DNA of 54,528 bases from the sequence record SRR20825019_998. One strand, 5' to 3'. The position numbers and the translations under genes are program-made. Numbering within the stretch: position 1 is the stretch's first letter; each line of letters begins with the position of its first letter. The notes below the pieces were generated by a model. That model was given only the letters and a program-made list of their open reading frames with translations, was not told the DNA's origin and searched no databases. Of the stretch, positions 1-54,528 are shown one piece after another.

Positions 1-3000
1 AGTAGCTTCACCAGTTGCAAAATAGTCAGGTAAAACATAGAACAAGTTTCCTTGACCTGGGTCTACAGTTTGATCAGCTGGACAAGTAAGTTCTGGTCCT
101 AAAAGATCTACAACAGTAATATCAGCCATACAAGAAGCAATGTTTCCACTTGCATCACTAACAAAAACAGTAACAGTAATTGTTGTTCCTATGTCTGCAC
201 AGCTAACTTCTGTAACATCTACAGCAGCAGTTGAAATACCACAAGCTTCGTCTACACTACTAATAATATCATAAGGATCGATAGTAGCAGTACCATCTGG
301 ACCTAATTCAATAACAACAGTAGAACTGGTTGGAGCAACTTCGTAGCTTAGCTCGAAATTATCTACACCAGCACCCCAGCCCCATCCGCCAAGATCATCA
401 TACGTCCAACGAACTTGGAAAGCAGCGTTTGCATAAGCAGAAACATCAATTGATTCTGTTTGGATATTCGGGCTTAAATTTGCATCATAAAGTGCTATTT
501 GTTGCCAAGATGCTCCATCATAAACTTCTACAGTAAAAGTTTGATCTCCAAATTCTTGGAAAGCTACATCATAACCAACAGATGCGTTTGAAGCACCAGT
601 AAGATCGTAAACAGGAGATATTAAACTTAAAAGGTTTACAGAACCGTTTCCAGCAGCGTCATCATTAAAGATTGCAGCGTTTGTTGCGAAACTATCACCA
701 ATTGGCATAACACCTGAACCGAAAGCCCAATTATTAGTACCAGATTGAACGTCTGTCATCCAGCCAGCAGGAATTGTTGCAGCTTCAAAATCTTCAGTTT
801 CTGTTGTAACTGTTGGCATAGGCCCACAAGTAATAACAGGAGCTGTGTTGTCTATAACATTTACAGTAGCGAAACAAGTTGAGAAGTTTCCACTAGCATC
901 TGTTACTGTAACTTCAACTAGGTTTTCACCAATATCAGCACAGGTAAATTCAAGACCAGAAGCAGAACCTACGTTGTAGTTAATTGTTCCATTCCAAATA
1001 CGTGGCGTAAATACTGAACCACTAAATATCCCTGAAATACCACTACCTAAAGTTAAAGATAAATCTGCATTTGAGTAATTAAGTTGTCCAGGTAATGGGC
1101 TTGTTCCCGTTCCAGAATAAGATACGGCAACATCCATTGATATAGCAATTCCGTATGTAGTATTTGCAGAAAGTGTTACAGGAGTATCAAGTACAGCGTT
1201 ACTAGGTGTATTAATACCCATAGCGGTACCAGTACCTGAAGCAGCAGGAGCTCCCCAAGCAGCAGCATTAAGTTCATTGCCTACATATGTTCCTACTAAA
1301 GTGTAAAGGCTTAAATTAAATGCACCTGTTGCACTTGTGTTTATATCAAGATCTGTAATTTCAATATCACTAGGACCTACAGTAATGTCGTATACAACAG
1401 TCCAATTAACACCACCATTATTGTTAGAGTCAAATAAGGTAGTAATAGACCCTGCAGTTGAGCCACCACCTCCAGCAGTAACTGTGTAACCACAAGCTTC
1501 ATCAACACTCTGTATTAAATCCATAGGATTTACACTTACAGTTCCCGTAACTGGGTCAAGGTATACATCAAGACCTCCAGCAGCTGGAACTTCGTACTCC
1601 AACAAGAAGTTATCTACTCCAGCACCCCAATTCCATCCTAATTCATCATCAAAAGTGAATTTTACTTGGAAAGCTGCATTTGCATAAGCTGAAACATCTA
1701 TAATTCCAGTATTTACTGGTGCAACATCGGTATCATCAACTAGCAAAATTTCTTGCCAAGCAGCTCCATCCCATACTTCTACACGGAACAAGCCTAAACC
1801 GATAAAATCTTGCACTGCATAATCAAAAGATAATTCCGCAGTTGTAGAACCACTCATATCATAAACTGGTGATAATAATTCAGCAACATTGTCATTTGAA
1901 CCAGCAGCATCGTCATCAAAAATAGCCGCATTAGTTGGAAAATCTGTTCCCGTTGGCATATCGCCAGATCCGAAAGTCCAGTCCCAAGTACCAACAAGTA
2001 TATTTGTAGACCAACCTACTGGAATCGTTGCAGCCTCAAAATCTTCATACGCTGTAACCGCCACTGGCTCTCCAAGACAAGCAATAACAGGAGCAGTTTC
2101 GTCTGTAACTGTAACCGTAGAAGTACACGTAGCTAGATTTCCGGAATCGTCAGTAATAGTAAGTGTAACTGTATTATCACCTATCATAGAACAATCGAAA
2201 GTAGAAATATCTAAACTCATTGAAGCAATACCACAGTTATCCATAGAACCGTTGTCTATATCTGCAGGTGTAATTGTTGCAACTCCTGTAACAGGGTCAA
2301 TTTCTATTGTTATGTTTTGGCAAGAAGCCGTTGGCAATTCTTCATCTAAAACTGTAACTGTAAAGGTACATGTAGATGTATTGTTATCGCTATCAGTAAC
2401 AGAAAGTGTAACGGTTGTATCACCAACTGGGAAAGTACTTCCACTAACTGGGCTAGCAATAATATCACCAGATATTATACCGTCTTCTGTATCAAAAGCG
2501 GTACCTGCAAAATTAGCTACTGCCCCACAAGTTCCAGGAACATTGTTTGCAATAATATTAGCAGGGCATACAATTGTTGGTACATTACCAACAACATTAC
2601 TTACGTTCACGGTATAATCCTCTACTTCACCAAACGTAGCTGCTCTACATGGATTTGGAACAGAATTGTTCCAATCTACCATTACCCGCATACGTGTATC
2701 TCCTAAAGCAGCAGCAGCAGGAACTGTAATGTCCAGAGTATAAGGACCTGGAAGAGCTACATTTGCAGCTATAGTATAAACCTCACCTGCGTCATTAAGC
2801 ACATCATTTTGGTTCCAGTCAATAAAAGCATAAATATAATCCCCACCATCAGGATCAATTGTTACCGAAATAGTGTTTGTACCACCTGGATTAACACTTG
2901 CTACCATAGCGGTATAATCATTATTTGGGCCACTACCAGTAGTCGTATTATCAATACCCGCATAATTTACATTTGTAAGAAATTCCCAGGTTTGACTTGA

Positions 3001-3090
3001 AAATGTACTGACACAATACTGTGCACTAGCTTGCCAACTAATTGTTGACAACACCATCATCATTAAAAATGAAAGAGTAGTTTTTTTCAT
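1..3090 (-). CDS. Large secreted adhesin-like protein: signal peptide, GEVED domain, HYR-like Cys-containing repeats with inserted beta-sandwich (cleaved-adhesin/MAM-like) domains; 3' end runs off the window
   Basis: Not in the ORF track because there is no stop in the window. Manual translation from ATG 3090 gives MKKTTLSFLMMMVLSTISWQASAQYC..., FIDWNQN...GDTRMRV...FGEVEDYTVNV (GEVED), PTIVCPANI...SGSTFPVGDTTVT...CTFTVTV (HYR). The frame stays open to base 1 (1030 codons). Confidence 0.9.
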   Translation of the reverse strand, partial: MKKTTLSFLMMMVLSTISWQASAQYCVSTFSSQTWEFLTNVNYAGIDNTTTGSGPNNDYTAMVASVNPGGTNTISVTIDPDGGDYIYAFIDWNQNDVLNDAGEVYTIAANVALPGPYTLDITVPAAAALGDTRMRVMVDWNNSVPNPCRAATFGEVEDYTVNVSNVVGNVPTIVCPANIIANNVPGTCGAVANFAGTAFDTEDGIISGDIIASPVSGSTFPVGDTTVTLSVTDSDNNTSTCTFTVTVLDEELPTASCQNITIEIDPVTGVATITPADIDNGSMDNCGIASMSLDISTFDCSMIGDNTVTLTITDDSGNLATCTSTVTVTDETAPVIACLGEPVAVTAYEDFEAATIPVGWSTNILVGTWDWTFGSGDMPTGTDFPTNAAIFDDDAAGSNDNVAELLSPVYDMSGSTTAELSFDYAVQDFIGLGLFRVEVWDGAAWQEILLVDDTDVAPVNTGIIDVSAYANAAFQVKFTFDDELGWNWGAGVDNFLLEYEVPAAGGLDVYLDPVTGTVSVNPMDLIQSVDEACGYTVTAGGGGSTAGSITTLFDSNNNGGVNWTVVYDITVGPSDIEITDLDINTSATGAFNLSLYTLVGTYVGNELNAAAWGAPAASGTGTAMGINTPSNAVLDTPVTLSANTTYGIAISMDVAVSYSGTGTSPLPGQLNYSNADLSLTLGSGISGIFSGSVFTPRIWNGTINYNVGSASGLEFTCADIGENLVEVTVTDASGNFSTCFATVNVIDNTAPVITCGPMPTVTTETEDFEAATIPAGWMTDVQSGTNNWAFGSGVMPIGDSFATNAAIFNDDAAGNGSVNLLSLISPVYDLTGASNASVGYDVAFQEFGDQTFTVEVYDGASWQQIALYDANLSPNIQTESIDVSAYANAAFQVRWTYDDLGGWGWGAGVDNFELSYEVAPTSSTVVIELGPDGTATIDPYDIISSVDEACGISTAAVDVTEVSCADIGTTITVTVFVSDASGNIASCMADITVVDLLGPELTCPADQTVDPGQGNLFYVLPDYFATGEAT

Positions 3091-3289
3091 AAGATTTTGA
3101 AATTTAGTTATAGTTAATATTCTCTAAAAATAAGATAAATATTTGTTAATAACAAAACACAACCTCAATGAAAATAACCCTTAATTGAATATTTCAACAA
3201 CTTATGTCTAAATTATTATGAAAACCAAAAAGTAATATCACTCCTACAAAACTATATATTTTTGATAATGAAGCACTTATGCGTGTAGT

Positions 3290-3949
3290 CTAAAAAAATG
3301 ATTCATACTGTTCTACTCTAAAATCAATAGTAGTTTTTTTTGGAAAATTTTTTTTCATTTTTTTGTAGGAATCAAGACTTCCAACTGCTCTATTTGCAGC
3401 TCCAGAGGGTGCAATTAATGAAACAGTCTTTATTATCCGTGTAGAATTGGGCATTTCGAGCGAATGCACCCTCGGAACCGTATTGGAAATTACTTTTAAT
3501 GAAATATTATATTCTTTAAGGTGTTTTCTAAAGAAATATTCTGGGCCATTTTTACTATTTCCTCCAGTAAAAAGAAGCATATTAATTTTTGGGGTTTGTT
3601 GAAGAACTTCTAATAAATTACGTAAAACTACATCCTGCATTCCAATATCAGAAGCATCCATTTTTTCTCGCTTCGCGGAAGCAACCATATCGCAAATTCC
3701 GATACCTTGCTTTCTTAGAAAATGTTTTCGTTGTTCTATAGCTTCAGCTGTGGTTTCAAATTTTAAATTTAAATTAAAAATTCTGTCGAGGATTACCCAT
3801 AACTGTCCATCCCTACTTCCGTAACAAAAATCTACATCTCCTTCCTTTAATTCCCCAGTTGTAAATCTTGGGGGCGGCAAAGTACCAACTATAAGTTTTG
3901 TTGCGTTTTCAGGAATAAATGGTGGGTATGGATGGGTGTGAAGAAACAA
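3290..3949 (-). CDS. Uracil-DNA glycosylase superfamily protein (MUG/deoxyinosine glycosylase-like)
   Basis: HPYPPF...LIVGTLPP motif, FCYGSRDGQLW, C-terminal SPSG-like motif (APSGAAN); TTG start. Confidence 0.8.
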   Translation of the reverse strand: MFLHTHPYPPFIPENATKLIVGTLPPPRFTTGELKEGDVDFCYGSRDGQLWVILDRIFNLNLKFETTAEAIEQRKHFLRKQGIGICDMVASAKREKMDASDIGMQDVVLRNLLEVLQQTPKINMLLFTGGNSKNGPEYFFRKHLKEYNISLKVISNTVPRVHSLEMPNSTRIIKTVSLIAPSGAANRAVGSLDSYKKMKKNFPKKTTIDFRVEQYESFF

Positions 3950-3973
3950 TTTTATTTTATTTGTTGATTTTTT

Positions 3974-4423
3974 TTACAGCTGATTTTTTATTTCAATTTC
4001 AATATTACTATTCAGCTTTAAAATTTCTTTTACAAAGGTTTCGTTTGTTTTTGGACTAATATAGATCTCATTATATTTATCATAATATACAATCAATCCC
4101 ATTCTTGCTGTTGCAGGCTTAAAGCCAACCCACACTGTTTTCCCTACTTTAATTTTTCGAATTCTATTTAAACTTATTGAACCCCGAATGGGGCCACTTC
4201 TATAAATAAAATCTGTTTGATTCAATTCGTAGTTCGTTCCTAAAAACATCCAAAGTAAAAATCCGACGACTATAGCAATCAAAATAGAGGTCCAATACTC
4301 ACTTGGTTTTATTTCACCAGTAACATGCCCATAAATTGTAATGCCAATCAAAAAAAAACAAAGTGCAAATACTATGAAACTAAAAAAATAATCGCGTCTG
4401 CTTTTAAACTTCATAATCATCAC
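3974..4423 (-). CDS. Membrane protein with bacterial PH domain
   Basis: Two N-terminal TM helices, then T.Y.L...YRSGP and YNKYDEIYISP-like motif ([12 protein letters not shown]); overlaps the yaaA stop. Confidence 0.7.
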
Positions 4424-5181
4424 CTAATAAACACAGGGGCATTTTTATCTGTTGTATGTGTTTCACTAAAAGCATAACCATCATAATCAAATGCTTTTAG
4501 TTCTTCCAATGTTTTTACATTTTTATCGATTGCAAAACGCGCCATACTTCCCCGTGCTTTTTTTGCAAAAAAGGAAATTATTTTAAGTTTACCATTTTTA
4601 AAGTCTTTAAAAACTGGAGAAATAACAGGCACTTTCAATTTCTTTTCATCAAGTGCACTAAAGTATTCTACACTAGCAAGGTTTAAGAAAAGCTCATCGG
4701 CTTTTAATTCATTATTTAAAGTTTCGGTGAGTGTGTTTTTCCAAAACGAATACAAGTCTTTTTTTCTATTTATAGGAAGTTTTGTTCCCATTTCTAAACG
4801 ATAAGGTTGCATTAAATCTAATGGACGAAGCATGCCATACATACCAGATAAAATACGTAAAGAATCCTGCAAAACATCAATTTTTGCAGCAGGAATGGTA
4901 AAAGCATCTAAGCCAGTATAAACATCGCCTGCAAAAGCATACACTGCAGGGCGGGCATTTTTAGTAGTGAAAGGAGTATTAAATTCTTTATAGCGTTGGT
5001 AATTAAGTTCGGCAAGTTTAGCACTGATACCCATTAATTCGCCAATAGCTTTTTTACTCTTCCCCTCTAGTTTGTTATTAATTAAAGTTGCTTCTTCCAA
5101 AAAAATTGGTTGTGTAGCACGAGTGGTGGGAAGTTCCGATTTAAAATCTAACGTTTTTGCTGGAGAGACTACTATTTTCAT
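4420..5181 (-). CDS. yaaA: Peroxide stress protein YaaA (UPF0246)
   Basis: [54 protein letters not shown]. Confidence 0.95.
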
Positions 5182-5196
5182 CTAATTAATTTTCTT

Positions 5197-5204
5197 CAAA
5201 AATA
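5197..5204 (-). promoter_or_regulatory. Bacteroidota sigma-70 -7 element (TATTTTTG) for yaaA
   Basis: Matches TAnnTTTG, 15 bp upstream of the ATG. Confidence 0.55.
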
Positions 5205-5258
5205 ACTAAAAGAATGAAGAAAATCACATGAGACGCTTTTGAACTCTGTGAGTGGTTC

Positions 5259-5798
5259 CTACTCTATCCTTTTCCCTTGCATGGTAAAACTTAAGCCTTG
5301 CGACCCACGAAGGGAGGTCATAATTGCTTCAAAAAGCGGCTCTGGCGTAGTTGGATTGGTAGCCCATTCAAAAATAAAGTTTGCACCACTACCTCCCTGT
5401 TCATCAAATTCGTCTATAATAATTTCAACCGTTTCAAGAGGTTTTAAAAAAATAGGTTTTTCAAAGTAGTTACGAATTAATTGTCCTTTTGTATTGTAGT
5501 AATCAGCTTTTGAAATGTAAATTGTATCCGTCTCACTTACATTTCTTAAACTTGCAATTGCAGTTAAATTTTGTGGGTTTTTCAATGAAAAACTATAAAT
5601 ATTAGAGTAAATACTTAAATAAGTTTTTCCTCTTTCCATAGAATCACTCTTTGAACTTAAAACCTCTGGTTCAATATAATGGTCTTCCCAATGGTTGGGG
5701 TGAAAAGAACTTATTCCTACCGGTTCTTCACAAGCTATTGCAAAGCTTATAAGAAATAAAGGCAATACTGTTTGAATTATTTTTTTCAAGGTATTCAT
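5259..5798 (-). CDS. DUF3124-like lipoprotein
   Basis: Lipobox FAIAC; YLSIYSNIY, SLRN, ADYYNTKG, GGSGANFIFEW motifs. Confidence 0.8.
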   Translation of the reverse strand: MNTLKKIIQTVLPLFLISFAIACEEPVGISSFHPNHWEDHYIEPEVLSSKSDSMERGKTYLSIYSNIYSFSLKNPQNLTAIASLRNVSETDTIYISKADYYNTKGQLIRNYFEKPIFLKPLETVEIIIDEFDEQGGSGANFIFEWATNPTTPEPLFEAIMTSLRGSQGLSFTMQGKRIE

Positions 5799-5822
5799 TG
5801 TATTTTCTTTATGCTAAAGTTA

Positions 5823-7058
5823 TTATTTTTTTGGAATTCCGTCACGAGTTTCTTGCAATTCATTGATTTGCCATCGTCTAGCTCCTTGTTGTTTTGCAAA
5901 ATCTAATCCTTTTTTAATTGCAGTAGATGCGCCCTCAGTATCTCCTTTTACTAGTTTAACTTTTGCCAAAACATTATAGCTGTCAAAATTATTTGGGTTT
6001 ATGGTTAGCGCTTCATTTAATAAGCTTTCAGCTTCATCATATTTTTTCTCGGCAATAAGTTTTCCGGCGCGATATGTATTAAAAAGCACAAGACCATTCG
6101 GGTTCAATTCTTTTAATGCAGCTTGTACTTCTTTTAGTTTCATTTCATCTTTTTGAAGCATATAGTGCGTATTTCCAATCACAGTGTAAGGAATATTGAA
6201 AATACTTCCATAATGACTTTGCACTTCAGCATAATGGTTTTTCATTTCTACTGCAGAAGCAAAATATTCTTTTTCAACAAACCATTTTTCGAAAATGGCA
6301 CTCAAAGCCCATTTATAAGTTAAAAGCCCAACTGAATTATGGTTTTCACCAGGAAATTCTTGAAATTTCACGTTTTTATCCATAATTTTTTTTGGTACTT
6401 TTTTCAAAAATCTTGCTACACCCATTCCTTTTTCATTAGCAAGAGAAAAATAAACGTTTGTTGTTGTGCTTTCAGTTGCACCCCAAGTGTTTTTCATAAT
6501 CACTTCCATGGCGTTATTCCCCCAATATAAGGCGGGACTAATAGCAATATAATTATTAAAAAGATTGGGGTTGTTTAAGGCGGTATTCACAATAAATATT
6601 CCCCCTGCAGAATGCCCTCCTAGAATTTTATAGTCGGATGCCTTATAGTTTTTATTAATATAGGGAATCAATTCCTTTGCTATAAAACTTGTCATTTCTT
6701 CAGCATTTCCACTGTCTTCAACTCCTGCGATATTTGGTTTGCAGTTTTTTCGGTATTCGGTTGTACCTTTTCCTGAAATTGCTATCAAAATCATTTCCGG
6801 GATAACTTCGCTTATTGCACCTTGTAATTCTAGAAAACCAGCTACATATTGAAAGTTATAATCCCCATCTAGAATATAAAGAACAGGATACTTTTGGTTT
6901 ATAGCAGTATTGTATGAAGGAGGAAGATAGATAGAAAATTCACGATTTTGTTGCAATATTTCCGAATACATTGCATCGCGTTTTCCAATAGAAATATCTT
7001 GTGAAATACCACTCTGAAAAACAAAAAATAGTAAAAAATATAGATAAAACTGCTTCAT
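5823..7058 (-). CDS. Exported alpha/beta hydrolase (IroE/esterase family) with C-terminal TPR
   Basis: Signal peptide; YPVLYILDG, GHSAGG nucleophile, E.H motif; TPR-like C-terminus (YDEAESLLNEALTINPNNFDSYNVLAK). Confidence 0.85.
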   Translation of the reverse strand: MKQFYLYFLLFFVFQSGISQDISIGKRDAMYSEILQQNREFSIYLPPSYNTAINQKYPVLYILDGDYNFQYVAGFLELQGAISEVIPEMILIAISGKGTTEYRKNCKPNIAGVEDSGNAEEMTSFIAKELIPYINKNYKASDYKILGGHSAGGIFIVNTALNNPNLFNNYIAISPALYWGNNAMEVIMKNTWGATESTTTNVYFSLANEKGMGVARFLKKVPKKIMDKNVKFQEFPGENHNSVGLLTYKWALSAIFEKWFVEKEYFASAVEMKNHYAEVQSHYGSIFNIPYTVIGNTHYMLQKDEMKLKEVQAALKELNPNGLVLFNTYRAGKLIAEKKYDEAESLLNEALTINPNNFDSYNVLAKVKLVKGDTEGASTAIKKGLDFAKQQGARRWQINELQETRDGIPKK

Positions 7059-7137
7059 TCTTTGTCCGTTTTTAATTTACTTATTCAATTTAAATAGTTT
7101 TATACGCTAGAATTATTTTAAATTAACTAGCGCATTA

Positions 7138-8613
7138 TTAAACTATAGGCTGAATAATGTTTAATGACTTATACACTTTCTGAATTCCTTTTTTAGTATC
7201 AGAAAGCACAATTAAAACATCATCTTCATTAATTACTGTTGCACCGTTTGGCGTTAAATATTTATCATCCCTCTTAATCATAGCAATAATTGCTGTTTTT
7301 GGAAACTCTAAATCAACAATTTTTTTGCCGACTGCCAAATTTCCGTTGGAAATACCAATTTCACGCATTTCAGTTTTAGGGTGTTCTGATAAAAAAGCAT
7401 CGGTTGGGCTTTGTGGTTTCACCTTATCAGGAAGCCCAACATTCAACCATTTTGCTACTATAGAAAGGGTGGTTCCTTGAATTAAAATAGAGGTTAGTGA
7501 AATGAAAAATACAATGTTAAAAATCATATTTGCTTTGTCAATACCTGCCAATAAAGGATATGTAGCAAATACAATTGGCACAGCGCCACGCAACCCAACC
7601 CATGAAATATAAAAACGACGTCGTAATTTCATTTTAAAGGGAATCAAACTTATAAAAACCCCCAAAGGCCGCGCTACAAACATTAAGAATAAAGATATTA
7701 CAAGACCAATACCAATTACAGGAATTATTTGTGTTGGAAAAACCAACAACCCTAAAGTAAGGAAAAGAACAATCTGCATTAACCATGCAAGACCATCATA
7801 CATTTTTAGAATGGTTTTTTTATGGATAAGGTATTGGTTCCCTAAATAAACCGCACAAATATAAATAGCTAAAAAGCCGTTTCCTCCTACAAAATCTGTT
7901 GCTGAAAAAGTAATAAACATTAACGCAATTACCAAAACAGGATAAAGACCTTCAAAATCTAATTGAATTCTATTTATTACAATTTTGCTTAGCTTTCCAA
8001 AAGCAAAACCTGCTATTCCCCCAATAATCATTTGCTGCAAAAACAATGGAATCATAGAAGCAACGCCTTGGTCTTCATTCACCACTAAGCCCAAAAAGGC
8101 AATGGTAAGAACGTATGCCATGGGGTCGTTACTTCCGCTTTCCATTTCGAGTGTAGGTCGTAAATTGGTTTTAAGCGCAAGATTTTTTGAGCGCAATATG
8201 GAAAATACAGCAGCAGCATCTGTAGATGAAACAATGCTTCCAAGAAGTAAACTTTCATAAATTGTAAAATCAGTAACGTAATAAACAAAGGTTCCAAGTG
8301 ATACAGCCGTCAACAATACCCCTAGTGTAGAAAGCGCTATACCTTCTTTCATAATCGGCTTAACGGCTTTCCAGTTAGTGTCTAAACCTCCCGAAAACAA
8401 TATGAAATTTAAAGAAATAACACCTATAAGCTGCGTAATATGCGGGTCATTGAATGTAATTCCTCCAATACCATCTTCTCCTGCGAGCATACCAATGCCC
8501 AAGAAAAGCACCAATGTAGGAACACCAAATTTATAAGAAGTTTTGCCGGCTATTATGCTTATAAAAAGCAATAAAGAACCTACAAGCAGAATGTTTTCAA
8601 TCGTTAAATTCAA
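7138..8613 (-). CDS. Potassium/proton antiporter (CvrA/NhaP2-like, CPA1) with TrkA-C domain
   Basis: LFSGGL, SSTDAAAVFSILR, LEMESGSNDPMA, WVGLRGAVPIVFA; soluble C-terminal TrkA-C-like region. Confidence 0.92.
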   Translation of the reverse strand: MNLTIENILLVGSLLLFISIIAGKTSYKFGVPTLVLFLGIGMLAGEDGIGGITFNDPHITQLIGVISLNFILFSGGLDTNWKAVKPIMKEGIALSTLGVLLTAVSLGTFVYYVTDFTIYESLLLGSIVSSTDAAAVFSILRSKNLALKTNLRPTLEMESGSNDPMAYVLTIAFLGLVVNEDQGVASMIPLFLQQMIIGGIAGFAFGKLSKIVINRIQLDFEGLYPVLVIALMFITFSATDFVGGNGFLAIYICAVYLGNQYLIHKKTILKMYDGLAWLMQIVLFLTLGLLVFPTQIIPVIGIGLVISLFLMFVARPLGVFISLIPFKMKLRRRFYISWVGLRGAVPIVFATYPLLAGIDKANMIFNIVFFISLTSILIQGTTLSIVAKWLNVGLPDKVKPQSPTDAFLSEHPKTEMREIGISNGNLAVGKKIVDLEFPKTAIIAMIKRDDKYLTPNGATVINEDDVLIVLSDTKKGIQKVYKSLNIIQPIV

Positions 8614-8651
8614 CTATATATAGAAGTTTTAAATGGTTTTTTCACTTTTCA

Positions 8652-8659
8652 CAAAAATA
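8652..8659 (-). promoter_or_regulatory. Candidate -7 element (TATTTTTG) for the antiporter
   Basis: TAnnTTTG match upstream of the start. Confidence 0.45.
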
Positions 8660-8775
8660 GAACTTTTAAAGCTTAAAAGTTTTGAGAATTTCAATTTATT
8701 CGTACATAGAAGTATTAAACTTTATTCCATATTTAACAAATAAGCCTAATTTTACATATTAATATAAAAAGCACA

Positions 8776-9573
8776 ATGATTGAAGAAAAAATTGAGCTCA
8801 GAACCGTAAACGTTACACGCTATATTACCCCATTGCGTGAAGGTGGTTCCTTGCCAGCTTTGGCTGAAGCAGACGACGACTTTAAATATGTACTTAAATT
8901 TCGTGGTGCTGGCCACGGGGTAAAAGCATTAATCTCGGAACTTTTAGGAGGTGAAATTGCACGTACATTAGGACTTAGAATACCAGAGCTCGTTTTTGCT
9001 AACCTTGATGAAGCTTTTGGTCAAAGTGAAGCTGATGAAGAAATTCAAGATCTTCTAAAAGGCAGTCGTGGCCTTAACTTAGCCCTTCATTTTCTTTCTG
9101 GCGCAATAACATTTGATCCTGTAGTAACAGAAGTTGAAGCAAGTTTGGCGTCCAAAATTGTTTGGTTAGATGCATTTACAACCAATATAGATCGTACCGT
9201 AAAAAACACAAACATGCTTATTTGGCATAAAGAATTGTGGCTTATAGACAACGGCGCAACATTCTATTTTCACCATTCTTGGAGCAATTGGGAAAAAGCA
9301 GCACTCAGCACTTTTCCATATATAAAAGATCATGTGCTTTTACCACAAGCCTCTTTAATAGAAAAAATTAATGATGAAATGATTGCGCTTTTACCAGATG
9401 AAAAATTGCGTGAAATAACCAATCTAATTCCAACAACATGGTTGGAATGGGAAGGTTCTGAAATGAATTCAGAAGAAATTAGAGAAGTCTATTATCAATT
9501 TTTAGTACTAAGACGAAATAATTCAACCAACTTTGTAAAACAGATTTGTGATGCCAGGAAAACACTTGTATGA
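8776..9573 (+). CDS. HipA-like (HipA_2-type) kinase
   Basis: PLREGGSLP Gly-rich loop, YVLKFRGAG, N.DR...NTNML catalytic loop, LIDNG metal-binding motif. Confidence 0.85.
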   Translation: MIEEKIELRTVNVTRYITPLREGGSLPALAEADDDFKYVLKFRGAGHGVKALISELLGGEIARTLGLRIPELVFANLDEAFGQSEADEEIQDLLKGSRGLNLALHFLSGAITFDPVVTEVEASLASKIVWLDAFTTNIDRTVKNTNMLIWHKELWLIDNGATFYFHHSWSNWEKAALSTFPYIKDHVLLPQASLIEKINDEMIALLPDEKLREITNLIPTTWLEWEGSEMNSEEIREVYYQFLVLRRNNSTNFVKQICDARKTLV

Positions 9574-9934
9574 ATACGCGGTAATACGTTTGGTACCACG
9601 CGTAGAACGCGAGGAATTTCTAAATGTTGGAATAATATTGTTTAGCAAAAAAGCTAATTACCTGAATTGTAAGCAACAAATTAACACCGAAAAACTAAAA
9701 CTTTTTTCCTGTGAATTGGAAGTTGAAGAAATTCAAATAAACCTAAAAGCTTTCGAAAAAATTTGTTCTGGCGCTAAAGATGGCGGAACGGTTTCGCAAT
9801 GGGAAAAACCAGATAGATTTCGCTGGCTTACTGCACAACGTAGTTCCTCTATACAAACTTCGCGCCCTCATAATGGGTTTAGCAATGATTTAGACGCAAC
9901 TTTAGAAAGACTTTTTAAAGAATTGGTGCTATAA
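9551..9934 (+). CDS. DUF3037 family protein
   Basis: YEYAVIRLVPRVEREEFLNVG, RFRWLTAQRSSSIQTS; ATG at 9551 overlaps the kinase 3' end. Confidence 0.85.
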   Translation: MPGKHLYEYAVIRLVPRVEREEFLNVGIILFSKKANYLNCKQQINTEKLKLFSCELEVEEIQINLKAFEKICSGAKDGGTVSQWEKPDRFRWLTAQRSSSIQTSRPHNGFSNDLDATLERLFKELVL

Positions 9935-10004
9935 AAACAACAACTCTTTTCCATAAAATAAGTGTATAAAAAAGAGTGGCATTTTAATTTTACATACCTA
10001 TTTA

Positions 10005-10715
10005 CTATCGGTATTCTGGGTTTTCAAAATTCCAACGTGACCCATCGTCCCAATCGCTTCGGGAATTTCCGTATTTAGGATAGCCCCCTTGATCTTTTAG
10101 CATTTTTGCCAAATGAAGCAAGTTATAAGTCATAAAAGTAGTATTTCTATTAGTAAAATCGTTATTCTTCGCTCCGCTTTCCTTGTCTAAATAACTTGGT
10201 CCTGGCCCCGCTTCACCAATCCAACCACAATCTGCTTGCGGCGGAATACTATAACCTACATGTTGCAAAGCATATAAAATACCCATCGAACAATGTTTTA
10301 TACCATCTTCATTTCCTGTAATAATGCAACCTCCTACTTTTCCGTAGAAATAATATTGGCCTTTTTCATTTTGAAGTCCACTCATAGCATATAGCCGTTC
10401 AATCAATTTTGTAGCGACTGAAGATTTTTCTCCCAGCCAAATTGGAGTGCCTATAATTAATATATCAGCAGCATCCACTTTTTTCCATATTTCTGGCCAA
10501 GCATCTTCTTTCACTCCATGCTCGGTCATGTCAGGATATACGCCATAAGCAACAGGGTGATCTACAAGTCGAATATTTTCGAATGCAACCCCTTCGGCTT
10601 TCATTATTTTTTGTGAAACATCTATTAATCCCTGTGTGTGACTAACCTCTGGGGATTGCTTTAAAGTACAGTTAATGTAAAGTACTTTTAATTTTGAAAA
10701 ATCTGGTTTTTGCAT
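10005..10715 (-). CDS. Flavodoxin family / NAD(P)H-dependent FMN reductase
   Basis: INCTLKQSP..SHT phosphate loop, ADILIIGTPIWLG, GNEDG. Confidence 0.85.
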   Translation of the reverse strand: MQKPDFSKLKVLYINCTLKQSPEVSHTQGLIDVSQKIMKAEGVAFENIRLVDHPVAYGVYPDMTEHGVKEDAWPEIWKKVDAADILIIGTPIWLGEKSSVATKLIERLYAMSGLQNEKGQYYFYGKVGGCIITGNEDGIKHCSMGILYALQHVGYSIPPQADCGWIGEAGPGPSYLDKESGAKNNDFTNRNTTFMTYNLLHLAKMLKDQGGYPKYGNSRSDWDDGSRWNFENPEYR

Positions 10716-10782
10716 AACTTCTTTTTCTTTAAAGATAAAAAAAAAGAAATCGCTCTTATTATATCAAGCAGAAAATCAGTAA

Positions 10783-12420
10783 TTACACTTTTAAATCAAT
10801 CTCTTTCAAGTTTTCAATTCTGTTACGCTGAAGAAAATCATCTATGCTTTCAAAGTGCTCAATTACACGTTTGTCTTTAAATTCAAACACTTTTTCAGAA
10901 AGACCTTGTAAGAAATCGCGGTCGTGAGAAACTAGAATTAAAGTGCCGTCAAATTGAAGTAAGGCTTCTTTTAATACATCTTTCGACTTTAAGTCTAGGT
11001 GATTCGTAGGTTCATCGAGAATCAATACATTTACTGGTTCCAGCAATAATTTTACCATCGCCAAACGCGTTTTTTCACCTCCAGAAAGCAAGCCTACTTT
11101 TTTGTCAATATCATCACCACTAAACATAAAACGACCCAGAATATTTTTAATTTGGTTTCGTATTTCGCCTTTAGCAACCTCATCTACAGTCTGAAAAACG
11201 GTAAGCTCTTTATCTAAAAGCGCTGCTTGGTTTTGGGCAAAGTACCCTACTTTAGCATTATGACCCAGTGCGCAGGTACCTTCAAAATCTATTTCGCCCA
11301 TTATGGCTTTTATCATTGTAGATTTTCCTTCGCCATTTCTACCCACAAAGCTCACTTTCTGCCCTCGAGAAATACTCATATTGGCATCATTGAAAACTAT
11401 ATGGTCGCCATACTTTTTGGTTAATCCTTCAGCAGTCACTGGATAATCGCCACTGCGTTGCGCTGGAGGAAAACGAAGTGCTAATGCGGAAGTATCAATT
11501 TCATCAATCTCAATAATTTGAAGTTTTTCAAGCATCTTCTCGCGCGAATTTACTTGATTGGTTTTTGAATAAGTTCCCTTAAAACGATCAATAAATTGTT
11601 GGGTTTCAGCTATAAATTTTTGCTGTTCTTCGTATGCTTTTATTTGATGAGCTCGTCTATCAGCACGCAACTGCAAATAATGACTGTAATTTGCCTTATA
11701 ATCATAAATACGGCCCATAGTAACCTCAATGGTGCGATTGGTAATGTTATCGATAAATTTTCTATCGTGCGAAATTACTATTACTGCTTTTGCTTTGTTC
11801 AATAAAAAATCTTCCAACCAAATTACCGATTCAATATCAACGTGATTGGTAGGTTCATCAAGCAAAATTAAGTCTGGTTTTTGAAGTAATAATTTTGCTA
11901 ATTCAATCCGCATACGCCATCCTCCGCTAAATTCTGAAGTTTGCCGATGCAAATCGCTTCTTTTAAAACCAAGACCACGAAGTGCTTTTTCAACTTCAGC
12001 TTCGTAGTTTATTTCTTCTAAAGCATAATATTTTTCACCCAATTCCGCTACTTTGGTGATGATGTTCATATAAGCATCACTTTCGTAATCGGTTCGAGTT
12101 TCTAACTCTTTGTTGAGGCGATCCATTTCGTCTCGCATTTCAAAAATTTGTTTGAAGGCTTTTGAAGCTTCATCAAATACAGTACAATTATCATCAGTCA
12201 ATAAATGTTGTGGTAAATATGCAATTACAGCATCTTTTGGAGCACGTACATTTCCGCGAGTGGGTTTTTGAACGCCGGCAATAATCTTCATCATAGTAGA
12301 TTTTCCTGCGCCATTTTTCCCCATGAGGGCAATTTTATCATTTTCGTTTACCACAAAAGTAACGTCACTAAAAAGTGTATCACCACTAAACTCAACCGCT
12401 AAACCATCTATTGAAATCAT
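10783..12420 (-). CDS. ABC-F family ribosome-associated ATPase
   Basis: Two ABC cassettes (GKNGAGKST/FSGGWRMR/LLDEPTNH and GRNGEGKST/LSGGEKTR/ILDEPTNH); no TM segments. Confidence 0.95.
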   Translation of the reverse strand: MISIDGLAVEFSGDTLFSDVTFVVNENDKIALMGKNGAGKSTMMKIIAGVQKPTRGNVRAPKDAVIAYLPQHLLTDDNCTVFDEASKAFKQIFEMRDEMDRLNKELETRTDYESDAYMNIITKVAELGEKYYALEEINYEAEVEKALRGLGFKRSDLHRQTSEFSGGWRMRIELAKLLLQKPDLILLDEPTNHVDIESVIWLEDFLLNKAKAVIVISHDRKFIDNITNRTIEVTMGRIYDYKANYSHYLQLRADRRAHQIKAYEEQQKFIAETQQFIDRFKGTYSKTNQVNSREKMLEKLQIIEIDEIDTSALALRFPPAQRSGDYPVTAEGLTKKYGDHIVFNDANMSISRGQKVSFVGRNGEGKSTMIKAIMGEIDFEGTCALGHNAKVGYFAQNQAALLDKELTVFQTVDEVAKGEIRNQIKNILGRFMFSGDDIDKKVGLLSGGEKTRLAMVKLLLEPVNVLILDEPTNHLDLKSKDVLKEALLQFDGTLILVSHDRDFLQGLSEKVFEFKDKRVIEHFESIDDFLQRNRIENLKEIDLKV

Positions 12421-12439
12421 ATCATTTTTTTAAAGCTTG

Positions 12440-12447
12440 CAAAACTA
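12440..12447 (-). promoter_or_regulatory. -7 element (TAGTTTTG) for ABC-F
   Basis: TAnnTTTG match 19 bp upstream of the ATG. Confidence 0.55.
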
Positions 12448-12504
12448 TTAAAAACTTGTGGATTGCGAATCAATTTGATGATAACTTGTAGCTTAAAGTG
12501 TAGC

Positions 12505-12543
12505 AAAAAAAAACCTGCTACTTTTAATTTATAGCAGGTTTTT
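12505..12543 (-). terminator. Intrinsic terminator after the TonB-dependent receptor
   Basis: Inverted repeat AAAAACCTGCTA / TAGCAGGTTTTT with a U tract on the minus strand. Confidence 0.8.
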
Positions 12544-12553
12544 AAAAATAGTC

Positions 12554-14959
12554 TTAAAAATGAGCCGTCAGGGAAATAATAAAGTTTCTCCCAGCTCCCG
12601 AAATTCCGGAGCTATACGGACGGTAACGCTGATCGGTTAGGTTTTCTATCCCTCCGCTTACATCAAAAGTATCTGTCAATTTATACAGTGCTTTAAAATT
12701 AAGCGTGTACCAAGAAGGCGCATAGGCATCTCCGTTTTCATCTAAAGCATAAAACTCCGTTTTATCCTTTTCACCTTCAGGAAGGTCTGCAGCATCAACT
12801 TTTCCTTGATATTCCAAGTTTAGTTCCATTTGAAGCTTATTTGCCTTATAGTTTATGCGTGATGTTCCAAAAAATGGGGAAGCATGACGTGATGGGCTTG
12901 TAGTTCCATTGTCCAATTCCTCTTCTCCTGTTTGAATATTAACATCTGTAGAAAAGCCAAAGCCTTTAGGCAATTTTACCTCTGCACCTATCTGAACTCC
13001 ATAAACTTTAGCTATTGCTGCATTTTGAATTGCTTGCACTTGGCTCAATTCGCCTTGATACATGATGCTATCTAAACCATTCAATTTAAAATCGCGACGT
13101 ACCAGTGCATCTTTAAGGTGTGTGTAATAACCTGTAACGTCTACTTTTAAAACATCACCAAAAACTTTGGCAATCCCTAAGTCTGCATTATAAGCATATT
13201 CAGGCTTTAAATCTGGATTAGGAACAACCACACTACCAGGTTCAGAATCGAACACTTTTCCTAAGTCATCTACATTTGGAGCACGGAAAGCAGTTCCTAA
13301 ATTGGCACTAATTACCCATGAATCATCTGGGCGATAAACCCCACCAATACTACCTGTAAGCGCACTGTTTTTTAAATTTGCTTCTGTAAATGGGAAGGGA
13401 TAGAATGTTGTGTCAAAATCTGCATCTAGTATAATATGATTGAAACGAGCGCCAGCACTTAAAGTAAAATCATCAGAAACCTTAAACTCATCTGTAATAT
13501 AAACCGCCATAGATTGCCATGTAGATTTTGGGTATCTCGCTGGACCAACTTCAGCTATTCCTGTTGAAATATCGGTTAGTTCACCTTCAGAATTTACATC
13601 GTCATACACATATTCAAAACCATAGAAAAGGGTATTTTTCGCTCCAATCGACTTTTTAAAATCTAGGTTTGCAGAGTAAGCGCCTACTTCTTCATTTTGG
13701 GTGTTTCGTTCATGATTGTTTAACGACCTATCTATTCTACTTTCTTCAAACCACTGGTGTGCAAGGCGCAAACTCATTTGGTCAAAAACTGAATTACTAG
13801 CATTGTAACTTACGTTAAGGTTATTCATCATCCAAATTTGTGGACCATAATCCCATTCAGCGTAGCGAGCGGTGCCATTACGAACACGCGTATGCCTGTC
13901 ATACCTTCCGTAAGACGAGGTTTCAGAAAAGTGAAAACCGTATTGGAAATCCCAATTTTCATTTGGTTGAAAACGAATTTTCTGCATCATATTTATCTGG
14001 GAATATGCCGAAGGAATTTGTAATAATTTATCCTCTTGTGAAATAACCACATCTGTACTATCCTGTCTTTGCACATAATAATCTTTTATATAATCGTCTG
14101 GCCCGTGGCTTCCTTGACGAAGATGATCATAATCCCAAGAACTAATACTCGTTACAAAAGCCCATTTTTTAAACCCTAAATTCACATCAAAATGAGCGGT
14201 TTTTTCATTATTTGCTGATGAAAAACGCACATTTGCTTTTCCTTTAACAAAAGGTTTATCGGTATGTGAAAATTGAGGCGTCAAGGTTTGAAAACTCATT
14301 ACCCCACCAATAGCATCACTTCCATAAATTACAGAACCAGGGCCAAAAAGCACTTCTGTTCCTTCAATTGCGAAAGGATCTATATTGATTACATTCTGTA
14401 AGTTTCCTGATCTAAAAATTGCAGTATTCATTCGCACTCCATCTACAGAATACAACAGCCTACTAGTTGCAAAGCCACGAATCATTGGGCTACCACCACC
14501 TTGCTGGCTTTTCTGAACAAATACTTTTCCTGAAATTTTTAAAAGATCTGCAGCCGTCTGAGGATTTTGCAAAGCGACTTCTTTTGCTGAAATAGATACA
14601 ATCTTGGAAGGCACATCGTCGCTGTTTTGACGCCAGCGTGAACCAGAAATTATTACTTCATCCAAGCTTAAATTAGAAACTTTAAGAATTAAAACAAATC
14701 CTTCTGTTTCTAATTCGGCGTAGCTTTTTAATTCAGTTTTATATCCTAAACTACGTATTTCAATTTTTTCAACACCCTTAAACATAGAAATGTCTGCTTG
14801 CCCCTTGGCATTGGTTGTTGCATAAAGTCCTGATTTTGAACTAGACAATGTTACCAACTCTATAGGTTCGTTGGTATCTTGTTCTTTTATGGTTATTGTT
14901 TGGGCGAAGGAGCTACCTGCAAAACCCAACACTAACCATAATATGAATATTTTTTTCAT
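12554..14959 (-). CDS. TonB-dependent outer membrane receptor
   Basis: Start moved to ATG 14959 (MKKIFILW signal peptide); LDEVIISG, plug GGGSPMIRGF..VDGVRMN, EVLFGPGSVIYGSDAIGG, FRAPN, NPDLKPE, terminal Phe. Confidence 0.93.
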   Translation of the reverse strand: MKKIFILWLVLGFAGSSFAQTITIKEQDTNEPIELVTLSSSKSGLYATTNAKGQADISMFKGVEKIEIRSLGYKTELKSYAELETEGFVLILKVSNLSLDEVIISGSRWRQNSDDVPSKIVSISAKEVALQNPQTAADLLKISGKVFVQKSQQGGGSPMIRGFATSRLLYSVDGVRMNTAIFRSGNLQNVINIDPFAIEGTEVLFGPGSVIYGSDAIGGVMSFQTLTPQFSHTDKPFVKGKANVRFSSANNEKTAHFDVNLGFKKWAFVTSISSWDYDHLRQGSHGPDDYIKDYYVQRQDSTDVVISQEDKLLQIPSAYSQINMMQKIRFQPNENWDFQYGFHFSETSSYGRYDRHTRVRNGTARYAEWDYGPQIWMMNNLNVSYNASNSVFDQMSLRLAHQWFEESRIDRSLNNHERNTQNEEVGAYSANLDFKKSIGAKNTLFYGFEYVYDDVNSEGELTDISTGIAEVGPARYPKSTWQSMAVYITDEFKVSDDFTLSAGARFNHIILDADFDTTFYPFPFTEANLKNSALTGSIGGVYRPDDSWVISANLGTAFRAPNVDDLGKVFDSEPGSVVVPNPDLKPEYAYNADLGIAKVFGDVLKVDVTGYYTHLKDALVRRDFKLNGLDSIMYQGELSQVQAIQNAAIAKVYGVQIGAEVKLPKGFGFSTDVNIQTGEEELDNGTTSPSRHASPFFGTSRINYKANKLQMELNLEYQGKVDAADLPEGEKDKTEFYALDENGDAYAPSWYTLNFKALYKLTDTFDVSGGIENLTDQRYRPYSSGISGAGRNFIISLTAHF

Positions 14960-14983
14960 TTTAAAGTTTGGTTTTAAGTTAAC

Positions 14984-15035
14984 ATGTTCTTCAAAGAACA
15001 TAATAGATTGCATTACCACTATTAGTGGCAACGCA
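14984..15035 (-). promoter_or_regulatory. Two tandem RNA hairpins between the upstream ORF and the TBDR start
   Basis: Minus-strand UGCGUUGCCACU-AAU-AGUGGUAAUGCA (12 bp, 2 G-U; 15009-15035) and AUGUUCU-UUGA-AGAACAU (14984-15001). Confidence 0.55.
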
Positions 15036-15057
15036 TTGGTTTAATTTAAAGGAAAGA

Positions 15058-15597
15058 TTAACTTAACTTGGGAGGAGGTGTGGGTGGCGTTAGTTGAAAA
15101 GGCTTAAAAATTGTAGCTTGTAATATATCTTGAAAAACAATTTCAGGATTTTGAAATAGTGTAAGCTGCCAGTTTGGAGGGTCTGTACAAAAAAATGAAA
15201 ACAAGTAATTATGTAGATTTTGCTGTGTTCTGCGCTTGTCCTCATCTTGGTCAAAGGCTTTGGAAACCATTTTTTTAAGCTTTTTATTGAGCTTTGTTTC
15301 ATCATGATCCCACCAGCAGTGATAGCTTATAGTATCTCCTTTTATTTCTGTGGAAACAATATCGTACATCTGCCCGTTATACTCAAATTCTTTTGAATGT
15401 TCCCAGCGTAGTTTTGTTTCAGCTTCTTCTTTTGTAAACTTTAAGAGTACCAATTCATCATTATCGAGTCCGGCAATCATCTTCCATTTTATTTCACGTC
15501 GAATGGCAGATTTTTCAAATTGAAGATATAGGTATATTGTTGCAACAGGAGCAAACAATATAAACAAGAATGATATGGCGACTAATCTTTTTTTCAA
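15058..15597 (-). CDS. Hypothetical membrane-anchored/exported protein ending in PPTPPP
   Basis: N-terminal hydrophobic helix, EFEYNGQMYDIV, CWWDHDE, C-terminal PPTPPPKLS; TTG start. Confidence 0.75.
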   Translation of the reverse strand: MKKRLVAISFLFILFAPVATIYLYLQFEKSAIRREIKWKMIAGLDNDELVLLKFTKEEAETKLRWEHSKEFEYNGQMYDIVSTEIKGDTISYHCWWDHDETKLNKKLKKMVSKAFDQDEDKRRTQQNLHNYLFSFFCTDPPNWQLTLFQNPEIVFQDILQATIFKPFQLTPPTPPPKLS

Positions 15598-15721
15598 TAT
15601 AAGAATTCAACTAAAGACCAAATGTCGTAAAATTGAAAGTATTGTGCATCCCTTTTTATCACTTTTTCCCTGATAGTAACGTAATTTAGTTAAAGAGTCT
15701 ACAAAACCCCATAAAGTGAAT

Positions 15722-15756
15722 AAAAAAAGACCACTTGAAGTGCAAGTGGTCTTTTT
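15722..15756 (-). terminator. Intrinsic terminator closing the four-gene operon
   Basis: Perfect 14-bp stem AAAAAGACCACTTG / CAAGTGGTCTTTTT, 5-nt loop, U tract. Confidence 0.85.
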
Positions 15757-15778
15757 AAAAACTGTAATAACAATAAGT

Positions 15779-16714
15779 TTAATACCACCCTCTTATGTTG
15801 TACATTACCGTACTAGGTTGATTTTTAGCATACGCCATTAATACTTCTTGAGCACCTTTTGCAACAGCTACGTTTGCATCCAATACTTTAAGTTTGTATT
15901 CCCATGGGCGGTCACTAAGTACTTTAACTCGAGCTTCAATTTTTGAGAAAAGTGATTTCACTTTTGAGTAACAAGAAGATGCAGGGTCTACGCTAGCCAA
16001 AATTTCACCAGCTGCGTTTGCTGAATCAATATCTTGACCTGCATTCCAAATTGCAGTTGCCTGAGCATATTGAGTTTCGCAGTCACGATCTATAGCCTTT
16101 TTAAACATCGTTTTTAAGCTACCTCCTACTTTATCATAACAAGTACTGTTTACAGGAACATTAACTAATAATGCCAATGCTTCTTCATATCTGTTTTGAT
16201 TTGCTAAAGTGTTTGCTTCTTTTTGAATCAAATCGCAATTATTGTTAAAAAACTCAATGATTTTGTTTTTTCCTTCTGTTACAAATGTTTGTACATCTTG
16301 GCTATTTGTTTTCATGTTTTTAATAGCTGCGATATAAGCCTTTGTTTCATTTGAACCTACGCCTTTTACATTAAAACTTTTACTCGTGTATAATGTGCCA
16401 TTTACGCCATCACCAATATAAAGTGTAATGTCTAGATTAAGAACAATTTTAGGTGGCGCTGCTGCAATTACGTCTTTACTCATCACTGAAACATTTGGCG
16501 TGATAATAAAACGTGAATTATAAGAAACATCGCTGATACCGTTTTTGGTAACCATTTGCCCCAATTTAGTTTCTAAAATTTGTCTAGCAGAAGCTGGTAC
16601 CTGCTCCATTTCATAGGGAATATATGTACCCAATGCAATATTGGAATCGCTATTTTGCGCTGTCCCTATGACAACCGCAAAAAGTAAACAGATTGTAAAA
16701 AATGATTTTTTCAT
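15779..16714 (-). CDS. Exported hypothetical protein; alpha/beta N-domain plus helical Cys-paired repeats
   Basis: Signal peptide ...GTAQ; two repeats C..(helix)..VPVNSTCY and C..(helix)..VDPASSCY. Confidence 0.8.
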   Translation of the reverse strand: MKKSFFTICLLFAVVIGTAQNSDSNIALGTYIPYEMEQVPASARQILETKLGQMVTKNGISDVSYNSRFIITPNVSVMSKDVIAAAPPKIVLNLDITLYIGDGVNGTLYTSKSFNVKGVGSNETKAYIAAIKNMKTNSQDVQTFVTEGKNKIIEFFNNNCDLIQKEANTLANQNRYEEALALLVNVPVNSTCYDKVGGSLKTMFKKAIDRDCETQYAQATAIWNAGQDIDSANAAGEILASVDPASSCYSKVKSLFSKIEARVKVLSDRPWEYKLKVLDANVAVAKGAQEVLMAYAKNQPSTVMYNIRGWY

Positions 16715-16726
16715 AATTTGGTGTTT

Positions 16727-17683
16727 TTATTTGCTTCCTAAAATAATTGTTGCACGACCTAGCCCTTTCATTACTAGCTTGTTTGGAATATTAAATGGAG
16801 CACTGCTTAAAAATTTACTCAAATCCCTTACATACCTTCTTGCATCTATTGCATTTCCTCTGTCGTTGTATAATGGAATACGTACTTGTTCAAACAAAGC
16901 CATATTTTCTGTCATATCGGTTGTGCTAAAACGACCTTTTACCGTGTTAGCTTGCAACCAATCTTCAATTACAAATCCTAGCTCATCACCTCCACCAAAT
17001 TCGGTTTCTAGATCGCCATCCCAATCATTCCATTTTTGGATACGTACAATGATTTCACGTCCATTTTCAAACATATCATCAAAATGTGATTGAAGCGAAG
17101 CTGTAAAGTTATCCATATGTGAAAGCACTGCTTCCGATAGAAGCACTGGTGTTTCAGCAGAAAAAGAAGGAGCTCCAGTACCAGTAGCAGTTGCTATTTG
17201 TTTATCTGTATATGAATCTAATCCTTGAAGGTTAAAGTTTATAGACTTTTTTGGTCCAGTTTTATTTACTGTCCATGTAAGTTGAATTATAATATCTGCC
17301 TTTGCAGCTTTTTTTAATTCGTCTATTGGGCTTTCTGAAATATCAGATCCAGAATCCTTAGATTGCATTAGGTTGTCTTCAGCACTGTTAGACTCCATCG
17401 TCTTTATTGCAGATTCCATATTCTTAAGCGGAAAGCCACGATCAGCCATCATTCCGTTTATTTGGCTAATAACCTGTAAAACTTCTGGGTTTTCCTGAAA
17501 GGCGCGTTTATAATCTGGTATTTTCACTATTGAACCTTGATTGTCAAAGCTAAGTGAATATCCATTTTGAATACACCAAGCATCACTTGGCACTACCATT
17601 AAAGTAGGTTTCTTTGCTTGTCCGAAAGCGATTGTAATACTAAATATAGCTAACAGACATAGTATAAATTTTGGTTGTCTCAT
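16727..17683 (-). CDS. DUF6175-like exported protein
   Basis: Signal peptide ...AFGQ; KKPTLMVVPSDAWC, ADIIIQLTW, LQGLDSYTDKQIA (family recalled, not searched). Confidence 0.7.
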   Translation of the reverse strand: MRQPKFILCLLAIFSITIAFGQAKKPTLMVVPSDAWCIQNGYSLSFDNQGSIVKIPDYKRAFQENPEVLQVISQINGMMADRGFPLKNMESAIKTMESNSAEDNLMQSKDSGSDISESPIDELKKAAKADIIIQLTWTVNKTGPKKSINFNLQGLDSYTDKQIATATGTGAPSFSAETPVLLSEAVLSHMDNFTASLQSHFDDMFENGREIIVRIQKWNDWDGDLETEFGGGDELGFVIEDWLQANTVKGRFSTTDMTENMALFEQVRIPLYNDRGNAIDARRYVRDLSKFLSSAPFNIPNKLVMKGLGRATIILGSK

Positions 17684-17695
17684 TTTTATAAAATT

Positions 17696-18220
17696 TTAAA
17701 ACCCACTGGTTAGAGATTTGATAATGTTTTCTTTCTCGAGTCTTTTTCGAAGTTGATCGCTCATTACATTTACTACCGCCCCAATTTTATACTCACGTTT
17801 ACTAACCTTTAATCGGTCTCCAGGCGCGATGTTTCCATCAGTTGCAGCAGAAACATATTTTAAGTATTCACCACCTTCTGCAAAGAATGCATCAAAAAAC
17901 TCTTTGTTTTCTTCTTCTACAGATGGATCTTTAATTAATGGTTGGAAAGAAGTACACCCTTGGCCACCACCAGCATATCCTTTAAAGATAATTCCATGAA
18001 CAGCATTTCTCATAGTACTTCCTATAGCGTGCTTTGGATTTTTTGAGTACGACCAAACTTTTACAAGCTTAGCGCCTTGTTTTGCGATGCCTTCACATTC
18101 AATGTCATAACGCCATATTTTGGTATCTTCAAGCGCCTTTTCTTTTTTCCATTGAGCTTGTGCACTAAAATTAGCTACAAGCACAAAGAAAATGGTTGTA
18201 AGTAAATAAGATAGTTTCAT
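17696..18220 (-). CDS. Exported hypothetical protein (possibly LPP20/FlgT-N-like)
   Basis: Signal peptide ...AQAQ; YDIECEG, NAVHGIIFKG, QLRKRLEKENIIK. Confidence 0.8.
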   Translation of the reverse strand: MKLSYLLTTIFFVLVANFSAQAQWKKEKALEDTKIWRYDIECEGIAKQGAKLVKVWSYSKNPKHAIGSTMRNAVHGIIFKGYAGGGQGCTSFQPLIKDPSVEEENKEFFDAFFAEGGEYLKYVSAATDGNIAPGDRLKVSKREYKIGAVVNVMSDQLRKRLEKENIIKSLTSGF

Positions 18221-18234
18221 AAATAATGATTGTT

Positions 18235-19458
18235 TTAGTTTATTTGTCTTATTAGCATTCCTGCGTAATATTTATTTTTGGAGCCACTAAAAGTGGTATA
18301 TTCTATTTCTGAAGGGTTTTCTTCATCTGCCATATAACGGTTATCCCAAATCATGTTCTTTTCAACTTTAATAACACCTACTCTTTTATATTCAGTTTGG
18401 CCATCATCGTTTATAATTTGTTCAAGTACTTCATACTTATCACCTTTTTCCAAACCTTCTTTCATCCCAATTTTGGCAGAAAGAGGGTCACCACTTAATA
18501 ATGGTGTTTTGGTACGGAAAACTTCATATGATTTTTGCAATTTAGCGATTACAGCATCTCCAGCTTTTTTAGTAGCTACAGTAATTAATTCAATATCCGT
18601 TTTTGTTGTAAACGCAGTACTCTGTAAATCTGCCCAAGCCGTTTCAGTACCAATGTATTCCAACTTAAAAATATCTGAGTTTTCAAAAGCTTCAACTTTT
18701 TCTGGGTCTATTGCACCATCTTCAGTCCAGTAGTCATTATAGAAAATAGCAGCCGTTTCTTCATCCCATACCAGTTTATACAAATGTGCATCGGTTTTAA
18801 TGATATATCCTTTACCAGCTACACCAACTCCTAAACTTGCTGCATCTGCAGCAAGACTTACAGCATCAACTCCAGCAACAGACGCTACTGTAGAAACAAC
18901 TGATAAAAATCCACTTGCTTTTTTAGCAACTTCCTCTTTATTGGTATATTTAAAGTTATTAACTACAACAAATGTATTGCTTAAAAGTTCTTCCCCCGCA
19001 TCAGCAACCATTGCCAATCCACGTTCACTTTGTTTTGCTAGTTTAATATCAATATCTGAAGCACTATATGAACCTCGTTCCGCTATCAAATCCATATTAA
19101 AACCACCTTCTTCACTTCTATTAAACCATTTTGCAACCATGGCTTTTGCAACATCTCTATTTGTAAGAAATTGCGAAATAGAATCTTTTTGTAGTTTTTT
19201 AATTTCTTTTTTAGATAAGTTTTCGTCTACCAATTTTGGCAACGTACGCAACTCACCATTATGATTATTAAATTTATCCGGAATTGGATAGGTAATAAAA
19301 GCCTCTTGAATTGTTTGATTATGCTCCTGCTCTAAATCTGTTACTATAAAAGTGTATAGCGAACTACGTTTATAGTTTGTTAAATCTACTTCCTCCTCTT
19401 GGCTAAATACGCTAAAACTAAAGCATAAAAACAAGACTAATACTAATGGTTTTTTCAT
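18235..19458 (-). CDS. Exported hypothetical protein with an internal Ala/Gly/Val hydrophobic segment and a FlgT-C-like tail
   Basis: Signal peptide ...VFSQ; YKRSSL; ASGFLSVVSTVASVAGVDAVSLAADAASLGVGVAG; AKIGMKEGLEKGDKYEV..RVGVIKV. Confidence 0.8.
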   Translation of the reverse strand: MKKPLVLVLFLCFSFSVFSQEEEVDLTNYKRSSLYTFIVTDLEQEHNQTIQEAFITYPIPDKFNNHNGELRTLPKLVDENLSKKEIKKLQKDSISQFLTNRDVAKAMVAKWFNRSEEGGFNMDLIAERGSYSASDIDIKLAKQSERGLAMVADAGEELLSNTFVVVNNFKYTNKEEVAKKASGFLSVVSTVASVAGVDAVSLAADAASLGVGVAGKGYIIKTDAHLYKLVWDEETAAIFYNDYWTEDGAIDPEKVEAFENSDIFKLEYIGTETAWADLQSTAFTTKTDIELITVATKKAGDAVIAKLQKSYEVFRTKTPLLSGDPLSAKIGMKEGLEKGDKYEVLEQIINDDGQTEYKRVGVIKVEKNMIWDNRYMADEENPSEIEYTTFSGSKNKYYAGMLIRQIN

Positions 19459-19754
19459 GAAATAATAATTTTGGTTAGTTAAGTGTGTTTGAATATTAGA
19501 AAATACAACAATCTTTTTCTAAAATTTGAGGAGAATATTAAAGAAAAAAGAATGAATTTTAATTGAACTTTAATTGATTACAAACAATTAAATTACGCTT
19601 CAAATATCGTAAATCTCAATATAAATCTTAACATTTTTTTGTGTTTTTTGTTAAATCAGTCTTAAAGAATACCTTTAACACCCCCGCAAAGGGTTGAAAA
19701 GACTGGATTTTTAAAAGAAAAATTGTAAGAAAAAGTAAAGATGGAAAGTTAAAT

Positions 19755-21074
19755 TTAAAGCTTTAAACTACCCGAAAGTTCTTTTAAGGTAATTTCTGAA
19801 AGTTTTGCTTCGTAAACTGCATTTGTAGAACGTACCACTGCATTAATGTAATTAAGTTGCGCAGTTCTAAATTCAATGGTCGGAATGGTTCCAATTTTAT
19901 ATTTTGCCATAGTAATTTCAAGATTCTCTTTAGCAATGGCTTCATTGGCAACTTCTAGCTCCATTAACTTTAAGTTTGTTAAATAAGTTTGGTATGCTGT
20001 TGAAAGTTGAGAAGCTAAAAGCTGTGTTTGTTGCGCAATTAGTAATTCTGAATTTTCTATTTGAATTTTGGCTATCTTTTCTGTTCGATTTTGATTAAAC
20101 CCATTAAAAATATTCAGTTTAGCAGACAGTCCATAATTAAAACCACGCGCTTTGTTATTTGTTGTAAACCCCAAACTAGATTCAGAATCTCCAAACATAT
20201 AGCCTGCTTGGGCACTTAATGTAGGCAACCGTGTTCCTTTAAGCTGTTTTAATTCAAGCTCTGCAATTCTTTTATTAATAAGTTGAGCCTGCAATTGTGG
20301 GTTTTGGGAATTCGCTTGTGCTTCTAATGAAGCAAGCTCTAAGTTTTTAGCTACTGAAATTAAAGCAACAACACGAAAATCAGTTTTTACATCTCTTGCT
20401 ATAATTTCATTTAAGCGAATTTTCGTGTTTTTTAATACTTCTTGTTGCCTTAAATAAAGTGTCTGATCCGTATTTTCGTCTACTTGTGCATTTAAAAGTT
20501 CTAGTTTGGATGCCTTTCCAATACTAAAGCGATTATTCGCCAGGGAAACTCTTTGTTTTGAAATTACCAGCGTACTATCTAGCGCATTTAATTGCTGCTG
20601 CTGTTGCACCAGATTAAAATACGTAATCATAACATCACTTACGGTACTTAATATTGCTTGTTTTAATGCTACCTCACCTAATTTTTTAACTTCTTGTAGT
20701 TGGTCGTAACGTGCAAACATGCTCAGGCCGTCAAAAATGGTCCAATCTAATGCTACACCATAATTTAAACTGTTATTCTTTGCGTTGTCGAGTGAAACTT
20801 TAGTTCCATCAGACCGTGTTTGCGTAATATTCTGAACGCTGTTATTAGAATCTGCAACAGCATTAACCGATGGTAACATTCCAGCAAATCCGGGACTAAT
20901 TGAGGTTTCGTCAATTTTAAGATTATTAGAAACAATTTTTATTTGGTAGTTATTTTCCAAAGCAATGGAAACCGCTTCTTCTACGGTAAGCAATTCTTTT
21001 TCTTGTGAAACACCTTTAAAAGTGAATAAAGCGAAGAAGAAAAATATTATATATTGTGTTTTATTAAGCTTCAT
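19755..21074 (-). CDS. TolC family outer membrane efflux protein
   Basis: Start at ATG 21074 (MKLNKT), overlapping the RND stop; LTVEEAVSIALENN, LPSVNA, WTIFDG, NIFNGF. Confidence 0.92.
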   Translation of the reverse strand: MKLNKTQYIIFFFFALFTFKGVSQEKELLTVEEAVSIALENNYQIKIVSNNLKIDETSISPGFAGMLPSVNAVADSNNSVQNITQTRSDGTKVSLDNAKNNSLNYGVALDWTIFDGLSMFARYDQLQEVKKLGEVALKQAILSTVSDVMITYFNLVQQQQQLNALDSTLVISKQRVSLANNRFSIGKASKLELLNAQVDENTDQTLYLRQQEVLKNTKIRLNEIIARDVKTDFRVVALISVAKNLELASLEAQANSQNPQLQAQLINKRIAELELKQLKGTRLPTLSAQAGYMFGDSESSLGFTTNNKARGFNYGLSAKLNIFNGFNQNRTEKIAKIQIENSELLIAQQTQLLASQLSTAYQTYLTNLKLMELEVANEAIAKENLEITMAKYKIGTIPTIEFRTAQLNYINAVVRSTNAVYEAKLSEITLKELSGSLKL

Positions 21075-24000
21075 ATTTTTCCAATTGATCAAATTCTGGA
21101 CGGTGTACTTTTTCACGCGACCACATTAAATAAAGAGCGGGAATCACAAAAAGAGTAAGTATTAATGAAAACATTGTTCCCCCAATAATTACCACTCCCA
21201 TTCCAATTCTACTGGTTGATGCTGCTCCAAGCGAAAGTGCTATCGGCAAAGCTCCAAGCGCAATGGTTAAGCTCGTCATAAGTATTGGGCGTAAACGTGA
21301 TTCTGCAGCTTTCATAATTGCTTTAGATTTCTGCATGCCTTCTTCCCGAAGTTGGTTTGCAAATTCAACAATCAAAATACCATTTTTCGTCACCAAACCT
21401 ATCAACATTATAGTCCCAATCTGACTAAAAATATTCCAAGTTTGCCCAAATAACCACAGTGAAAAAACGGCCCCTGCAACCGCCATCGGAACTGTCAAAA
21501 TTATTATAAACGGGTCTATAAAACTTTCAAACTGTGCTGATAAAATTAAAAAAATCAATAACAAGGCTAAACCAAAAGCAAATAACGTATTGCTACTACT
21601 TTCAACAAAATCACGCGATTCTCCACCTAAATCTGTTGTAAATGTGTCATCTAGCACATTTTGTTTTATATTTTCCATGGCGTCTATACCATCACTTATG
21701 CTTTTTCCTGGAGCAAGAGCTGCAGAAACCGTAGCGCTCATATATCGATTGTTATGGTATAATTGTGGCGGACTGCTATGTTCTTCGGTTGTAACAAGGT
21801 TATCCATTTGTATTAATTCACCTTTGTCATTTTTCACAAACATAGAAGTAAGATCCATTGGTGCATTTCGATCTTTTTTATCAAATTGCCCCATTACTTG
21901 GTATTGTTTTCCATTCATTAAGAAATAACCAAAACGCTGGCCACTCAGTGAAAGCTGAAGCGTTTGCGCCACATCCAACACTGAAACCCCTAAACTTTGT
22001 GCTTTTTCTCTATCTATAGTAACGTATATTTCAGGTTTATTGAACTTCAAATCTACATTGCTATTTGAAAAAGTTGGATCACTTTCAACAGCGTCCATAA
22101 AAGGCGGTATTTTTTCTTTTAATTTATCAAAATTCTGCGCTTGTATAATGTATTGAATTGGCATTCCGCCACGTCTGTTTACTGCAATTGTAGGCGATTC
22201 AGAAATACTTACGCGCGCATCAGAATATTGCCGTGTCCATCGGGTTAAATCTTCTGCAATTTCGTGTTGGGAGCGCGCTCTATCTTCAGGATCTACAAGC
22301 GAAATAATTGCCCTTCCTGTATTTACTGATGCGGAACCAAAGCTTGGAGACGTAATTATAAGGTTTACTTTCTTTTCTGGAATGGAATCGTTTATTAAAT
22401 CGGTTAATTCATTCATAAAACGATCCATATAATCGTATGATGCTCCTTCAGGCGCAGTAACTGTTGCGCGAATATAACTACGATCATCATAAGGTGCTGT
22501 TTCTTTCTTAAGAAGGCTATAAAAAAGACCAATCATCACAATACAAATCAATAAAATAGGGAAGCTTAGCCATTTCTTTTTCATAAAACTAACTAAAGAT
22601 TCTGCATAGGACGTATTCATTTTTACAAAATACTTCTCCGTTACCCTATAGAATTTACCTTGCTTCTGTTTTCCTGGCTTCATCAAATAGGCATTAAGCA
22701 TAGGGGTTAACGAAAGTGATACAAATGCCGAGACCAGCACTGCTGCTCCAAGTACTACCCCAAATTCACGAAAAAGCCTTCCTACGAAACCTTCCAAAAA
22801 TATTACGGGAAGAAATACTGCCGCAAGGGTAACAGAAATTGAAATTACAGCAAAAAATATTTCTTTAGATCCTTTTATAGCAGCTTCAATGGGGCTCATT
22901 CCTTCCTCTACTTTTTTATAAATATTTTCTGTAACTACAATTCCATCATCAACCACCAAGCCTGTAGCAAGAACAATTGCCAGAAGTGTAAGTACATTAA
23001 TACTATAACCAAAAAGCCACATTATAAAAAATGTTGCAATTAACGAAACTGGAATATCAATCAACGGGCGTAAGGCCATAGACCAATTTCTAAAGAAGAA
23101 AAATATAACTAAAATAACAAGTATTATAGCTATAGCAAGTGTTTCAACAACTTCAACAATCGCTCTTTTTACAAAAACAGTATTGTCTCTGGCAATATTC
23201 AATTTAAAATCTGCAGGTAAGTCTTTTTTAAGCTTGTCATATTCTACATAAAATGCATCGGCAATATCTACATAATTGGTTCCAGGCTGTGGAATAATCG
23301 CCATAGCAACCATTGGTTGTCCGCTATCACTAAGTTTCGTTTCCATATTCTCAGCCTCCAAAACAGCCCTACCTACATCGCTCATTCGGACTACTTTTTC
23401 ACCATCTGCATATAGAATTATGTTATTAAACTCTTCTTCTGTTGCGAGATTTCCAATTGTTTTTACCGTTAGCTCTGTATTAGCTCCCGTTAATTTTCCT
23501 GAAGGAAGTTCAACATTTTGAGCCAACAACGCACTTCTAACCTCAGCAACCGTAACTCCGTAGGAAGCTAATTTTATAGGATCAATCCACAATCGCATGG
23601 CGTATTTGCGTTGTCCCCATATCTGAACACTACTCACCCCTGGAATTGTTTGAAGACGCGGCGCAATTACATTATCTGCATAATCTGAAAGTTCCAAAAC
23701 ATTTTTATTATCGCTCTGAACTGTCATCGAAATAATTGCATCTGAATCTGCATCTGCTTTCGAAACTACAGGCGGTGCGTCAATATCATCTGGAAGACTT
23801 CGTATAGCTTGTGAAACCTTATCGCGAACATCATTTGCCGCAGCTTCAAGATCTTTATCAAGGTTAAACTCAATATTAATTCTACTTGAACCTTGATTAC
23901 TAGAAGATGTAATATTTCGGATTCCATCTATCGAATTAATAGATTTTTCCAGCGGTTCTGTAATTTGTGATTCAATAATATCCGCATTCGCACCCGAATA

Positions 24001-24150
24001 ATTAGTTCGCACAGAAATCTGTGCTGGGTCTATGGAAGGAAACTCTCGAACACCAAGATAGGTATACCCAATAATCCCAAAAAGAATTATAGCAAGGTTC
24101 ATTACTATTGTTAGAACCGGACGTTTTATACTTAGGGTTGATAGGTTCAT
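21064..24150 (-). CDS. RND efflux permease (AcrB/MdtBC-like)
   Basis: SIKRPV, GLVVDDGIVVTENI, IGLVTKNGILIVEFA, RLRPILMTS. Confidence 0.96.
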   Translation of the reverse strand: MNLSTLSIKRPVLTIVMNLAIILFGIIGYTYLGVREFPSIDPAQISVRTNYSGANADIIESQITEPLEKSINSIDGIRNITSSSNQGSSRINIEFNLDKDLEAAANDVRDKVSQAIRSLPDDIDAPPVVSKADADSDAIISMTVQSDNKNVLELSDYADNVIAPRLQTIPGVSSVQIWGQRKYAMRLWIDPIKLASYGVTVAEVRSALLAQNVELPSGKLTGANTELTVKTIGNLATEEEFNNIILYADGEKVVRMSDVGRAVLEAENMETKLSDSGQPMVAMAIIPQPGTNYVDIADAFYVEYDKLKKDLPADFKLNIARDNTVFVKRAIVEVVETLAIAIILVILVIFFFFRNWSMALRPLIDIPVSLIATFFIMWLFGYSINVLTLLAIVLATGLVVDDGIVVTENIYKKVEEGMSPIEAAIKGSKEIFFAVISISVTLAAVFLPVIFLEGFVGRLFREFGVVLGAAVLVSAFVSLSLTPMLNAYLMKPGKQKQGKFYRVTEKYFVKMNTSYAESLVSFMKKKWLSFPILLICIVMIGLFYSLLKKETAPYDDRSYIRATVTAPEGASYDYMDRFMNELTDLINDSIPEKKVNLIITSPSFGSASVNTGRAIISLVDPEDRARSQHEIAEDLTRWTRQYSDARVSISESPTIAVNRRGGMPIQYIIQAQNFDKLKEKIPPFMDAVESDPTFSNSNVDLKFNKPEIYVTIDREKAQSLGVSVLDVAQTLQLSLSGQRFGYFLMNGKQYQVMGQFDKKDRNAPMDLTSMFVKNDKGELIQMDNLVTTEEHSSPPQLYHNNRYMSATVSAALAPGKSISDGIDAMENIKQNVLDDTFTTDLGGESRDFVESSSNTLFAFGLALLLIFLILSAQFESFIDPFIIILTVPMAVAGAVFSLWLFGQTWNIFSQIGTIMLIGLVTKNGILIVEFANQLREEGMQKSKAIMKAAESRLRPILMTSLTIALGALPIALSLGAASTSRIGMGVVIIGGTMFSLILTLFVIPALYLMWSREKVHRPEFDQLEKYEA

Positions 24151-25229
24151 TGCGCAACAGTAGTTTTAGTATTTTTAGCCAACTTCACCTTTACTGGAAC
24201 ACCATCTTTTAGCGACATAACACCAGAAGTTAAAATGGTATCTCCAGCTTTTATTCCAGATATTACACGCACCAAGCTATCCGTTCGGGAACCTGTTTCT
24301 ACTTCAACTTGTTTTGCCTTCCCTCCTTTTGAAATAAAAATCATCTTTCCATTCTGTATTGGAATTAAAGATTCTGTTGGCACCAATAAAGCATCATCAA
24401 CAGTTTCTAACGGAAAAATAACATTTGCAAAAGTTCCTGGATAGAGCTTCCCTTCCGGGTTGTCAGCAATAGCCCGCATTTTTAAAGTACGTGTAGCAAT
24501 ATCAACTTGTGGCTCAATGGCGTAAATCTTTGCGGTATATGCTTCCTTTGAACCAGAGGTAGTAAAACTAATCTCGCTATTAAGCTTCATTCGGCTGGCA
24601 TACTTTTCTGGAATACTAAATGTAATTTTTAGTTTCTGGGTATTTACTAATGAAGCAATTGGGGTTGTTGGTGTAACATAAGTACCCTCTGAAATATAAC
24701 GCAATCCAATAGTCCCAGAAAATGGAGCGCGAATAGCTGCCTTTGCCAATTGCGCAGAAATAAGTTGTGATTGTGCTTTTGCACTTTTAAAATCGGCACT
24801 TGCAATGTCGTATTCTTCCTGACTTATAGCTTGTTTTTCAAGTAGCAGTTTTGCTCGGCGTTCATTTTCGGATGCTAGTTGTTGCGCGGTTTGAACTTGG
24901 GAAAGCTGAGCGCGCATTTCCATGTCATTTACTTTCAAAAGCAACTGCCCTTTTGAAACATTTGCGCCTTCTTCAAAGTTAATATGCTCTACAACCCCCA
25001 TAATCTCACTGCGTATTTCTACTTGTTCGTTAGCTTCTAAAGTTCCTGAAAGGGAAAGGTTATCTGCAAAATTTTCAGGAGTGGCAATCATCCCACTTAT
25101 AACAGCCACTGTTGGACCACCCTTTTTTTCTGCTGCAGTATTCTGTTGCTGATTATAAATTATTCTGTAGGAAATAAAGGCTATTGTCCCAATAACTAAT
25201 AGCGCATAAACAAGGTGTTTGGTCTTCAT
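24147..25229 (-). CDS. RND periplasmic adaptor (membrane fusion protein)
   Basis: N-terminal TM, GTLEAN, V.KGQLL, IRAPFSGTIG, LYPGTFA; ATGA overlap with the permease. Confidence 0.95.
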   Translation of the reverse strand: MKTKHLVYALLVIGTIAFISYRIIYNQQQNTAAEKKGGPTVAVISGMIATPENFADNLSLSGTLEANEQVEIRSEIMGVVEHINFEEGANVSKGQLLLKVNDMEMRAQLSQVQTAQQLASENERRAKLLLEKQAISQEEYDIASADFKSAKAQSQLISAQLAKAAIRAPFSGTIGLRYISEGTYVTPTTPIASLVNTQKLKITFSIPEKYASRMKLNSEISFTTSGSKEAYTAKIYAIEPQVDIATRTLKMRAIADNPEGKLYPGTFANVIFPLETVDDALLVPTESLIPIQNGKMIFISKGGKAKQVEVETGSRTDSLVRVISGIKAGDTILTSGVMSLKDGVPVKVKLAKNTKTTVAQ

Positions 25230-25461
25230 ATTTGGCTGGAAAATATAACTGCAAGCTATAAATTAGAAATTTTACAAAGCTAATTTTTATGGGCAACTTG
25301 AATATGCGTTAAGTTTTATTTAACAAAATATTATAACCCCTTGACAGAACAATTATTAGTTATGACTTAATAAATGAATCAAAGTTTAAAAGCACTCCAT
25401 TTATTTTTTAGCGAATAAAACGCTCAATTATGTGTAAGAAAAATTATTCAATAAAAATATT

Positions 25462-25500
25462 ATTTTTATTTGTTCTAAATAAGAATAAACATTAGTTTTG
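25462..25500 (+). promoter_or_regulatory. Fur-box-like site overlapping a Bacteroidota sigma-70 promoter
   Basis: ATTTTTATTTGTTCTAAAT (25462-25480) matches 15/19 to the ATTTAGAATTATTCTAAAT-type palindrome I recall for Flavobacteriales Fur; -33 TTTG at 25469-25472, 20-bp spacer, -7 TAGTTTTG at 25493-25500. Confidence 0.7.
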
Positions 25501-25515
25501 CCCAGAATTAGCAAA

Positions 25516-27651
25516 ATGATGACCCAACAAAACCTACTTTTCTTAGCTCTATTTTTTTTAGGAATTAATCTTTTCTCTCAAAATGAAACTGTTAAAGACA
25601 CCACGAAAGTTGAAAAACTACAAGAGGTAATTGTTACTGGGCAACACAACCCGCAATCGGTTGGTAAATCAGTTTTTGAAGTAAAGGTAATTTCCCGTAA
25701 AGACATTGAACGCCAAGCGGGAAATAACCTTGCCGATATTCTAAACAACACGCTTAATCTTAGTATTACTCCCAATCCTTCTACAGGAAAAAGCGGAGTA
25801 AGCCTTTTTGGTTTAGATAGTCAGTATTTTAAAGTTTTAGTTGATAACGTACCTATAATCAATGAAGAAGGTGTAGGAAACAACACAGACCTTACCTTAA
25901 TAAATTTAGACGACGTGGAACGCATTGAGATTGTAGAAGGCGCTATGGGCGTGCAATATGGCGCAAATGCCGTTTCGGGAATTATCAATATAATCACTAA
26001 AAAATCATCTAAAAAAGACTGGGAAATTGGCGCTTATATTCAAGAGGAAAGTATAGGCGATGAATACGAATGGTTTAATCGTGGACGCCATATACAATCT
26101 ATAAAACTAGGGCATAACTTTACCGAAAATCTATATGCAAATGTGGTTTACACCCGAAACGATTTCACCGGGTTTTGGAACGGGCGTATGGGTGAAAAAT
26201 ACGATAGGAACGATGAGCTACGCGGACATGAATGGTTGCCAAAACTTCAACAGAATGCAAAAGCATTACTCTCCTATTCCAAAAATGACTTTAGCGTTTT
26301 TTATCGCTTCGATTATTTAAATGAAAATATTGAAGATTACAACCAAACTGTAAAACCTAGAGCTGATGAATCTACCAATACATCAAGCCCTATTGCGCAA
26401 GATCAGATTTTCACAAACAATCGCTTTTACCATCATTTAAGCTCAGCAGGATCCCTTTTCAAAAAAATAAATTTCAATATTTCTTTAAGTTACCAAGAGC
26501 AAACAAAAGACCTGGAGCGTTATACCTATGTAATTAGAGCGGACAAAAAACAAAATGTAGAGGCTGGAGAATACCAAGCGCGTAGTGTTTTCTTTTCACG
26601 TGGTACTTTTAGTAATCTTATTAACTCTAAAAAAGTGAGCCTTCAAGCGGGTTATGAGTTAACCAATGAGCGTGGTAGCGGTTCACCCATTTCACTTGAA
26701 ATTACACAAGGAGGTGATAAAATAACACAAAGCCTTGATAATTATGATTTTTTTGCCTCAGCTGAAATGAATCTCTCAAAGCGTCTTTCAATTAGACCAG
26801 GAGCTAGAGTTTCTTTCAGCACTATTTTTGAAACACAACTTATTGGGTCTTTAAGCGCGAAGCAAATTTTCAATAATAACTGGGAAGTGCGTGCTATTCT
26901 TGGTTCCGCAAACAGAACACCTAACTATGATGAGTTATATACCTACTACGTAAATATAAATCATACCGTACTCGGAAATCCAGATTTACTACCAGAAAAA
27001 GGAATTTCTTCATTTTTTCATATAAAGAAAAGTAGCAAACTTTTAGATGGAAAAATCAGGCTTAAAAACAAACTAAGCTTTAATTATTTAGGACTTAAAG
27101 ATAGAATTGAATTGATTGTTGTTGAACAAAGTCCATTAAAGTTTCAATACAATAATATTGACAGCTACCGCACCATAGGAGTTTTCACAGAAAATGAAAT
27201 CTACTACGGAAATTTCAGCGGAAAGGTAGGAATATCTGTGCAAGGGGAATCAAAAGTAATAGAAGCTAGTAATGCTGATAATGATTTTCTTTTTAACCTT
27301 CAGCTTAACACGAATTTAGGCTTTACCGTTCCAAAATGGAACACCACATTTTCCGCATTTTTTAAATACACAGGCGAACAACAACAATTTGTTGAAAAAA
27401 CAAATACTGAAGGCGAACAAGTTTTTGTAGCAGGAAAAACTGATGGTTACAGCTGGATGGACGCAACTATTAGCAAATCATTTTTCAAAAACTCGTTTGA
27501 AACAACCCTAGGTTGCCGAAATCTTTTTGATGTTACCTCTATAAACTCTAGTGCTTTTAATGGTGGAGCACATAACGGTTCTGCCAATCAAATCTCTTTG
27601 GGTTACGGTAGATCTTACTTTTTAAAACTAGCCTATAATCTCAACTTTTAA
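25516..27651 (+). CDS. TonB-dependent receptor, probable heme receptor (HmuR/HfpR-like)
   Basis: The track's TTG start lies inside the -7 box, so ATG 25516/25519 is preferred; LQEVIVTG, VERIEIVEGAMGVQYGANAVSGIINIITK, RTPNYDELY, GNPDLLPE, terminal Phe; adjacent to HmuY. Confidence 0.9.
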   Translation: MMTQQNLLFLALFFLGINLFSQNETVKDTTKVEKLQEVIVTGQHNPQSVGKSVFEVKVISRKDIERQAGNNLADILNNTLNLSITPNPSTGKSGVSLFGLDSQYFKVLVDNVPIINEEGVGNNTDLTLINLDDVERIEIVEGAMGVQYGANAVSGIINIITKKSSKKDWEIGAYIQEESIGDEYEWFNRGRHIQSIKLGHNFTENLYANVVYTRNDFTGFWNGRMGEKYDRNDELRGHEWLPKLQQNAKALLSYSKNDFSVFYRFDYLNENIEDYNQTVKPRADESTNTSSPIAQDQIFTNNRFYHHLSSAGSLFKKINFNISLSYQEQTKDLERYTYVIRADKKQNVEAGEYQARSVFFSRGTFSNLINSKKVSLQAGYELTNERGSGSPISLEITQGGDKITQSLDNYDFFASAEMNLSKRLSIRPGARVSFSTIFETQLIGSLSAKQIFNNNWEVRAILGSANRTPNYDELYTYYVNINHTVLGNPDLLPEKGISSFFHIKKSSKLLDGKIRLKNKLSFNYLGLKDRIELIVVEQSPLKFQYNNIDSYRTIGVFTENEIYYGNFSGKVGISVQGESKVIEASNADNDFLFNLQLNTNLGFTVPKWNTTFSAFFKYTGEQQQFVEKTNTEGEQVFVAGKTDGYSWMDATISKSFFKNSFETTLGCRNLFDVTSINSSAFNGGAHNGSANQISLGYGRSYFLKLAYNLNF

Positions 27652-27654
27652 CCT

Positions 27655-29064
27655 ATGAATCCTTTTAAAAACATCCTTTGTATTTTCTTAACGCTTGTAG
27701 GAATTTCCGCCTGTAGCTCTGACGATAACAACCTTACTTCCGACCCATTTGTAGTTGCTTTTGAAGAGTCTTCAAAAAACTTGGGAGAAATAAATGGTTC
27801 TGAAAACATATCAATCGTTTATTCTGATTATGCTGAAACAGACGGTGCTTTCACCCTTTCAATAGAAGCTCAAAATGCAATTTACGGTACAGATTTTATA
27901 ACAGAACCTGCAATTATTGACGGGAAAATAACGCTTCCTATTACTAAAGGCAGTAATAGCAATAGCGTAACATTTACAAAACTTAATACAGCTCTTGATG
28001 AAACCACACAAATAGCATTTACGGTAACAAATATAGCGTACCCAAATGCTGAAATTCGTGGGTATTCTGTTTTTAAAATAAACAGTGAAGCTGTTAACAG
28101 CGGTAGCATCGCTCCAGAAATTGGCGGCCCCAATGAGCAATATCAAGTTTACGTGGATTTAAGTAAAAAAACTTCTGTAAAAGTACAACGTGATACTTGG
28201 GATCTTGCTTTCTTTTCGCACGATGAATTCCGAGTTGGTATTAATGGATCCATTTTTATGGCTGCTGCCCAATTGAATGAAACTAACATTGACAACATTA
28301 CTCAAGCAGATGTTTCAGACTTAATGCCTCAAGTTGCCATAGGTACTTTCGACCCAGAAAATGAAGCCTACATTGATTATCCTGATGGCGATATAAACCG
28401 AACTGCTATCAATGAAATTAATCTGGAAGAAGCTCAAAACAAAGTTTATTTAGTGAATTTAGGCTACGAAGTTGGCACTGAAGCCCCAGCCTCAGGTAGT
28501 GTCGGTTTAACAGGAGATGCACGAGGGTGGAAGAAAATCAGAATACTGCGAAATGGCGATAGCTATGTGCTTCAACACGCAAACCTAAACGATACAACGC
28601 ATCAAGAAGTTACAATCAATAAAACACCTAGCTATAATGCAACATTCTTCAGTTTTAATACAAATGCTATTGTAAATGTAGAACCTGAAGCTGATAAGTG
28701 GGATTTAAATTTTACCGTTTTCACAAATATTATTCAAGATGCTGGTTCATACGGATATTCAGACGGCGTTTTACACAACCGCAAAGGGGGCGTAAAAGCC
28801 TATAGCGTTACAACCGATCAATATGACTATGACTCATTTGGGCACTCCAATATAATTGACGGTCATTTCAAAGAAGATCAACGTGCTATTGGTGCAAGCT
28901 GGAGAGATGTTATGAACGATGATAAAAAACTTATTGAGACCATTTTCTATATCATAAAAGATCCAAACGGTAATATATACAAACTAAAGTTTACAGCCTT
29001 ATTAGGTGATAATGGAGATCGTGGTTTCCCTGAATTTAAATACGAATTATTAAAAGAAAACTAA
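27655..29064 (+). CDS. HmuY family heme-binding lipoprotein with an N-terminal Ig-like extension
   Basis: Lipobox ISAC; QVYVDLS...WDLAF, FFSF..WDLNFT, IGASWR, YKLKF, RGFPEFKY. Confidence 0.82.
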   Translation: MNPFKNILCIFLTLVGISACSSDDNNLTSDPFVVAFEESSKNLGEINGSENISIVYSDYAETDGAFTLSIEAQNAIYGTDFITEPAIIDGKITLPITKGSNSNSVTFTKLNTALDETTQIAFTVTNIAYPNAEIRGYSVFKINSEAVNSGSIAPEIGGPNEQYQVYVDLSKKTSVKVQRDTWDLAFFSHDEFRVGINGSIFMAAAQLNETNIDNITQADVSDLMPQVAIGTFDPENEAYIDYPDGDINRTAINEINLEEAQNKVYLVNLGYEVGTEAPASGSVGLTGDARGWKKIRILRNGDSYVLQHANLNDTTHQEVTINKTPSYNATFFSFNTNAIVNVEPEADKWDLNFTVFTNIIQDAGSYGYSDGVLHNRKGGVKAYSVTTDQYDYDSFGHSNIIDGHFKEDQRAIGASWRDVMNDDKKLIETIFYIIKDPNGNIYKLKFTALLGDNGDRGFPEFKYELLKEN

Positions 29065-29084
29065 ATACTATAAAAACTATTATT

Positions 29085-30323
29085 ATGAAAAAACTATTAC
29101 AAATAACCGCCGTAGCTTTATTCGGCCTTATTGCCACAGCGCAACAAACAAACGTAACCCTAACAATGGGTACAGGTTACACTAATGAAGTTTATTACAA
29201 ACTTTCTACTGGTGAATCAAATACGTATACTGCCGAAAATTGGGATATCGCTTTCTTGCGTGAAAATGCACAAAGCATTGGAATCCGTGTAAATGATGGT
29301 GCAGGAATTCAAGTATTTGAAGCTGCTAACGACCCTACAGCATTTAATACCATAAATGTTGCTAACGAAGCTTCATGGACACCCCTTTATAACGACAATA
29401 CAACTTGGGACAATGGCGCATTTATGCAAGGTTCTGCCACCTACGGTTGGGGAGAATACAATCCTATTTCGCATCACGTAGAAGGAACTATTGTGTTTGT
29501 ATTAAAGTATGCTGACGGCACCTACCGAAAGTTTATTAATGAAGATTATTTCGGAGGTTATACGTTTAAATATGCTACCTGGAACGGAACAGCATGGGTT
29601 GGCGAAACTACAACAACAGTTTCAAACAGCAGCAATCCAACCACCCGCTACAACTATTATTCACTAAAAAACAATACAGAAGTTATCGCAGAGCCATCAA
29701 TAGATGCATGGGATTTCGTTTTTAGAAAATACGATACATATTTGGATCCTCCTGGGGAGCATTATTTTGTAACAGGAACTTTACACAACCCAAATGTTAC
29801 TGTTGCAAAAAATGATGAACCTTCTGGTAGTCCAGACCCAAACCAAACTTATTCTGAAGAAATAAATACAATTGGATACGACTGGAAAACATTCACTGGT
29901 ACTGGTTATGAAGTAAATAGCGATATGGCTTATTACGTAAAGTATGATGAAAACACAGTTTACAGACTAACATTCAGCTCTTTTGAAGGTTCAGCTACAG
30001 GAAACCTAAGCTTTAATTTTGAAGATGTATCAGATCTTTTAGGTCTTGAAACTATTACTGAAGGCATTACTTTTGGTATATACCCAAACCCTTCAACAGA
30101 CAAAATGGTAACGCTGGTTTATAACCTTAAAAACACTACTTCACAGGAAAATAATATTTCAATTTACAACATTCAAGGGCAATTGGTTCACACATCAAAA
30201 GTTGATGCTAATAATGGATTTTTCAATAAAACATTGAATCTTTCAGCTTTACAAAGTGGAATGTATCTTGTAAACTTCACTTCTGGGAATAACACTATTT
30301 CAAAAAAACTAATCTTAAAATAA
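29085..30323 (+). CDS. T9SS type A cargo protein with HmuY-like domains
   Basis: Signal peptide; VYYKLSTG..WDIAF, YYSL..WDFVF, IGYDWK, YRLTF; CTD IYPNPS...LSALQSGMYLVNF...KKLILK. Confidence 0.78.
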   Translation: MKKLLQITAVALFGLIATAQQTNVTLTMGTGYTNEVYYKLSTGESNTYTAENWDIAFLRENAQSIGIRVNDGAGIQVFEAANDPTAFNTINVANEASWTPLYNDNTTWDNGAFMQGSATYGWGEYNPISHHVEGTIVFVLKYADGTYRKFINEDYFGGYTFKYATWNGTAWVGETTTTVSNSSNPTTRYNYYSLKNNTEVIAEPSIDAWDFVFRKYDTYLDPPGEHYFVTGTLHNPNVTVAKNDEPSGSPDPNQTYSEEINTIGYDWKTFTGTGYEVNSDMAYYVKYDENTVYRLTFSSFEGSATGNLSFNFEDVSDLLGLETITEGITFGIYPNPSTDKMVTLVYNLKNTTSQENNISIYNIQGQLVHTSKVDANNGFFNKTLNLSALQSGMYLVNFTSGNNTISKKLILK

Positions 30324-30330
30324 AACGATA

Positions 30331-31239
30331 ATGCAAAAGAATATCACTTTACTTTTCGCCTTGGCAATTTCAGCAATAACGCTTCAGGCACAGGATAAAA
30401 AAGATTTAGACAAAAAATCTATTAAGGAAATGTGTGGGTGTTTTGAGGTTACTTTTAACTTCGCCGAAACGTTCAATTATAGCAAAGATTCATTATACAA
30501 ACCTTCACATAATGAAGTTTCATCCGCACTAGAATGGGCAGAAATTGTAACTGATGAAGACGATAAAATCGTTATTCAACATTTACTTCAAGTTGGTAAC
30601 CCAGCAAATCCGATGGTTATTAAGCATTGGCGCCAAGATTGGCTATATGAAAACACAGCTATCTACGATTATAATGCCGATAATACATGGAAATATATAA
30701 AAAAACCAGCTGCTGAAGTAAAAGGACAGTGGACCCAAAAAGTATATCAAGTAGATGACAGCCCTCGTTATGAAGGTTCTGGAAGCTGGGTACACGTTGA
30801 TGGCAAAAATTATTGGGAAAATACTTCCAATGCACCTTTACCAAGACGTGAATACACAACCCGAAGCGATTACAACCTTACTGTTCGTGGCAATAGAGTA
30901 GAATTAACAGATTTTGGTTGGATTCACGACCAAGATAACGATAAAGTAATTCGTGAAAATGATAAGGAAGATGTAATTTTGGCCAAAGAAAAAGGCTATA
31001 ACACCTACGTAAAAGTAGCTGACAGCCGTTGTGCAGTTGCTGCAAAATGGTGGAAAGATAATGGTGAAAAATGGGCTTTAGTTCGTAACAAATGGGATGA
31101 AGTTTACAACCGAAACCAAGACCTTTCATTGGAAGAAAAAGTAAGTAACAAACCTCTTTACAAGTTTTTATTTGAAGAAGAAGGTTATAACGACAAAGCT
31201 ACAATTGACGCCGTAATCGAGTCGTTTGTAAAAAAATAA
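30331..31239 (+). CDS. DUF6607-like exported protein
   Basis: Signal peptide; MCGCFEVTFNFAETF, IQHLL, KHWRQDW, WTQKVYQVDDSPRYEG, PLPRRE, WIHDQDN. Confidence 0.8.
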   Translation: MQKNITLLFALAISAITLQAQDKKDLDKKSIKEMCGCFEVTFNFAETFNYSKDSLYKPSHNEVSSALEWAEIVTDEDDKIVIQHLLQVGNPANPMVIKHWRQDWLYENTAIYDYNADNTWKYIKKPAAEVKGQWTQKVYQVDDSPRYEGSGSWVHVDGKNYWENTSNAPLPRREYTTRSDYNLTVRGNRVELTDFGWIHDQDNDKVIRENDKEDVILAKEKGYNTYVKVADSRCAVAAKWWKDNGEKWALVRNKWDEVYNRNQDLSLEEKVSNKPLYKFLFEEEGYNDKATIDAVIESFVKK

Positions 31240-31244
31240 ATACT

Positions 31245-31284
31245 CCTTTTCTCACCTCCCTTTCAAAAGGGAGGTTGTGAAAGG
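31245..31284 (+). other. Intra-operonic GC-rich hairpin (possible partial terminator or mRNA stabiliser)
   Basis: ACCTCCCTT / AAGGGAGGT core stem with an imperfect extension, followed by GGTTTT. Confidence 0.55.
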
Positions 31285-31313
31285 TTTTAATAAATTAATT
31301 GAAAAATAAAACT

Positions 31314-32804
31314 ATGAAAATTATTATCAAAACCATTCTTTTTTTGTGTGTGTTTAATTCGGTAGCACAACAAAAAAATATATTTCACGATCGCGCATTC
31401 TGGAAATCAAACCCAGATATAGCAACAGTAGAAGAAAAAATTTCAGAAGGCAACGATGCGGTTGCTTTAAATGAAAATGGTTTTGACGCTACCGTGTATG
31501 CAATCATAGAAAAAGCAAATCCTAAAGTAATAAGTTATTTGCTTTCACTTAAAGGGAATCCTGTAGACAAACGCACTCATGATAGCCGAATCTATTTACA
31601 CTGGGCTGCTTATGCAGGCAAAACTGAGGTTGTAAAAACACTATTAGCTAAAGGTTCGTCCATTACAGCTTTAGATAGCCATGAGAGTACCCCACTTATT
31701 TTTGCTGCTGCTTCTGGGCTTACAAACCTTGAAATCTATGATTTGTTTATTGAAAATGGGGTTATCCTTTCTAAAGAAGTAAATCAAGATGGTGCCAATA
31801 CCCTACTGCTTGTAGCACCCTATTTAATTAATGAAAAGGACTTAGAATATTTTATCAATAAAGGAATATCACTAAATAGCACAGATAATGATGGCAATGG
31901 TATTTTCAATTATGCTTCTAAACGAGGGAATATTGATTTCTTAAAAATGCTTGTTAAAAAAGAAATTGACTATAAAACTCCTAATAAAAATGGTGGAAAT
32001 GCATACTTATTCGCAGCTCAAGGTACACGCGGCTTTGAAAATAGCCCAGAAGTTTACACCTATTTAAAAACACTTGGGCTACCTGCAAATGTTATAACTA
32101 ATACCGGCTACACCCCATTACATCGCTTGGCATTAAACAATACTGACAAATCTATTTTTGAGTTTTTCCTTACTGCTGGAGCAGCTGTTAACCAAAAAGA
32201 TGCTACTGGCAACACCCCGTTTCTAAATGCTGCATCTCGTAATAATCTCGAAATTGTTCAGTTACTTTCACAAAATATAGAAGATTATAACGAAACAAAT
32301 GCTAAAGGTCAAACCGCATTGATGCTTGCTGTAGAAAGTAATTCTCCAGAAGTTGTTGCGTTTTTATTGCAAAAAGGGAGTGATGCCCTAGCAAAAGACA
32401 CCAGCGGAAACTCACTGGCGTATTATTTGGCTGAATCCTTTAACTCACAAAAAACGGAAGCGTTTGAAAGCAAACTAAAAATGCTTCAAGAAAAAGGTTT
32501 AAAGTTAAATACCATTCAAGCTGATGGCAATACACTGTACCATCTTGCAGCAAAAGCAAACAACCTGGATTTAATGAAGCGCATGTCAAACTTTGAAATC
32601 CCAGTAAACGAAGTAAACTCTGAAGGATTAACTGCTTTACACCAAGCAGCTATGAAAGCTAAAGATGACCAATTATTAAAATATTTAATCTCAATAGGAG
32701 CCGATAAAAAAGCTACAACCGATTTTGAAGAAACCGCCTACGATTTAGCAAGTGAGAACGAATTCTTACAAAAACAAAATGTACCATTGAATTTTTTAAA
32801 TTAA
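31314..32804 (+). CDS. Exported ankyrin repeat protein
   Basis: ATG 31314 with signal peptide; repeated TPLH/TPFL/TALM/TLYH/TALH ankyrin motifs. Confidence 0.9.
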   Translation: MKIIIKTILFLCVFNSVAQQKNIFHDRAFWKSNPDIATVEEKISEGNDAVALNENGFDATVYAIIEKANPKVISYLLSLKGNPVDKRTHDSRIYLHWAAYAGKTEVVKTLLAKGSSITALDSHESTPLIFAAASGLTNLEIYDLFIENGVILSKEVNQDGANTLLLVAPYLINEKDLEYFINKGISLNSTDNDGNGIFNYASKRGNIDFLKMLVKKEIDYKTPNKNGGNAYLFAAQGTRGFENSPEVYTYLKTLGLPANVITNTGYTPLHRLALNNTDKSIFEFFLTAGAAVNQKDATGNTPFLNAASRNNLEIVQLLSQNIEDYNETNAKGQTALMLAVESNSPEVVAFLLQKGSDALAKDTSGNSLAYYLAESFNSQKTEAFESKLKMLQEKGLKLNTIQADGNTLYHLAAKANNLDLMKRMSNFEIPVNEVNSEGLTALHQAAMKAKDDQLLKYLISIGADKKATTDFEETAYDLASENEFLQKQNVPLNFLN

Positions 32805-32805
32805 G

Positions 32806-33291
32806 ATGATGAAGTTTTTTAAAATATTTCCAGCAATAATTATCCTTGTACTTTTAACATCAGGATTTACAAAAACTGAAACCAAAGCCGTTAAATGCCT
32901 TATACAAATGGTAAATTATACAGGTGAAGGTGCTTATGTGGTGGTTTCATTAATGAACCCAAAAGGCGAATATGAAGAAACCCTATACGTGCAAGGCAAA
33001 GACAGCGAATGGTATAGTGAAATAAGCGAATGGTGGAAATTTTATGGTAAACGCCGTCCAAATATCGATGCCATTTCAGGTGAAACTGTTAGTGGCGGGG
33101 AACGCTCTGTAAGTATTTTGCAAATTCCAGTTTCAAAAATTGACAAAGGGTATAGCCTACGCTTTGAAACTTCCGTTGAAGATCAAAACTATTTTAAGGA
33201 CGATCTCCAGTTTCCACTTACCACTGAAAATTTAAAAAGTAAAAAAGAAGGCAAAGGCTTTATTCGTTACGTGCGTATGCTTCTGCAATAA
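32806..33291 (+). CDS. DUF2271 family exported protein
   Basis: Y.GEGAYVVV, EWW, DAISGET, RFETSVED. Confidence 0.8.
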   Translation: MMKFFKIFPAIIILVLLTSGFTKTETKAVKCLIQMVNYTGEGAYVVVSLMNPKGEYEETLYVQGKDSEWYSEISEWWKFYGKRRPNIDAISGETVSGGERSVSILQIPVSKIDKGYSLRFETSVEDQNYFKDDLQFPLTTENLKSKKEGKGFIRYVRMLLQ

Positions 33292-33357
33292 TAAAAATAG
33301 CTTGGGTTTAGAGCGCCACAGCTCCATTCTCAAATCAAATATTTCATACCCAAAACC

Positions 33358-35550
33358 ATGACCATTTCCATCTGGAGGTATAGTCATTTAGCACTTGCCG
33401 TCGTTTCGTTCCTCTTTTTGATTGTTGCTTCGGTTACCGGGATTATTTTGGCGGTTGAACCAATTACCCACCAATCAAAAGGGTTTGCGGTGCAGAATTT
33501 GGAGGAAGTTTCTTTAGCAACCAGTATTGAAGCTATAAAAGAAAACTATGACGAAGTATTTTCTTTGGAAATTGAACCTTCTGGTTTTGTAAAAGCTTCC
33601 GTGCTAACCGAAGATTTTGAAACACGCGATATTTATATAAATCCACGTACTGCTCAAAATCTAGGCGAAGTTTCAAAACGCCCTGAAATTTATAGTTTTG
33701 CCACCAATCTTCACCGGTCATTATTCCTAAAAAGTATCGGCCGGTTTTTCGTGGGCCTTGTTTCTTTCCTACTTTTTATTATTGCTAGTACGGGTATATT
33801 CTTGCTAGCGAAAAGACAAGGAGGCATAAAAAAGTTTTTCTCAAAAGTGCAAAAGGAATATTTTGAAATGCGCTACCACGTTATTCTAAGTAGAATCCTT
33901 TTTATTCCAATACTAATTATAGCCTTAACAGGTGTTTACCTTTCTGCTGAAAAATTTAATTTATTACCAGAAACTACACCTAAATCACAAAACACACCCA
34001 TTTCAAAAGAAAGTCAAACTTTTGAAAACCTTTCAGAAATTCCCTTTTTTAAAGAAACCATGCTTTCGAAAGTAAGAAAGGTAGATTTCCCCTTCTCTGA
34101 AGATCCTGAAGATTATTTCCACATTGCGCTACAAGACAAAGAAGTGCAGCTTAATCAGCAAACTGGCACCATTGTTCGTAGCAACTCCTACCCCTTTGTT
34201 GTGTTTGCTTCAAGGCTGAGCATGACCCTGCATACTGGCGAAGGCAATGTATTATGGTCAATAATATTACTTATAGCAAGCGCTTCCATACTTTTCTTTA
34301 TGTATTCTGGCTTTGTTATGACGCTAAAAAGACGAAAAAAAGTAAGTACCACAACCAAAATGCCACACAAAGACGAATGCGAATTTATTATTCTTGTTGG
34401 TTCTGAAACAGGAACTACCTTCAATTTTGCCACACGACTTTACAACGCTCTGACGCTTGCAAAAAAACAAGTTTACTTGTCTGAATTAAACAATTATTCC
34501 ACCTACGCAAAGGCAAAACACCTTATTGTTTTAACAGCAACTTATGGCGAAGGAGAAGCACCTACAAATGCTCGGAAATTTGAAACTATTTTACAAACAA
34601 TCCAGCAACCTAATAAAATAAGCTACGCTGTTATAGGTTTTGGCTCATTGGAATACCCCGATTATTGCCAGTTTGCAATTAATGTGGATATACTTTTACA
34701 AGAAAAAACAAACTTTCAAGGGGTTTTACCACTTTATAAAATTAATAATGCCGATTTCACTGACTTTAAAAAATGGGCGGTAAAATGGACTGAAAAAACA
34801 AATGTTCCTATAAAGATCGAACCTCCTAAACAGAAAAAAACCCTCCATAAAATTCCACTAAAAGTAATTCAACGAACAGCATTAAACAGTGATAATACGT
34901 TTTTACTTCGCCTAAAACCGAAACGAAAAACTAAATTCACTTCGGGGGATTTACTTGCTGTGTTTCCAAATAACTCTGACATTGCCCGTCAATATTCCAT
35001 TGCCAGAATAGGAGATGAAATAGTGTTGAGCATCAAAAAACATGAATTTGGCCGTGGCTCTTCCTATCTCTATAATTTAAATGAAGGCGATGTTTTTAAA
35101 GCTGCAATTGAAACAAACCCAACCTTTCATTTTCCGAAGAAAACAAAAAATGCGGTTCTTATTTCAAATGGAACTGGAATAGCACCCTTTTTAGGAATGG
35201 TAAACGAAAATAGTAATGCCAATATAAACCTACTTTGGGGTGGGCGTTCAATAAATTCCGCACAAATTTATGACGCTATTTTGGATGCTGAAAATCTTAA
35301 AACACACGATATAACTATTCTAAAGTGTTTCTCTAGAGAAAAAAACAAACAATACGTTCAAGATTTAGTAATTCAACAAAGTGATGCTATTTTAAAAACC
35401 ATTGCTAATGGAGGAGTACTTATGCTTTGTGGTTCCTTAGCGATGCAACACGGCGTTTTGGATGTTTTGGAACAATTACTCAAAGAAAAATCTAATAAAA
35501 CATTAGATGTTTTAATCCATAACGGACAGTTAAAAATGGATTGTTACTAA
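33358..35550 (+). CDS. PepSY-TM membrane protein fused to flavodoxin and FAD/NAD(P)-binding reductase domains
   Basis: TM His motifs WRYSH, NLHRSL, RYHV, TLHTG; flavodoxin GSETGTT / TATYGEGEAP / GFGSLEY; FNR RQYSI, GTGIAPF, YVQD, LCGS. Confidence 0.9.
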   Translation: MTISIWRYSHLALAVVSFLFLIVASVTGIILAVEPITHQSKGFAVQNLEEVSLATSIEAIKENYDEVFSLEIEPSGFVKASVLTEDFETRDIYINPRTAQNLGEVSKRPEIYSFATNLHRSLFLKSIGRFFVGLVSFLLFIIASTGIFLLAKRQGGIKKFFSKVQKEYFEMRYHVILSRILFIPILIIALTGVYLSAEKFNLLPETTPKSQNTPISKESQTFENLSEIPFFKETMLSKVRKVDFPFSEDPEDYFHIALQDKEVQLNQQTGTIVRSNSYPFVVFASRLSMTLHTGEGNVLWSIILLIASASILFFMYSGFVMTLKRRKKVSTTTKMPHKDECEFIILVGSETGTTFNFATRLYNALTLAKKQVYLSELNNYSTYAKAKHLIVLTATYGEGEAPTNARKFETILQTIQQPNKISYAVIGFGSLEYPDYCQFAINVDILLQEKTNFQGVLPLYKINNADFTDFKKWAVKWTEKTNVPIKIEPPKQKKTLHKIPLKVIQRTALNSDNTFLLRLKPKRKTKFTSGDLLAVFPNNSDIARQYSIARIGDEIVLSIKKHEFGRGSSYLYNLNEGDVFKAAIETNPTFHFPKKTKNAVLISNGTGIAPFLGMVNENSNANINLLWGGRSINSAQIYDAILDAENLKTHDITILKCFSREKNKQYVQDLVIQQSDAILKTIANGGVLMLCGSLAMQHGVLDVLEQLLKEKSNKTLDVLIHNGQLKMDCY

Positions 35551-35553
35551 GCC

Positions 35554-35904
35554 ATGGAAGACCTTAACACGATATACTATAATAACTTTGGAATTGCGTT
35601 TCAATGGAAGCCCGCTGCTACAAATGATTATAAAAAGGTGCAACTCGTTTTCCGCTATACAGGTTTATTGCTTTCTATGAAAGAATTAAAAGGTTTCTCA
35701 AATTCTGTAAACCAAACCCTTGAAAATTGTACTTTATGTGAAGACTGCAAAGCCGACGAAACCAAACGCCCACTTTTGGTAGCTTCCCCTTCAGAAATTG
35801 TTTCATTCGCTATGAGCTACATAGAAGTTGAACAAGTAAAAGATTTACTAGATGGCACCATTTTTCATTTGAATCTAGACAATATGCTAGACGAGCTTAT
35901 TTAA
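35554..35904 (+). CDS. Small hypothetical protein with CxxCxxC
   Basis: Starts 3 bp after the PepSY stop; ENCTLCEDCK. Confidence 0.7.
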   Translation: MEDLNTIYYNNFGIAFQWKPAATNDYKKVQLVFRYTGLLLSMKELKGFSNSVNQTLENCTLCEDCKADETKRPLLVASPSEIVSFAMSYIEVEQVKDLLDGTIFHLNLDNMLDELI

Positions 35905-35923
35905 TAAGCAACAGCTTTTCACC

Positions 35924-36799
35924 TTACTTTTTAAAAAGCTGCCATAGTTTCTTTACTCCCATCAGCACCAATAAACTTGCAAAACCAACCAAAAGGCCCA
36001 CAATAAATTCCGTTACTATTGAAGGTAGTTGCGGTAAAAAATGATGAAAGAAATCAATGTTGTGTACAAAAATCCCTCCTGCTACCAGAATCAAAGCAAT
36101 GGTACCAATTATACTTAAACTTTTAATTACTTTCGGGAGTGCTTGCACTAAAACCACTCCTAATTTCTTAGAAAAGCTATTTTTACTTTTACTTCTTTTT
36201 ATCAGCTTGTATCCCGCTTCATCCATTCTCACAATTAAAGCTACAATACCATAAACACCAATAGTAGCGATAATCGCAATAATACTAACTACCATAATTT
36301 GTGTAGTTAGCGTTTCTTCAACCACCGTCCCTAAAGCTATGATTACAATTTCTATAGAAAGTATAAAATCTGTAATGATAGCCGATTTTACACGCTCCTT
36401 TTCAATAGCTAATATTTCTGTTTCTGTAAGTCCATCTTCCACAAACGATTGTTTTTCATGCGCATGTGGGAAAAAGAATTCATATATCTTTTCTGCTCCT
36501 TCAAAAGCAAGATAAATACCTCCCAGCACTAAAATAGTGGTTACAGCCCACGGTAAAAAAGCACTAAGCAAAAAGGCTATAGGTAGAATAATTAACTTAT
36601 TTAAAAAAGAGCCTTTGGTAATTGCCCACAACACAGGAATTTCACGGGTAGAAGCAAATCCAGAAGCTTTTTCGGCATTTACTGCCAAGTCGTCTCCTAA
36701 GATTCCAGCCGTTTTTTTGGCTGCTACTTTACTCATCATTGCTACATCATCTAGTAATACAGCGATATCATCTAATATTGCGAAAAATCCTGAAGCCAT
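35924..36799 (-). CDS. DUF808 (YedI-like) membrane protein
   Basis: MASGFFAILDDIA, KKTAGILGDDLAVNA, RE.PV, TDFILSIEI. Confidence 0.9.
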   Translation of the reverse strand: MASGFFAILDDIAVLLDDVAMMSKVAAKKTAGILGDDLAVNAEKASGFASTREIPVLWAITKGSFLNKLIILPIAFLLSAFLPWAVTTILVLGGIYLAFEGAEKIYEFFFPHAHEKQSFVEDGLTETEILAIEKERVKSAIITDFILSIEIVIIALGTVVEETLTTQIMVVSIIAIIATIGVYGIVALIVRMDEAGYKLIKRSKSKNSFSKKLGVVLVQALPKVIKSLSIIGTIALILVAGGIFVHNIDFFHHFLPQLPSIVTEFIVGLLVGFASLLVLMGVKKLWQLFKK

Positions 36800-36836
36800 A
36801 CAGTTGTTTTATTTAAGGATGCAATTTAATTCAAAC

Positions 36837-36874
36837 AAAAAAGCCCCACAAATCTACACTTAGATTTATGGGGC
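36837..36874 (-). terminator. Intrinsic terminator after the S46 peptidase
   Basis: Minus-strand GCCCCAUAAAUCUA-AGUG-UAGAUUUGUGGGGC followed by a U tract. Confidence 0.85.
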
Positions 36875-36907
36875 CTTCTCAATAGGTGAAGTTACTTTTT
36901 ATACTAT

Positions 36908-39049
36908 TTACTTCGCCAAAGTAAGCTCATCAATAATATGGCTTGCTCCTGCAAACTTATCAATTAGAAACATAACATAACGAATGTCTACGTTGATGGT
37001 ACGTTGCAGTTGGTCATCAAAAATAACATCTCCAGCCATTGCTTCAATATTACCATCAAAAGCCAAACCAATTAATTCTCCTTTTCCATTAAGTACAGGA
37101 GACCCAGAGTTTCCACCAGTAATATCGTTATCAGTTAAAAAGTTTACTGGCAAATAGCCATCTGCATCTGCATAGCGCCCAAAATCTTTTTTCTCATACA
37201 GATCAATCAATTCTTTTGGCATATCAAACTCATGATCTCCAGGCTGGTATTTTGCAACAGTTCCTTTTAATGTAGTGTAATAGTTTTTTGTTGCATCATT
37301 ACGCTTGTCTTCTGGCAAAGCAATTACTTTTCCGTATGTAAGTCGCAATGTACTATTTGCATCTGGGTAATATTTTTCGTCAGGATTTTGAAGTCGCATT
37401 CCTTGAACAAGCAATCTATAAGCACCTTCAAATTCATCAGCTAATTGCTTTTCTTCTTCAGATTTATAACGGTAACGTGCTAATAAACCTGTTGAAAATA
37501 AATACAAGGGGTCATTCTTTAATACCTCAGCATCTGGATTAGCCAAAAATGCTTCTAGTTTTTCTTTACTCTCAAAAATACTATTCGCAAAAGCAGTATT
37601 TAAATATTCATCCCAACCAGCATCACTGTTTTTATTTGCAGCAGCAATCTCAGCTATATTTGGAGCTATATTTTTCGCTTTTGAAGTATAAAGTCTTAAC
37701 TGTGCCGCCAAAACATTTTTCTCTAAGGGAACATGAACTCCTTCATATAAGTTTGCTATATCATCGTTTAGTTTGGGTAATAACTCAGCACGTTTTGCTT
37801 CGTTTTGCTCAATATAGTATTCAATAGAACTTCCCAAACGGTATGGTAAAATACCCATTTTAGTACGCAACATCATAATCAAGTAGTTATTATGACTGCT
37901 TATTTCGTTTGTTTTTTCGTAATAGTTATTGATTACTGGAATTACATTCTCAAACTTTTCATTGCCTTTTTTAGAAGCCCATTTCTGAAATGCTTTTTCG
38001 TCTTTACGCTTACTTTCTGCAGTTTTATGCTGTGTTAAAGCGTCAATCATTCCTTGACGGTTTTTCCAGTAATTGGCGATAGATGCATAGCTAGAAGCAT
38101 AGTCAAGGTTTACTTGCTGATCTTCGTTCATGTATTTTTTCATAACATCCATAGATGTTTTTGAAGCTTCTACCCAAGCTGGATACGCATATTTTACGTT
38201 TTGCTCAATTCCTCCTGCTGGCATCCAACGGTTTGTTCTACCTGGATAACCCATAATCATTGCAAAATCATTTTCCTTAAAACCATTTAGGTTGGTAGTT
38301 AAATGGTGTTTTGGCTTCAATGGCACATTAGCTTCAGAATATTCAGCTGGATTTCCATCTTTATCTGCATATACTCTAAAAAGTGAAAAGTCGCCTGTAT
38401 GTCTTGGCCATTCCCAGTTGTCTGTATCTCCTCCAAATTTCCCAATGCTTTCTGGTGGCGTTCCTACCAAACGAACATCTGTATAATCTTGGTACACGAA
38501 ATAATAAAACTCATTTCCTTGGTAAAAAGACTTCACAGAAACAGTAAACTTTCCGCCTTCGTTATTTTCTTGCTCAATCTTAGCTATTTCACGGTTTATG
38601 GTTGCTTCGCGCTCTGCTTCCGTCATAGAATCGTTTACTAAACTTAAAATACGCTTAGAAACGTCGTCCATTCTCACAAAAAAGCGAACAGAAAGGCTTT
38701 TGGGTTTCAATTCCTCTTTATGGTTTGCTGCCCAAAACCCATTGGTTAAGTAATCGTTTTCAGCAGTAGAAAGCTCTGCTATTTGGCTATACCCACAGTG
38801 ATGATTCGTTAACACTAAACCACTCCCTGAAATAATTTCAGCAGTACACCCACCGTTAAACTGAACAATAGCATCTTTTAAGCTAGCGTTATTAATACTG
38901 TAAATTTCTTCGGGCGTAAGTTGAAGACCCATTTTTTGCATATCGCGGTAATTTAACCGTTCAATGTGCATTAAAAACCACATACCTTCATTAGCCTGAA
39001 CGGGCATAACAAATGCAGCGACGATAAGTGAGAGAATAAAATTTTTCAT
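36908..39049 (-). CDS. S46 family dipeptidyl peptidase (DPP7-like)
   Basis: NEGMW, GGCTAE..LTNHHCG, DNWEWPRHTGDF, YPDANSTLR, DITGGNSGSPV, GLAFDGN. Confidence 0.95.
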   Translation of the reverse strand: MKNFILSLIVAAFVMPVQANEGMWFLMHIERLNYRDMQKMGLQLTPEEIYSINNASLKDAIVQFNGGCTAEIISGSGLVLTNHHCGYSQIAELSTAENDYLTNGFWAANHKEELKPKSLSVRFFVRMDDVSKRILSLVNDSMTEAEREATINREIAKIEQENNEGGKFTVSVKSFYQGNEFYYFVYQDYTDVRLVGTPPESIGKFGGDTDNWEWPRHTGDFSLFRVYADKDGNPAEYSEANVPLKPKHHLTTNLNGFKENDFAMIMGYPGRTNRWMPAGGIEQNVKYAYPAWVEASKTSMDVMKKYMNEDQQVNLDYASSYASIANYWKNRQGMIDALTQHKTAESKRKDEKAFQKWASKKGNEKFENVIPVINNYYEKTNEISSHNNYLIMMLRTKMGILPYRLGSSIEYYIEQNEAKRAELLPKLNDDIANLYEGVHVPLEKNVLAAQLRLYTSKAKNIAPNIAEIAAANKNSDAGWDEYLNTAFANSIFESKEKLEAFLANPDAEVLKNDPLYLFSTGLLARYRYKSEEEKQLADEFEGAYRLLVQGMRLQNPDEKYYPDANSTLRLTYGKVIALPEDKRNDATKNYYTTLKGTVAKYQPGDHEFDMPKELIDLYEKKDFGRYADADGYLPVNFLTDNDITGGNSGSPVLNGKGELIGLAFDGNIEAMAGDVIFDDQLQRTINVDIRYVMFLIDKFAGASHIIDELTLAK

Positions 39050-39291
39050 TAATTGCTGAATTTATATTTAAAATAATTTTGAAAAGCAGTAAATATAATC
39101 GGAATACCGATTTTAAGAGCCTAAACCCATTTTAAAAATATAAAAACAAAGCAATTTTAACATTTCGTTAAGAGATGTCCGCTTATTATTATAAAAAGCA
39201 CGATCCATCCTATAAGAAAACACTGCCAAGTAAACGAAATGAAGCTTCTTATTTTAACTATAAAAACCTACTAGCGCCCTCACTACCCAAA

Positions 39292-40041
39292 CTATACCCC
39301 ACTCACAATCCCAATGCCAATACCCCTTTTAGCAAACGACTTATAAAATTGCTCTGACAGCATTTCGTAAAACTGTACTTTCACCACTCCAAAAACTTCA
39401 TTACCCCTAACAGGTTTTTCAGCAACCTCAACAATTAACTCCTGTGCATCATCTTTTTGCGACACCATTACAGCTACTACATTAAGCGTAAACCGAAAGC
39501 TATTTTGTTTCAAATTGTATTCCAACACCCCATATTCCAAACTAAAATGCGTACTCCCCTTCGGAAACTTCAACCGTTTTGGATTAAAAGCCAGTGCTCG
39601 TAACCTCCCAGAAGTAGAGTCAAAATCTGGAGTAGGTCCTAAAATTTCACTTACACTTGGCCCTGGGGTAAACTTAAATTCCTGTAGCAACATCCGCCCG
39701 CTTTCACAACTCAGTCCCTTGCCTACCCTACGTTTTCCAAATGGGGATTCATCTAGTTCTTTTATGCTCAAAAACAACTTCATTAACCGTCGGTGTAAGG
39801 TTCCATCTTCCAAATCATTAAGAAAAGGAAACAAAGCCTCCTTAAAGCATTTATTAAATTTACTACAAAACCCCAACTCCTGATTACTGTCCCGAATCCC
39901 TTGCATATTAGGGTTATTTTTTATACTTTCGGAAGTAAACCCACCCCCTGCCTTACGCTGTCGCTGTACCCCATCTTGTAAGTAATAGTTAATGCCATTG
40001 TAGGTTCCTTTAATCGGTGGAAAATTATCATCTGAAGCCAT
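39292..40041 (-). CDS. Orphan hypothetical protein (uncharacterised Flavobacteriaceae family)
   Basis: Probable start ATG 40041 (MASDDNFPPIKGTYNGINYY); basic helical N-half, beta-rich C-half (FPKGSTHF, VQFYE); no signal peptide. Confidence 0.75.
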   Translation of the reverse strand: MASDDNFPPIKGTYNGINYYLQDGVQRQRKAGGGFTSESIKNNPNMQGIRDSNQELGFCSKFNKCFKEALFPFLNDLEDGTLHRRLMKLFLSIKELDESPFGKRRVGKGLSCESGRMLLQEFKFTPGPSVSEILGPTPDFDSTSGRLRALAFNPKRLKFPKGSTHFSLEYGVLEYNLKQNSFRFTLNVVAVMVSQKDDAQELIVEVAEKPVRGNEVFGVVKVQFYEMLSEQFYKSFAKRGIGIGIVSGV

Positions 40042-40105
40042 AACTAACTGGTTTAAAGTTGTTTTATTAGTAGAAAAGTAACCCATTCCCTCCATTTATC
40101 CTAAT

Positions 40106-40270
40106 CTATATGCCAACTATATGCCGACGCTATGTCGTATATATACCAATGCTATGCCATAACTACTCCTTACCTCCTGCTACATACCCCCTACTTTCAT
40201 ACTATTTATATACACCTATCCTACACATATAAACAAACCTAAACTCACACTAAACTCGACTTAAGCCTCA
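40106..40270. repeat. Degenerate, drifting 11-bp-period tandem array (about 15 units)
   Basis: TATGCC/TATGCC/TATGTC/TATACC/TATGCC at 40109, 40120, 40131, 40142, 40153; CTA at 40180, 40191, 40202; TACAC at 40211, 40222; CTAAACTC at 40239, 40250. Confidence 0.8.
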
Positions 40271-40283
40271 TAGCAACATTGCT

Positions 40284-40314
40284 TTTGCATACTCAAAATA
40301 AAACAATACCTTTA
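40284..40314 (+). promoter_or_regulatory. Candidate promoter for the FG-GAP gene
   Basis: TTTG 40284-40287, 19-bp spacer, TACCTTTA 40307-40314 (one mismatch to TAnnTTTG). Confidence 0.45.
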
Positions 40315-40340
40315 GAAAAATTAACTTCAAAAACATATTA

Positions 40341-42098
40341 ATGAAAAAGACAATTACCCTCTTATCTGCCATATTCCTTGGAGCGACAGTTATTTCCACT
40401 GCACAACAACAAGGTAAAAAAGCAAGTTTAAACGAAGACGGCACTATTTCAGTTGAAACAGTAATGATGCCTGAAAGGTATAATAACTCAAAACAACCCC
40501 AAGTTTTTGATAGGATATGGCGTTTAGGAGAACCTACAAATCCTACATTCAAAAATACTCGAGGTGTTACCTTGGCAGATATAGATAACGATGGAGTAGA
40601 CGAAATTCTATTCGGAATTTGGAACACCCTATACGCTCTTAAAGGTGATGGCAGCGTTTTTTGGAATAAAACCCTTAGCGGAACAATATTATTACCACCT
40701 ACCGTAGCAGATTTAGATGATGATGGCACACTAGAAATTATTGTAAATACTGGTGGCGTACCAAATGCAGGTAGGGTTTACCTTATAGACCCAAATGGAA
40801 ACGACCTTCCTGGTTGGCCCCTAAACTTTAGCGACCACTGGATGATTAACGCGCCAGCTGCCGCAGATGTTGACGGTGATGGAGACCTAGAAATAATTAC
40901 TGGCGAACGCGTAAGCGGAACACAAGGGTTTGTGCACGTTATAAATAAAGACGGAACCTCAATTAATGCAAACTGGCCTGTTGAAGTGGGCGCAACTCCT
41001 GCTTTTACACCTTCTATTGCAGATGTTGATAATGATGGCAATGCAGATGTAGTTATTGCAGCTTCAAGCGGAGGTATGTATATTTTTGACAATCAAGGGC
41101 AGGTTTTTCCTAATTTCCCAGTGGTTGATGCAAATGTGAAATATTCCTACCAATCGCCAATACTTGCAGATCTTGACGGTGATAACGATTTAGAGATTAT
41201 AGGAAGTAACCACGGGGATGCCCCAGGTTTCTACGTAATGGAACACGATGGAACTTATAAATCTGGCTGGCCTATTGCTCTAGGTGGTTGGACCTATTCA
41301 CCAGCAACGGTTTTGGATATTGATAATGACGGTACTTTCGAAATCTTTATGTCAGATAGAAACACGAGCAGTACCCAAGGCGATGTACTTCCTACCATCT
41401 ATGGTTTAGACCCTGATGGAGGGAACCTACCTAATTTCCCAATAGATAAATATGGTGGTACAGAAGGGGTACTTTCTATAGCAGATGTAAATGACGATGG
41501 CGTACTAGATATTGTTTTCCCAAGTGTGCTTACCGATGCTGATGGTATAGGGTATATTCATGCCTTTTCATTAGATGGTACGGGTGAAATAGATGGTTTC
41601 CCATTACGCCCACGCGGATTTACATTTTTAAACGGTGCTGTGTTAGGAGATGTGAATGATGACGGCATGTTAGACCTTACTGCAAATAGTTATACTCAAA
41701 CCTTTGGTGGCGGTGTAGACTCTACGTATGTAAGCCTATATAACCTAAACGTACCCTACAATCCTGCAACTATAAAACGTAATGGCTATAAAGGCGAAAA
41801 CACACGTTCTGGTTATGTAAAGCTTGATGATGTGGCTGGTATTACCGAAAACACCCAACTAAATCTAATAAACATTGCTCCCAATCCTTCAAATGGAATG
41901 CTAACCTTTACAGTTCCAGCTGCAATACAAAAAGCTACCGTAAAAATATTCGGGATAGATGGGAAAGTAATGCTTTCAGAAGAAACAAATCTTGAAGCTA
42001 CTTCAAGCTTTAATTTAAAGCATCTTAAAAGCGGTATCTATTTCGTAACCATTTCCGACGGAAAAAATACTTCAACAGCAAAGTGGATTAAAAACTAA
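40341..42098 (+). CDS. FG-GAP/VCBS repeat beta-propeller protein with T9SS type A CTD
   Basis: Eight Dx[DN]xDG-like repeats (DIDNDG, DLDDDG, DVDGDG, DVDNDG, DLDGDN, DIDNDG, DVNDDG x2) with GWP/NFP motifs; CTD IAPNPS...LKSGIYFVTI...KWIK. Confidence 0.9.
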   Translation: MKKTITLLSAIFLGATVISTAQQQGKKASLNEDGTISVETVMMPERYNNSKQPQVFDRIWRLGEPTNPTFKNTRGVTLADIDNDGVDEILFGIWNTLYALKGDGSVFWNKTLSGTILLPPTVADLDDDGTLEIIVNTGGVPNAGRVYLIDPNGNDLPGWPLNFSDHWMINAPAAADVDGDGDLEIITGERVSGTQGFVHVINKDGTSINANWPVEVGATPAFTPSIADVDNDGNADVVIAASSGGMYIFDNQGQVFPNFPVVDANVKYSYQSPILADLDGDNDLEIIGSNHGDAPGFYVMEHDGTYKSGWPIALGGWTYSPATVLDIDNDGTFEIFMSDRNTSSTQGDVLPTIYGLDPDGGNLPNFPIDKYGGTEGVLSIADVNDDGVLDIVFPSVLTDADGIGYIHAFSLDGTGEIDGFPLRPRGFTFLNGAVLGDVNDDGMLDLTANSYTQTFGGGVDSTYVSLYNLNVPYNPATIKRNGYKGENTRSGYVKLDDVAGITENTQLNLINIAPNPSNGMLTFTVPAAIQKATVKIFGIDGKVMLSEETNLEATSSFNLKHLKSGIYFVTISDGKNTSTAKWIKN

Positions 42099-42121
42099 GC
42101 AACTTGTTATTCTAAAACAAC

Positions 42122-42158
42122 AAAAATCCCTTTCCGTAATTGGAAAGGGATTTTTTTA
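42122..42158. terminator. Bidirectional intrinsic terminator between convergent genes
   Basis: 14-bp stem AAAAATCCCTTTCC / GGAAAGGGATTTTT. Confidence 0.88.
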
Positions 42159-42201
42159 TATTCCACCTTCTTGAAGTTAAGAATTACAGAAGTAGATAAT
42201 C

Positions 42202-43248
42202 TTACTCTATAACATTTTGCGAATAACTACGCCATTTATCTAAACAGGCTTCCATATCATCAGGGATAGCACATTCAAAACGCATAAACTCTTTCGTAAC
42301 TGGATGCACAAATCCTAATGTTCGCGCATGAAGTGCTTGGCGTGGCAATACTTTAAAACAGTTTTCTACAAACTGCTTGTATTTGCTAAACGTTGTTCCT
42401 TTTAAAATTCTTTCACCTCCATAACGCTCATCGTTGAAGAGTGTATGCCCTATGTATTTAAGATGCACTCTAATTTGGTGTGTTCTTCCAGTTTCCAGCC
42501 TACAAGAAACAAAAGTAACATATCCCAAACGCTCTAAAACTTTATAGTGCGTAACGGCTGGTTTTCCTTTTTCTTCTTCATCATTTTCGTAAACAGTGTT
42601 CTGTAAACGGTTTTTTGGATGACGACCAATATTACCTTCAATTGTACCTTCTTCATCTTCCATATTTCCCCAAACTAAAGCCACATATTCACGCTCTGTT
42701 GTTTTATCAAAAAACTGCTTGGCAAGAAATGTCATTGCTTCTTCCGTCTTTGCAACTACCAACAAGCCACTAGTATCCTTATCAATTCTATGAACTAATC
42801 CAGGTCTATTACTGGAATTATTGGGAAGGTTTTCAAAATGATATGTCAGCGCATTTATTAGCGTTCCACTATAATTACCATGACCAGGATGCACCACCAT
42901 TCCAGCGGGTTTATTAACCACCAGAACAGCATCGTCTTCATACACAATATCTAAAGGAATATTTTCAGGCACTAACAAAAACTCATAAGGTGGATGTTCA
43001 AAAAGAACCGTAACCACATCATTCCCTTTTACCTTGTAGTTAGATTTTACAGGAATTCCGTTTACGTGTATATTACCCGCAACAGCAGCTTTTTGAATTT
43101 TATTACGAGTCGCTTTTTCAATCAGGTTCATCAAGTATTTATCTACTCGAAGTGCGCCCTGCCCCTTGTCTGCCTTAAAACGGTAATGTTCATAAAGGTC
43201 ATCATTACCATCCGTTTCATCAATTTCCGCTTCGTTAAAATTCGCCAT
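42202..43248 (-). CDS. rluD: RluA/RluD family 23S rRNA pseudouridine synthase
   Basis: S4 domain RVDKYL, VNKPAGMVVHP, GLVHRIDKDTSGL, LETGRTHQIRVH, RQALHA. Confidence 0.93.
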   Translation of the reverse strand: MANFNEAEIDETDGNDDLYEHYRFKADKGQGALRVDKYLMNLIEKATRNKIQKAAVAGNIHVNGIPVKSNYKVKGNDVVTVLFEHPPYEFLLVPENIPLDIVYEDDAVLVVNKPAGMVVHPGHGNYSGTLINALTYHFENLPNNSSNRPGLVHRIDKDTSGLLVVAKTEEAMTFLAKQFFDKTTEREYVALVWGNMEDEEGTIEGNIGRHPKNRLQNTVYENDEEEKGKPAVTHYKVLERLGYVTFVSCRLETGRTHQIRVHLKYIGHTLFNDERYGGERILKGTTFSKYKQFVENCFKVLPRQALHARTLGFVHPVTKEFMRFECAIPDDMEACLDKWRSYSQNVIE

Positions 43249-43867
43249 TATCGTTTTCTATGTTTTCTGTTGACGCATCTGGACTTTCTTCCGAAGAATC
43301 ATCATTAGATTGTATTCTATTTAAAGATTGATCGCCAACTATCAAGTCTATCACAGCTGTTTTTTCAATTGGGGTTCCTGGATCAAGCTTTTCACCCTTA
43401 TAGCGCATTTCCAGCACATTATCACTTATATGTGGTCTATAACTTACTTTTCCAACCACAAAACCCATCGCCAAAAGTGTAGGTTCTGCTTGTCTGCGTG
43501 TGCGCCCTAAAACATTTGGAACATCAATTTTTCTGTATCCTGAAGGGTTTAGCGTTAAATATAGCTTTCTATCTTCCTTTACAAATTTTCCTGGCTTTGG
43601 AATCTGTTCAATAACTGAATATCGCGGGTAATCTGGATTGTAGTTTGCAGAATCTAAGATTTCATAACGCAAATCCATTTCATTTAATGTTTCTTCAACT
43701 TTATCTAACGACATTTTGGCCAAATTAGGCACTTCAATCTTTTCATTGTGATTCGTGCTAATTCGCAACCACCATAATATTAAAAATGCTAAAATAAGTA
43801 GCGCTACTAATGCCAAAAGCAATTGTTTAAAAAATGCTTTGGTTAATACAAACTGGAAAAAATTCAT
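43235..43867 (-). CDS. PASTA domain membrane protein
   Basis: N-terminal TM; VPNLAKMS and VPNVLGRT PASTA repeats. Confidence 0.88.
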   Translation of the reverse strand: MNFFQFVLTKAFFKQLLLALVALLILAFLILWWLRISTNHNEKIEVPNLAKMSLDKVEETLNEMDLRYEILDSANYNPDYPRYSVIEQIPKPGKFVKEDRKLYLTLNPSGYRKIDVPNVLGRTRRQAEPTLLAMGFVVGKVSYRPHISDNVLEMRYKGEKLDPGTPIEKTAVIDLIVGDQSLNRIQSNDDSSEESPDASTENIENDNGEF

Positions 43868-43886
43868 ACGTTTCTTTGTTAATGCA

Positions 43887-43894
43887 CAAAAATA
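43887..43894 (-). promoter_or_regulatory. -7 element (TATTTTTG) for PASTA-rluD
   Basis: TAnnTTTG match 19 bp upstream of the ATG. Confidence 0.55.
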
Positions 43895-44091
43895 TAAAAC
43901 CCAAAGGTAGTATCTTTTGTTGAGTTTGAAATTTTAATGAAACTTTAATTGCTACTCACAAACATATTAAAGCCTTGATTGCTTCCGTTAGTTTGTAAGC
44001 TAGCGTCATTCATTATTTTAAAAAGATGTCAAGTAGTTTAATTAAGTGTGCAACTTTAAATTTAAACCATCCTACAGACCTTTATTTTTAA

Positions 44092-44099
44092 TACTTTTG
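44092..44099 (+). promoter_or_regulatory. -7 element (TACTTTTG) for ddl
   Basis: TAnnTTTG match 25 bp upstream of the ATG. Confidence 0.55.
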
Positions 44100-44124
44100 T
44101 AAACGCAGATTTTAAGCATTTGTT

Positions 44125-45102
44125 ATGGGGAAAAAACATATAGCCGTTGCCATGGGCGGATATTCCAGCGAGTACAAAATTTCGTTGAACAGCGGCGAAA
44201 TTGTTTGCAATGCACTCGACAAAAATAAATATGAAGTATATCCTATCCATATTTTGGAGGAAGGATGGCACTATGTTTCAAAAGAGGGAACAAAATACCC
44301 TATAAATAAAGCTGATTTCAGTTTTAAAAATGGCAGTGAAACCATCCATCCAGATGCAGTTTTCAATACCATTCATGGTACTCCTGGTGAAGACGGATAC
44401 CTACAAGCCTATTGGGAATTACTGAAAATTCCGCATACTAGTACCGATTATTATCAAGCTGCACTTAGCTTTAACAAGCGCGATTGCCTTTCGGTTTTGA
44501 AAAACTTTGGCGTTCGGGCAGCTAATTCGTATTATGTAAATGAAGGCACAGAAATTAATATTGAAGAAATAATTAAGAAAACCGGCTTGCCGTGTTTTGT
44601 AAAACCAAATCGTTCTGGCTCCAGTTTTGGGATAAGTAAAGTGAATGAAATGGATGAAATAATGCCAGCCATTAAAAATGCATTTACTGAAGATTCTGAA
44701 ATAATAATTGAAACCGCTTTGGTGGGCACAGAAGTTTCCGTTGGCGTGTATAATAATGGAGATGAAATTATTGCGCTGCCCGTAACTGAAATTGTTTCAG
44801 AAAATGAATTCTTTGATTATGAAGCGAAATACCTAGGGAAATCTGAAGAAATTACCCCAGCACGTATTTCAACAGAAGAAACTGAAATGGTGCAAAAAGA
44901 GGCTGTTAGAATCTATAAATTATTGAATATGAAAGGTATTTCTCGTAGTGAATTCATCATTGAAAATGGAAAGCCTTATTTTCTTGAAATAAACACCAAC
45001 CCAGGACTTTCAACTGAAAGTATCATCCCTAAACAAGCGCGTGAAGCTGGAATGACATTGACACATTTTTTTGACATTCTACTACAAAATATTCTAAAAT
45101 AG
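44125..45102 (+). CDS. ddl: D-alanine--D-alanine ligase
   Basis: GGYSSEYKISLNSG, IHGTPGEDG, FVKPNRSGSSFG, FDYEAKY, LEINTNPG. Confidence 0.96.
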   Translation: MGKKHIAVAMGGYSSEYKISLNSGEIVCNALDKNKYEVYPIHILEEGWHYVSKEGTKYPINKADFSFKNGSETIHPDAVFNTIHGTPGEDGYLQAYWELLKIPHTSTDYYQAALSFNKRDCLSVLKNFGVRAANSYYVNEGTEINIEEIIKKTGLPCFVKPNRSGSSFGISKVNEMDEIMPAIKNAFTEDSEIIIETALVGTEVSVGVYNNGDEIIALPVTEIVSENEFFDYEAKYLGKSEEITPARISTEETEMVQKEAVRIYKLLNMKGISRSEFIIENGKPYFLEINTNPGLSTESIIPKQAREAGMTLTHFFDILLQNILK

Positions 45103-45142
45103 TTTTAAGCTTGAAAGGTTTTAAACTTTTAATTTTTAATAA

Positions 45143-46261
45143 ATGAAATATTACCTCATAGCAGGCGAAGCATCTGGAGATTTACACGGTGCTAATTTAA
45201 TTAAAGCTTTAAAGAAGGAAGATGCCGAGGCAGATTTTCGTTTTTGGGGTGGCGATTTAATGAAAGCTGCTGGCGGAACTGAAGTTAAACATTACCGCGA
45301 TTTAGCTTTTATGGGTTTTGCCGAAGTAATAATGAACCTTGGCACCATTTTAAAGAATATTAAATTCTGTAAAAAAGACATCGAAAACTACAATCCCGAT
45401 GTAATTATCTTTATTGATTATCCAGGTTTCAACCTTCGTATTGCCAAATGGGCTCGACAAAAAGGCTATAAAACACATTATTATATTTCTCCACAAATCT
45501 GGGCTTGGAAAGAAGGACGCATCAAAGAAATAAAGCGAGATATAGATGAAATGTACGTAATTCTACCTTTTGAAAAAGAGTTTTACGAAGCGAAACACGA
45601 GTTTCCTGTTCATTTTGTAGGTCACCCTTTAATTGATGCAATACATAACAGAACACAAGTAATTCCGAAGAAATTTAAAGAAGAAAATGGGTTAGACGAA
45701 CGCCCAATTATTGCACTCCTTCCTGGAAGTAGAAAACAGGAAATAAAAAAAATGCTAGAGATTATGATTTCTGTAGCAAAGGATTTTAAAGAATATCAGT
45801 TTGTTATTGCAGGCGCTCCTAGTCAGGAAAAATCATTTTACGAAACATTTCTTAGCACTAAAAATGTACATTTTGTAGCAAACAAAACCTATGATCTTTT
45901 AAGTATTTCAGAAGCAGCATTGGTAACTTCGGGTACAGCAACTTTAGAGACTGCATTGTTTAAAGTACCGCAAGTAGTTTGTTATAAAGGAAACCAGATT
46001 TCGTATGAAATTGCCAAACGTGTTATTAAACTGGAATATATTTCATTGGTAAACCTCATTTTAAATAAAACTGTGGTTACCGAGTTAATTCAATCAGACT
46101 TCAATAAAAAGAGGTTAAAAGAAGAACTTTCAGCTATTCTTGATTCCAAAAAACGTGAAACAATGTTTGTGGAATACTTCAATCTTGAAAAAGCTCTTGG
46201 CGGCCGAGGAGCAAGTGAAAATACAGCCAAACTTATCCATTCTGCAATCAAGGTAAAATAG
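45143..46261 (+). CDS. lpxB: Lipid-A-disaccharide synthase
   Basis: AGEASGDLHG, IDYPGFN, SPQIWAW, VGHPL, LLPGSR, SGTATLE. Confidence 0.96.
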   Translation: MKYYLIAGEASGDLHGANLIKALKKEDAEADFRFWGGDLMKAAGGTEVKHYRDLAFMGFAEVIMNLGTILKNIKFCKKDIENYNPDVIIFIDYPGFNLRIAKWARQKGYKTHYYISPQIWAWKEGRIKEIKRDIDEMYVILPFEKEFYEAKHEFPVHFVGHPLIDAIHNRTQVIPKKFKEENGLDERPIIALLPGSRKQEIKKMLEIMISVAKDFKEYQFVIAGAPSQEKSFYETFLSTKNVHFVANKTYDLLSISEAALVTSGTATLETALFKVPQVVCYKGNQISYEIAKRVIKLEYISLVNLILNKTVVTELIQSDFNKKRLKEELSAILDSKKRETMFVEYFNLEKALGGRGASENTAKLIHSAIKVK

Positions 46262-46305
46262 ATAAAGTTTTATATATTTAGGCAATTAACCGCTATTCCC
46301 TATTG

Positions 46306-46881
46306 ATGAGAAAACTACTTTTACTTTCCTTTTTTTCTATAGTTCTTATTTCTTGCGGAAGCACGAAAAACACAGGTAAAATACCTAAAGAAATTATTGG
46401 CAAAAACGAGTCAAACACAACACCAATTAAAACAGTAAGCCCTAATAAAAACAATAGCGTAACCAAGAAAGTAGAAAAAGAAAACGAAGAAAGTCCGAAG
46501 GAAGTAAAGCAAGAAATCATTGATTACGCCAAGACTTTTCAAGGCACACGTTATAAATATGGAGGAACTACCGCCTCTGGAATGGATTGCTCTGGCTTGG
46601 TTTACACCGCATTTTTAAAAGAAAACATTGCTTTACCCCGCGTATCGCGCGATATGGCTACAAAAGGAATTCTTATTTCCTTTAAAGATATTGAGAAAGG
46701 CGATTTAGTGTTTTTTAAAACCAGCAAAAAAAACACGATTACACATGTTGGTTTGGTTGTAGAAGCAAAACGAGGTGAAGTTAAGTTTATCCATTCTACC
46801 ACGAGAGCTGGGGTTATTATTTCATCTCTTGATGAAGCCTATTGGAAAAAAGCGTTTGCAGAAGTGCGTCGAATAATATAA
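46306..46881 (+). CDS. NlpC/P60 (C40) cell-wall peptidase lipoprotein
   Basis: Lipobox LISC; YKYGG, DCSG, LPRVS, GDLVFF, HVGL, FIHS. Confidence 0.93.
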   Translation: MRKLLLLSFFSIVLISCGSTKNTGKIPKEIIGKNESNTTPIKTVSPNKNNSVTKKVEKENEESPKEVKQEIIDYAKTFQGTRYKYGGTTASGMDCSGLVYTAFLKENIALPRVSRDMATKGILISFKDIEKGDLVFFKTSKKNTITHVGLVVEAKRGEVKFIHSTTRAGVIISSLDEAYWKKAFAEVRRII

Positions 46882-46986
46882 CCACTTAATTAATAGTTGA
46901 TTAAAGTTGTTTTCTTGAGTAAAATTCGTTACTTTTAAGAACCTCCTCCCCAAAAAATTTTAAGTATCAACTTAAATTATTTGGGT

Positions 46987-49008
46987 ATGAAATTCATAAA
47001 CTTTATAATAGTAAAGTTTTCTGTATTCATGGTGCTGGGGATTCTCTTCGCGCACTTCTTCCCTATTTCTGCCTTATTACTTAATTTTCTTTTAGTACTG
47101 TTCCTTATTGTTTTTGCCTTGTGGTTTTGGGCGAAAAAGCAATTTATCCAAACCATTTACTTCGGAATTTCTTGCTATCTCTGTTTTTTCACTATTGGAT
47201 ATTTTAGTTATCAACTACGTTTACCACAATTTCAGCCCACACATTATTCGCTTAAAACAACTACAAACCCTGAATTAATTCAACTTAAAATTAGTCAGCC
47301 ATTAAAGCCAGACAAGTTCAACCATAAATACATTGCCAATGTGAATGCTATAAACGGTATTTCTTCGAGAGGGAAAATACTGTTGAATATTTCTAAGGAT
47401 TCATTGATGAATTCCTTTTCTGCAGATGAAGTTTTATTGGTGAATGCAAGTATTTCTGAAATTCCAAAACCGCTAAATCCCCACCAATTTGATTATTCAG
47501 AATATATGAAATCACTGGGAGTGTATGGTCAATTACGTATTTCGGAAAAAGTTATTATAAAAACCCGAAAAGGAAATAAAACCCTCCTTGGGATTGCACA
47601 AAATTTTAGAGCAAGCATTGTTGAAAAACTTCAAAAAACAAAATTAAAAACTGATGAGCGTGCCATTGTTCAAGCACTCATTTTAGGAGAAAAAAAAGAT
47701 ATTGATAAAACGCTTTACACAGCATACGCAGCTGCGGGAGCAGTACATATTTTAGCTGTTTCTGGACTTCATGTAGGTATTTTATATCTTATTCTTGCTT
47801 TTATATTCAAACCCTTAGCACGGATAAAACAGGGTGTGATAGTAAGTTCAATTATAATTATCATTCTTTTATGGGGTTTTGCAATGCTATCTGGTTTATC
47901 GCCATCTGTAACTCGTGCAGTAACAATGTTTAGCTTTTTTGCAGCAGCAAAACTTTTTAATAGAGATACAAATGCTATAAACACACTCTTTCTTTCCTTT
48001 TTAACACTATTAATTATCAACCCTTTATGGCTTTTTCAAATCGGGTTTCAGCTGAGTTATTTGGCGGTGTTTTTTATAGTATGGTTGCAGCCTATTTTTT
48101 ACAAAATTGGGTATTCAAAACATTGGTTAATTCGTAAAGTATGGTCAATTGTAACGGTTACGCTTTGTGCGCAAATTGGCGTTTTACCTTTAAGCTTGTA
48201 TTATTTTCATCAATTTCCCGGCTTATTTTTAATTACCAATATTGTGGTGCTCCCCTTTTTAACAATCTTAATGTGTGGTGGGTTATTAATTGTTTTTTTA
48301 GCGACAATAAACGCCTTACCAGATTGGATTGCAGAAAGCTATAATTTTTTAATTGAAGGGCTCAATGGTTTTATTCATTGGGTGGCAATGCAGGAGGATT
48401 TTTTATTTAAAGACATTCATTTTTCTGCTTTAAAAGTATTGGGAAGTTATCTATTGATTATTGTAGTTGCATTGTTATTCCAGAAAATGAATTATAGAAG
48501 AATAATGACTTCTTTACTTGCTTTTTCAATATTGCTATTGATTTATTGCTATGATGCATATAAGGTTTCTTCAAACCAATTTATCGTTTTTCAGAAGAGC
48601 AAACAGACCCTTATCGGTTATAAAAACGGAACCGATTTTATTGTATTCAGCAATGATACAACAAAGAATTATTTGGAAAACTACCCTATTAAGTCCTTTA
48701 AAACAGCAGTCAACATTAAAAATTATTCTAAAGAAAAGATTCCTGGAATATTTGAATATAAACTTAAAAATGTATTGGTATTAGATAGTTTAGGAGTATT
48801 TCCGAAGCACAAAAACATACACACTTTAATCCTTACAAATAGTCCAAAAATGAATTTAAACCGATTGATTGATAGTTTGAAGCCAAAACAAATTCTTGCG
48901 GATGGAAGTAATTATTTTAGTTATGTAGCACGTTGGGAAAAAACCTGTAAAATAAAAAAGCTCCCGTTTAGTCATACTGCTAAACAAGGAGCTTTCTCAT
49001 TAGAATAG
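46987..49008 (+). CDS. comEC: ComEC/Rec2 family membrane protein
   Basis: NPHQFDY, ALILGEK, GAVHILAVSGLHVG, SPSVTRA, GFQLSYLAV; no intact metallo-beta-lactamase motif seen. Confidence 0.9.
   Translation: MKFINFIIVKFSVFMVLGILFAHFFPISALLLNFLLVLFLIVFALWFWAKKQFIQTIYFGISCYLCFFTIGYFSYQLRLPQFQPTHYSLKTTTNPELIQLKISQPLKPDKFNHKYIANVNAINGISSRGKILLNISKDSLMNSFSADEVLLVNASISEIPKPLNPHQFDYSEYMKSLGVYGQLRISEKVIIKTRKGNKTLLGIAQNFRASIVEKLQKTKLKTDERAIVQALILGEKKDIDKTLYTAYAAAGAVHILAVSGLHVGILYLILAFIFKPLARIKQGVIVSSIIIIILLWGFAMLSGLSPSVTRAVTMFSFFAAAKLFNRDTNAINTLFLSFLTLLIINPLWLFQIGFQLSYLAVFFIVWLQPIFYKIGYSKHWLIRKVWSIVTVTLCAQIGVLPLSLYYFHQFPGLFLITNIVVLPFLTILMCGGLLIVFLATINALPDWIAESYNFLIEGLNGFIHWVAMQEDFLFKDIHFSALKVLGSYLLIIVVALLFQKMNYRRIMTSLLAFSILLLIYCYDAYKVSSNQFIVFQKSKQTLIGYKNGTDFIVFSNDTTKNYLENYPIKSFKTAVNIKNYSKEKIPGIFEYKLKNVLVLDSLGVFPKHKNIHTLILTNSPKMNLNRLIDSLKPKQILADGSNYFSYVARWEKTCKIKKLPFSHTAKQGAFSLE
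48954..48995 (-). terminator. Probable terminator of the thioredoxin gene, embedded in the comEC 3' coding sequence
   Basis: Minus-strand AAAGCUCC-UUGUUUAG...CUAAAC-G-GGAGCUUU followed by U's. Confidence 0.55.
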
Positions 49009-49035
49009 CTCGAATATGAAACCGAAAATGCTACT

Positions 49036-49569
49036 CTAAAATGTAGGTTTAAATTTTTTCTGATAATCTTCCCATGCTGCAGTTGTTGTTATCTTTAAAT
49101 AATCGTCACTATGTATCATTTTAAGGAAAATTTCAAGTTGTGGAGGTGTTCTATAACCTGGAACGGATTGAATAAGGTCTCCATTTTCTTTAAAAAATAC
49201 AATACTTGGATATGCATTTACTTTTAATGCGTGCGCAAAAAGATGTTGCGAATTTCTTCCCTTTCTATTTGGATCATAATTAGGGTTTGTATAAACAAAA
49301 TCCTGATAATTAACTTCTTCAGTACCTTCAGCATTGAACTTTACAGCATAATAATTTTCGTTTACATACTCAATAACCTCTTTGTCGCTAAATGTGTTTT
49401 TATCTAACATTTTGCATGGCCCACACCAAGTAGTATAAACATCCATAAAAATTTTCTTGGGCTCTTTTTTTTGTGCTTCTAAAGCTTCATTCATCGTCAT
49501 CCAATTAATTTTTTGGGCGTTGATGGTGCCTGCAGACAAAATAAGGAATAGTAGTAAAAAATATTTCAT
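49036..49569 (-). CDS. Exported thioredoxin-fold protein
   Basis: Signal peptide; WCGPC; YAVKFNAE; YPSIVF. Confidence 0.9.
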   Translation of the reverse strand: MKYFLLLFLILSAGTINAQKINWMTMNEALEAQKKEPKKIFMDVYTTWCGPCKMLDKNTFSDKEVIEYVNENYYAVKFNAEGTEEVNYQDFVYTNPNYDPNRKGRNSQHLFAHALKVNAYPSIVFFKENGDLIQSVPGYRTPPQLEIFLKMIHSDDYLKITTTAAWEDYQKKFKPTF

Positions 49570-49600
49570 TGTATAAGCTATTTAAGATTCCGGGTTTTTA

Positions 49601-49632
49601 AAACAAAAAGCGTTCCATAAAAAAGGAACGCT
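49601..49632 (-). terminator. Intrinsic terminator after the POT transporter
   Basis: AGCGTTCC / GGAACGCT stem with a U-rich tail on the minus strand. Confidence 0.7.
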
Positions 49633-49655
49633 CATTGTGTAAAAAGTATTGTGTA

Positions 49656-51446
49656 TTAACGAATTCCGTGCATTAATTTTTTTAGAACAGGGTTAAGGAT
49701 CATTGCAAGTACACCAGCGCCAATTGGAATTAATGTAAATATCAAAAAGAAAATTCCAAGGGAATATTCTGCCGAAATTTTATCAATCATTCCTCCCATT
49801 GTATTTGCAGCTTTTTGCCCAACAGCAATAGCAAGGTACCAAACACCAAACATAAAGCCGATCATTCGTGCTGGCACTAATTTACTTAAATATGAAAGAC
49901 CAACAGGAGAAATGCATAGTTCGCCCATGGTATGAAATAAATAAGCCACTATTAAGAAAATCATACTCACTTTAGCAGTCATTGCGCCTTGAGGGATATC
50001 ATAAGCTCCATAAGAAAGTACTGCAAAACCAAGTCCTAGAAGTATTAAACCTATACCATACTTCATACCCGCACTTGGATTGTATTTACTTTCCCACCAT
50101 TTGGAGAAAAGCGGCGCCAAAGTAATTATAAAGAATGAGTTTAATATTCCGAACCAAGTAGCATCTACTTCGTTACCTTCTTGTGAGAATTTATCGTACA
50201 ATCTATAAATAACAAGCGCCCATACACCTATGAAAGCAATAGCTAGTATGATGTTTGAAAATCCAATTCTATTAAAAGTTTTCTTGAAGAGTAAAAAGAT
50301 TACCCAAGTAATTATTACAAGAGGTACTGTTGTTAGTAATGCATCAACAATTTTAAAAATCATTGCAGAATCTCCAACTAAAGTTCTGTCAGTATAATCT
50401 CTTGCAAAAATTGTCATTGAACCAAGCGATTGTTCAAAGAACGAAAAGAAAAATACTGTAAAAAGGCCAAATATGGAAACAGCAATAATTCGATCGCGCA
50501 CTATTGGCAAATATCTTGTAATACGTACAATTAATAGAATTAAAAACAAGACCAAAGCAGTTAAAACTACTATGTTCGTTCCACTAAGACCAAACATTTC
50601 AAAAGGAACTAAAGAGGTTCCTCCTATTTTCTCCAAGGGATCATTAAAAAGATATAGCAAACCTCCAACAGATGAAAGAACTACTAACACTTTATCGAAC
50701 ATTGTAAATGGATTCAATTTGATTGGTACTACTTCTGCCTTTTCATCTCGCAACTCAGGGCTTTCCTCGTTTATATTCTGTGGAATTTCAACTTCGTGAA
50801 CTTTTGAAGGTTTTCCTCCAATATCTCCAAAGAGTTTTTTAGCTAAAAGGAACTGTAACATTCCGAAGAACATAAAAATCCCTGCTAGACCAAAGCCCCA
50901 AGACCATCCATAGTTTTCAGCTAAATACCCGCAAAGCATCATTCCAAAAAATGCTCCAGCATTTACCCCCATATAGAAAATGGTATATGCACCGTCTTTT
51001 TTAGATTCTTTGCCTTTATACATTTCAGAAATGATAGAAGTAATATTCGGCTTAAAAAAACCTGTTCCTATCACCAATAAAGCCAACCCTATGTAAAATG
51101 AAGTTGTTGTTTCTAATGCCATAGAAGCGTGACCAAGTGTCATAATTACACATCCTAAAACTACTGCCATTCTATATCCAGTAATTTTATCTGCAATCCA
51201 TCCTCCAATAATTGGGGTTAGGTAAAGCAACGATGCATAGGTTCCAATTAAGGCTAATGCATGTTCTCTAGGCCATTCCCATCCTGGGTTATCACTTAGT
51301 AATGGTGCTGTTAAAAAAAGCACTAAAAGAATTCGCATTCCATAGAAGGAAAAACGTTCCCACATTTCGGTAAAGAAAAGGATAAAAAGTCCCGCAGGGT
51401 GTCCTAAAACTTTGTCTTTAAATAGATTTTCTATATCGGTATTCAT
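49656..51446 (-). CDS. Proton-dependent oligopeptide transporter (POT/PTR, MFS)
   Basis: EMWERFSFYG, GGWIAD, GFFKPN, FYMGVNAG, GELCISPVG; extra central TM insertion. Confidence 0.95.
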   Translation of the reverse strand: MNTDIENLFKDKVLGHPAGLFILFFTEMWERFSFYGMRILLVLFLTAPLLSDNPGWEWPREHALALIGTYASLLYLTPIIGGWIADKITGYRMAVVLGCVIMTLGHASMALETTTSFYIGLALLVIGTGFFKPNITSIISEMYKGKESKKDGAYTIFYMGVNAGAFFGMMLCGYLAENYGWSWGFGLAGIFMFFGMLQFLLAKKLFGDIGGKPSKVHEVEIPQNINEESPELRDEKAEVVPIKLNPFTMFDKVLVVLSSVGGLLYLFNDPLEKIGGTSLVPFEMFGLSGTNIVVLTALVLFLILLIVRITRYLPIVRDRIIAVSIFGLFTVFFFSFFEQSLGSMTIFARDYTDRTLVGDSAMIFKIVDALLTTVPLVIITWVIFLLFKKTFNRIGFSNIILAIAFIGVWALVIYRLYDKFSQEGNEVDATWFGILNSFFIITLAPLFSKWWESKYNPSAGMKYGIGLILLGLGFAVLSYGAYDIPQGAMTAKVSMIFLIVAYLFHTMGELCISPVGLSYLSKLVPARMIGFMFGVWYLAIAVGQKAANTMGGMIDKISAEYSLGIFFLIFTLIPIGAGVLAMILNPVLKKLMHGIR

Positions 51447-51478
51447 AGGCTTATGCTTTGATTAAACGTTTAAATAAA

Positions 51479-52885
51479 TTAATTGGCTTTATTAAAATCT
51501 GGATCTGCCAATTCGTATGGTTCATTGTCATCCTTTATTTTACGTTCGTTATCTTCAGCACCGTGAGTAAGATTTTCCAGTTTCTTTCTTATTAATAGAA
51601 CTAGTAATCCAAAAACCACACAGAAAACTGCAATACCAGTAAATACAGTATATTCACCTAAATCTGATGCAGATTCTCCTAAAAGTCCTGCCAGTTTATT
51701 TCCAAATCCGGTCATTGCAAAATAAACACCCATCATAAGTGAAGCATATTTTAATGGAGCTAATTTCGTTATATAAGAAAGTGCAACTGGTGACAAACAT
51801 AATTCCCCAACTGTGTGGAATAAGTATGCCAATACTAACCAGTACATAGCTGAAGCACCATCACTACTAAATTCAGCAGCAGCAGCAGTCATAAAAAAGA
51901 AGCCCATCCCCATAATTATCAAACCAAGACACATTTTAAAAAGTGAAGTAGAAACTTTCCCTTTTAACTTTCTTTTGGCCCAAAAAGCAGCAACCGCTGT
52001 TCCAAGTATAATTATAAACATTGCATTTAATGACTGAAACCAAGAGGCAGGGACTTCCCAGCCCATTAGCATCCTATCGGTTTTTTCTGATGCATAAATA
52101 TTCATTAAACCTCCAGCTTGTTCAAATGCTCCCCAGAATACAATTACCAAAATAAAAGATATGAAAAGTACTACTACTCTATCTTTTTCAATTTTGGTTA
52201 ATGGTCTTTTCATTGCAGCTTTCTCTTCTGGATCCATAGAATTGTTAGTATTATTACCAACATACTTTAAGTGTTTTTGACCCAGCAAATATTGAAGTAA
52301 TCCTAAAAGCATACCTATTGCAGCTAGGCCAAACCCATAATGCCATCCATATACTTCACCAACATAACCAACAATTAAACTAGAAAGGAAAGCACCTATA
52401 TTTATTCCTATATAAAAAATAGTAAACCCTTTATCTCTTCTAATGTCTCCAGCTTTATAAAGGCCACCTACCATTGTAGAAATATTTGGTTTCAACATCC
52501 CTACACCAGCTATAATTAATCCCAAACCGGTATAAAAAGCCCACATTTCCTCTATTGATAGAATACCATGACCTGCTACTAGTAAAATTCCTCCTACAAG
52601 TACAGATTGTTTTTGCCCTAAAAACTTATCAGCTATCCAACCTCCTGGAATTGATGCTACATATACTAACATTGTATAAGTACCATATAGCGATAAAGCT
52701 TCTGCATTAGTCCACCCTAAACCAGGGTTTCCACTAGTTGCTTCTGCTACTAAATATAGCACCAAAATGGCACGCATTCCATAATAAGAAAAACGTTCCC
52801 ACATTTCGGTAAAAAACAGTATATACAGACCAACTGGGTGGCCGAATAATTCTTTTTGCTTTTGATATTGAATTGCGTCTGACAT
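51479..52885 (-). CDS. Proton-dependent oligopeptide transporter (POT/PTR, MFS)
   Basis: EMWERFSYYG, GMLKPN, FYIGINIG, GELCLSPV. Confidence 0.95.
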   Translation of the reverse strand: MSDAIQYQKQKELFGHPVGLYILFFTEMWERFSYYGMRAILVLYLVAEATSGNPGLGWTNAEALSLYGTYTMLVYVASIPGGWIADKFLGQKQSVLVGGILLVAGHGILSIEEMWAFYTGLGLIIAGVGMLKPNISTMVGGLYKAGDIRRDKGFTIFYIGINIGAFLSSLIVGYVGEVYGWHYGFGLAAIGMLLGLLQYLLGQKHLKYVGNNTNNSMDPEEKAAMKRPLTKIEKDRVVVLFISFILVIVFWGAFEQAGGLMNIYASEKTDRMLMGWEVPASWFQSLNAMFIIILGTAVAAFWAKRKLKGKVSTSLFKMCLGLIIMGMGFFFMTAAAAEFSSDGASAMYWLVLAYLFHTVGELCLSPVALSYITKLAPLKYASLMMGVYFAMTGFGNKLAGLLGESASDLGEYTVFTGIAVFCVVFGLLVLLIRKKLENLTHGAEDNERKIKDDNEPYELADPDFNKAN

Positions 52886-52913
52886 ATAATTTTAGATTAG
52901 TTAGTTTTAATTT

Positions 52914-54527
52914 TTATAAATTTTTCTTGATAAAATCGGTCATTAAAGTATATAAGTGTAAACGAGTATTGCCGCCATAAATACCATGATTTTTATCAGG
53001 GTAAATACGCCAATCAAATGGTTTGTTAGCTTGCACCAACGCTTCAATTAATCGCATACTATTTTGAACATGAACATTGTCGTCTGCTGTTCCGTGAACC
53101 AATAAATATTTTCCTTTTAGTTTATCTACGTGTGAAAGTGGCGAATTTTCGTCATACCCAGAAGCATTTTCTTGTGGAGTCTGCATATAGCGCTCGGTAT
53201 AAATGCTATCATAAAACCTCCAGCTGGTTACAGGCGCAACGGCTATAGCCATTTCAAAAGTATCAGCTCCTTGAAACAAACAATTTGAAGACATAAAACC
53301 ACCATAACTCCAGCCCCAAATTCCAGTGCGAGAGGCATCTATATAAGGCAAATCACTTAATTTTTTAGCGGCTGCTATTTGGTCTTCAACTTCATATTTA
53401 CCCAATTCTTTTTGAGTCATTTTCTTGAACTTTCTTCCTTTATAACCCGTTCCTCGGCCATCTACACAAACAACAATATATCCATCCTGTGCAAGCATTT
53501 GGTGCCAATAATCATTACTTCCCATCCAACGGTTTGCTACCTGCTGAGAGCCTGGACCTGAGTATTGAAACATAAAAAGCGGATATTGCTTTGTTTCATC
53601 AAAATCTAAGGGCTTAATCATATACATATTCAAATCTTCGCCATTGATGTTTATTGTTGAAAACTCTTTTGGTGAAATTTTATAGGAAGCCAATCGATTT
53701 TTTAAATCGTTGTTATTTTTTATTTCACGAAGTACTTTTCCTGTTTTAGCTTCATTAAGTGTAAAAACATAGGGAGTAGTTGCATCTGAAAAGGAACCAA
53801 TAAAATACGTGTAATCTGCACTGAAATCAGCATCGTTTGTTCCTGTTTGTTGCGTTAAACGCACTTTATTTTTTCCTGAAGGCAGAATAGAATAAACATC
53901 GCGATTTATACTTTCGCTTTCTGCGCTTTGGTAATATACTCTTCCTGTATTTTGATCAAAACCATAATATTCAGTCACTTCCCAAGAACCATTTGTAACT
54001 TGGTTTAACAATTTTCCATCCTTATCGTATTGATAAATATGATTCCAACCATCTTTTTCACTGGTCCAAAAGAAACTGTTATTATTTAAAAAAGTAAGAT
54101 TGTCTGTGATGTCTACATAGGCTTCATCTTTCTCTTGTAAAATCAATTTTGAAGTATTATTAGTAGCATCAACAAAAATTAAATCAAGCACATTTTGATG
54201 ACGGTTGGTCAATTGTACGCTTAAATAATTGTTGTCTTTAGTCCAAAGCAATCGCGGAATGTAGTAACTGTTGTAATCTGAAATATTTACTTCTGAAGTA
54301 TTTCCACTAGAAAGATCATAAAGATGCAATGAAACTTTAGAGTTATTTTCACCTGCTTTTGGATATTTAAAGGTATCTGCTGTAGGGTACAACTCATTAC
54401 CGTAAACATCCATATTAAATTGTGGCACTTCAGTTTCGTCAAATTTGATGTAAGCAAGTTTATCGCCATTTGTGCTCCATTCAAAAGCACGTACAAAGGC
54501 AAATTCTTCTTCATAAACCCAATCTGT
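52914..54527 (-). CDS. Dipeptidyl peptidase IV (S9B); 5' end lies outside the window
   Basis: The frame is open past the track's start to the window edge (TDWVYEEEF); YPKAG, GWSYGG, DDNVH, NHGI catalytic motifs. Confidence 0.95.
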   Translation of the reverse strand, partial: TDWVYEEEFAFVRAFEWSTNGDKLAYIKFDETEVPQFNMDVYGNELYPTADTFKYPKAGENNSKVSLHLYDLSSGNTSEVNISDYNSYYIPRLLWTKDNNYLSVQLTNRHQNVLDLIFVDATNNTSKLILQEKDEAYVDITDNLTFLNNNSFFWTSEKDGWNHIYQYDKDGKLLNQVTNGSWEVTEYYGFDQNTGRVYYQSAESESINRDVYSILPSGKNKVRLTQQTGTNDADFSADYTYFIGSFSDATTPYVFTLNEAKTGKVLREIKNNNDLKNRLASYKISPKEFSTININGEDLNMYMIKPLDFDETKQYPLFMFQYSGPGSQQVANRWMGSNDYWHQMLAQDGYIVVCVDGRGTGYKGRKFKKMTQKELGKYEVEDQIAAAKKLSDLPYIDASRTGIWGWSYGGFMSSNCLFQGADTFEMAIAVAPVTSWRFYDSIYTERYMQTPQENASGYDENSPLSHVDKLKGKYLLVHGTADDNVHVQNSMRLIEALVQANKPFDWRIYPDKNHGIYGGNTRLHLYTLMTDFIKKNL

Positions 54528-54528
54528 A

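Follow-up and report, generated by a model that had tools for sequence, protein, structure and literature searches.

The DNA upstream of a gene coding for a protein of 249 amino acids carries an array of head-to-tail 11-bp units. Similar arrays accompany relatives of the gene in many flavobacteria, and the array probably provides a docking platform, not described so far, for a protein that binds DNA and controls that gene. The array is located within the window (i.e., the whole stretch of 54,528 nucleotides analyzed here); it is organized in two blocks, one of which always contains five units (referred to as B units), adjoins a promoter-like site, is under purifying selection, and is linked to a large gene family. 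The interpretation that we favor, with a probability of about 0.5, is that of a composite upstream control region in which helically phased 11-bp sites, lying on one face of the DNA, would be bound by a protein and would act on the promoter. The features of the locus are the following:

39292..40041, minus strand: family gene, 249 aa, starting with MASDD at 40041 (homologs start at MAS)
40042..40072, minus strand: short 5' leader predicted for the family gene; the conserved CTTTAAACCA..GTT stands at its end, ahead of the ATG
40073..40104, minus strand: promoter-like site of the family gene, consisting of TTAG (40101-40104), a 20-nt spacer, and TACTTTTC (40073-40080)
40104..40158, minus strand: B block, five head-to-tail 11-bp units, in a register anchored on the conserved downstream motif
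40159..40268, minus strand: A block, about ten 11-bp units rich in purines and poor in C, keeping the register of the B block
40110..40232, plus strand: ORF of 40 aa with an ATG start, wholly within the repeat array
40284..40315, plus strand: promoter-like site of the divergent gene, as read from the sequence, consisting of TTTG (40284-40287), a 20-nt spacer, and TACCTTTA (40308-40315)
40341..42098, plus strand: divergent neighbor, coding for a secreted FG-GAP repeat protein with a Por_Secre_tail (T9SS) according to Pfam

A preliminary description of this DNA had claimed that an 11-bp phase holds for about 165 bp, and the comparison with shuffled sequences and with the rest of the window bears this out, revealing a significant period-11 peak. 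At 40106-40270, the lag-11 identity is 0.539 versus 0.292 in 1000 dinucleotide shuffles, none of which reached the observed value (z 6.45); lags 22 and 33 give z 4.57 and z 2.35, respectively, and all the other lags from 2 to 40 stay at or below z 1.9, the threshold obtained from the shuffles (99th percentile of the maximum z over lags 2-40) being 3.6. When all the 154-nt stretches of the 54.5-kb window are scored at lag 11 (mean 0.262, sd 0.043), the top one is that at 40102-40266 (0.539), and the runner-up reaches 0.455. Two other points of the preliminary description had to be amended: the 11-mers had been cut from position 40106, and the period is correct, but the best register begins two nucleotides earlier; moreover, the consensus had been described as drifting, and the units do change along the array, but they fall into two classes (five B units and about ten A units) rather than drifting gradually. 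Tandem Repeats Finder reports just 2.5 copies (40108-40134), owing to the drift of the units. As had been noticed from the letters, a single G is present on the plus strand in 40161-40257, and no other 97-nt stretch of the window is as poor in G; on the gene strand, the array contains 11 C per 165 nt, revealing a strong strand asymmetry.

The array had been regarded as non-coding, in agreement with its position between two divergent promoter-like sites and with the different number of units among orthologs; the 40-aa ORF embedded in it is presumably a spurious by-product of the repeats. Linking the 11 bp to A-form or underwound DNA is a matter of speculation. A repeat search of the window disclosed small repeat families only, with no meaningful inverted repeat and no inverted partner array, and the sole Rfam row for 39000-41000 at E<=10 is a chance-level SNORD65 inside the family gene (E 2). 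Other periodic signals of the window are the second-best lag-11 score mentioned above, which falls in AT-rich DNA (19510-19674), a lag-21 signal inside a DUF6607 gene (30983-31113), and a lag-6 signal (2283-2421); by inspection, none of them is array-like.

On the gene strand, the B units read, in order, GGCATAGCATT, GGTATATATAC, GACATAGCGTC, GGCATATAGTT, and GGCATATAGAT. The logo of 80 units from 16 loci gives the B consensus N-R-C-A-T-A-n-n-G-T-C, in which C-A-T-A and G-T-C are near-invariant; across the unit joints, this corresponds to a specific motif of 9-10 nt, RGTC-N-R-CATA. The A units of the orthologs have the consensus G-R-A-G-G-A-A-A-n-T-A (logo, 96 units), those of the window being more degenerate. 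The last B unit (B5) ends exactly where the TTAG element of the family-gene promoter-like site starts, and this T[TA]G box we take to be a -33 element on the basis of the TTG rule and of the spacing of Bacteroidota promoters. In the alignment of the promoter-like site (A5), the columns T78, G80, G81, T101, A102, T105, and T106 are invariant. The putative second box, TACTTTTC, fits the flavobacterial sigma-A -7 consensus, given as TAnnTTTG in the available text of PMC9723704. Relative to this predicted promoter, the B block is located at about -36 to -90 and the A units extend out to about -200.

The position of the promoter-like site suggests that the 5' leader of the family gene would span 40042-40072. 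An insertion of 11-12 nt forming a CACATTG...CAATGTG inverted repeat is present in this inferred leader in nine of the 15 aligned orthologs (L001-L004, L007, and L009-L012; A5 columns 108-130, between the -7 box and the ATG), and is absent from the window and from five other orthologs. On the opposite side of the array, the divergent gene has its own promoter-like site, whose counterpart (TTG..TAACTTTA) was seen by eye, although not counted, in the upstream DNA of the orthologs. The array occupies the gap between these two back-to-back promoter-like sites (40104 to 40284).

An alignment-based scan of genome contigs yielded 15 orthologous loci (a scan of the contigs with the single protein matched none), and the plan of the array is common to all of them, i.e., to 16 of 16 loci when the window is included. 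The number of B units is exactly five in each of the 16 loci. At unit positions 4-6, ATA is found in 79 of the 80 units numbered 1-5 and in none of the 16 sixth units; directly after B5, the motif T[TA]G-N20-TAnnTT is present in 15 of the 16 loci, the spacer being always 20 nt long and the only exception being L014. The contiguous purine-rich A units range from 0 to 11 per locus, and in L003 the A block includes a perfect run of 5 x GAAGGAAACTA. These perfect unit runs, together with the variable number of A units, indicate that the A block turns over by duplication.

In order to assess the selection acting on the locus, identities were compared in 105 pairs formed by the window and 14 loci, L014 being left out since its match starts late. 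The mean identity over all pairs is 0.484 at the four-fold degenerate sites of the gene, 0.752 in the B block, 0.729 in the 35 nt of the promoter-like site, and 0.610 in the A block; when the window is compared with the 14 loci, the corresponding values are 0.40, 0.69, 0.665, and 0.52, respectively. The identity of the B block exceeds that of the four-fold sites in 104 of the 105 pairs. Hence, the B block and the promoter are better conserved than silent sites, which points to purifying selection on both of them, and the array, being under such selection, is not the decaying remnant that had been suggested. In L002, L008, and L014 the upstream neighbor is a different one, so that the FG-GAP/T9SS-tail gene is an inconstant partner of the array, and yet the array is still found with the family gene; its being kept where the upstream neighbor changes shows that it is linked to the family gene.

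This gene had been considered an orphan, which turned out not to be the case. Its product has 38 close homologs of about 246 aa (the organism, where named, being Aequorivita) and belongs to an unnamed, mostly Bacteroidota family of 3373 clusters, as matched at E<=1e-3 among 1.84 billion representatives by a family profile (A2) of which the window gene is a founding row; 2006 clusters are matched at 1e-10. Among the best 150 matches of the profile, nearly all are 240-270 aa long and are matched over almost their full length. A longer ORF reaching 40095 was ruled out as the gene, since the homologs start at MAS. Five Aequorivita genomes harbor 6, 2, 5, 4, and 9 copies of the family gene, and the family is present in 31 of the 121 genomes sampled at the family level and in 13 of the 201 sampled at the phylum level.

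The window gene combines a full-length match to the profile with an array of period 11 in the roughly 400 nt that precede it, and the preliminary description had suggested testing the upstream DNA of its homologs for this period. If an array is defined as a lag-11 segment scoring 0.6 or more in the 340 nt ahead of the start, 17 of the 25 Aequorivita family loci with upstream DNA (five genomes) have one; of the others, one has a segment downstream and seven have none. Lag 11 was then ranked against all the 41 lags from 5 to 45. It is the top one in 10 of the 20 non-orthologous Aequorivita family loci (lag 22 in one) and in 14 of the 29 family loci found in the other genomes sampled at the family level (lag 22 in two), versus none of the 37 control stretches of the Aequorivita loci, taken inside the gene or 600-1000 nt upstream (lag 22 in none), and one of the 57 control stretches of the other-genome loci (lag 22 in one). 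On the whole, besides the 16 orthologous loci, period 11 is the top period in 24 of 49 other family genes versus 1 of 94 control stretches (Mann-Whitney test of family loci versus controls, p 7e-9 for Aequorivita and p 2e-11 for the other genomes). These counts are conservative, since the 11-bp arrays of L060, L061, and L080 are out-scored by 7-/8-bp arrays. Long 7-/8-bp tandem arrays, such as (AATCACC)n, (GTATTAA)n, and (TTAGTCG)n, stand beside the 11-bp arrays upstream of the family genes in L060, L061, L074, L080, and L085, and TGTTGTC-like heptamer runs occur nearby in L031, L008, and L047.

A search for four CATA at 11-bp spacing in the five Aequorivita genomes disclosed further 11-bp arrays with other unit sequences, two of which have distant relatives of the gene beside them. 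The units are specific to the subfamily even within one genome; examples are TCNACATAnAG, TCGGCTTAGAG, ACACGCTATAG, CCATACTCTAT, and AGTTCACCCGG. CATAC-like cores recur in the units of several subfamilies, and the TCGGC-type units of two subfamilies also end, on reading by eye, at a TTG-N20-TAnnTT site. The phylum-level sample contains short arrays made up of two to four CATACTTTATC-like units, and some of the arrays of other genera are inverted and located 250-400 nt upstream.

Arrays also exist without the gene. Five stand-alone composite A+B arrays were found in L020, L024, L029, L030, and L031 (G001 and G004), at about 1480-1545 of each; they are flanked by genes that converge or run in the same direction, and none of them has a co-oriented gene downstream. 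No remnant of the family gene was detected within 1.5 kb of the five arrays (positive control 1.6e-119), and the one in L031 retains a remnant of the promoter-like motif, as seen by eye. The existence of these copies implies that the array is not only the promoter element of the family gene; they may represent relics, additional loading sites, or elements in their own right.

Concerning the genomic context, the family gene of the window is a solo member, located between a gene for an S46 peptidase and the FG-GAP gene, and the wider window contains housekeeping genes (ddl, lpxB, comEC-like and POT transporters), i.e., the locus is chromosomal. No integrase, transposase, Rep, or terminase gene was found beside it (terminase and phage domains being sought in 26-52 kb of the window), no match of the family gene was obtained in phages or plasmids (tblastn; PLSDB), and the GC-skew profile has no switch at the site of the array. 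These data do not agree with the idea, advanced in the preliminary description, that the array might derive from an iteron-like origin or a packaging signal. Replication-origin iterons are ruled against by the lack of a Rep-like domain in the product and in its neighbors, of phage or plasmid matches, and of a GC-skew switch; as for a phage packaging signal (pac/cos), the 26-52 kb stretch has no terminase or phage domains and PHROGs returned nothing for the product.

In many other genomes, the family gene heads a compact cassette in which the array lies between it and a small divergent gene. The order is as follows: divergent HTH-like gene of 65-77 aa (no Pfam match), array, family gene, DUF5675 gene (E 1e-27 to 1e-34), and two genes for small proteins whose sequences, read by eye, contain long hydrophobic stretches. 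Examples of the cassette are:

L089:7156-9150
L090:7124-9161
L091:6814-8841

The excerpts of a 2026 preprint (10.64898/2026.04.11.717860) describe DUF5675 as a C82-like peptidase and a lysin candidate, and the common cassette looks like a lysis-type module. Two of these three regions have defense-type genes beside the cassette, that is, an Eco57I-type methylase in L089, and AbiEii/RloB and ApeA-HEPN in L090; no integrase, transposase, or Rep gene is present in the three 16-kb regions. The small HTH-like gene is absent from the window locus and from G001 and G002, where arrays and family genes are present; since it is missing from the latter two, only the family gene is a constant companion of the arrays.

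Five head-to-tail motifs of 9-10 nt, locked to a -33 element, are typical of a one-face row of sequence-specific protein sites. The suggestion that the array might be a phased, one-face loading site for a protein fits the data gathered here, i.e., the common plan of 16 of 16 loci, the conservation above silent sites, and the family linkage (24/49 vs. 1/94). Most likely, a sequence-specific protein would bind the five B sites cooperatively; the bound protein might then spread over the A units, or the A units might help the binding, and the promoter would thereby be turned up or down. In the case of activation, the bound protein could touch RNA polymerase, and in the case of repression it could occlude the promoter from upstream. 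The A units, which keep their register and composition and not their sequence, would behave like a spreading track or a shape element. Some observations speak against this promoter-control reading, namely the five stand-alone arrays, the seven of 25 Aequorivita loci without any array, and the inverted and distant arrays.

The first candidate for the binder is, tentatively, the product of the family gene itself, because this gene is the only constant neighbor of the arrays and because the units are paralog-specific within one genome. If such self-binding occurred, it would make the locus a chromosomal analogue of the ParR-parC autoregulation. However, subfamily-specific units are also expected from the common descent of a gene and its flank, so that they do not prove self-recognition. 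A bolder possibility, which we regard as unlikely, is that the family of about 250 aa consists of proteins of a novel type that coat DNA in a sequence-specific way, with each paralog polymerizing on its private array and autoregulating its own gene. The B sites would then nucleate the polymer, the A units would be its spreading track in the 11-bp register, and the gene-less arrays would be further loading sites; the whole would be a chromosomal multi-copy system with paralog-specific DNA codes and a ParR/parC-like build, based on an unrelated fold.

Different explanations of the array have to be weighed against the promoter-control region just outlined. The units might be boxes for a trans-acting regulator, such as a response regulator of the OmpR/PhoB type or a relative of the HTH-like protein of the cassette. 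PhoP boxes are in fact built of 11-nt direct repeat units, according to the excerpts of PMC2275107, and a regulator acting in trans would agree with the regulon-like occurrence of B-type arrays at five further places in two genomes, with the 65-77-aa HTH-like gene that starts beside the array in the common cassette, and with the CATAC-like cores shared by several subfamilies. On the other hand, none of the five extra arrays precedes a co-oriented gene, no phosphate gene was recognized among their neighbors (N-termini read by eye), the units differ between paralogs of one genome, which a single regulator would not favor, and the small HTH-like gene is missing from G001, G002, and the window locus; this makes a trans-acting regulator a rather doubtful, albeit not negligible, candidate. 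Alternatively, the shape of the DNA alone might matter, the flexible CA/TA steps and short A-runs, phased every 11 bp, forming a curved or supercoil-sensitive spacer that would tune or insulate two divergent promoters without a dedicated protein. The array does fill the space between back-to-back promoter-like sites (40104 to 40284) and keeps its period while the sequence of the A units turns over; moreover, the available text of PMC2241845 describes the parC of plasmid R1 as strongly curved. Nevertheless, the B units keep a motif of 9-10 nt and their number is exactly five in 16 of 16 loci, a degree of constraint that shape would not require; in addition, the array persists where the divergent neighbor has been replaced, and the stand-alone arrays, being placed between convergent genes, have no promoter to tune. 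Shape alone appears improbable.

A still less probable explanation is that of a recombination or mobile-element site (of the arm-type or end-binding kind), or of a selfish satellite traveling with the gene. The family is indeed multi-copy, its cassette occurs among defense genes (RM, AbiEii/RloB, ApeA-HEPN), gene-less copies of the array exist, upstream synteny breaks near the array in L002, L008, and L014, and perfect runs such as the 5 x GAAGGAAACTA of L003 speak for ongoing duplication. Such a site is hard to reconcile with the fixed position, count, and promoter junction across species; besides, no integrase, transposase, or Rep was found beside the window locus or in the three 16-kb cassette regions, no inverted partner array was found, and there is no phage or plasmid match. 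Lastly, the repeats might act as RNA, i.e., as a C-poor repeat leader or a small RNA titrating an RNA-binding protein, in agreement with the 11 C in 165 nt of the gene strand and with stand-alone copies that could be small RNA genes. This appears very improbable, for the conserved promoter-like site is downstream of the array, which would not be transcribed from that promoter, in other subfamilies the strand bias or the orientation of the arrays is reversed, and Rfam gave nothing beyond the chance-level SNORD65 row inside the gene.

Phased repeats are known from several systems to which the array can be compared. The iterons of plasmids are usually 17-22 bp long, i.e., about two helical turns, and are located at an origin together with an AT-rich region and DnaA boxes. 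The window array shares with iterons and Rep the helically phased direct repeats beside the gene of a candidate binder and the co-variation of their sequence with that gene, and differs from them in lacking a Rep-like protein, an AT-rich origin region, and DnaA boxes. Small DNA-binding proteins such as Cox (P2), Apl (186), and Xis (lambda) coat direct repeats of about one turn as transcription switches. Their arrays are embedded in prophage integration modules with an integrase, whereas no integrase or prophage was found at the window locus, from which the small HTH-like gene of the cassette is also absent.

The nearest architecture described, as far as the excerpts of PMC2241845 go, is the parC of plasmid R1, in which two sets of five 11-bp iterons flank the par promoter; ParR binds these iterons cooperatively, at a ratio of about one dimer to each iteron, and acts as a repressor of its own operon. 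In both cases, spacer-free head-to-tail 11-bp repeats include a block of five adjoining a promoter and are linked to the adjacent gene, and the paralog-specific repeat sequences can be counted among the likenesses to parC/ParR. The tandem block of the R1 type has its equivalent in the five B units at a -33-like element of 16 of 16 loci. The R1 system has two blocks around the promoter, a plasmid location, a ribbon-helix-helix ParR, and an actin-like ParM; in contrast, the window array has one five-unit block plus a second class of units, is chromosomal, adjoins a gene for a 249-aa product, has no ParM, and its binding is a prediction. A ribbon-helix-helix ParR was not recognized in this product by searches of low power (no Pfam match; best VIA Z 4.9), and the neighbors are an S46 peptidase and an FG-GAP protein, not a ParM or another partition NTPase, with no match in PLSDB. 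A second likeness is to the PHO boxes of PhoP/PhoB, which the excerpts of PMC2275107 present as tandem 11-nt direct repeat units in variable number, placed at the -35 region or immediately before it, each unit being occupied by one protein on the same face of the DNA. Tandem 11-nt direct repeats at a promoter are found in the window array too, and one protein per unit on one face is what we propose for it. It differs from PHO boxes in having up to 15 units of two kinds, units that differ between paralogous loci, and no linked response regulator; furthermore, no phosphate gene was recognized beside the six kinds of site seen, on reading the N-termini by eye.

A full-text literature search, subscription papers and supplements aside, returned no description of such arrays in flavobacteria or Bacteroidetes. 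On plasmids and phages, phased direct repeats arranged in rows are known to serve as operators and centromeres; in the present case, such an array is conserved as the hallmark of a large and unnamed family of chromosomal genes in Bacteroidota. If a protein reads these arrays, they would constitute a new regulator-and-operator code with paralog-specific units, and would provide a first clue to the function of the family and of the cassette with the DUF5675 lysin-like peptidase, its frequent partner. The array would also be a clean natural case for one-face promoter control in Bacteroidota, whose transcription control is poorly known.

As for the 249-aa product, no match was found in Pfam, NCBIfam, PHROGs, or PADLOC, and no Pfam domain is present in any of 16 sampled representatives of the family. 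The structural models comprise an N-terminal three-strand meander with helices (pLDDT 88.4) and a C-terminal beta sandwich, the full-length model having a pLDDT of 80.5. With this latter model, Foldseek returned nothing from the PDB at E<=1e-3 and nothing from BFVD; the wide VIA search with residues 125-249 retrieved only generic FN3/Ig-like sandwiches (best Z 4.9), and that with the N-terminal model also had a best Z of 4.9. The matches of the latter to capsid proteins of filamentous archaeal viruses (Z 4.6-4.7, with a poor rmsd) were considered as noise and give no link to A-form DNA. No DNA-binding fold or family was recognized in the product by these domain, Foldseek, and VIA searches; its overall pI is 9.1. 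The 30 nearest clusters of the ESM Atlas are all unnamed, and the score of DUF6266 is just 0.77; hhalign disclosed no relationship between DUF6266 and the family, the probability being 0.07%. The DUF6266 genes (PF19781) have direct-repeat arrays of their own: three of seven (L099, L100, and L101) are preceded by arrays of period 10, in which GTTAAT or TGCAA recurs every 10 bp.
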